Shown: piece by piece, positions 1 through 32,000 of the stretch
Position numbering within the stretch: the first letter of the stretch is position 1
Layout of the letters: each line of letters begins with the position of its first letter
Assembly: GCF_003945235.1 (NCBI RefSeq)
Contig: NZ_RSDW01000001.1
Location: forward strand, 3,990,001-4,022,000
Direction: 5' to 3'
Length of the DNA stretch: 32,000 bases
DNA from: Edaphobacter aggregans
GTDB lineage: Bacteria; Acidobacteriota; Terriglobia; Terriglobales; Acidobacteriaceae
Notes under the pieces: generated by a model
The model's database searches: none
Seen by the model: only the letters and a program-made list of their open reading frames with translations
What the model was told of the DNA's origin: nothing
Program-made: the position numbers and the translations under genes

Positions 1-465
1 CTCGGCCTCAAGCCACTGTGCCCTCTTCTGGCTGCGATGCAGCTCCATCTGGGTTCTAAGAATGCTGAGCAACCGCGCATTTTCCCATGGCTTCTGGATG
101 AAGTCGCCCGCGCCGCGCCTCATCGCATCCACCGCGAGATCGATATTGCCCCACGCGGTCATCACGACGATGGGTAGCTGGGCATCGATCTCTCTAACGC
201 GTGAGACAAGATCCAGTCCCTCCTGGCCCGAGGTTGTGTCGCGGGTGTAGTTTAAGTCAATCAGCAAACCGTCGAAGCTCTCGTGTGCTAGTGCATCGAG
301 CACCAGTGCAGGAGCGCGCACCATCTCGAGCTCGTAACCCTCTGGCTTCAGCAGCAGACGCAGAGCCTCGAGAATGTGTGGTTGGTCATCGGCGATCAGA
401 AGCCTGCAAGGCGTCTCCGCTGATGTCGTCGCCTTGTCGCCTGTGGCCATGCGTTCCACTATCAT
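1..465 (-). CDS. Response regulator, receiver (REC) domain. The 3' part runs off the left edge and the output domain is not visible; possibly NtrC/sigma54-activator class.
   Basis: My translation of the minus strand gives M(IVERM)ATGDKATTSAETPCRLLIADDQPHILEALRLLLKPEGYELEMV...FDGLLIDLNYTRDTTSGQEGLDLVSRVREIDAQLPIVVMTAWGNIDLAVDAMRRGAGDFIQKPWENARLLSILRTQMELHRSQKRAQWLEAE. It shows a CheY-like pattern (ADD ... IDLN ... MTAW ... KPW). GGAG lies 7 nt upstream of ATG 465; an alternative in-frame ATG is at 450. The ORF is absent from the ORF track because it is edge-truncated. Confidence 0.8.
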   Translation of the reverse strand, partial: MIVERMATGDKATTSAETPCRLLIADDQPHILEALRLLLKPEGYELEMVRAPALVLDALAHESFDGLLIDLNYTRDTTSGQEGLDLVSRVREIDAQLPIVVMTAWGNIDLAVDAMRRGAGDFIQKPWENARLLSILRTQMELHRSQKRAQWLEAE

Positions 466-483
466 CCCTTTACTCCACTCCGA

Positions 484-2370
484 TTACTGTCCGCCCGGCG
501 CAATGCCTGTCTTCGCCGATTCTATCGAAATCGAGTTGGCTTCCAACGTAGACCCGACCGAGCGTTCCAGCTCAATCTTAGCCTTTTGGTACGCCGTCAT
601 CGCGGCGACCAGGGTAGACTCGGCTTCTGCAAAGTCCCGGCGAGCGGTCAGAGTCTGGTAACTGGAGCCTGCTCCGAGCTCCTGTTCCTTGCTGGTGATC
701 TCGAAGGTCTTCTGTGCAAGGTCGCGTGCTTTTCGTGCTGCTACCACGCGGGCTTGACTCTGTTCCAGGGCATACTGTGCGTTTCGCACTTCGATGCGGA
801 TCTGCTTTTTCAACTGCTGTAGGCGCAGTTCTGACTGTCGTGCCTCCAATTCGGAGCGATATTGGTCCGACTTCGCCACGCGGTTGCGAATGGGAACGTT
901 GACTGAAAGTCCGACGTAGTAGTCAGGGGCCGAACCGTTGAAAGCGTTTTTCACCGCGCCCCCCCAGTCGGTCGGCGCAGTCGACATCTCCTCCGAAACG
1001 GGATTCGATGGTCCAGCAAGCCCTGTGCCACCGTAGAAAGCATTAAGCGAGACGGATGGGAGCAGGGCGTTGCGGGCCGCGTCGCGGCTGATACGGCGAC
1101 TATCGAGATCAATGCTGGATTCTGTCAGCTCCAAGCGATCGCGCAAGGCCTGCGCGATGATATCTTCCGTCGGCCCCTTGGCAGTTGTATCCTGCATTGC
1201 GCTTTGATCGGTGGGGCGCACTGGCATCGCCTCGAGAATCGGGTCGTCAAGGTTTTTTGTCAGCGCGTTTTTAATCAACAGTTCCTGAAACTGCAGCGTG
1301 GATTTCGCGATGGTGAGGTCTTGTTCGCGATTGGCAACTTCGGCCTCGGCCTTCATCACGTCCATTGCGGGAATGGCCTGCAGTGCAAGTTGTTTACGGT
1401 CATTGTCCAATGTCTGGTTAGCGAAGTCGAGGGAGCGGGTCTTGACCTGCTCGTCTTCATAGGCTGCCGCCAGATCCCAGTACATATTAGCGATTTGCGT
1501 GATCGTCGTAATGACCTGGAGCTTAAAAGCCGCGTCGGAGATCTTTTGATTGTTTTTTGCAATCCGCAGAAAGCGCAGATTAGGGCCGAAGCCGAATCCT
1601 GCCAGCAACTGTTGCTGAAGTGCAACGTGATAGTACGAGTTCAGCGTTGGATTCAGAAAGCTGTTCGGACTATTCGTTGCGCCGCGACTGTTTTCGAAGA
1701 CTGCAGAAAACATAGTTCCAGTCGGAAACGCCTGCGAGTATCCGATGTTGCCGTTCGTCGTATTCTGCTGCAGCGTTTGAGTTCCGTAGATCGACGTATT
1801 TGAGAGTGGCTGCGTGTAGTGTTCGATGTTGAACGAGCCCGTAAGGGAAGGGTCGTAGGAGGCGACATTGGTGCCAGTTCCCAGCGTGGACTGCACCAGT
1901 CCCGACGCACCTGAACCCGCGCCGCCTGCACCGCCCGATGTTCCACCGGCGCCGGCACCAGCCGAACTTGAGCCGAAGCCACCCACGCCGCCGCCCGGTG
2001 TATTCTGCACGACGCCTGTATTGACGCCGCGGAAGGAACCACCAGCCTGCGTTCGCAGAATATCTGCCTGCGCGATCGGAATGTTATAGCGCGCAATCGC
2101 CAGATCAAGGTTGTTCTCAAGTGCGAGGGAGATTGCGTCCTTCAGCGATAATTCCAGAACTCCGTCATGCACCAGCGAATCGATCCTCGCCGAATTTGCG
2201 AGATTCGGTTGCGGTACCAGCGTCGCCCGGTATGTGTTTAGTGGATTGTCGGAGTGCGGGATATCCAGCCGCAGCGCTGGTGCTGTTGCAGTACTCTCCT
2301 GTGCGATTCCAGACGCGGTCACGAGGGCAACCAGGCTTACGCGGGCCAGAAGGGAAGCAGACCTTCTCAC
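484..2370 (-). CDS. TolC-family outer-membrane efflux protein (outer membrane factor)
   Basis: 628-aa ORF with signal peptide MRRSASLLARVSLVALVTASGIAQE. It has the TolC-like two-repeat helical pattern (LSLKDAISLALENNLDLAIARYNI...; LELTESSIDLDSRRISRDAARNALLPSVSL...). The GTG start overlaps the upstream ATPase stop (GTGA). Confidence 0.85.
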   Translation of the reverse strand: MRRSASLLARVSLVALVTASGIAQESTATAPALRLDIPHSDNPLNTYRATLVPQPNLANSARIDSLVHDGVLELSLKDAISLALENNLDLAIARYNIPIAQADILRTQAGGSFRGVNTGVVQNTPGGGVGGFGSSSAGAGAGGTSGGAGGAGSGASGLVQSTLGTGTNVASYDPSLTGSFNIEHYTQPLSNTSIYGTQTLQQNTTNGNIGYSQAFPTGTMFSAVFENSRGATNSPNSFLNPTLNSYYHVALQQQLLAGFGFGPNLRFLRIAKNNQKISDAAFKLQVITTITQIANMYWDLAAAYEDEQVKTRSLDFANQTLDNDRKQLALQAIPAMDVMKAEAEVANREQDLTIAKSTLQFQELLIKNALTKNLDDPILEAMPVRPTDQSAMQDTTAKGPTEDIIAQALRDRLELTESSIDLDSRRISRDAARNALLPSVSLNAFYGGTGLAGPSNPVSEEMSTAPTDWGGAVKNAFNGSAPDYYVGLSVNVPIRNRVAKSDQYRSELEARQSELRLQQLKKQIRIEVRNAQYALEQSQARVVAARKARDLAQKTFEITSKEQELGAGSSYQTLTARRDFAEAESTLVAAMTAYQKAKIELERSVGSTLEANSISIESAKTGIAPGGQ

Positions 2371-3062
2371 GAATGGACCTCCTCTGTACTTGTGGCCGTG
2401 TCGGAGTACATCCAGCCGTCACGCAGTTCAATGGTTCGGGTTCCATAGCGGGCATTGGCCTCCGAATGCGTGACCTGCACGATCGTTGTGCCCTGTTGAT
2501 TCAACATGTGAAACAACTCCATAATCTCCTTTGCCTGTGCGGACTGAAGGTTGCCGGTCGGCTCGTCGGCCAGCAGCAGCGAAGGACGGTGAATGACAGC
2601 CCGAGCGATGCCAACTAACTGTTGCTGTCCGCCGGAGAGCTGGCCAGGATACAGGTCTTTCTTGCCGACGATGTTGAAGCGATCGAGCGTGTCGGCCACC
2701 AACGCTTGCCGTTCGAACTTAGGAATGTCCTTATAGGACAGGGGCAGGTCGATGTTCTCGGCCACTGTTAGATCGTCCAGCAGGTGATAGCTCTGGAAGA
2801 CCATGCCGATTCGCCGCCGGGCAAGGTCGGCTCGCTGCTTGCGGTTCATTGTTTGTACCGCGACGCCGTCAAAGTTGAACTCGCCCTTCCATTGGTCATC
2901 GAGCATCCCGAGCACATTCATCAGCGATGACTTGCCTGCACCGGATGGCCCCATGACGGTTACAAATTCACCTTCGTTAATTGTCAGATTTACGCGTCGC
3001 AAGACCCAGGTTTCCGTATGCCCAGCCCTGTAGCTGCGTTCCAGGTTTCTCAGTTCGATCAT
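2367..3062 (-). CDS. ABC transporter ATP-binding protein, MacB/LolD type (ATPase 2)
   Basis: 231 aa. Walker A GPSGAGKSS, signature LSGGQQQ, Walker B LLLADEPT, H-loop VTHS. It begins 5 nt after the stop of the upstream permease. Confidence 0.9.
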   Translation of the reverse strand: MIELRNLERSYRAGHTETWVLRRVNLTINEGEFVTVMGPSGAGKSSLMNVLGMLDDQWKGEFNFDGVAVQTMNRKQRADLARRRIGMVFQSYHLLDDLTVAENIDLPLSYKDIPKFERQALVADTLDRFNIVGKKDLYPGQLSGGQQQLVGIARAVIHRPSLLLADEPTGNLQSAQAKEIMELFHMLNQQGTTIVQVTHSEANARYGTRTIELRDGWMYSDTATSTEEVHS

Positions 3063-3067
3063 GATTT

Positions 3068-5566
3068 TTATTCCATCCTCAACGCTTGCGTTGGTTCTAC
3101 CGATGCCGCGCGCTGCGCGGGCAATGCCGCGGCGACGATTACCATTATCGCCGTGACTGCAATACAGGCGATCAGTGTTCCAGGATCAAGTGGCTGGACC
3201 TCGAATAACTGGCTCCGTAGGAATCGGGATAATGCAACTGACACTGGCAAAGCTACCGTAAGTCCAACTGCCGCAATCTTTACCATGTCCATAAGCACGA
3301 GCTGCACGACCGCAATCCGCTGTGCGCCAAGAGCCATCCGGATGCCAATCTCTCGCGTCCGTTGTGCTGTTGCGTATGCCAACACGCCATATAAACCCAC
3401 AGCAGTTGTCAGGAGAGCTACCAGAGCAAAGCTTACTGCGAGCAACGCGATCATCCGTTCATTCGATACGTTTGCGTCGATCTGCTCGTCCATCGTCTTC
3501 ATTGAATCGGCGACGAGCTTCGGGTCCAACCCATGGAGTGCCGTGCGGATCGTGTTCTCCGCAGCTTCCGGAGCCTGCTCAGTCCGCACGTAGAACACCA
3601 GATTGTTTGCCCCGAGATTCTGAGCAAACGGTCGGTACAGCGTCCTCACGACACCTTCTCGAACACCGTGCTGTTTGGCGTCGCCAACGACTCCTACAAT
3701 TTGCGTATCGAGTTTGACTTTGTCCCCGGCCCCCTGGGCAATGGAGTGTCCCAGCGCCTTCTGAGGAGAGCCAAAATATTTCACTGCAAAGCTCTGGTTC
3801 ACTACCGCCACCCTCGGAGCACCGGTGGTATCCGCTTCAGCAAGATCGCGCCCCGCAATGAGGGGAATTCCCAGCGCTGCAAAGTAGCCCGGTGTGATCC
3901 ATGGCGTCTCGACATCAACGTCCTCATCGGCCTTTGCGGCATAGCCTTCGATCGTGATGTTGCTCTGAGTGTCGTCGTCTGCCAGCACAGGATCCGACGT
4001 CCCGCCAGCCACTTGCACCCCAGGCAGTCCGCGCAGCACGGCCCGAATCCGGTCCTGCAACGGGATCGCATCTTTCTGCGCATATCCGGCCATCGTTGGC
4101 GAAATCCCCAACTCCACCAGATGATCCGTCGTCATACCCATGTCCTGTGCCTTGAGGTTGTGAAGAGTCCTAACAAATAGCCCAGCCCCACTCAGCAGAA
4201 GGACGCTCAACCCGATCTGGATTGCAATTGCTGTTCGACGGAAGCGCTGCGCCGCACCCAAAGTGCTTGCCGATTGCTGGCGCAGCGACTCATTCAGTCC
4301 AGGCCTCATCATCTGCCACGCCGGCGCCATACTGAACAGCAGGCTGATGCCTACGGACAACGCCAGATTGAACCCGAATACTGTTCCAGTCGGTGCCACA
4401 GAGAAAGGCAGATCCCCACTTTCACTGATTCGCCGCACCAACATCGCCGCAGCCGTTGGCGCCAAAGCCAGACCTAGCGCGCCGCCCAGCGTTCCAAGCA
4501 GCAGTCCTTCAATCAGCATCTGCCGCAGAATGCGCCCGCGCGCCGCTCCAAGAGCGTATCGCACTGCAAACTCGCGTTCCCTTGCCGACGCCCGTACCAG
4601 CAGTAAGCTCGTCAGATTGACGCAGGTCATCGCCGCCAGCAGAAGCACCATCACCATCAAAATCATGAGCGGTGTCCGGAGGCTGTCTCTCAGGGGAGAG
4701 AAGCCCTTCGCATCATCCGTCAACACGATGCTCGACTTCGCGACAAAGTGTTCGCGAAACTGTGCAGAGATCGTCGGCATCGTGTTCAACTCTTCAGTGC
4801 GGAGGCTGCGCCATAGCGTGGTCATTGCCGCAGCAGCTGTCGTCGCGCTAACTTCCGGCTTCAGTCTGCCCACAATATTCAGCCATCGTGATCGGTGGTC
4901 TTCCAGATCGTCCCGGCCCGGCATCACTTGCGGCTTCATTGTCATCGGCACAAAAATCTTCGGTGTATACCCGTTGATCGCACTGCTGAACCCTGCTGCC
5001 GCCACTCCGACAATCGTGAACGGATGACCGTTGATCAGCAATGTCTGATTCACTGCATCCGATGAAGAGTTGAACCGCGTCTTCCAGTAGTCGTAACTTA
5101 AGACCACGACGGGACTGCCTTCCTTCACGACGTCATCGCTCGGTACAAGCAGCCTTCCTGCTGCCGACTTCACACCCAACACATCGAAGTAGTTTCCGCT
5201 AACGATCTCCGCCGACAGCAACTCCGGCTGGTTCTTCCATACCGCACCTACCTGCGTTTCATCGTTCGCTAGTAGTCCGCCGAATACAGTGTTTTTGTCT
5301 CGCAGATCGCGATACATCGGATAAGAAAAGAAGTCCTTATCCGTACCGCCAAACACGCTGATATGTCCCCTGTCAGACCCGATGAAGCTTAGCCGTACCA
5401 GTTCCTCCGGTCGCTGAACCGGCAGCATCCGCAGCAGCACTTGATTGAACACCGTAAAGATTGCGGTGTTCGCGCCGATCCCCAATGCAAGCGTTAGAAT
5501 CGCCGTCAGCGTAAAAGCCGGCGCTTTCTTCAACTGCCGCAATGCATAACGAAGATCCTGCATCAT
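3068..5566 (-). CDS. Duplicated FtsX/MacB-type ABC permease, ADOP-like (permease 2)
   Basis: 832 aa. The N-terminus MMQDLRYALRQLKKAPAFTLTAILTLALGIGANTAIFTVFNQVLLRMLP is characteristic of the ADOP family. Two MacB-periplasmic-domain plus FtsX-like 4-TM modules can be recognised. GGAGAGAG RBS upstream. Confidence 0.85.
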   Translation of the reverse strand: MMQDLRYALRQLKKAPAFTLTAILTLALGIGANTAIFTVFNQVLLRMLPVQRPEELVRLSFIGSDRGHISVFGGTDKDFFSYPMYRDLRDKNTVFGGLLANDETQVGAVWKNQPELLSAEIVSGNYFDVLGVKSAAGRLLVPSDDVVKEGSPVVVLSYDYWKTRFNSSSDAVNQTLLINGHPFTIVGVAAAGFSSAINGYTPKIFVPMTMKPQVMPGRDDLEDHRSRWLNIVGRLKPEVSATTAAAAMTTLWRSLRTEELNTMPTISAQFREHFVAKSSIVLTDDAKGFSPLRDSLRTPLMILMVMVLLLAAMTCVNLTSLLLVRASAREREFAVRYALGAARGRILRQMLIEGLLLGTLGGALGLALAPTAAAMLVRRISESGDLPFSVAPTGTVFGFNLALSVGISLLFSMAPAWQMMRPGLNESLRQQSASTLGAAQRFRRTAIAIQIGLSVLLLSGAGLFVRTLHNLKAQDMGMTTDHLVELGISPTMAGYAQKDAIPLQDRIRAVLRGLPGVQVAGGTSDPVLADDDTQSNITIEGYAAKADEDVDVETPWITPGYFAALGIPLIAGRDLAEADTTGAPRVAVVNQSFAVKYFGSPQKALGHSIAQGAGDKVKLDTQIVGVVGDAKQHGVREGVVRTLYRPFAQNLGANNLVFYVRTEQAPEAAENTIRTALHGLDPKLVADSMKTMDEQIDANVSNERMIALLAVSFALVALLTTAVGLYGVLAYATAQRTREIGIRMALGAQRIAVVQLVLMDMVKIAAVGLTVALPVSVALSRFLRSQLFEVQPLDPGTLIACIAVTAIMVIVAAALPAQRAASVEPTQALRME

Positions 5567-5576
5567 CTGCTCTCTC

Positions 5577-8129
5577 CTATTCGGTCCGCAATGCCTTCAC
5601 CGGATCGGTCGAAGCTGCCCGCCGCGCCGGAATAAGTCCGGCGGCGAACGCGGAACCGATCAACGTCGCAATCGCCGCGAACAGTACTGTTGCATCATGA
5701 CGGGCGACGCTATAAAGCTGCGATTGCACGAATCGGGCGCACAGCAAAGCGACAGGGATGCCAATCGCGAGACCTATTCCGGCCTGGATCATCGCCTCTC
5801 GGAGTACCATGCTGACGACGCTGCCACGACCTGCTCCCATCGCCATGCGTATTCCAATTTCAGGAGTGCGCCGCGCAACCGTGTAGGCAGTGACACCGTA
5901 GAGTCCGACTGACGCCAAGATGAGAGCAAGAACGCCGAACATCAATGTCAGCCGGGCTATGAGGCGTTCCTGGTTGAATTGTCCTCTAATCTGTCCAGCG
6001 AATGTGTCGTAGCGCGTTACCGTAAGATTTGGATCAATGTTTGCCAGCGTCCGGCGCATCTGCGCTTCCAATCCTTCGACCGAGCCCTTGGTTTGCAACA
6101 TGATCGCTCCTGCATATAGCGAGCGGATGTCGTCCTCAGGCTTTGTGTGGGCAACTTGCAGGAGTGGGCGGAAGTACATCGCACGCATCGGTTGGCGTAC
6201 GTTGTTGTACTTCACATCGGAAACCACTCCCACAATCTCAAAGTCGGCAGCGCTTTCAACACCCGATATGCCGAAGTGAACGCCGATAGGGTCTTCTCCC
6301 TTGGTGAAGAATTTTTTGACGAAGGCCTGATTGACCACTGCGACAGGAGTGGAGGTTGCTGTATCTTGCGCGGTGATTCCGCGCCCGCGAAGCACGTGGT
6401 GTCCGACGATCTCGAAGAATTCCGGCCCCACACGCAACCATGAGGCGCCAATATTCTCGCCTGCTCTGGGCTCGGGTCTGCCCTGAATCACAACGCCTTC
6501 GCCCCAGTTGTTTCCCTCGAGGGGCGTGTACAGGGATAGAGAGGCTCGCTCCACTCCGGGCAGCGCGTGAAGATCTTGATCAATCTTCTCGTAGAGCGGT
6601 TGTAACTGCTCGGGCTTGAAGCCTGCATTCTCCGGATTAAAGTGTGCAACTACCCGATTATGGGTCTCGACCCCAAAGTCCTGATTCTCCAATTTATTCA
6701 GGCTCTTCGCCATCAAACCTGCGCCGACCAACAGCACTAGAGATAGCGCCGCCTGCAGAATGACCAGCGATCGTTGCAGCCAGCCTGAGTGGTCCATCGT
6801 AGATCTGTTCGATCCGCGCAATGCCTCAGCTGGCTCAGAGTGCGATGTTACCCAGGCTGGCGCGATGCCGAAGATTAACCCTGTTATCAGCGATAGTCCG
6901 AATGCAAACGTGAGCACGACTGGAGACGGAGTTGCATGGATAGGGAGATTCGTAGCACCAGGGAAGGCCATGGTCAGAAGCACTCTCGTGCCGCCATACG
7001 CAACCACCAATCCAGCAAGGCCGCCCATGCACGATAGCACCACACTCTCGGTGAGCATCTGCCGGATCAGTCTCTTTCTCTGTGCGCCCAGCGCCATGCG
7101 TATCGAAGTCTCTGCACGCCGCGCCATGCCGCGCACGAGCACCAGGTTCGCAATGTTGGCACATGCGATCAGCAGAACCAGCGCGGAGATAGAGATCAGA
7201 AGCCGAAGTCCAGTGCCGAACTCCTGCTGCATGTTCGCGATGCCGACTCCGCCCGGCGTAAGGATCACATGCGATTCTGCGAGATTTTTCTTCTCATCTT
7301 CTTTCTGGTAGAGCGGGAGTTGTGTGAGATAGTTGCGCAGAGATGCGCTCATCTTCGCCTGCAAGGGAGCCATCGCAGTTCCGGGCTTGACCCGACCCAA
7401 GATGTAGACCCAGTTCGCTCCCTGACGATGCAAAAGGCTCGTCGGATGAGCAGGGCCGAGGAGGGGCTCCATGGCCATGGGGATGTAGAAATCCGGCGGA
7501 GTGTCTGTCATACGATCTCCGTAGAATCCGGCAGGAGCAATCCCCAAAATGGTCACCGGATATGTATTCAGCACAAAAGTGCTGCCGACAACCGAGGGAT
7601 CGAGAGCGTAATCACGTTGCCACGTCTGGTAGCTCATGACAACTCCCATAGGCGCTCCGACAACATCGTCGCTCGGTGTCAGGAGCCGTCCCGCATAGGG
7701 CTGTAGACCGAAGACCTGGAAGTAATTGCCGGAGACCATCTCTCCCCGTGTAGCTTTCGGCAGTGAATCGGGCTTGTTACTACGCGCCGTGATCGAGCCG
7801 TATCCTACACCTGCCTGCATTGCGGCCAACTGCTCGAACTCGGGCGTATTGTCGCGAAGATGTGTATAGAGTTCGTAGGCAAATAACGAATAGTTATTGT
7901 TTTCCGGCGTACCACCGTTGACGCAGCAATCGTCCTGGTCGCCAACCCGGACCAATGTTTTGGGGTCGGTGACCGGCAGATTCTTGAGCAGCACAGCGTT
8001 CACCAGCGTGAAGATTGCTGCATTTGCGCCAATCCCAAGTGCCAGCGTCAAGATCGCCGTCAGAGTAAATCCAGGAGCCTTCCGCAACTGACGCAGCGCG
8101 TACTGTACGTCCTGTATCAATCGGTTCAT
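5577..8129 (-). CDS. Duplicated FtsX/MacB-type ABC permease, ADOP-like (permease 1)
   Basis: 850 aa. N-terminus MNRLIQDVQYALRQLRKAPGFTLTAILTLALGIGANAAIFTLVNAVLLKNLP, with the same two-module architecture as 3068..5566. GAGGA RBS 8 nt upstream of the ATG. Confidence 0.85.
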   Translation of the reverse strand: MNRLIQDVQYALRQLRKAPGFTLTAILTLALGIGANAAIFTLVNAVLLKNLPVTDPKTLVRVGDQDDCCVNGGTPENNNYSLFAYELYTHLRDNTPEFEQLAAMQAGVGYGSITARSNKPDSLPKATRGEMVSGNYFQVFGLQPYAGRLLTPSDDVVGAPMGVVMSYQTWQRDYALDPSVVGSTFVLNTYPVTILGIAPAGFYGDRMTDTPPDFYIPMAMEPLLGPAHPTSLLHRQGANWVYILGRVKPGTAMAPLQAKMSASLRNYLTQLPLYQKEDEKKNLAESHVILTPGGVGIANMQQEFGTGLRLLISISALVLLIACANIANLVLVRGMARRAETSIRMALGAQRKRLIRQMLTESVVLSCMGGLAGLVVAYGGTRVLLTMAFPGATNLPIHATPSPVVLTFAFGLSLITGLIFGIAPAWVTSHSEPAEALRGSNRSTMDHSGWLQRSLVILQAALSLVLLVGAGLMAKSLNKLENQDFGVETHNRVVAHFNPENAGFKPEQLQPLYEKIDQDLHALPGVERASLSLYTPLEGNNWGEGVVIQGRPEPRAGENIGASWLRVGPEFFEIVGHHVLRGRGITAQDTATSTPVAVVNQAFVKKFFTKGEDPIGVHFGISGVESAADFEIVGVVSDVKYNNVRQPMRAMYFRPLLQVAHTKPEDDIRSLYAGAIMLQTKGSVEGLEAQMRRTLANIDPNLTVTRYDTFAGQIRGQFNQERLIARLTLMFGVLALILASVGLYGVTAYTVARRTPEIGIRMAMGAGRGSVVSMVLREAMIQAGIGLAIGIPVALLCARFVQSQLYSVARHDATVLFAAIATLIGSAFAAGLIPARRAASTDPVKALRTE

Positions 8130-8158
8130 TGCTTGATCCTCGTTTTGCGAAGGAGATA

Positions 8159-8515
8159 TTAGGCTGCCTGTTTAGTTCCGCGGTAGCTCAGCGCACTTGC
8201 AACATCGGTGTGCACGACATTCGAGTGCACGCTGGGCAGAGGCACACTCAACTTCACGCTGTACTGCCGCATCCCAATGATCACAGTGAATCCTGGCTTC
8301 GGCTCGGCAGAGCAGACATGCGAGCGCATTGCATTGATCTCGTTCTCAACAGGGTCGCCACTATTTGCGCTTAACCGCAGACCGTCTCCATCTGCCATAC
8401 AGAAGAACGCCGCATTGAATCCGACACCCATCACCACTGCCAGAATCAGCGCCGCGGCAAATCCAGGCTGCTCGCGAAAATCAGCCTTCATGTCATTCAC
8501 TATCTCAGCGATCAT
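8159..8515 (-). CDS. Small single-TM protein resembling only the N-terminal TM1 segment of an FtsX/ADOP permease (accessory subunit or gene remnant)
   Basis: 118-aa ORF. Its ATG overlaps the ATPase-1 stop (ATGA at 8512-8515). The segment FREQPGFAAALILAVVMGVGFNAAFF parallels LRKAPGFTLTAILTLALGIGANAAIF of the neighbouring ADOPs. I do not recognise the rest of the protein. Confidence 0.35.
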   Translation of the reverse strand: MIAEIVNDMKADFREQPGFAAALILAVVMGVGFNAAFFCMADGDGLRLSANSGDPVENEINAMRSHVCSAEPKPGFTVIIGMRQYSVKLSVPLPSVHSNVVHTDVASALSYRGTKQAA

Positions 8516-9234
8516 CCCTCTACCTCCGCCAGTAGCCGGCTCAGCTCTCCTTCGGCTACGACTTTGCCATCGAATAGATGTATCTGCCGTTCCGCATGCG
8601 CTGCAAAACGTGGATCGTGCGTCACCATGCAGATGGTTGCTCCCTCGTCATGCAGTTCCTTCAGCAACGTCATCACGGCTTCGCCATTCTTCGAATCAAG
8701 ATTTCCCGTGGGCTCGTCGGCCAGCAGGATGGACGGCGAACCCGCCAGCGCTCTCGCTACGGCGACTCTCTGTTGCTGACCACCCGAGAGCTGCGCTGGA
8801 TAGTGCCTCATACGATGCGCCATATTCACGCGCTCCAGCGACTCCTGCACGCGCTTCTTGCGCTCCGAGGCAGGCATACCCGTGCGATAGGTCAGAGGAA
8901 GCTCAACATTTTCAGCAACGGTAAGGTCGCCGATCAGATTGAAGCTCTGGAAGATGAAGCCGATCTCCTGGTTGCGTATGCGTGAGCGGTCGGCGAAGTT
9001 CAGGTTCGCCACTGCCTTGCTGTTCAACGTGTAGTTGCCGCTGGTCGGCGTATCCAGCAAGCCGATGATCGACAGCAGTGTCGATTTGCCGCATCCGGAA
9101 GGACCAGACATGGCCACGTACTCGCCGCGCGCAATGTTAAGGTGAACCCCGGAGAGTGCATGTGTTTCGATCTCGTCCGTGTAGAAGATCTTCGTCAGCT
9201 GCTCAATCTCGATAATCGTCTCTGCCATGCTCAT
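8512..9234 (-). CDS. ABC transporter ATP-binding protein, MacB/LolD type (ATPase 1)
   Basis: Walker A GPSGCGKST, signature LSGGQQQ, Walker B ILLADEPT, H-loop VTHD. I chose the start at ATG 9234 (MSMAETIIEIEQL), which lies just downstream of AAGGAG (9243-9238). The track start at 9279 would overlap the adaptor gene by 34 nt. Confidence 0.9.
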   Translation of the reverse strand: MSMAETIIEIEQLTKIFYTDEIETHALSGVHLNIARGEYVAMSGPSGCGKSTLLSIIGLLDTPTSGNYTLNSKAVANLNFADRSRIRNQEIGFIFQSFNLIGDLTVAENVELPLTYRTGMPASERKKRVQESLERVNMAHRMRHYPAQLSGGQQQRVAVARALAGSPSILLADEPTGNLDSKNGEAVMTLLKELHDEGATICMVTHDPRFAAHAERQIHLFDGKVVAEGELSRLLAEVEG

Positions 9235-9245
9235 GCTCTCCTTGC

Positions 9246-10505
9246 CTATTCCAGGCGGATCTTGTCTGTGTTGTCCCATCTGCTCATGTCCGACAGAATG
9301 ACGGTGTCGCCCTCCTGCAGACCTTCAATCACCTGAATGCTGTTCACCGAAGCTCGTCCAACTTTTACCGGAACTCGTACTGCTGTCTTGCCGTCCGTGC
9401 TCAGCTTGAAGAGGCTGATGGTACTGTTTTCGTTGCCGAACGCAGGGCGGCCCACGTAGACCACGTTTGCCATCCGGTCCAGATCGATCGTTCCATCAAC
9501 GCTCAGGTCCGGACGGGCGCCAAGTGGCAGAGCGCCTGCAAGTTCTACGTCAACGGTCACCGTTCCGTTCACTACCGCCGGATCAATTCGCATCACCTTA
9601 CCCTGAATGACACCGTTATGGGTGTCGATCTCCGACGGTTGGCCGATCTGGATGTCGCGCGCCTGCGTCTCGGCGATCTTCAAGCTGGCCTTCAGCTGGT
9701 CTGGTTGAACGACCTTCGCGAGCGTCGCCCCTGGATCCACGTGTTCTCCTACCTGGTGCGGCAGGTCGACAAGAACGCCACTGATTCCTGCGCGCACACT
9801 CAGCGCATCCTGTTGCTTCTGTTTCAGCGCCAGCAGAGCCTGCGCCTGTTCCACCTTCGTCTGCTGCACGGCAATCTGAGTCTCGATAGCTTTTTCATTC
9901 AGCGTCAGCCGTTGTTTCTCAAGACCATCCCGTGTCGTCAGCTCATCCGCTTTGCCCTTCGAAGCGTTGTACGTCAGCCCACTGATTACGCCCAGGTCGT
10001 AGAGCGATTTATCCGTCTGCGCCTGCAACTTCGCCTGACTGAAGTCCGCGCCCACTGTCGCTGCCGCGGCCTTCTGTGTCATCAGGTCGCTCTGCAACTT
10101 TGCTTTAACATTCGTCAGGTCGGCCTGTGCCGCCTTCAACTGCAACTGAGCGTCCAGCAACTCCTGCTGCACAGTCGGATCTGCCAGATCCATCAGGATT
10201 GTGTCCGGTTCCACCTTTGCGCCTGGAAGTACGCGGATGCGCACGACCGTCGCCTCCGTCTCAGCAGGAATCAGCCGAATCCTGTCCTCACGCGGAACCA
10301 GAGTGCCGGGTCCACGAACCTGCCGTAGCAGCGGCCCCCGTTTGACTTCGTCGGTCCAGACCGTTGCGCGGTCTACCGTAGGGGCCGCAGGCTTGAGCCG
10401 CGACACAAACAGCGCCACGCCAGCCAGCGCTAAAACGCCAACCCCCGTTGCGATCAATTGGCGGCGCATCTTCTTTTGCTTGATATCTGGTCTTGAGATG
10501 TCCAT
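9246..10505 (-). CDS. HlyD/MacA-family periplasmic adaptor (membrane fusion protein)
   Basis: 419 aa. N-terminal anchor MRRQLIATGVGVLALAGVALF, a long coiled-coil hairpin (QQELLDAQLQLKAAQADLTNVKAKLQ...), and a C-terminal beta-barrel region (GKVMRIDPAVVNGTVTVDVEL). The true start may be the second in-frame ATG at 10469. Confidence 0.85.
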   Translation of the reverse strand: MDISRPDIKQKKMRRQLIATGVGVLALAGVALFVSRLKPAAPTVDRATVWTDEVKRGPLLRQVRGPGTLVPREDRIRLIPAETEATVVRIRVLPGAKVEPDTILMDLADPTVQQELLDAQLQLKAAQADLTNVKAKLQSDLMTQKAAAATVGADFSQAKLQAQTDKSLYDLGVISGLTYNASKGKADELTTRDGLEKQRLTLNEKAIETQIAVQQTKVEQAQALLALKQKQQDALSVRAGISGVLVDLPHQVGEHVDPGATLAKVVQPDQLKASLKIAETQARDIQIGQPSEIDTHNGVIQGKVMRIDPAVVNGTVTVDVELAGALPLGARPDLSVDGTIDLDRMANVVYVGRPAFGNENSTISLFKLSTDGKTAVRVPVKVGRASVNSIQVIEGLQEGDTVILSDMSRWDNTDKIRLE

Positions 10506-10520
10506 TGCATACGTAGTAGG

Positions 10521-10536
10521 AGCAAGTCCCCTGCCA
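10521..10536 (-). promoter_or_regulatory. Candidate sigma54 (-24/-12) promoter of the efflux operon
   Basis: The minus strand from 10536 to 10521 reads TGGCAGGGGACTTGCT. Against the consensus TGGCACG-N4-TTGCW this has one mismatch and the exact GG-N10-GC spacing. It lies 16 nt upstream of ATG 10505. Confidence 0.6.
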
Positions 10537-10578
10537 ACGATGCATGAGCATTTTCAATGGCTTACGCTGCTGATTCCA

Positions 10579-10609
10579 GTCCGCACTGTCCGCGAGTGTG
10601 ATTGAGTGT
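10579..10609. repeat. Two adjacent pairs of 6-nt direct repeats: GTCCGC-N3-GTCCGC, then GAGTGT-N4-GAGTGT
   Basis: Read directly on the plus strand. GTCCGC is at 10579 and 10588; GAGTGT is at 10594 and 10604, giving 9- and 10-bp periodicity. The block lies 43-88 bp upstream of the -24 element in the intergenic region. Confidence 0.5.
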
Positions 10610-10672
10610 CCATTTTTGAACACCAAAATACCCTCGCAGAGTTTGCTGTAGCTATACGTCCACCTGCCATCT

Positions 10673-11704
10673 CTATATAGAGACGGTTTTATAAGTAGGC
10701 TCCAGTGCGCGTTGTGCAGTGATCTTGAGATTCGAAGGCAGGTAACTGAGTAGATGCTGCAACCGACTCGCCACACTGCTGGCCACGGCGGCATCCGGCG
10801 AGACTTCCCGGATATGAGGCAGCCCCCACAGCACACTCCATGATTCATCAATCTCATCCAGCCCGTGCGCTGCGGTGTCCAGAGCCTGATACTTTTGCCA
10901 AACTACAGGGTCGATGATCAGCCCGTTGTCGATGCACTTACCCATCATCCACTTCAGAGTAATGTCGGAGAGACCGCAGTCCTTGCACCCGCCACCCACG
11001 CTGCTATGGCATCCGCTGAACCACACCTGCTCGAGGATCTGCCCCGGAACGTTATCGCTCACCCAAAGGGTCGGTGGAAACGCCTTGCGCCGCTCATCTA
11101 TCGAAATCGCATGATAGGCGGCCTTTACCGATGCGCTCAGTTGCGTATCAAGAAAGCCGTACAAAACCGGATCTACGCCGCCAAATAAACTTGGTACGCC
11201 TAGCGAGCCCACTGTATCCCAAACCCCGATCATCGCGATCGTCACCGGCTTGTTGCCGTACTTCGCTGTCAAGTTTGCCTGGGCCGCTGCGCGCTCCGGA
11301 GAACCTGGTTTCATCCGGTAGGTGTTGAAGGCATCACTAATGGCGTCGTCCGTCAGATTGGTAGGCAGCCCGCACGCGGACAGCATCCCACCGATGCTTC
11401 TGGCCGTATAGGCACCGCGGCTAAAACCGATCAGGAAGATCTGATCTCCCTCGGAATAATCATGTGCAATCTTGGTGTAGCCTTCCTTCACCTTGTTGAA
11501 CAGTCCGGTGCCAAACGCTCCGCCCAGCAAGTGGCTGATAATCGATCCGTCGGTGCCGACTCCATCGTCGTAGCGTGGACATTGCGTTGCAGTCGTGGGC
11601 AGCGCTTTGTACAGCTTGTACACGTTCGTATCCGTCACAGAGACCGTATTGGCCTCCTTAGGATGATTCCACGTTCCGTCTGCACAAAAGATGATGTTCT
11701 TCAT
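10673..11704 (-). CDS. DUF2235 alpha/beta hydrolase (T6SS phospholipase effector Tle1-like domain)
   Basis: 343 aa. Hallmark motifs appear in order: IIFCADGTWN, GFSRGA (GxSxG nucleophile elbow), VWDTVGSLG, HAISIDERRKAF, QVWFSGCHSSVGGG. No signal peptide. GAGGG RBS 7 nt upstream. Confidence 0.85.
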   Translation of the reverse strand: MKNIIFCADGTWNHPKEANTVSVTDTNVYKLYKALPTTATQCPRYDDGVGTDGSIISHLLGGAFGTGLFNKVKEGYTKIAHDYSEGDQIFLIGFSRGAYTARSIGGMLSACGLPTNLTDDAISDAFNTYRMKPGSPERAAAQANLTAKYGNKPVTIAMIGVWDTVGSLGVPSLFGGVDPVLYGFLDTQLSASVKAAYHAISIDERRKAFPPTLWVSDNVPGQILEQVWFSGCHSSVGGGCKDCGLSDITLKWMMGKCIDNGLIIDPVVWQKYQALDTAAHGLDEIDESWSVLWGLPHIREVSPDAAVASSVASRLQHLLSYLPSNLKITAQRALEPTYKTVSI

Positions 11705-11872
11705 TGCAATACCCTCTCATAACTGACCGCCAAGTCGCACCGGAGCCCTTGAAATGAACAGCACCATGCTACACCGGATCAGCAGAGCGATCTTTCGACA
11801 AAGATTCATTGCTGGATATGTACAGTACTATCGGAAAATCCTCGCAACCGGCGAGAAGAGATCCGTATCCCG

Positions 11873-13027
11873 ATGATCGTCTTTCGTTCCTGTTTTGCAA
11901 CGAAGCTAAATCTGTACATCTTGCTTCTCCTCCTCGCAACACTGCGACTCCCGGCTCAGACAACGCTCGCGACCTTGTCATCTCCTCTCGACTATCAGGT
12001 CTTCCAGCGTCAAAGCCGACAGCAAGGGACCATCTTGATCCGCGGTCGCGTCAGTGTCCCTGCGGATCGTGTTGAAGCCCGCATCGTCGGCCAATCTCTC
12101 CCATCGAAATGGAAGCGCCTCACCTTCGATAGCACAACAGGAGACTTTCGATCCGATGCCCCAACTCCAGCGGGCGGTTTTTACTCCGTAGAGGTGAAGT
12201 TGCTGCGCAAGTCACGGACCGTTGCTGAGCTGACAGTGCCGCACGTAGGCGTTGGAGAAGTCTTCCTCATCTCCGGCCAATCCAACTCGACCAACTACGG
12301 CGAAGTCCCCCAGACAACGGAAACCGGCATGGTGACAACCTTCAGCGGAGAGGCGTGGCAGCTCGCCAATGACCCTCAGCCCGGAACGCAGGACAACAGC
12401 AAAAAGGGCAGCTTCGCCCCGTCCTTTGGCGATGCACTCTACCGCAAATATCACGTGCCTATTGGAATCGCCTCGGTTGGCCACGGCTCTACCAGCGTGC
12501 GTCAATGGCTGCCGACGGGCGAACGTGTCGAAGTGATGCCGACCATGACGAAGTACATCCTCAAGGGTAACGACGGCAGCCTCACCAGCGATGGCACTTT
12601 ATTCAATGGAATGATGGCGCGCATACATCAACTCGGCCCACATGGCTTTCGCGCCATTCTCTGGCACCAGGGCGAGTCGGACTCCCATCAGCCGCCGGAG
12701 CACGAAATCTCCGGCGAGACGTACCGCCGTATGCTCGAGCACGTCATTCTTACCACTCGTAAGCAAGCCGGCTGGGACATCCCGTGGTTCGTCGCCCAGG
12801 CCAGCTATCACACGCCTGAAGACACATCTACTCCGGCCATCCGCGAGTCTCAGCGTAGTCTCTGGCAAGCCGGCATCGCGTTGGAAGGTCCCGACACGGA
12901 CACTCTCACCGCCGCGTACCGGCAGAATAACGGCAAGGGCACTCACCTCAACGATGCAGGCCTGAAGCTGCATGGCCAGATGTGGGCCCACCAGGTGGAA
13001 CTGTATCTGGACGAAGTCTTGAGGTAG
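11873..13027 (+). CDS. SASA-family (sialate O-acetylesterase-like, DUF303) carbohydrate esterase, secreted
   Basis: 384 aa. Signal peptide LNLYILLLLLATLRLPAQT. Motifs FLISGQSNS (GQSN nucleophile), ILWHQGESD, and GTHLNDAG near the C-terminus. Confidence 0.7.
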   Translation: MIVFRSCFATKLNLYILLLLLATLRLPAQTTLATLSSPLDYQVFQRQSRQQGTILIRGRVSVPADRVEARIVGQSLPSKWKRLTFDSTTGDFRSDAPTPAGGFYSVEVKLLRKSRTVAELTVPHVGVGEVFLISGQSNSTNYGEVPQTTETGMVTTFSGEAWQLANDPQPGTQDNSKKGSFAPSFGDALYRKYHVPIGIASVGHGSTSVRQWLPTGERVEVMPTMTKYILKGNDGSLTSDGTLFNGMMARIHQLGPHGFRAILWHQGESDSHQPPEHEISGETYRRMLEHVILTTRKQAGWDIPWFVAQASYHTPEDTSTPAIRESQRSLWQAGIALEGPDTDTLTAAYRQNNGKGTHLNDAGLKLHGQMWAHQVELYLDEVLR

Positions 13028-13230
13028 TCGCTATCGCGACAAATTTTTCACATCCGTCGAGGCCAATAAATGCAAACGTATACAATTTGGCCGTATCTTG
13101 AAAAGATGTTGCCCACGAAAATCGAACTTTGCGGATGAAATGCACTTATCTTTGTTGATAGATGGCGATTTTCTGTCTTGAGCGGATCAATTTCAACAAT
13201 AAAAAGTAAAAGCAATTAGTAAAAAATTTC

Positions 13231-13260
13231 TTGACAACAGAATCTCTGGATTTATAGGAT
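13231..13260 (+). promoter_or_regulatory. Candidate sigma70-type promoter for the TonB-dependent receptor gene
   Basis: TTGACA (13231-13236), an 18-nt spacer, then TAGGAT (13255-13260); alternatively TATAGG with a 16-nt spacer. It sits in a 285-bp AT-rich intergenic region, about 50 nt upstream of the start codon. Confidence 0.4.
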
Positions 13261-13312
13261 TCGCGGCGTCAACCTTTCCAGGTTTTTGCTGTACCCAACT
13301 CAGGAGCCAGTC

Positions 13313-16300
13313 ATGCGAGTCCTTCGGATGTTTCAAAATAAAACCGCCATCAGAGCGGCGATGATCGTAAGTATGGTGCTTGCGGGAATCGCTGGCCTCA
13401 CCATACCGGCCTTCTCTCAAAGCTCTTCTTCCTCAGTCAACGGCGTAGTCACCGATCCCGTCCAGGCCGTCGTCGCCGGTGTGAGGGTCGTTCTGAAAAA
13501 TGTGGACACCAACGTCGAACGCGTCACTGTTTCCAATGCCGCCGGAGATTACTTCTTCACGAGCGTTCCGCCAGCCAGATATACCCTTACGTTTTCGGCG
13601 AAGAGCTTCCAGACCGAAGCCATCGCGGTCTTCGAGGTCTCAGTAGCTCAGGCTGTCACGATCAATGCGGCACTCCGGATAGGCGAGACATCGCAGTCCG
13701 TTACGGTGGAAGCGGCTGGCACCCAGGTGGAAAGCTCCACCGCGCAGCTCGGAATGGTGATCGGCCAAAAAGCAGTGACCGATCTCCCGTTGAACGGTCG
13801 CAACTTCACGCAACTGCTTACTCTGACTCCCGGTGTGACGCCCATCAGTTCTGGCCAGAACTCCGGCGCCAGCAACACCGCCGTTACTGCTGCCAGCACG
13901 ACGAGTTATTCCTTCCCCTCGATCAACGGCGCTGGCAACCGGTCCACGATCTATCTCGTCGACGGCATAAACGACAACCAGGCTTGGTATAACACCTACG
14001 CTGTCCCGCCCATTATCGATACCGTCCAGGAATTCAAGATCAACTCCCACAACGACTCTCAGTACGGCGGATCGTTGGGCGGTGTGGTCAACATCATTAG
14101 CAAATCCGGCACAAACTCCTACCACGGCTCCGGATGGTGGTTCCTACGTAACAATGGGTTTGACGCGACGCCCTACATCTCAGCGCCGACCTCCTATCAC
14201 TTGAATACGTTTGGCGGTCAGATGGGTGGGCCGGTGAGGATTCCTCACCTGTACAACGGCCGGGACAAGACCTTCTTTGAAATCGGCGCAGAGGGAACAC
14301 ATTACTCCAAAGCGGGATCGACGAATATCCTTATTCCCACTCAAGCTCAAATCAACGGAGACTTTAGCAGCGCAACGACAGGTGTGACAAAAAGCGGTAC
14401 ATGCTTTGCAGGCGACGCTAAGGTCGAATCATTCCCGTGCCAGTTATACGATCCGACTGTCGCAAATAACGCCGCAACCCCAGGCCGCCCAGGTTTTCTG
14501 GGTAATCAGATCCCACTCTCCAAGATGAACCCCTACTCGCTGGCGTTCATCAAGGCAGTATTCGGATCAGCGACGCCGATCACTATTCCTGGAATCCCTT
14601 CCACGACCAGCAATTTTCAAATTACCGATCCTACCCGGCAGCTCGTGTACAACTACACGGGCCGAATTGATCAGCACATCGGCACAAAAGATTTCATCTT
14701 TTTCCGTTATGCCGGTATCCAGTGGTATCAAAACGCCCCGAGCTCGCTTCCCACCCTTTTCACTTCTACTCAGATTCCCGCTCAGCAGTACGGTGTGAGC
14801 TGGATGCATGTCTTCAATCCGACCACCAGCATGCAGGTGCAATATGGCAAGACGCATGTCGAGGACAACGTCCTCACTCAGTTCAATAACCACAACCTGT
14901 GGCAGACCTACGGATGCTCCACCGATATGTGCAACTCCTTCGTCGGAGGAGCTGCTGTATTAATTACGCAAACGGTAACAGGCGGCTTCAACGGGGGCGA
15001 GGTCAACAGTCCTTCACCGAATCTGTCCAGCATCCACGAGTGGTCAGGCAGTGTCATGAAGACCATCGGCAACCACCAACTCCAGGCTGGCGGCGGCTGG
15101 GATCAGGTCAACTACACCGCGGAGCTGCGTCAGGGTACAGTTACATTCTCCGGCGCCTCCACGGGAAACTTCGGCGCTGTTCCTGGAAAGGCTGGCGCAA
15201 ATCCCGGCTCGCCTGCTGCAATCACCGCGGCACAGATCACTGCGCAGTCCGGCTTCGGGCTGGCAGACTTCCTGCTCGACTATCCCAACTCAGAGAACAA
15301 GCGCAACGTCCTACTCTCCGAGCGTCCTGGTGGGATCGGCAGCATTTATGTGCAGGATAGCTGGAAGTTGACGCGTAACCTGACGGTCAACTACGGCGCC
15401 CGCTATGACCGCAGCGTTATCCCCGCCTACGGTACGCCCGCCTCGGTAGGGTTGCAGGGCAGCATCGAGACTGGCGACTTCGATTTCAACACCGGCGATT
15501 ACATCCTTCAGCAGTTGCCGCCGCTCTGCAGTGATCGTGGGCACGCGCCGTGCCTGCCCAGCTCAACCCTTCCGGCACACGTACGCGTTGCTTCAGGCGG
15601 GAAAATACTCCATGGCAGCAAGGACAACATCGGTCCTCGCGTGGGCTTTGCTTATCGTGCAAATGACAAGCTGTCCATCCGCGGCGGTTTCGGCATGACC
15701 TATGACAACTGGGCGGCCATCATCCAGATGACGCAGAACTACCAGGGCTCCTGGCCTGACACTGGTACTTTGCAAATCAACAATACCAACACACCCGGCA
15801 CCCCCTACACTTCCGCACAGAACCCCTTCGCCGATAACGGCGGTAACCTGCCTGCTGCAACCCCCTTCGGATCTTCCAACGTGAACTACATGGTGGACCC
15901 GCGCTGGAAAAATCCCTACTCCGAGCAGTACAACCTCGGCATCGAACAGCAGTTCGGCAACCGTACCATCTTCTCTCTGAACTACGTCGGCTCGGCATCG
16001 CATCGTATGGACGTTGGCGGCTACTACAACACCGGTACTCCAGCCGTCGCAGCCTCCTTCGCTGCCCGGCAGACAGCGGGCACCACGGGGCAGCCGTATC
16101 CGTACACTGTCCCGCAAAAATCATGGGATCATAACGCTGCAAGTGCGTCCTACAACGCGTTGCAGGCGTCCCTCGTACGGTCATTCGTCTCGGGCTTCGG
16201 CTACACGGTCGCCTATACGTGGAGCAAAACGCTGGATGAAGGTGGCGACGGTTATTTCGGCGTGGAAGGCGGGGTTCCTGAAGATCCCTACAATCCGAAG

Positions 16301-16921
16301 GGCAGCCGCGGTCCTGCGAGCTTCAGCATTCCGCAGATTCTCACCGCCAACGTTCTCTACGAACTTCCTTTTGGCAGGGGTAAGGCTTTCGAAACCGGAA
16401 ATCGGGTTGCCGATCTAATCATCGGCAACTGGCAGGTGAACGGAATCTTGTCTGGACGTTCCGGTCAGACCCTCAATATCTCAGCGGCAGGAGATCTTGC
16501 CAATACAGGGAACGCCGGCACGTACGAAAGGGCCGATCTGGTTGGCGAGCCCTTCCAAAGCGGCCCCGTCGCGGGGAATCCAACCTGCGTTCCGCCCGCC
16601 GGCCCAACGCGAACTCGTTATCAGTGGTTCAATCCCTGCGCTTTTGCGACTCCCAAAGGTGGCACGTTGGGGAACGCGCCGCGCAACTTCATGCAGGCGC
16701 CGACGTTCTGGAATTTGGACACATCCGTTCACCGGCTGTTTCCGATCAGAGAGTCCCTCGCACTGAAGATCGATGTGGAAGCATTCAATGTGCTAAACCA
16801 CCCCGTCCTTGGCAGCCCGGCGTCAAGCGTGACCACGCCAGCGACCTTCGGTCAGATCAGCACATTGGCATACGGAAACGCAGCACGCATCCTGCAATTC
16901 GCGGCGAAAATCCAGTTCTAA
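13313..16921 (+). CDS. TonB-dependent receptor with N-terminal carboxypeptidase-regulatory-like domain
   Basis: Start ATG 13313, with AGGAG 6 nt upstream. Signal peptide ...GLTIPAFSQ. CarboxypepD_reg-like segment VNGVVTDPVQAVVAGVRVVLKNVDTNVERVTVSNAAGDYFF. Plug motif DLPLNGRNFTQLLTLTPGV. Long beta-barrel ending in the terminal aromatic residue ...AAKIQF. Confidence 0.9.
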   Translation: MRVLRMFQNKTAIRAAMIVSMVLAGIAGLTIPAFSQSSSSSVNGVVTDPVQAVVAGVRVVLKNVDTNVERVTVSNAAGDYFFTSVPPARYTLTFSAKSFQTEAIAVFEVSVAQAVTINAALRIGETSQSVTVEAAGTQVESSTAQLGMVIGQKAVTDLPLNGRNFTQLLTLTPGVTPISSGQNSGASNTAVTAASTTSYSFPSINGAGNRSTIYLVDGINDNQAWYNTYAVPPIIDTVQEFKINSHNDSQYGGSLGGVVNIISKSGTNSYHGSGWWFLRNNGFDATPYISAPTSYHLNTFGGQMGGPVRIPHLYNGRDKTFFEIGAEGTHYSKAGSTNILIPTQAQINGDFSSATTGVTKSGTCFAGDAKVESFPCQLYDPTVANNAATPGRPGFLGNQIPLSKMNPYSLAFIKAVFGSATPITIPGIPSTTSNFQITDPTRQLVYNYTGRIDQHIGTKDFIFFRYAGIQWYQNAPSSLPTLFTSTQIPAQQYGVSWMHVFNPTTSMQVQYGKTHVEDNVLTQFNNHNLWQTYGCSTDMCNSFVGGAAVLITQTVTGGFNGGEVNSPSPNLSSIHEWSGSVMKTIGNHQLQAGGGWDQVNYTAELRQGTVTFSGASTGNFGAVPGKAGANPGSPAAITAAQITAQSGFGLADFLLDYPNSENKRNVLLSERPGGIGSIYVQDSWKLTRNLTVNYGARYDRSVIPAYGTPASVGLQGSIETGDFDFNTGDYILQQLPPLCSDRGHAPCLPSSTLPAHVRVASGGKILHGSKDNIGPRVGFAYRANDKLSIRGGFGMTYDNWAAIIQMTQNYQGSWPDTGTLQINNTNTPGTPYTSAQNPFADNGGNLPAATPFGSSNVNYMVDPRWKNPYSEQYNLGIEQQFGNRTIFSLNYVGSASHRMDVGGYYNTGTPAVAASFAARQTAGTTGQPYPYTVPQKSWDHNAASASYNALQASLVRSFVSGFGYTVAYTWSKTLDEGGDGYFGVEGGVPEDPYNPKGSRGPASFSIPQILTANVLYELPFGRGKAFETGNRVADLIIGNWQVNGILSGRSGQTLNISAAGDLANTGNAGTYERADLVGEPFQSGPVAGNPTCVPPAGPTRTRYQWFNPCAFATPKGGTLGNAPRNFMQAPTFWNLDTSVHRLFPIRESLALKIDVEAFNVLNHPVLGSPASSVTTPATFGQISTLAYGNAARILQFAAKIQF

Positions 16922-16946
16922 AACGCTACGATTTCCACTTTCCTCA

Positions 16947-16972
16947 GGGATGGGCTTCGGCCCGTCCCTTTT
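16947..16972 (+). terminator. Rho-independent terminator of the TBDR gene
   Basis: GGGATGGGC-TTCG-GCCCGTCCC forms a 9-bp stem (with one G.U pair) and a UUCG tetraloop, followed by TTTT. It begins 26 nt after the stop codon. Confidence 0.75.
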
Positions 16973-17036
16973 CCTTGTTGAAAGCGAGCAAGCTGGACAG
17001 CCAACGTCCAGGTCTGGGGCATAGCTGGAGCCACGC

Positions 17037-18620
17037 TCAATAGCCGATATTCTTAATCGCCTGTGGTCCTAGCCGTTCCTTCAACTGCTCGAGATACAGA
17101 CTCTCCGGAGCAACAGGCTTCTCCTGCGATTCGATGATCCCCTGAGGCAGCATCGGCAGCTCTGGCCCCGGATCAAACGTTGGCAACTTGCCCAGCGCCT
17201 GCTCGCCGCGATTCCCGATCCCCCAGTTCGCCGCACCTGGAGGCATCTGGATCACATACGATTTCGCGACGTTGTTCCACGCCACGCCCCACCCCATCGT
17301 CCATCCATGTCCAGACCCCATCGACCCGCGATTCATCAGGTCGATCCCACCCTCAGGCACCTCGTTGCTATCGATCAGAAGCCCCGTAGACCAGCGCTGA
17401 TGCGGCTGCACATGCCCATCGCCATGAAAGACGCAGTGAAGTACCACATTCGGCCCCTGCTCCCTCGCGCCCGTGGCGATATAGAAGACGTTGTTCTCGT
17501 CTGCACTGCAGCGGTCGATCAGAATCTGCGTCCCATCGACAGAAAAGTCCGCCGACTTCGCCGCTCCAATCAACGCGATGCTCTGCGTCACATCCACCTT
17601 CACCACCGTAACCCGTCGAGTGTTGTGATCCAGATTCACCGGTCCAGTTGTATTGAGGATGCGAAGATTGCTGACCCATCCGTCCTTCATGCTCTTCAAC
17701 TCCACCCCGTTGAAATGCTTGTCGTTCAGCGTGACTCTCCTCGCCGGGGCAACCAGTCTGAAGTTCTCTACCCCCACCTGCTCAATCTGTCCGGTGTGCT
17801 CTACCTTTACAACCTTAGCCCCGTCCGCCCCTAAATACTTCGCATCATATGAGTCCGCCAACGGCACATCGAACTCCAGCCTCTTGCCCTTGATGGCGAC
17901 AATCATGCGCTCCGTCTTCAACTCATCCGACACCCACGTCTGTTTCTTCCCAGCACGAACCAGCGTGTCCATGCCCATCAGGTGCACCCACTCCGGTGTG
18001 ACTGGCCGAACGATCTGCACCACGTCGCCCACTTTGAAGCCCGAGGCATTCTTCACGTTGAGCGTCATCGCTCCAGAAGGAACGTAATCGTCCACTATCG
18101 TAGTCGCCTCGCCCACAGGCTTGATCGTGCTCTCACCGGCAATCAAAACTGCAAGATGCGGATCTCCTGTCATCTCAATCACCGTGTCCGCTTCGCCCGA
18201 GCCACTGCCTCGCAACACCACGCCACTCGCGCTGATCTTCAGCGTAGCCTTGCAATGAAACCGTCCCGGAGCAAGCAAGACAGCTCCACGTATCCCATTC
18301 ACCAGCGGCAGTGCGGAAACCTCATCAATTGCCCCCTGAATCGCCGCGCTGTCATCGTCATCTGAGGGAGTCACCGTCTTTTTCACCGGCACTATCGGCA
18401 CAGCAACCCCGCCGCCCATATAGCCCGCGTACGAAAAGTCCATGATCCGGTCGCCGACCTTGAACTGTCGATAAGTCAGCTTCCCCGAGTGGTCAAAGTA
18501 GACCCACTCGCTATGCGCAGCGGGCGCCGGCTTTGCTCCCACCGTAACGGCAAAGAAGACAGCAGCGGCTGCCACTACAGACGACTGCAAGACATAGCTT
18601 GAAACTCTTGATGGACTCAA
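17037..18620 (-). CDS. Secreted right-handed beta-helix (pectate-lyase-fold) protein, probable glycoside hydrolase or lyase of unknown specificity
   Basis: 527 aa with a TTG start and GAGAGAG 6 nt upstream. Signal peptide VVAAAAVFFAVTVGA. Pectate_lyase_3-like N-terminal motif DDDDSAAIQGAIDEVS...GAVLLAPGRF. Repetitive beta-rich core. C-terminal segment HQRWSTGLLIDSNEVPEGGIDLMNRGSMGSGHGWTMGWGVAWN. The gene starts 13 nt after the fucD stop. Confidence 0.6.
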   Translation of the reverse strand: MSPSRVSSYVLQSSVVAAAAVFFAVTVGAKPAPAAHSEWVYFDHSGKLTYRQFKVGDRIMDFSYAGYMGGGVAVPIVPVKKTVTPSDDDDSAAIQGAIDEVSALPLVNGIRGAVLLAPGRFHCKATLKISASGVVLRGSGSGEADTVIEMTGDPHLAVLIAGESTIKPVGEATTIVDDYVPSGAMTLNVKNASGFKVGDVVQIVRPVTPEWVHLMGMDTLVRAGKKQTWVSDELKTERMIVAIKGKRLEFDVPLADSYDAKYLGADGAKVVKVEHTGQIEQVGVENFRLVAPARRVTLNDKHFNGVELKSMKDGWVSNLRILNTTGPVNLDHNTRRVTVVKVDVTQSIALIGAAKSADFSVDGTQILIDRCSADENNVFYIATGAREQGPNVVLHCVFHGDGHVQPHQRWSTGLLIDSNEVPEGGIDLMNRGSMGSGHGWTMGWGVAWNNVAKSYVIQMPPGAANWGIGNRGEQALGKLPTFDPGPELPMLPQGIIESQEKPVAPESLYLEQLKERLGPQAIKNIGY

Positions 18621-18633
18621 TCGTTACTCTCTC

Positions 18634-19968
18634 TTATTTTCCAACCATGACCACGGCGCCGACAGCCGACTCATCACGCCACGCATCGCCATCGGGGTAG
18701 CGATACCGCTCCAGCGATTCCTGCCGTATCTCGATGCTGTATCCCGGCGCCTCCGGCATCAGATAGCGGCCGCGTCGAATCCTGACTGGCTCCACAAAGT
18801 GTTCGTGCAGATGGTCCACATATTCAATGACGCGGTCTTCCATGCTCCCCGACACACACAGATAATCGAACGCTGAAAGATGTTGTACGTACTCGCACAG
18901 CCCCACACCGCCGGCATGAGGACAGACCGGCACCTTGAACTTCGCAGCAAGTAGAAGGATGGCGAGATTCTCATTTACCCCCGCGACGCGGCAACTATCG
19001 ATCTGGCAGACATCGATGGCGTTGGCCTGCAGGAACTGCTTGAACATTACGCGACTGTGGCAGTGCTCCCCCGTTGCGATGCGTACCTCAGGAACCTCGA
19101 AGCGAATGCGCGCGTGCCCCAGGATATCGTCCGGGCTGGTCGGCTCCTCCATCCACCACGGCTCCAACTCGGTTAGCTCGCGCGTGCGCAGAATTGCCTC
19201 TTCTACGCCCCACTTCTGGTTGGCATCGACCATCAGCTTGTTCTCCCAGCCAATCTCCTCGCGTACCAGTCTGCCGCGACGAAGATCGTTCGCTGGGTCG
19301 CCCCCCACCTTCAGTTTGAAATTGGTCCAGCCGTCGGCCAGCGCCCGGTGACAAAGCGTCCGAATCTTTTCGTCGCTAAACCCATACCACCCGACCGAGG
19401 TCGTGTAAGCAGGATAGCCATCGCGCTCCAGCAGCTCCATGCGTTCGGCGTTGCCGCTCCGGGCCTCTTCCAGAATCTCTCGTGCTTCGCCGCGCGAAAG
19501 CGCATCGTCGATATAGCGAAACTCGACCGCGGAAAGCACCTGCTCCGGTTCGAGATCCGACAGCAGCCTCCACAACGGCTTCTTCTCAACTCGCGCATAC
19601 AGATCCCACACCGCGTTGATCAGCGCTCCGGTCGCCAATTGAATGACGCCCTTCTCCGGACCAAGCCAGCGAAACTGGCTCTCATCGGTCAACTGGCGGC
19701 AAAACCCGGCCATATCGGCGGTCAGCGAATCAAGCGTCCGACCCTTCACAAAGCGCGCCAGGTATTCAAGCGCAAGGACGCAAAGCTCCGTGCCCCGGCC
19801 AAGCGTAAAGGTCAGGCCGTGGCCTCGATGCCCCGTGTTCGTCTCGAGGATGCAGTAAGCGGCCGAGTAGTCGGGGTCTTTATTGACCGCATCAGACCCG
19901 ATGCTTTCCCGGGAAGTAGGAAAACGCAGATCGACGACTCTCACACTTGTAACAACAGTTTCATTCAC
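18634..19968 (-). CDS. fucD: L-fuconate dehydratase (enolase superfamily, mandelate racemase/muconate lactonizing enzyme subgroup)
   Basis: 444 aa, GTG start. Motifs VDLRFPTSRESIGSDAVNKDPDYSAAYCIL, SQFRWLGPEKGVIQLATGALINAVWDLYARVEKKPLWRLL and DANQKW...EEP closely follow the characterised Xanthomonas FucD sequence as I remember it. Confidence 0.9.
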   Translation of the reverse strand: MNETVVTSVRVVDLRFPTSRESIGSDAVNKDPDYSAAYCILETNTGHRGHGLTFTLGRGTELCVLALEYLARFVKGRTLDSLTADMAGFCRQLTDESQFRWLGPEKGVIQLATGALINAVWDLYARVEKKPLWRLLSDLEPEQVLSAVEFRYIDDALSRGEAREILEEARSGNAERMELLERDGYPAYTTSVGWYGFSDEKIRTLCHRALADGWTNFKLKVGGDPANDLRRGRLVREEIGWENKLMVDANQKWGVEEAILRTRELTELEPWWMEEPTSPDDILGHARIRFEVPEVRIATGEHCHSRVMFKQFLQANAIDVCQIDSCRVAGVNENLAILLLAAKFKVPVCPHAGGVGLCEYVQHLSAFDYLCVSGSMEDRVIEYVDHLHEHFVEPVRIRRGRYLMPEAPGYSIEIRQESLERYRYPDGDAWRDESAVGAVVMVGK

Positions 19969-20057
19969 TTCGAGTCATGCACCTTTCGGGTGGTATCTAA
20001 AAAGCAGGTACAGTTTGAGGCTGCGAGAAACAGGCCTGTCTTGAGTTAACCATGGTA

Positions 20058-20087
20058 TTTCTATTTGTGGAAGATAATATTTGTCAA
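20058..20087 (-). promoter_or_regulatory. Candidate sigma70-type promoter for fucD and the beta-helix gene
   Basis: The minus strand reads TTGACA (20087-20082), an 18-nt spacer, then TAGAAA (20063-20058). This is the same TTGACAA...TAnnAn layout as at 13231 and 20261. Confidence 0.4.
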
Positions 20088-20260
20088 TGAAAAGAGATTA
20101 GAAAAGAAATGGGGGCTCTCAGGGAACCCCTTTTAGCTCCTATTTCGCCGATCGTCTTTCAATCGAAAGTCAAACCTATGGATTGTCGGGCACAAGCCGC
20201 TCATTCAATAGAGCAAATCCCTGGCATCAATTTTTGTTATATGAAATATTATTTTTATTC

Positions 20261-20290
20261 TTGACAATCGTATTTGTTGATCGATAAAAA
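20261..20290 (+). promoter_or_regulatory. Candidate sigma70-type promoter for the GH29 fucosidase gene
   Basis: TTGACA (20261-20266), an 18-nt spacer, then TAAAAA (20285-20290). It is preceded by an AT-rich UP-like tract (atgaaatattatttttattc). Confidence 0.4.
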
Positions 20291-20361
20291 CGCTCATGCT
20301 GCCGTAAGACGGCTTGCGGTGCAACCTTACAACTCAGGCAAAAGGCGGGAATCAAGGATCA

Positions 20362-21717
20362 ATGGGCGCTTTCAAGGTAAATCGACGAAACATGTTGTTG
20401 GGCACTGGCGCATCTCTGGCCTCTCTCGCTATAGGAGCAAACGCGCAGGCCCCGGTCCCGCCAACTCCGTCGCCAGCCGCGCCGGATCCCAACTCACCTC
20501 CTCCGACCGCCGATCAGATCCGCCGCATGCAGTGGTGGCACGTCGCCAAATTCGGCATGTTCATCCACTTCGGCGTCTACAGCCAATACGGTCGCCACGA
20601 GTGGGCCATGGAGACCCAGGCCATCCCCATGCAGGACTATCTCCAGCTCGCCAAAGAGTTCAACCCTAAGCCCCACTCTGCGCGCGCATGGGCCAAGCTG
20701 GCCAAAGCTGCTGGCATGAAGTACATGGTCATGACCACCAAGCACCACGAGGGCTTCTGCAACTGGGACTCCAAGCTCACCGACTACTGCGCTGCCAAGC
20801 AAGGCCCCGGCCGCGATCTCGTCCGCGAGTACGTCGACGCCGCCCGAGCCGAAGGCCTCCGCGTAGGCTTCTATTACTCCCTCATGGATTGGCATCACCC
20901 CGACGGCGCCCTCTGCGCCCACGACGAAGAGGCCCGCAAGCGCTTCGTCGAGTACACCCACGGCCTCATCCGCGAGCTTCTAACCAACTACGGCAAGATC
21001 GACGTCCTCTGGTACGACGTCTCCTGGCCCCTTGACGCCAAGGGATGGGAGTCCGAGCGCATGAGCAAGATGGTCTTCGAGCTCCAGCCCGACATCATCG
21101 TCAACAACCGCAACAAGCTCCCCGGAGACTTCTCCACACCCGAGCAGAAGATCGTCGCCGAGGCCGGCGGCCGCGCCTGGGAGAGCTGCATGACCCTCAA
21201 CGACTCCTGGGGCTACCAGCGCGCCGACGACAACTGGAAGACCTCCCGCACGATCATTCGCAACCTCATCACCTGCGTCCGTGACGGCGGCAATTACCTG
21301 CTCAACATCGGCCCACGCGGCGATGGCTCTATCCCCGAAGAGTCTGTTCGCGTTCTCACCGAAGTCGGCCAATGGATGGACACCAACGGCGAGACCATCT
21401 ACAAGTCCGATCTCTGCCAGCCCCGTCGCGCCAACTACGCTAGCTTCACCCGCACTGGCAACACCCTCTACATGCACGTGCACTTCTGGCCCGGCGAAGA
21501 CGTCGCCATCTCCGGCCTGACGGCAAAAGTAAAGTCCGCATATTTTCTCAAGAGCAAACAGCCGGTCAAGTTCACGCAGGATAACTTTCGCGTCCACATC
21601 ACAGGCCTTCCCACCCACGCGCCCGATTCACCCATCACCACTATCGCGCTCGAGTGCGACTCCGAGCCCAAGCAGAATACCGACTACGTGCGCATCAACA
21701 AGCCCCGGACAGTGTAG
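20362..21717 (+). CDS. Alpha-L-fucosidase, glycoside hydrolase family 29, exported (Tat-like signal)
   Basis: Start ATG 20362 (MGAFKVNRRNMLLGTGASLASLAIGANAQAP, with a twin-arginine-like RR). GH29 core WWHVAKFGMFIHFGVYS, YMVMTTKHHEGFCNWDS, VGFYYSLMDWHHPD, LWYDVSW, and SCMTLNDSWGY. Confidence 0.9.
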   Translation: MGAFKVNRRNMLLGTGASLASLAIGANAQAPVPPTPSPAAPDPNSPPPTADQIRRMQWWHVAKFGMFIHFGVYSQYGRHEWAMETQAIPMQDYLQLAKEFNPKPHSARAWAKLAKAAGMKYMVMTTKHHEGFCNWDSKLTDYCAAKQGPGRDLVREYVDAARAEGLRVGFYYSLMDWHHPDGALCAHDEEARKRFVEYTHGLIRELLTNYGKIDVLWYDVSWPLDAKGWESERMSKMVFELQPDIIVNNRNKLPGDFSTPEQKIVAEAGGRAWESCMTLNDSWGYQRADDNWKTSRTIIRNLITCVRDGGNYLLNIGPRGDGSIPEESVRVLTEVGQWMDTNGETIYKSDLCQPRRANYASFTRTGNTLYMHVHFWPGEDVAISGLTAKVKSAYFLKSKQPVKFTQDNFRVHITGLPTHAPDSPITTIALECDSEPKQNTDYVRINKPRTV

Positions 21718-21735
21718 TTAGTACCCGTAACCTCC

Positions 21736-21773
21736 AGTCCCGTCGAGTCACCACTCCGGCGGGACCTATTTTT
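21736..21773 (+). terminator. Probable rho-independent terminator of the fucosidase gene
   Basis: GTCCCG (21736-21741) pairs with CGGGAC (21759-21764), with inner GAGT/ACTC pairing, followed by CTATTTTTT. The T-run overlaps the stop of the convergent IclR gene. Confidence 0.55.
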
Positions 21774-22614
21774 TGGCCTTCGCCACACGCTTCTTTGGCG
21801 TCGATTGATCTTCAAGCGGCGGCAGCGCGCCCAGAGCCTCCGAGATCTGCTGACTCGCCTTCCGCAGCGCAGCGGCCACCTCCTGCACGCCAATGGTGTC
21901 CTCAATGCGCTTCACATAAGGAACCGTCAGGCCAGCGACGGCAGTCCCCTGCGAGTTCAGAACAGGGAAGCTGATATTCATCACGCCGGTCACCTCATAG
22001 CTGGCGCGCCGCTCGTATCCGCGCACGCGAATCTTCGCCAGATGATCATCCAGATCAGCCGGCTTCTTCTTCTTCGCTTCCTGCGACCACTCCTGGATGG
22101 CCCGCTCACGCACATCCTCGGACTGGTGAGCCAGAATCACGTGGCCGGTCGCGGCATGCATCAGGTCAACCTTCGACCCCACCTTCACATAAAACCCCGT
22201 GGACTCAGGCGAATCGACCTGCGCCAGAATCACCACATGGCCGCCGTCCAGCACACCCAGATGGCACGACTGCCGCAGCTCATGTGCCAGCCAGTGCATG
22301 ATTGGCAGTGCCTCCGTGACCATGCGCTTTGTCGGCGGATGCTCCTGCCCCAGCCGGAAGAGTCGCAGCGTCAAATGGTAGCGGTCCTTATTGGCGGACT
22401 GGGCAAGGTATCCCCGCTGCTCCAGGCACAGCAGCATGCGGAAGATCTCCGACATCGTCCGATTCAGCCGTCGCGCAACCTCGCTAACCGTAAGGCCTTC
22501 AGGTGTACCGGCAAACAGCTCCAGAATATCCAGCCCCTTCTCCAGCGCGGGAGTCGGGTAGTATCGCTTAGTCTCTGGTTTAGCCGCCAGCGTTCGAGGA
22601 GTAGAAGATCGCAT
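21766..22614 (-). CDS. IclR-family transcriptional regulator (KdgR-like)
   Basis: I chose the start at ATG 22614 (MRSSTPRTLAAKPE...). N-terminal wHTH: ALEKGLDILELFAGTPEGLTVSEVARRLNRTMSEIFRMLLCLEQRGYL. The C-terminal part resembles an IclR effector domain. Confidence 0.85.
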   Translation of the reverse strand: MRSSTPRTLAAKPETKRYYPTPALEKGLDILELFAGTPEGLTVSEVARRLNRTMSEIFRMLLCLEQRGYLAQSANKDRYHLTLRLFRLGQEHPPTKRMVTEALPIMHWLAHELRQSCHLGVLDGGHVVILAQVDSPESTGFYVKVGSKVDLMHAATGHVILAHQSEDVRERAIQEWSQEAKKKKPADLDDHLAKIRVRGYERRASYEVTGVMNISFPVLNSQGTAVAGLTVPYVKRIEDTIGVQEVAAALRKASQQISEALGALPPLEDQSTPKKRVAKAKK

Positions 22615-22715
22615 CCCCCCAAAAATAACAAAATGCAGCTCAAACGTGTAAACAAACATTTACGCTGCTACTCCGCCGATACCTGCGCCAGCCATCGCCC
22701 CTGCCTCATGTAGCA

Positions 22716-24056
22716 TTGGCATGCGCGGGCGGCACCTTTGTCGAGCAGCCTGAGCCCCAAAACAACGTGACCTCCACCGACACGCTGCCCCCTCCACCGC
22801 ATCCAGTCCCACGACGCCGCTGGCGCATCGCCTGGCTGCTTGGCCTTGGCGTCCTGGTCAACTACTTCGACCGCGTCAATCTCTCCGTCTCCCATCAAGC
22901 CCTCAACGAGACCTTTGGCATCTCCGCGGTCACCTTCGGCTATCTCTCCGGCGCCTATAACTGGACTTACGCAGTCTGTCAGCCACCCGTTGGCGTCCTT
23001 CTCGACCGGCTCGGCATCCGTCGCGTCGGTCGCGCCAGTACGCTGCTGTGGAGCGCCGCCAGCTTCGCCGCAGCCCTCACGCCCAGCATCAAAGGATTCT
23101 TCGCCGCTCGCTTCCTCCTCGGCATCGGCGAAGCTCCGACCTTCCCCGCCAACGCTAAAGCCATCGGCCAATGGTTCCCCGCAAACGAGCGCAGTTTCCC
23201 CACCTCCATCTTCGACTCCGCCGCCAAATTTGCCTCGGGCATCGGCGTCCCCCTCCTCGGCGTTCTGCTGCTCAAAGTCGGCTGGCGCTGGAGCTTCGCC
23301 GCCACGGGAATCATCAGCTTCCTTTACTTCCTTCTCTTCTGGAAGATCTACCGCGACCCCGCCGAAGACACGCAACTCAGCGAACCCGAGCGCGCCTACA
23401 TCTCCGAACCCACCGACGCTCCGCTCGAAGAAAAATCCGATCCCCTCCCCCTGCCTTATCTCCTCGGACGGCGCAAGGTGATTGGCCTCGCCCTGGGCTT
23501 CGGCTCCTACAACTACGTGTTTTATCTGCTACTTACTTGGCTCCCGAGCTACCTCTACTCTGCCCTCCACATCGATCTCCTGCACTCCTTCCTCTTCACC
23601 GGAGTCCCCTGGCTCTTCGCCACCGCAACCGATCTCATCATTGGAGGCTGGCTGGTTGACGAACTCATCCGCCGCGGCTGGAACGCCAACCGCGTCCGCA
23701 AGACCACCCTCATCGTCGGGACCGCCTGCGGTCTGGGCATCCTCGGCGCCGCCCACGCCCACACCCCGGCCCGAGCGCTCATCTGGATCAGCATCTCAAT
23801 CGGCGGCCTCTCCGCAGCCTCACCCGTAGGCTGGACGATCCCATCCCTCATCGTGCCGCGCAGCAGCGTGGGAAGCGTAGGCGGCATCATCAACTTCTCC
23901 AACCAGCTCTCCGGCATCGCGGCCCCCATCGTCACCGGATATCTCGTCGCGGCCCATCAATCCTTCGCTTTGGCCTTCGGCGTCTCAGCGATCTACCTGC
24001 TCATCGGCATCGCCGGCTACATCTTCCTCCTGGGCAAAATCGAACGGTGCGTGTAG
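22716..24056 (+). CDS. MFS transporter, anion:cation symporter (ACS) type, probable sugar-acid transporter
   Basis: 446 aa, about 12 TM segments. ACS-like motifs VLVNYFDRVNLSV and RFLLGIGEAPTFPA. No in-frame ATG exists in the ORF, so the start must be TTG 22716 or GTG 22767. Confidence 0.8.
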   Translation: MACAGGTFVEQPEPQNNVTSTDTLPPPPHPVPRRRWRIAWLLGLGVLVNYFDRVNLSVSHQALNETFGISAVTFGYLSGAYNWTYAVCQPPVGVLLDRLGIRRVGRASTLLWSAASFAAALTPSIKGFFAARFLLGIGEAPTFPANAKAIGQWFPANERSFPTSIFDSAAKFASGIGVPLLGVLLLKVGWRWSFAATGIISFLYFLLFWKIYRDPAEDTQLSEPERAYISEPTDAPLEEKSDPLPLPYLLGRRKVIGLALGFGSYNYVFYLLLTWLPSYLYSALHIDLLHSFLFTGVPWLFATATDLIIGGWLVDELIRRGWNANRVRKTTLIVGTACGLGILGAAHAHTPARALIWISISIGGLSAASPVGWTIPSLIVPRSSVGSVGGIINFSNQLSGIAAPIVTGYLVAAHQSFALAFGVSAIYLLIGIAGYIFLLGKIERCV

Positions 24057-24124
24057 CAGAAAGTTCTTTGCTCGCGGGGACCAGCATAGGGCAATAGTCG
24101 GCATCTCACAGGCAGCACTTCGAA

Positions 24125-24550
24125 TTGACCGAAAACGATCTCATGCCGCTATCGCAGCAGTTTGCGTATCTCGTCATCCTCGCGCTCCCGATCGCCTGCG
24201 TCTCCTGGACCGTTACCCACGAAGAGGTCTTTCGCGAGCCTCGCGAATGGTGCAAGGGCCAAAGCGAGCGCTGCCGCTCTCTCCCCTCAAGAAAATTCTT
24301 CTATCTCTTCACCTGCGAGTATTGCTTCAGCCACTACACCGCAGCCTTCTTCCTGCTGATCACCGGCTTCCACATGCTTTACGAGGGCTGGCGAGGCTAC
24401 CTGATCGCCTGGTTCGCGCTCGTCTGGGTTGCTAATATCTACATGAGCTTCTTCAACCGTTTGCGTCTGGATATCAAACACGAAAACGTAGCCATCGCCG
24501 TAGACCAAAACAAAGTAGCCGATGATGCTCAACCAAAGCAGGCCTCTTAG
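24125..24550 (+). CDS. Small integral membrane protein, possibly DUF1360-like
   Basis: 141 aa (TTG 24125; alternative ATG 24143). Three or four hydrophobic segments. The motif FTCEYCFSHYTAAFF resembles the CxxC-W motif of DUF1360 as I remember it. Confidence 0.55.
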   Translation: MTENDLMPLSQQFAYLVILALPIACVSWTVTHEEVFREPREWCKGQSERCRSLPSRKFFYLFTCEYCFSHYTAAFFLLITGFHMLYEGWRGYLIAWFALVWVANIYMSFFNRLRLDIKHENVAIAVDQNKVADDAQPKQAS

Positions 24551-24678
24551 ATTTCCTCCGGGGAAGAAACGTCCCCTCCAAAAAACTGTCAAGTGAAAAC
24601 CTAGATATCTCCAATAAAACCAATAATATACAAGTGCCGATTCATTCCCTTCCATCCGTTACACTTGAAATAGAGATC

Positions 24679-24710
24679 AAAAAGCCTCCGGCAGACCACC
24701 GGAGGCTTTT
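24679..24710. terminator. Bidirectional rho-independent terminator
   Basis: AAAAA-GCCTCCGG-cagacca-CCGGAGGC-TTTT forms a perfect 8-bp GC-rich stem, flanked by an A-run and a T-run. It lies between convergent genes. Confidence 0.8.
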
Positions 24711-24742
24711 CACCTTAACGGGAAGAACAAACTATGTATTTT

Positions 24743-24837
24743 GAATACTTTGCAAGGAGTACCCCGCGAAAATCAAGACTTTTCAGACTCAATTCGCGCG
24801 AAGTCCAGACCTAAGCCTAATCTTTCGAATACTTTGC
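24743..24837. repeat. 11-nt direct repeat GAATACTTTGC, two copies 84 bp apart
   Basis: Exact copies at 24743-24753 and 24827-24837, both preceded by a T-rich tract. They lie in the non-coding stretch between the valS stop and the 24679-24710 terminator. Confidence 0.6.
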
Positions 24838-24839
24838 GG

Positions 24840-24863
24840 AAAAAAGGGGGAGGGGTACCCTCC
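24840..24863 (-). terminator. Weak rho-independent terminator immediately after valS
   Basis: After the TAA stop, the minus strand reads GGAGGG-TAC-CCCTCC-CCC-TTTTTT. This is a 6-bp stem with a tight 3-nt loop. Confidence 0.45.
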
Positions 24864-27626
24864 TTACTCTGGTGGCAAATCATCCAGAGCTGCCCTCGTC
24901 TTGTCATATAGAAGCTTGGTTTCGGCATACTGCTTCCGGAGCCCTTCAACGATGTGCGCCGGAGCCTTAGCCATAAAGGCCTCGTTATTTAACTGTTTAT
25001 CCGCAGCGGCAAGTCCTCTCTCAAACTTGGCAAGGTCCTTGGTCAGCCGTTCGCGTTCGGCGGCGACATCGATCTGGCGCTCGTACAGAACGGCGACGTC
25101 GAAGCCAGCGGTGGAACGCGCATTTGCGCCCGTCAGCGGCTCGCCTGAAAAAGCGACCGACTGAACCCGGGCCATCCGAGCGAGCATGTCGGCATTGGCG
25201 TCGGCCAGAGCGATAACACGATTGTCGGCATGCAGCAGGATCGGCGCCGCTTCCTTCTCGGGCACGCCGAGCTCCTTGCGTAGCGCCCGGACGGTTACGA
25301 TCAACTCCTGCAGCGTCGTCATCGCACTGACGGATGCAGCATCGGCAGGGAAGTCGCCAGCCTGAGGATAACGAGTCAGCGCAATCGACTTCGCCGGAAC
25401 AGCGTTGTCGTAGAGCGCATGCCAGATCTCCTCGGTCAGGAAGGGCATGAAGGGGCTCAGCAGCCGAAGCGCGCTCTCGAACACCCCTACGAGCGAGGCC
25501 AGCGTGATCGCAGTTACCTCGTTCTTAGGAGTAGCTTCGCCAAACTCGAGCCGCAGCTTCACCAACTCGAGATACCAGTCGCAGAACTCGCCCCAGAAGA
25601 ACTGGTAGATCGCATTGGCAGCTTCATCGAAGCGGTAAGCCGCAAGAGCACGGTCCACCTCGCCGCAAACTGCACTGAGGCGAGCCATGATCCACCGCGT
25701 CTCCAGCGGAGTCTCGGCCGGCAACTCCGGCACCACTCCGCTGTCGCGCATGGATACCTTGTACCCAGCCTCCTGCGCGCGGTCGATGTTCATGAAGAGA
25801 AACCGGGCAGCGTTCCAGATTTTGTTCGCAAACGCACGGTAGCCTTCAGTCCGCGCTTCACTGAACGCAATATCGGTCCCCGGCGAGGCCATACTCGCCA
25901 GCGTGAACCGCACAGCATCCGTGCCAAAGCGCTGAACGATATCAATCGGATCGATCACGTTGCCCTTGGTCTTCGACATCTTCTGCCGGTCGGCATCGCG
26001 CACTAGAGCGTGAATATAGACCTCGCGGAACGGCACAGCTTCGGCAAGCGTTCGCGGTGAGCCATCAGGCATAGGGACGTCGAGCATGAAGTGACAACCG
26101 AGCATGATCATGCGGGCGACCCAGAAGAACAGGATGTCGAAGCCCGTGACGAGCAGATCGGTCGGATAGAACGCAGCGAGATCCGGCGTCTGATGCGGCC
26201 AGCCGAAGACGGTGAAGGGAAGCAGCCCCGAGGAGAACCACGTATCCAGAACATCGGTCTCCTGCGTGATGCTGGCCGAGCCACAATACTCGCACTCCTC
26301 CGGAGTATCGCGCGCCACCGTAATCTTGGCGCACGAAGCACAATGCCACGCAGGGATCCGGTGCCCCCACCAGAGCTGCCGTGAGATGCACCAGTCATGG
26401 ATGTTGCGCATCCACTCGTCGTAGGTCTTACGGTATTGATCGGGAGTGAACTTGATGTAGCCCTTGTCGACCGCCTCGATGGCCTTATCGGCGAGCGGTT
26501 GAATCTTCACGAACCACTGTTGCGAGAGCCGCGGTTCGATGACCACGCCTGTCCGCTGGCTAAGGCCGATGGAGAGCGTGTGCTCCTTGACCGCAACAAG
26601 CAGTCCAAGCGCCTCAAGGTCGGCAACGATGCGCTCACGAGCCTCATACCGGTCGAGGCCATGATACGGAGAGCCCGGCAGCAGCACATGGGCCGTCTCA
26701 TCGAGGATCGCAACGTTGGGAAGATCATGCCGTTGTCCAATCGCGAAGTCATTCGGATCATGCGCTGGCGTAACCTTCACTGCGCCGGTGCCGAACTCAG
26801 GCTTAGCCCAGTCGTCGGCCAGGATCGGAATCTCGCGATCCGGCCCGCCGTTGACGCCGCTCAGCGGCAGCCGCACAAGCTTGCCCTGCACTGCGAGGTA
26901 GCGCTCATCGGTGGGATTCACGGCAACAGCCGTATCTCCCAGCATCGTCTCTGGACGAGTCGTCGCGATAACGATCGAGCCTGAGCCATCCGCCAGCGGA
27001 TAGCGTATGTGATAGATCTTGCCGACGCGCTCCTCGTGCTCGACCTCCAAGTCCGAGACGGCAGTCTGCGCGCTGGGGTCCCAGTTGACGATGTACGCCC
27101 CGCGATAGATCAGCCCCTGCTCATGCAGCCGGACAAAGGCCTCCTTCACGGCCACGCTGAGCCGGTCATCCATGGTGAAGTACTCACGGCTCCAGTCGAC
27201 GCTGGCCCCCAGCCGCTTCATCTGGTCAAGGATGGCCCCCCCATACAAACACTTCCACTTCCAAACGCGTTCAACAAAAGCGGCGCGTCCAAGCTCCTGC
27301 CGATTCGTACCCTCACTCGCAAGTTGCCGCTCGACCATCATCTGCGTAGCAATGCCCGCGTGGTCGGTGCCCGGGACCCAAAGCGATACCTCGCCGAGCA
27401 TTCTGTGCCAGCGCGTCAGGATATCCATCTCGGTCTGATTGAGCATGTGGCCCATGTGCAGCCGTCCCGTCACATTGGGGGGTGGCAGCAGCATGGTGAA
27501 CTTCTTCGTCCCGCCATCCGTATCTTCGGGCGTGGGGACGTCGAACAGGTGTTCGCGGACCCAGTAGGCGGCCCAGCGCTCTTCAATGACGGACGGATCG
27601 TATGCTTTTGGTAGTTCGTGGCTCAT
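24864..27626 (-). CDS. valS: Valine--tRNA ligase
   Basis: 920 aa. HIGH motif PPNVTGRLHMGH, KMSKS motif KMSKTKGN, class Ia editing-domain region, and a C-terminal coiled coil. Confidence 0.97.
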   Translation of the reverse strand: MSHELPKAYDPSVIEERWAAYWVREHLFDVPTPEDTDGGTKKFTMLLPPPNVTGRLHMGHMLNQTEMDILTRWHRMLGEVSLWVPGTDHAGIATQMMVERQLASEGTNRQELGRAAFVERVWKWKCLYGGAILDQMKRLGASVDWSREYFTMDDRLSVAVKEAFVRLHEQGLIYRGAYIVNWDPSAQTAVSDLEVEHEERVGKIYHIRYPLADGSGSIVIATTRPETMLGDTAVAVNPTDERYLAVQGKLVRLPLSGVNGGPDREIPILADDWAKPEFGTGAVKVTPAHDPNDFAIGQRHDLPNVAILDETAHVLLPGSPYHGLDRYEARERIVADLEALGLLVAVKEHTLSIGLSQRTGVVIEPRLSQQWFVKIQPLADKAIEAVDKGYIKFTPDQYRKTYDEWMRNIHDWCISRQLWWGHRIPAWHCASCAKITVARDTPEECEYCGSASITQETDVLDTWFSSGLLPFTVFGWPHQTPDLAAFYPTDLLVTGFDILFFWVARMIMLGCHFMLDVPMPDGSPRTLAEAVPFREVYIHALVRDADRQKMSKTKGNVIDPIDIVQRFGTDAVRFTLASMASPGTDIAFSEARTEGYRAFANKIWNAARFLFMNIDRAQEAGYKVSMRDSGVVPELPAETPLETRWIMARLSAVCGEVDRALAAYRFDEAANAIYQFFWGEFCDWYLELVKLRLEFGEATPKNEVTAITLASLVGVFESALRLLSPFMPFLTEEIWHALYDNAVPAKSIALTRYPQAGDFPADAASVSAMTTLQELIVTVRALRKELGVPEKEAAPILLHADNRVIALADANADMLARMARVQSVAFSGEPLTGANARSTAGFDVAVLYERQIDVAAERERLTKDLAKFERGLAAADKQLNNEAFMAKAPAHIVEGLRKQYAETKLLYDKTRAALDDLPPE

Positions 27627-27744
27627 CGGTACTTTAAGGGTAGCATCGGATTGGCCATTGCTTCCTTCGCCTGCGCGACATGACTACGGCCGGAGGTCTT
27701 CCGGACAACGGTTTCGCGCCGTACACTAGCTGCACGAGGGCATC

Positions 27745-28236
27745 ATGCAGAGATTGTTGCTTGCCGTTCTTTTATTGATTGCTACAATTCCGGCGTTTGC
27801 AAAGGGAGACAATGACCGCGTCAGCGTAGGTTCGGATATCACTGTCGCCGAGGGTGAGACCGTCGGCGATATCGTCTGTGCCTTCTGCTCGGTTCGTATA
27901 CACGGTGATGTGTCAGGCGATGTCGTGGCATTGCTTGGCAGCGTAACTGTCGACGCGGGACGCAGTATTCACGGCGACACGGCAATCATGGGCGGCGATC
28001 TGAACCTTGGCGAGGGATCGTCGATAGGGGGCGATGTCTCAATTATGGCCGGTGATGCGAACCTCGCGTCAGGGTCTACGATCCGCGGTTCGCAGTCGAT
28101 CTTTCCCGGGCGGTTCTGGCTGCTGCTGCCATTGCTACCTTTGCTAATTCCTATCGGAATCATCTGGTTAATTGTCTATCTAGTGAGGCGTAGGCGTTAC
28201 CGGTTCCCGGTTTATCCGCAAGGGCGTGGGATTTAA
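27745..28236 (+). CDS. Exported beta-helix repeat protein (bactofilin-like or DUF2807/DUF4097-like repeats) with CxFCSV motif and C-terminal TM anchor; paralog A
   Basis: 163 aa, GAGGG RBS. Signal peptide LLLIATIPAFA/KG. Gly/Asp-rich repeats (GDVSGDVVALLGSVTVDAGRSIHGDTAIMGGDLNLGEGSSIGGDVSIMAGDANL). C-terminal TM segment followed by RRRRYRF. Confidence 0.7.
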   Translation: MQRLLLAVLLLIATIPAFAKGDNDRVSVGSDITVAEGETVGDIVCAFCSVRIHGDVSGDVVALLGSVTVDAGRSIHGDTAIMGGDLNLGEGSSIGGDVSIMAGDANLASGSTIRGSQSIFPGRFWLLLPLLPLLIPIGIIWLIVYLVRRRRYRFPVYPQGRGI

Positions 28237-28329
28237 CCGAAACAGGCAGAACCGAGCGGATCTCGGAACCTGGACGAGCGGTTCTGCGTAGTATCTCCAG
28301 GCAGTCGCTTTAACCTTTGGGGGAAAAAC

Positions 28330-28851
28330 TTGCTAACCAGCCTGATGCGGTTTCTCGGCCTCCTGCTTCTGATCGCGCCGATCGCGTCTGCCCAGGCGCA
28401 AGGCAGTCGTATTTATTTTGGACAGGATGTTTTTGTTGCACCGGGCCAGCAGATCCATAACGCGGTATGCGTCTTCTGTTCAGTGCAGGTGGAAGGTGAT
28501 CTCACGGGCCGCGCGCTTGTACTCTTTGGCAACCTGAACGTCACTGGCCGAGTGGAGCGCGGGGCCACTGTCGTCTGGGGCAATGCCGTGGTCGACTCGC
28601 AGGCGCGCATCGGTGGCAATGCAGTTGTGCTCGGGGGCAACGCGGTCTACGAGACGGACGATTCGATCTCTGGTAGCGCCTATGTCCTGGGCGGCCATCT
28701 CTCGAAGACGGGGGTACATGCAATATCGCACCGTCGAGTTTCTGTCGGTCCGGCGGTCTTTATAGGCGTGGCCATTCTCGTGATTCTGTTGTTGTCAGTT
28801 ATCTTCTTTCCACGTGTGAGACACCGACCGACCGTGAATCAGACCACCTGA
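28330..28851 (+). CDS. Exported beta-helix repeat protein with CxFCSV motif and C-terminal TM anchor; paralog B
   Basis: 173 aa. TTG start with GGGGGA 5 nt upstream (alternative ATG 28345). Signal peptide LLLLIAPIASAQA. It aligns with paralog A over the whole core (VCVFCSVQVEGDLTGRALVLFGNLNVTG...GGNAVVLGGNAV). C-terminal TM segment followed by PRVRHRP. Confidence 0.7.
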   Translation: MLTSLMRFLGLLLLIAPIASAQAQGSRIYFGQDVFVAPGQQIHNAVCVFCSVQVEGDLTGRALVLFGNLNVTGRVERGATVVWGNAVVDSQARIGGNAVVLGGNAVYETDDSISGSAYVLGGHLSKTGVHAISHRRVSVGPAVFIGVAILVILLLSVIFFPRVRHRPTVNQTT

Positions 28852-28898
28852 ATTTCTTAAGATACTGATAGTTTCGAATCAGCTAAATAGCAAAATAA

Positions 28899-28934
28899 GA
28901 AGAGGGATGCTCCGTATAGGCAGCATCCCTCTTC
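28899..28934 (-). terminator. Rho-independent terminator (mainly for the minus-strand bamD-like gene)
   Basis: Perfect 13-bp inverted repeat GAAGAGGGATGCT / AGCATCCCTCTTC with a 10-nt loop. On the minus strand it is followed by TTATTTTG. It lies between convergent genes. Confidence 0.7.
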
Positions 28935-28954
28935 GTTCCGGTGATAACTCGAAG

Positions 28955-30661
28955 CTAGAACGGATTGAGCTTGGATAGGCCCTTCTTCTTCTTATGTTTG
29001 CTCGAAGACTCTTCGCTCTTGTCGAAGCTCGGGTTGGTTTTCTTCGCTCCAGCGGCCTGTGCAGCCGGCTGCGATCCTGCGGGAACGTCATTTACCTGAT
29101 CGGGGGCAACTGCGGGCTTTTCGATAGCAGGAATTGCAGTCGTGTTCGTTGGCCCAACCGCCTTGAGGCCACCATTGTCGCTGCTGGCTGGCTTAGCGGA
29201 GGGCGATACGATCTCGATGCCCATGGAGTTGCTGCTTCCGCTCGCAGCTGCCGGCGCAGTCGTGGCTCCAGGCACATTCGTCATCACCACTGCAGATGAG
29301 GTGCTGCCGGTTGGAGCAGCTGGAACCTCCTGCAGTTGCAGGGGAGCAGCGGGAGTTGAGGGAGATTCACTGGCCGCAGCTGTCGGAGTGTCCGTTGTGA
29401 CGGGCTTAGCAGCATCTGGAGCCGGCGCGGCGCCGGGGTTCATCGCACTATTAAAGTCCTGGGTGAGTTGTTTGGTGATCTGTGGCGCCAGCGTTGGCTT
29501 GGGATCGGCCAGTGGAGGTTCGCCATCGCGCGCTGCCATCACAACGTCGGGCTGACGCAAAATGAGCAGCTTAGCGCGATCCTTGAGAGCGTACTGCCGA
29601 CGGCTGTTCTCAAGTGCTGCGCTGGCAGCAGCCTGCTCCGGCGTAGGATTCGGAATGGGGAGATTCATCGCGGCCAGACGGTCTCGCGCATCCTCAACGT
29701 GTGCTGACGCTGAATGCTCAAGAACCACTTTGCGATAGGCATCAGCAGCTCGCTCGTCATAAATTTTTTCGAGCCTTGCTTTTGCATCCTCAGGAAGCTT
29801 CATGTTGCGGATAAACCGGGCTTCGGCCTCATAGGAGTCGCCCAGTCCCACCAGAACATCATCCATGTGGCTAAACAGGGGATAAGTATCCACCACGGTC
29901 TGATAACGAGCGATGGTGGCTGGCCAATTCTCACGCGAGGCGTAATAGGAGGCGATATCAGACTCACGGGTGGCAAGAACCTCCTGAACCTCGCGAAGTC
30001 GCTGTTTGGCCTGCGGCACGAGCGTCGACTCCGGAAACTGCTGGAGCATTAATCGGTATTCTTCCTGCGCGTGGACGGCCTTAGAGTAGTCGCGGTCTGG
30101 CTTGTCCAGCTGACGGAAGTAGATGTCACCGACACGCATCTGAGCCTCAGCAGCCTCAGGTGCATTGGGGAAGAAGGTGATGAAGTCTTTATATTCGCTT
30201 TCGGCTTGGGTCAGCGCCGCCGTGCCTCCCTCGCGATACCAGCTGTCAGCGATGGCAAGCTTGGCTTTCATCTGATACTGCGAATCCGGATAAGTATTGA
30301 GCAGCGTTTGAAGCGTGAGACGGGCAACGTCGAAGTGACCCTTCTTCGTGGCGTCGAGCGCCTTGTCGTAGAGTTGGCGGTCCGGCAACTTGGCATCGTC
30401 GGCAGTCTGCGCGTCTAGCTTCTTCTCCTTGCGCATTTGCTGCTTGGTGTCCTTGGACGGAACGACCTTGTTTTCCTTCTTCGAGGACTTGGTCGGGTTC
30501 GTAAGGGTGACGTCCTGACTCTGGCTGGCAGGAGCTGCCGCAGCCTGGGACGAATCGGTCGCCTGTGCGACTGCGGCTGCGGAGAAGGCCAGAAGACTTG
30601 CGACGGTAAGTCCGGCTACGACACCGGCCTTGAGACTTGGGAAGAAGGAACGTTCACTCAT
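28955..30661 (-). CDS. bamD: BamD-like TPR outer-membrane-protein assembly factor with long low-complexity N- and C-terminal extensions
   Basis: 568 aa. The core LYDKALDATKKGHFDVARLTLQTLLNTYPDSQYQMKAKLAIADSWY...DRDYSKAVHAQEEYRLMLQQFPESTLVPQAKQRLREVQEVLATRESDIASYYASRENWPATIARYQTVVDTYP parallels E. coli BamD (YfiO). The C-terminal roughly 210 aa are P/A/S/T-rich. Confidence 0.8.
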   Translation of the reverse strand: MSERSFFPSLKAGVVAGLTVASLLAFSAAAVAQATDSSQAAAAPASQSQDVTLTNPTKSSKKENKVVPSKDTKQQMRKEKKLDAQTADDAKLPDRQLYDKALDATKKGHFDVARLTLQTLLNTYPDSQYQMKAKLAIADSWYREGGTAALTQAESEYKDFITFFPNAPEAAEAQMRVGDIYFRQLDKPDRDYSKAVHAQEEYRLMLQQFPESTLVPQAKQRLREVQEVLATRESDIASYYASRENWPATIARYQTVVDTYPLFSHMDDVLVGLGDSYEAEARFIRNMKLPEDAKARLEKIYDERAADAYRKVVLEHSASAHVEDARDRLAAMNLPIPNPTPEQAAASAALENSRRQYALKDRAKLLILRQPDVVMAARDGEPPLADPKPTLAPQITKQLTQDFNSAMNPGAAPAPDAAKPVTTDTPTAAASESPSTPAAPLQLQEVPAAPTGSTSSAVVMTNVPGATTAPAAASGSSNSMGIEIVSPSAKPASSDNGGLKAVGPTNTTAIPAIEKPAVAPDQVNDVPAGSQPAAQAAGAKKTNPSFDKSEESSSKHKKKKGLSKLNPF

Positions 30662-30712
30662 CAGCTATAAACCCCATCGGCCTCGCGCATAACGCACAGG
30701 CTCGCCTTTATT

Positions 30713-31399
30713 CTAGTCTTTTCCTGCCACACTTGGGGCATTGACTGCCCTTGCCAGCTCCAGGAACTTACGGGCGTTTTGCTCTGCGCTGCCCGAGTGG
30801 AAGATCGCCGAGCCCGCCACGAGCATATCCGCTCCTGCTTCGACCACATCGGCGACCGTATCGTTAGCGATGCCACCGTCCACCTCAATCCGGAAGTTTA
30901 GGTCGAGCGCTTCGCGAAGTTCGGCTAGGTAGGCGATTTTATCCAGAGCCAGCGGCAGAAATTTTTGGCCGCCGAAGCCGGGATTGACACTCATTACCAG
31001 GACATGGTGCACCATTGGGAGGACTTCAATCAGGGTTTCGACCGGGGTCGCTGGATTAATTACCACTGCGGGTTGAACGCCGTGATCGGCGATGAGTTGG
31101 AGTGTGCGGTGCAAATGCCGGCAGACCTCCTGGTGCACGCTGATCATGTTTGCACCGGCCGCGGCAAATTCGGGGATGAAGGCGTCCGGATTGTCGATCA
31201 TCAGGTGGCAATCGAGTGGAAGCTTAGTGATCGGGCGCAGCGCCTGCACCATTGGTGGGCCGAAGGTGATATTTGGTACGAAATGGCCATCCATCACGTC
31301 CACGTGGACGATTGTTCCGCCTCCGCGCTCGGCTGCCGCTACTTCGTCGGCCAGATGCGCGAAGTCAGAGGCCAGTATCGAAAATGCCAGTTCTATCAA
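30713..31399 (-). CDS. rpe: Ribulose-phosphate 3-epimerase
   Basis: 228 aa, TTG start with AGGAG 7 nt upstream. Motifs SILASDF, HVDVMDGHFVPN, DCHLM, MSVNPGFGGQKF, and EVDGG. Confidence 0.95.
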   Translation of the reverse strand: MIELAFSILASDFAHLADEVAAAERGGGTIVHVDVMDGHFVPNITFGPPMVQALRPITKLPLDCHLMIDNPDAFIPEFAAAGANMISVHQEVCRHLHRTLQLIADHGVQPAVVINPATPVETLIEVLPMVHHVLVMSVNPGFGGQKFLPLALDKIAYLAELREALDLNFRIEVDGGIANDTVADVVEAGADMLVAGSAIFHSGSAEQNARKFLELARAVNAPSVAGKD

Positions 31400-31454
31400 G
31401 GGATCGCTCCTGCCTGTGAGTTTATCAGCGCAATGTGAGGATCAGGTTGCTACG

Positions 31455-32000
31455 TCACTTTCGTTTGCCAGAGCGCTTTTCCACAACGGGGACGGCGCGT
31501 TCGACGTCGGGACGGCCTTCGTGGAGGATACGTACTTTGGCCTCTTTGGCGGCCTCGCGCTGGATGTCGGGCAATTGTTTGGGTTCTCCCAGAACCATCC
31601 GGGCTGCTCCGCGCAGAATGCGGCGAATTGGCCATGTGCCGTCGGGATTTGGTAGGAAGATCTCGCCTGTTCGCTGTTTCTCGGGGCGGTAATACCAGCG
31701 GCGAAACAGGGAGAGATGGTCACTCAACAGGGCCAGGTCAGTGGATGGGGCGATTTTTGTATCGAGGCTTTCGAGAACGGTTTTGGCGCGCTCTTCTGGC
31801 GATTCAGTCGGCGTTACTGGTTCTCCCTCCAGTGGCACAGCTTGCAGCATTAGGGGCTGGGCGAACAGTGAACTGCCTACGCTGGTCTGCTCTTTGACCG
31901 CGCGTACTCCTAGTGTTGAGAGTCGTTCGGGGCCGGCAAGGCAGCCGCCTTTTAGCAGGAAAATTGCGGCTTGGTCGGCGTGTTGTCCTTCGGGGATGGC
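31455..32000 (-). CDS. Hypothetical protein, C-terminal part (the ORF stays open to the right edge of the window)
   Basis: My translation from 32000 gives AIPEGQHADQAAIFLLKGGCLAGPERLSTLGVRAVKEQTSVGSSLFAQPLMLQAVPLEG...LFRRWYYRPEKQRTGEIFLPNPDGTWPIRRILRGAARMVLG...VEKRSGKRK. There is no stop upstream of the track's Met at 31850, so that Met may be internal. I do not recognise the family. Confidence 0.5.
   Translation of the reverse strand, partial: AIPEGQHADQAAIFLLKGGCLAGPERLSTLGVRAVKEQTSVGSSLFAQPLMLQAVPLEGEPVTPTESPEERAKTVLESLDTKIAPSTDLALLSDHLSLFRRWYYRPEKQRTGEIFLPNPDGTWPIRRILRGAARMVLGEPKQLPDIQREAAKEAKVRILHEGRPDVERAVPVVEKRSGKRK

Follow-up and report, generated by a model that had tools for sequence, protein, structure and literature searches.

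A putative sigma-54-controlled operon for a tripartite efflux machine around ADOP permeases in Edaphobacter aggregans

Organization of the locus

We analysed a window of 32,000 nucleotides from Edaphobacter aggregans, in which seven ORFs of the minus strand occupy positions 484-10505 (Table 1). Read from the sequence in the order adaptor to TolC-family outer-membrane factor (OEP), their junctions measure 11, -4 (ATGA), 29, 10, 5 and -4 (GTGA) nt; the seven tightly packed same-strand ORFs announced in a preliminary description are all there, at the positions announced, and the junction lengths match exactly. An eighth gene, that of a response regulator, begins 18 nt past the OEP stop. The earlier unit of seven ORFs stands, but the real one appears larger, with a sigma-54-type promoter, a sigma-54 response regulator and a kinase to be added. 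The full set would then comprise adaptor, ATPase A1, an ADOP-stub protein, ADOP 1, ADOP 2, ATPase A2, TolC-family duct and response regulator, the kinase coming next in relatives. We call hub any locus with this operon, and chassis the adaptor, A1, A2, the regulators and, usually, the duct.

Table 1. Features of the operon and of its upstream region, with positions in the window.
Feature	Positions	Strand	Evidence or remark
Conserved upstream box	10550..10564	-	same offset in most orthologous upstream regions
Sigma-54-type promoter element	10522..10536	-	one mismatch to TGGCAC-N5-TTGC
Periplasmic adaptor, 419 aa	9246..10505	-	PF16576 HlyD_D23, PF13437 HlyD_3
ATPase A1, 240 aa	8512..9234	-	PF00005
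Small membrane protein gene, 118 aa	8159..8515	-	dN/dS, hhalign to ADOP profile
ADOP 1, 850 aa	5577..8129	-	TIGR03434, 2 x MacB_PCD, 2 x FtsX
ADOP 2, 832 aa	3068..5566	-	TIGR03434, 2 x MacB_PCD, 2 x FtsX
ATPase A2, 231 aa	2367..3062	-	PF00005
TolC-family outer-membrane factor (OEP), 628 aa	484..2370	-	PF02321, two repeats
Response regulator, first 155 codons, runs off window	1..465	-	PF00072, 73 bits

The sigma-54-type element TGGCAGGGGACTTGC (GG-N10-GC) sits 17-31 nt 5' of the adaptor ATG, which implies a very short leader. Of 17 upstream regions aligned, 16 have GG-N10-GC at this very offset (-31/-30), that of the distant L053 included, and the metagenome hubs L111, L115 and L153 have it at -29 to -31. 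About 45-59 nt before the ATG lies the upstream box, here TAAGCCATTGAAAAT for a consensus AAGTnATTGAAAAT, which could be a regulator or IHF-type site. Simple scans of positions 1-11900 gave no excess of terminator-like or sigma-70 promoter-like sites over shuffled sequence. Full-length orthologues of the response regulator (463-472 aa) carry the domains Response_reg, Sigma54_activat and HTH_8, i.e. they are of the NtrC type, and wherever a hub locus of the clade is complete the next gene encodes a histidine kinase with two closely spaced TM helices, a PAS domain and no periplasmic sensor domain. From the promoter and the regulator genes we predict that the operon is under sigma-54 and two-component control, which forms part of the main reading given below.

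The adaptor, with a single N-terminal TM anchor (residues 17-35), matches PF16576 HlyD_D23 at 52.4 bits and PF13437 HlyD_3 at 47.1 bits, and reaches 87.6 bits with TIGR01730 RND_mfp, just below the cutoff of 94.9; its orthologues in hub loci are 74-98% identical. The OEP matches PF02321 over two repeats (142.6 bits), stays under the cutoffs of both TIGR01844 and TIGR01845, and carries a Gly/Ser-rich low-complexity insert around residues 115-165. The -4 overlap between its GTG start and the A2 stop (GTGA) is kept in many loci.

The permeases and the 118-aa protein

As the preliminary description had it, both permeases are genuine ADOP members: against TIGR03434 ADOP 1 scores 895.9 bits and ADOP 2 845.5 bits, well over the cutoff of 622.3, and each has two MacB_PCD and two FtsX domains (PF12704, PF02687). 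ADOP 1 has 8 TM helices, by hydropathy and in an AF2 model of moderate quality (pLDDT 67.8, pTM 0.57), and two periplasmic MacB_PCD domains. The top Foldseek matches of the model are YbbP (full length), then MacB, Spr0695, YtrF, LolC/E, BceB and HrtB. With orthologues 73-92% identical, ADOP 1 is, by orthology, the conserved operon permease in the Edaphobacter/Terriglobus relatives.

ADOP 2 is 36% identical to ADOP 1. The nearest relatives, L011 and L022, lack it, their A1 and A2 being 96-99% identical; homologues of ADOP 2 (49-55% identity) are found next to A2 in other hubs and also in ATPase-less arrays. Between the window and L011, dS is 1.24 for ADOP 1 and 0.39-0.49 for adaptor, A1 and A2, so that at synonymous sites the ADOP slot has diverged 2.5-3 times as much as its flanks. 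By this pattern ADOP 2 is an accessory occupant of a variable, recombination-prone permease slot. Whatever the class of ADOP (hub, PadR-linked, array or solitary), conservation covers the N-terminal helix, the C-terminus and the two distinct coupling helices, and the periplasmic domains are hypervariable.

The 118-aa ORF, whose start overlaps the A1 stop (ATGA), encodes a protein with one TM (22-40): an ADOP-like N-terminal helix and TM1 are followed by a tail of about 75 aa with the motif PGFTVI(I/V)G...YSV.LSVP. The protein has no match in Pfam or NCBIfam; hhalign aligns its residues 1-39 with the ADOP profile (92% probability, E 6.6e-7). An ORF of 118-144 aa lies at the equivalent place in 12 other hub loci, and dN/dS is 0.10-0.47. 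Judging from these signs it is a real gene under selection, derived from the N-terminal part of an ADOP, and encodes an ADOP N-terminal stub. In public data the ORF is carried as 'hypothetical protein'.

The two ATPases

A1 and A2 share 42% identity and both match PF00005 (117.9 and 111.5 bits). Both are MacB/LolD/DarD-like; the best NCBIfam matches of A1 are DarD, MacB and LolD, all below equivalog cutoffs. The nearest solved NBDs to the two ATPases are Spr0694 and MacB. The start of A1 is Met16 of the longest ORF, in line with orthologues of 236-241 aa. Its motifs are the canonical ones of the MacB type (GPSGCGKST, LSGGQQQR, DEPTGNLD, VTHD), invariant across 43 distinct A1 sequences, and its identity across the clade is 90-99%. 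A2 departs from them with LSGGQQQL and the D-loop DEPTGNLQ, while Walker A, Q-loop, signature motif, Walker B Glu and H-loop His are kept. LSGGQQQ[L/I] is present in 89/89 distinct A2-type sequences, and the D-loop Asp in none of the 86 whose D-loop is readable (H in 71, Q in 8, N in 7); in the residue-by-residue alignments displayed, the solved NBDs of MacB and Spr0694 carry R and D there. As the catalytic Glu and His are kept in both ATPases, neither is obviously degenerate.

The A1 and A2 genes are adjacent or overlapping in L062, L111, L118, L124, L127 and L153, and translationally coupled in the last of these. Their linkage is not absolute, since A2 occurs with a duct gene only on contigs L141 and L145, with regulators only on L086, and within a PadR-ADOP array, without A1, on L094.

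Conservation of the operon

Fourteen further Acidobacteriaceae genomes, each representing a species, share the order adaptor, A1, ADOP(s), A2, TolC-like duct, and the operon is also found in the distant Acidobacteriota L040, L053 and L062 and in many soil metagenome contigs. This neighbourhood survey bears out that different genera keep ADOPs linked with genes for ATPase, adaptor and TolC-family protein, and that the arrangement is not unique to this genome; on such comparative grounds the arrangement is far more than chance. Among the observations named beforehand as contrary to the preliminary description were permeases below the TIGR03434 cutoff and an arrangement without conservation; what we find is scores above the cutoff and a conserved arrangement. 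In a metagenome sample anchored on A2, ADOPs lie beside A2 in 33 of the 42 loci of at least 6 kb.

One ADOP lies between A1 and A2 in 12 of the 15 close loci and two in three of them; L040 and L062 have four ADOPs and L053 at least six. L111 and L153 have intact adaptor, A1, A2 and promoter (L111 also a duct gene), with no permease gene within a locus of roughly 20 kb. The ATPase pair is constant, then, and the operon holds anything from 0 to at least 6 ADOPs. Two ADOPs beside two ATPases, as first described, is the state of this locus but not the conserved one, given the 12 single-ADOP loci and the lack of ADOP 2 in L011 and L022. From one lineage to another the ADOPs found in hubs are not orthologues, unlike A1, A2, adaptor and regulator.

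Few ADOP loci away from hub operons are near any ABC ATPase gene, and among those that are, none has an A1/A2-type ATPase. A hub is contained in 3 of 42 paralogue-level loci and in 1 of roughly 25 loci at 43-58% identity. The 'orphan' ADOPs of soil Acidobacteria do have a conserved home operon, which provides them with two different ATPases, an adaptor in the periplasm and a duct in the outer membrane, so that their long-standing annotation as permeases of unknown function and without partner becomes testable.

Comparison with known systems

Like MacAB-TolC (Type VII ABC; PDB 5NIK, 5LIL, 5GKO), the locus combines a MacB-type NBD, a 4-TM unit of the FtsX type whose TM1 and TM2 flank a periplasmic MacB_PCD domain, and a HlyD/MacA-type adaptor encoded together with a TolC-family duct; from these common features mechanotransmission is expected here (PMC5985334). 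It differs in that the NBDs are separate proteins instead of being fused to the permease, in that the ADOP is two units fused into an 8-TM polypeptide and no homodimer, in the presence of two distinct ATPase genes with a variable number of permease genes per operon, and in its predicted control by sigma-54 and a two-component system.

The YbbAP(-TesA) system of E. coli (PDB 9GE6-9GE8) resembles the ADOPs in having one polypeptide with two FtsX units, two Porter/Sabre domains and pseudosymmetry, and a separately encoded ATPase. In the Foldseek comparison no structure matches the ADOP 1 model better over its full length than YbbP (E 1e-15, TM-score 0.43-0.45), at a sequence identity of only 12-14%. 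YbbP has 10 TM helices, including two linking helices, for 8 in the ADOPs, and YbbAP works with two copies of one ATPase and, in place of an adaptor and TolC, has the periplasmic hydrolase TesA as its partner (PMC12646458).

The darobactin exporter DarBCD comes close by its ATPase DarD, the best NCBIfam match of both A1 and A2 (251.6 and 249.1 bits), by its long permease DarB, of similar size (777-position profile) and weakly matched by the ADOPs, and by its ABC adaptor DarC. None of these scores comes anywhere near its equivalog cutoff, which is 375 for DarD, 700 for DarB (55.9 and 23.2 bits) and 450 for DarC (48.4 bits). Besides, dar operons have one ATPase gene, and no RiPP biosynthetic gene is present at the ADOP locus.

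LolCDE is also of Type VII, with a pair of non-identical permease units and a MacB-type ATPase, and LolC/E structures match each ADOP half; it has, however, two separate permease genes, a homodimeric LolD and no adaptor or duct, and it extracts lipoproteins. BceAB-BceRS shares a fused Type VII permease, a separate ATPase and a coupled kinase without periplasmic sensor domain, the kinase parallel being an analogy. BceB differs by its 10 TM helices and one extracellular domain, and the system by its single ATPase species, its OmpR-type regulator and its Gram-positive context, without adaptor or duct.

Proposed machine and alternatives

We propose, with a probability of about 0.68, that the locus encodes, as an operon under sigma-54 control, a tripartite efflux machine of Type VII (MacB superfamily) with ADOPs at its core; the MacAB-TolC-like tripartite organization suggested at first fits the Pfam, NCBIfam and PDB sequence matches as well as the Foldseek result. 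With most confidence, a single ADOP polypeptide would form the whole transmembrane part, as in YbbP. It would collect its substrates in the periplasm or at the inner membrane's outer leaflet, and mechanotransmission would push them through the adaptor into the duct. We infer, with less confidence, that one A1 and one A2 form an asymmetric NBD heterodimer energising the ADOP, in which A1 is canonical and A2 altered at the D-loop and at the residue beside the signature motif. With less confidence again, ADOP 1 and ADOP 2 would be alternative permeases for a common motor, adaptor and duct. The strictly conserved difference between the ATPases makes the stoichiometry lean to one A1/A2 pair per fused ADOP, in preference to a separate ATPase type for each ADOP or to a heteromer of ADOP 1 and ADOP 2. 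YbbP, BceB and LolCE run on a single ATPase species, so the asymmetry of the permease does not by itself call for two NBDs.

With the least confidence, the same chassis probably also takes up ADOPs whose genes lie elsewhere, be they PadR-linked, in arrays or solitary. That the chassis would instead serve the ADOPs of its own operon only, the others using different ATPases or staying ATPase-less orphans, seems to us doubtful. Such a restriction would agree with the rarity of ABC ATPase genes near non-hub ADOP loci, never of the A1/A2 type, and with PadR-ADOP pairs and ATPase-less arrays, which look like independent units with their own regulators. On the other hand, L111 and L153, intact and promoter-bearing, need a permease from elsewhere, and hub ADOPs are not conserved by orthology as A1, A2, adaptor and regulator are, their slot diverging faster than its flanks at synonymous sites. 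The cytoplasmic-face motifs are also alike in all ADOP classes, but coupling-helix conservation is typical of the whole MacB superfamily and does not discriminate. If use in trans is true, the chassis resembles, as a working analogy and not by family membership, the group II ECF systems (EcfA/EcfA'/EcfT, with many S components) and MsiK/MsmK, where an ATPase module encoded once is used by scattered membrane components; that of ECF even consists of two different ATPases. These are importers of unrelated folds, and sharing is here a supposition.

Two parallel pumps with common adaptor and duct, an A1 homodimer driving ADOP 1 and an A2 homodimer ADOP 2 (or each its own ADOP subset), are unlikely. 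The mirror-like order of this locus, A1-(stub)-ADOP1 / ADOP2-A2, would suit them, as would the identical layout of L017 with P1-type and P2-type ADOPs; a P2-type ADOP (49-53% identical) also lies upstream of A2 in L122, L125, L126, L135 and L136, directly or with a short ADOP fragment intervening, and every Type VII system characterised so far runs on one ATPase species. But both ATPases are kept with a single ADOP in most close loci, and A2 of L011 and L022, which lack ADOP 2, is still constrained (dN/dS 0.02-0.03). An A2 homodimer would moreover have no D-loop Asp at all, present in both solved relatives, and A1 and A2 are adjacent in six loci, with coupling in L153. The constant presence of A1 plus A2 is, taken alone, equally compatible with two homodimers, each for a different subset of ADOPs.

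Very improbable, finally, is that A2 is no transport motor and serves in signalling or assembly, in connection with the duct and the two-component system, with an A1 homodimer alone driving the ADOPs: the overlap of the A2 stop with the duct start, the A2-like genes with duct only (L141, L145) or with regulator and kinase only (L086), the non-canonical residues of A2 and a hub kinase built like the Bce-type transporter-sensing kinases would fit, but A2 keeps its other ATPase motifs, its closest solved relatives are transporter NBDs, and no case is known to us in which a free ABC NBD acts, across the inner membrane, on a member of the TolC family.

As for the substrates of the proposed ADOP efflux machine, the hypervariable periplasmic domains, together with PadR and two-component control, point to an export that is inducible and handles a variety of toxic compounds, either small molecules or peptides.

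Gene content of the operon

A compact string of genes occupies positions 1-10536 of the window, on the minus strand (see table). The preliminary description reported seven packed same-strand ORFs, and we obtain the same junctions to the nucleotide, i.e. 11, -4, 29, 10, 5 and -4 nt from the adaptor down to the TolC-family gene; a Shine-Dalgarno-like purine run stands ahead of most of the gene starts. The rest of the regulator and the kinase lie past the window edge, and what we say of them is deduced from relatives.

Genes of the ADOP operon, with their positions in the window and family assignments
Gene	Position	Strand	Assignment
Adaptor	9246-10505	-	HlyD_D23 + HlyD_3 (Pfam)
ATPase A1	8512-9234	-	ABC_tran, PF00005 (Pfam)
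118-aa ORF	8159-8515	-	no family match
ADOP1	5577-8129	-	TIGR03434; 2 x MacB_PCD + 2 x FtsX
ADOP2	3068-5566	-	TIGR03434; 2 x MacB_PCD + 2 x FtsX
ATPase A2	2367-3062	-	ABC_tran, PF00005 (Pfam)
TolC-family gene	484-2370	-	two OEP repeats (Pfam)
Response regulator (start)	465 down to 1	-	begins 18 nt past the TolC-family gene, leaves the window

The membership of the two permeases in TIGR03434, the family that gives ADOPs their name, is borne out: ADOP1 scores 895.9 bits and ADOP2 845.5 bits against the NCBIfam cutoff of 622.3, and both align end to end with the 803-position profile. The Pfam searches for MacB_PCD, FtsX and PF00005 agree for both permeases and both ATPases. Each ADOP carries an internal duplication, with two FtsX-type units and one periplasmic domain apiece in a single polypeptide. 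ADOP1 and ADOP2 share 36% identity, and the two separate ATPases, A1 and A2, 42%. The adaptor and the duct encoded by the TolC-family gene both stay below subfamily cutoffs (87.6 versus 94.9 for TIGR01730, 67 versus 225 for TIGR01844). Nevertheless adaptor and duct domains, MacB-type NBDs and MacB-type permease units are all present, so that the tripartite, MacAB-TolC-like reading already proposed for this locus is upheld by its parts. The TolC-family protein is long, 628 aa here and 621-700 aa in relatives, and contains in its N-terminal part (about residues 115-165) a Gly/Ser/Ala-rich low-complexity insert.

Distribution of the operon and of ADOPs

A database protein matches ADOP1 at 100% identity, which assigns the window to Edaphobacter aggregans or a very close relative. 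ADOP1 orthologues, 73-90% identical, are found in many assemblies of Edaphobacter, Terriglobus and other Acidobacteriaceae. In the gene tables of Terriglobus albidus and of a second Acidobacteriaceae genome the order is adaptor, ATPase, (small ORF), ADOP(s), ATPase, OEP (the TolC-family duct gene), sigma-54 regulator and histidine kinase. A scan of species-representative genomes gave 78 loci, with ADOP1 identities from 92% down to 33%, whose ORFs were classified by BLASTP against the proteins of the window. The arrangement is not unique to the window: the full operon recurs in 14 other Acidobacteriaceae loci, and rearranged versions occur in three distant Acidobacteriota loci. With P for an ADOP gene, these read adaptor-P-P-A1-P-P-A2-regulator (locus L040), adaptor-A1-A2-P-P-P-P-regulator-kinase (L062), and adaptor-A1 followed by at least six ADOPs, reaching the end of the locus examined (L053). 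The adaptor and a TolC-family duct are kept in the operon across genera.

The linkage of ADOPs to ATPase genes is only partly general: in the neighbourhood survey it holds across genera in what we call hubs, i.e. operons with the adaptor, A1/A2 and regulators, usually also the duct, and it does not hold for most other ADOPs sampled. A hub is present in only 3 of 42 loci at paralogue-level ADOP identity, and in only one of about 25 loci at 43-58% identity. Outside hubs, an ADOP gene typically stands alone, pairs with a PadR gene or belongs to a tandem array without ATPase genes. The family is large and paralogous, often with several members per locus: we collected 151 full-length ADOPs in 81 loci, of which 30 belong to hubs, 30 are PadR-adjacent, 51 lie in arrays and 40 are solitary, the sample being biased towards hubs. 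The “orphan” status of the TIGR03434 description, i.e. neither fused nor adjacent to an ABC ATPase gene, does not apply here, two ATPase genes flanking ADOP1 and ADOP2; on the other hand the rule does hold for most ADOPs sampled elsewhere, as the small share of hub members indicates.

Among the ATPase-less arrays, those of L039 (2540-12529), L041 (2456-12490), L056 (2488-12520), L045 and L047 comprise four to five ADOPs and include ADOP2 homologues, 51-55% identical. In L039, L041 and L056 a gene for a sigma-54-type regulator lies downstream of the array, divergently oriented; ahead of the array, a search for a sigma-54-type site gave nothing convincing in L039 and L056 and one plausible GG-N10-GC site in L041.

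Fold and conserved surfaces of ADOPs

Hydropathy and AlphaFold2 both give ADOPs eight long TM helices; the AlphaFold2 model (pLDDT 67.8, pTM 0.57) was used for topology and fold class only. One TM helix, a periplasmic domain and three TM helices are followed by a cytoplasmic linker of about 25 residues (TM4-TM5), then by the same layout again. The repeated element is thus a four-TM unit with a MacB-type periplasmic domain between TM1 and TM2, on which Pfam, the TM map, AlphaFold2 and Foldseek agree. In a Foldseek search of the PDB the best match, which spans the full length, is E. coli YbbP (E 1e-15, TM-score 0.43-0.45), followed by MacB, Spr0695, YtrF, LolC/E, BceB and HrtB. In sequence, MacB and Spr0695 are the closest relatives of known structure. 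From this ranking and these relatives, the modelled ADOP is a fused pseudo-dimer of the Type VII fold.

What the 151 ADOPs conserve is the N-terminal helix with TM1, the two coupling helices (motifs R..E..vR.ALGA.R...RQ.LtES in the first and RT.EIGIRMALGA in the second) and the C-terminus. In these parts the four classes (hub, PadR-linked, array, solitary) do not differ, whereas variation is greatest in the periplasmic domains, and no motif separating hub from orphan ADOPs was found among the cytoplasmic motifs of all classes. This uniformity is consistent with partners shared by all classes, yet it is not diagnostic.

Two ATPases whatever the number of permeases

A single ADOP lies between A1 and A2 in 12 of the 15 close loci. 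Two ADOPs are found only in the window, in L001 (T. albidus) and in L017; in L001 the second one is no orthologue of ADOP2. ADOP2 is lacking from L011 and L022, the nearest relatives, although their A1 and A2 are 98-99% and 96-99% identical to those of the window. Between the window and L011, dS is 0.39-0.49 for the adaptor, A1 and A2. For ADOP1 as a whole (L011 10001-12541) it reaches 1.24, a factor of 2.5-3 over these flanking genes, and for its periplasmic domains about 1.9, a factor of 4-5; all genes compared are under strong purifying selection. The permease slot has had a history different from that of the motor genes, which is what recombinational exchange of permease alleles or genes would produce. 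The slot with the raised synonymous divergence of ADOP1 is also the one that does or does not contain ADOP2, and together these observations suggest that strains swap permeases like cassettes.

In a scan of metagenome contigs anchored on A2 these parts turn up in many arrangements, and the number of ADOPs runs from 0 to at least five. L111 (7781-15625) reads adaptor-A1-A2-OEP-regulator-kinase, and in L153 (4625-10696) the kinase and regulator are divergent from adaptor-A1-A2, with 4-nt overlaps. Both have unrelated housekeeping neighbours; no permease gene was found anywhere in either locus of about 20 kb, and the promoter element is kept in both.

The two ATPases differ consistently. All 43 distinct A1 sequences are canonical (LSGGQQQR, DEPTGNLD). 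In A2, Leu or Ile replaces the Arg after the signature motif (89 of 89 distinct sequences), and the D-loop residue is His, Gln or Asn, never Asp, in the 86 readable sequences; Arg and Asp stand at the corresponding positions in the solved NBDs of MacB and Spr0694, which are the closest PDB matches of A2. Both A1 and A2 are NBDs of the MacB/LolD type with intact catalytic motifs (Walker A, Q-loop, signature motif, Walker B Glu, H-loop His).

More distant A2-like ATPases, 54-63% identical and with the same L/H motifs, exist outside the usual hub setting: with a TolC-family gene only (L141 9949-11981, L145 10001-12023), with a regulator and a kinase only (L086, 6376 onwards), or inside a PadR-ADOP array without A1 (L094). 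Parts of the ADOP system can also be encoded on their own.

A possible mechanism

One ADOP chain would constitute the whole transmembrane and periplasmic part of a MacB-type machine, which would act through the adaptor and the TolC-like duct; substrates from the periplasm or the outer leaflet would be expelled via mechanotransmission, a mode established for MacB and, where extraction from the inner membrane is concerned, for YbbAP. These three steps have good support.

How the two ATPases would power this machine had been left undecided in the preliminary description. The main alternative to the reading we favor is that A1 and A2 form two homodimeric motors, each for its own ADOP subset, and the gene content is compatible with it. 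That each ADOP would have its own ATPase is disfavored, as the loci with a single ADOP keep both A1 and A2. The reading we favor, with moderate support, is an A1/A2 heterodimer, which would place one NBD on each of the two different coupling helices. It is suggested by the strict co-occurrence of A1 and A2 and the constancy of the pair whatever the ADOP number, by their adjacency or overlap in several lineages, and by the conserved, one-sided change in the D-loop, whose Asp in ABC transporters normally contacts the partner NBD. To our knowledge such an asymmetric heterodimer is without precedent among Type VII ABC systems; it would be an undescribed architecture, an 8-TM fused permease with two different NBDs.

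A further step, with less support, is that the hub might serve as a chassis also for ADOPs encoded elsewhere in the genome. Four observations point in this direction: some hubs are devoid of permease, the ADOPs found in hubs are not orthologous between lineages, the permease slot shows signs of exchange, and the cytoplasmic motifs are common to all ADOP classes. In its widest form, to which we give about one chance in three, the adaptor/A1/A2/duct locus would be the single engine for the whole ADOP repertoire of the genome, the asymmetric A1/A2 pair docking on any expressed ADOP, be it cis-encoded or supplied in trans from a gene controlled by PadR or otherwise. The dozens of “orphan” permeases, with their hypervariable periplasmic domains, would then be interchangeable, substrate-selecting cartridges for one motor and one duct, and the system the exporter counterpart of the group II ECF transporters. 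A shared chassis would also explain how dozens of specialized efflux permeases are affordable, and it would suggest a modular strategy against the chemically diverse toxins of soil.

Promoter and regulators

The sequence TGGCAGGGGACTTGC at 10522-10536 has one mismatch to the sigma-54 consensus TGGCAC-N5-TTGC. The GG-N10-GC element is located at -31/-30 from the adaptor ATG in 16 of the 17 aligned upstream regions, where the bases between its two conserved parts vary freely, and at -29 to -31 in the metagenome hubs L111, L115 and L153. The sigma-54-type element ends just 16 nt ahead of the conserved adaptor ATG and no Shine-Dalgarno is evident, so that the first gene would be almost leaderless. 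Another conserved box, AAGTnATTGAAAAT, is found at -59 to -45 from the adaptor ATG (within 10506-10564, minus strand).

The regulator is an NtrC-type sigma-54 activator, with Response_reg, Sigma54_activat and HTH_8 domains in the orthologues, and in relatives the kinase gene comes after it. Both parts of a predicted sigma-54 unit are present, the GG-N10-GC promoter of -24/-12 type upstream and the gene of an NtrC-type activator, and the operon is likely autoregulated and sigma-54-dependent with a very short leader. The kinase of the T. albidus operon (L001 19122-20570) has two adjacent TM helices (33-51 and 57-75) and a PAS domain, without a periplasmic sensor domain. By analogy, this layout is reminiscent of kinases that sense via their cognate transporter. 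Simple scans of positions 1-11900 for sigma-70 promoter-like and terminator-like sites gave no excess over shuffled sequence, and the tRNA and Rfam scans were empty.

The 118-aa ORF

The ORF between A1 and ADOP1 matches no Pfam or NCBIfam family. An empty BLASTP against the 121-aa ORF of T. albidus first suggested a non-coding relic; this idea was rejected on the same-place ORF in other hubs, the dN/dS values and the profile homology to the ADOP N-terminus. Indeed an ORF of 118-144 aa begins at, or at most 4 nt from, the A1 stop in 12 other hub loci (L001, L004-L009, L011, L022, L024, L049 and L064), and only loci whose A1-ADOP spacer measures about 40 nt (L002/L003, L017) lack it. Orthologues give dN/dS of 0.10-0.47. 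Every version starts like an ADOP (L.D.R..LRE, then one TM helix), and in a profile-profile alignment residues 1-39 match ADOPs with 92% probability (E 6.6e-7). This position, selection and ADOP-like start show that the gene is real and selected; its predicted product is a fast-evolving, single-pass membrane protein derived from the ADOP N-terminus. One idea is that it might hold or regulate A1, to which it is translationally coupled.

In other lineages, L100 (3711-4019), L126 (6265-6588) and L136 (9660-9998) each have a short ORF of ADOP origin (about 100-112 aa) immediately before A2. In the first two the ADOP N-terminus is joined with an ADOP C-terminal segment, while that of L136 has the N-terminus only. 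The structure of such stubs suggests that they arise through recombination within arrays of tandem paralogues.

Comparison with known systems

The ADOP operon would work in the manner of MacAB-TolC, with a cognate adaptor and a TolC-family duct. It differs however from MacB proper in three respects: the NBD of MacB is fused to the permease N-terminus, whereas ADOPs have none and the ATPases are separate genes; the MacB permease is a homodimer, whereas an ADOP holds two permease units in one chain; and the ADOP operon has two ATPase species. With YbbAP the common feature is the fused permease, but TM number and partners differ. YbbAP-type permeases have ten TM helices, two 4-TM units being joined by two linking helices, as in YbbP and BceB; ADOPs are devoid of these and have 8 TM only (PMC12646458, PMC5985334). 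YbbAP binds one ATPase species twice, in a 2:1 complex; the ADOP operon has two different ATPase genes, which are conserved as a pair. Membership in DarBCD was considered and rejected, all scores being under the NCBIfam equivalog cutoffs: 251.6 and 249.1 against 375 for DarD, 55.9 and 23.2 against 700 for DarB, and 48.4 against 450 for DarC.

The searchable literature yielded no account of this operon, no Type VII system with two ATPases and no partners for ADOPs; an ADOP cluster near other transporter genes is reported in Psychroflexus torquis (PMC3914696). ADOP permeases are among the largest paralogous families in soil Acidobacteria, and from the definition of the family onwards their annotation has named neither a partner nor a function. 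The conserved operon names candidate partners (two ATPases, an adaptor, a duct, a sigma-54 regulator and a kinase), and these, together with the operon versions devoid of permease, make the orphan question directly testable. Its interest lies also in the possible organization of “one motor, many permeases”.

Rest of the window

Upstream of the adaptor, at a distance of 167 nt, the minus strand also carries a Tle1-like gene (T6SS phospholipase effector family, PF09994; 10673-11704). As it is absent from the same position in T. albidus, it is probably unrelated to the operon. Beyond it stands a SASA-type esterase gene (11873-13027, plus strand). The remaining window is ordinary Terriglobia chromosome, with genes for a TonB-like outer-membrane protein, a fucosidase, ValRS, a BamD-like protein and Rpe. 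At 22.7-24.0 kb only overlapping ORFs, on both strands, are listed. The composition swings in this region, from GC 0.60-0.64 with a strongly negative GC skew at 22-24 kb to GC 0.51 in the next kilobase (24-25 kb), immediately ahead of the ValRS gene.
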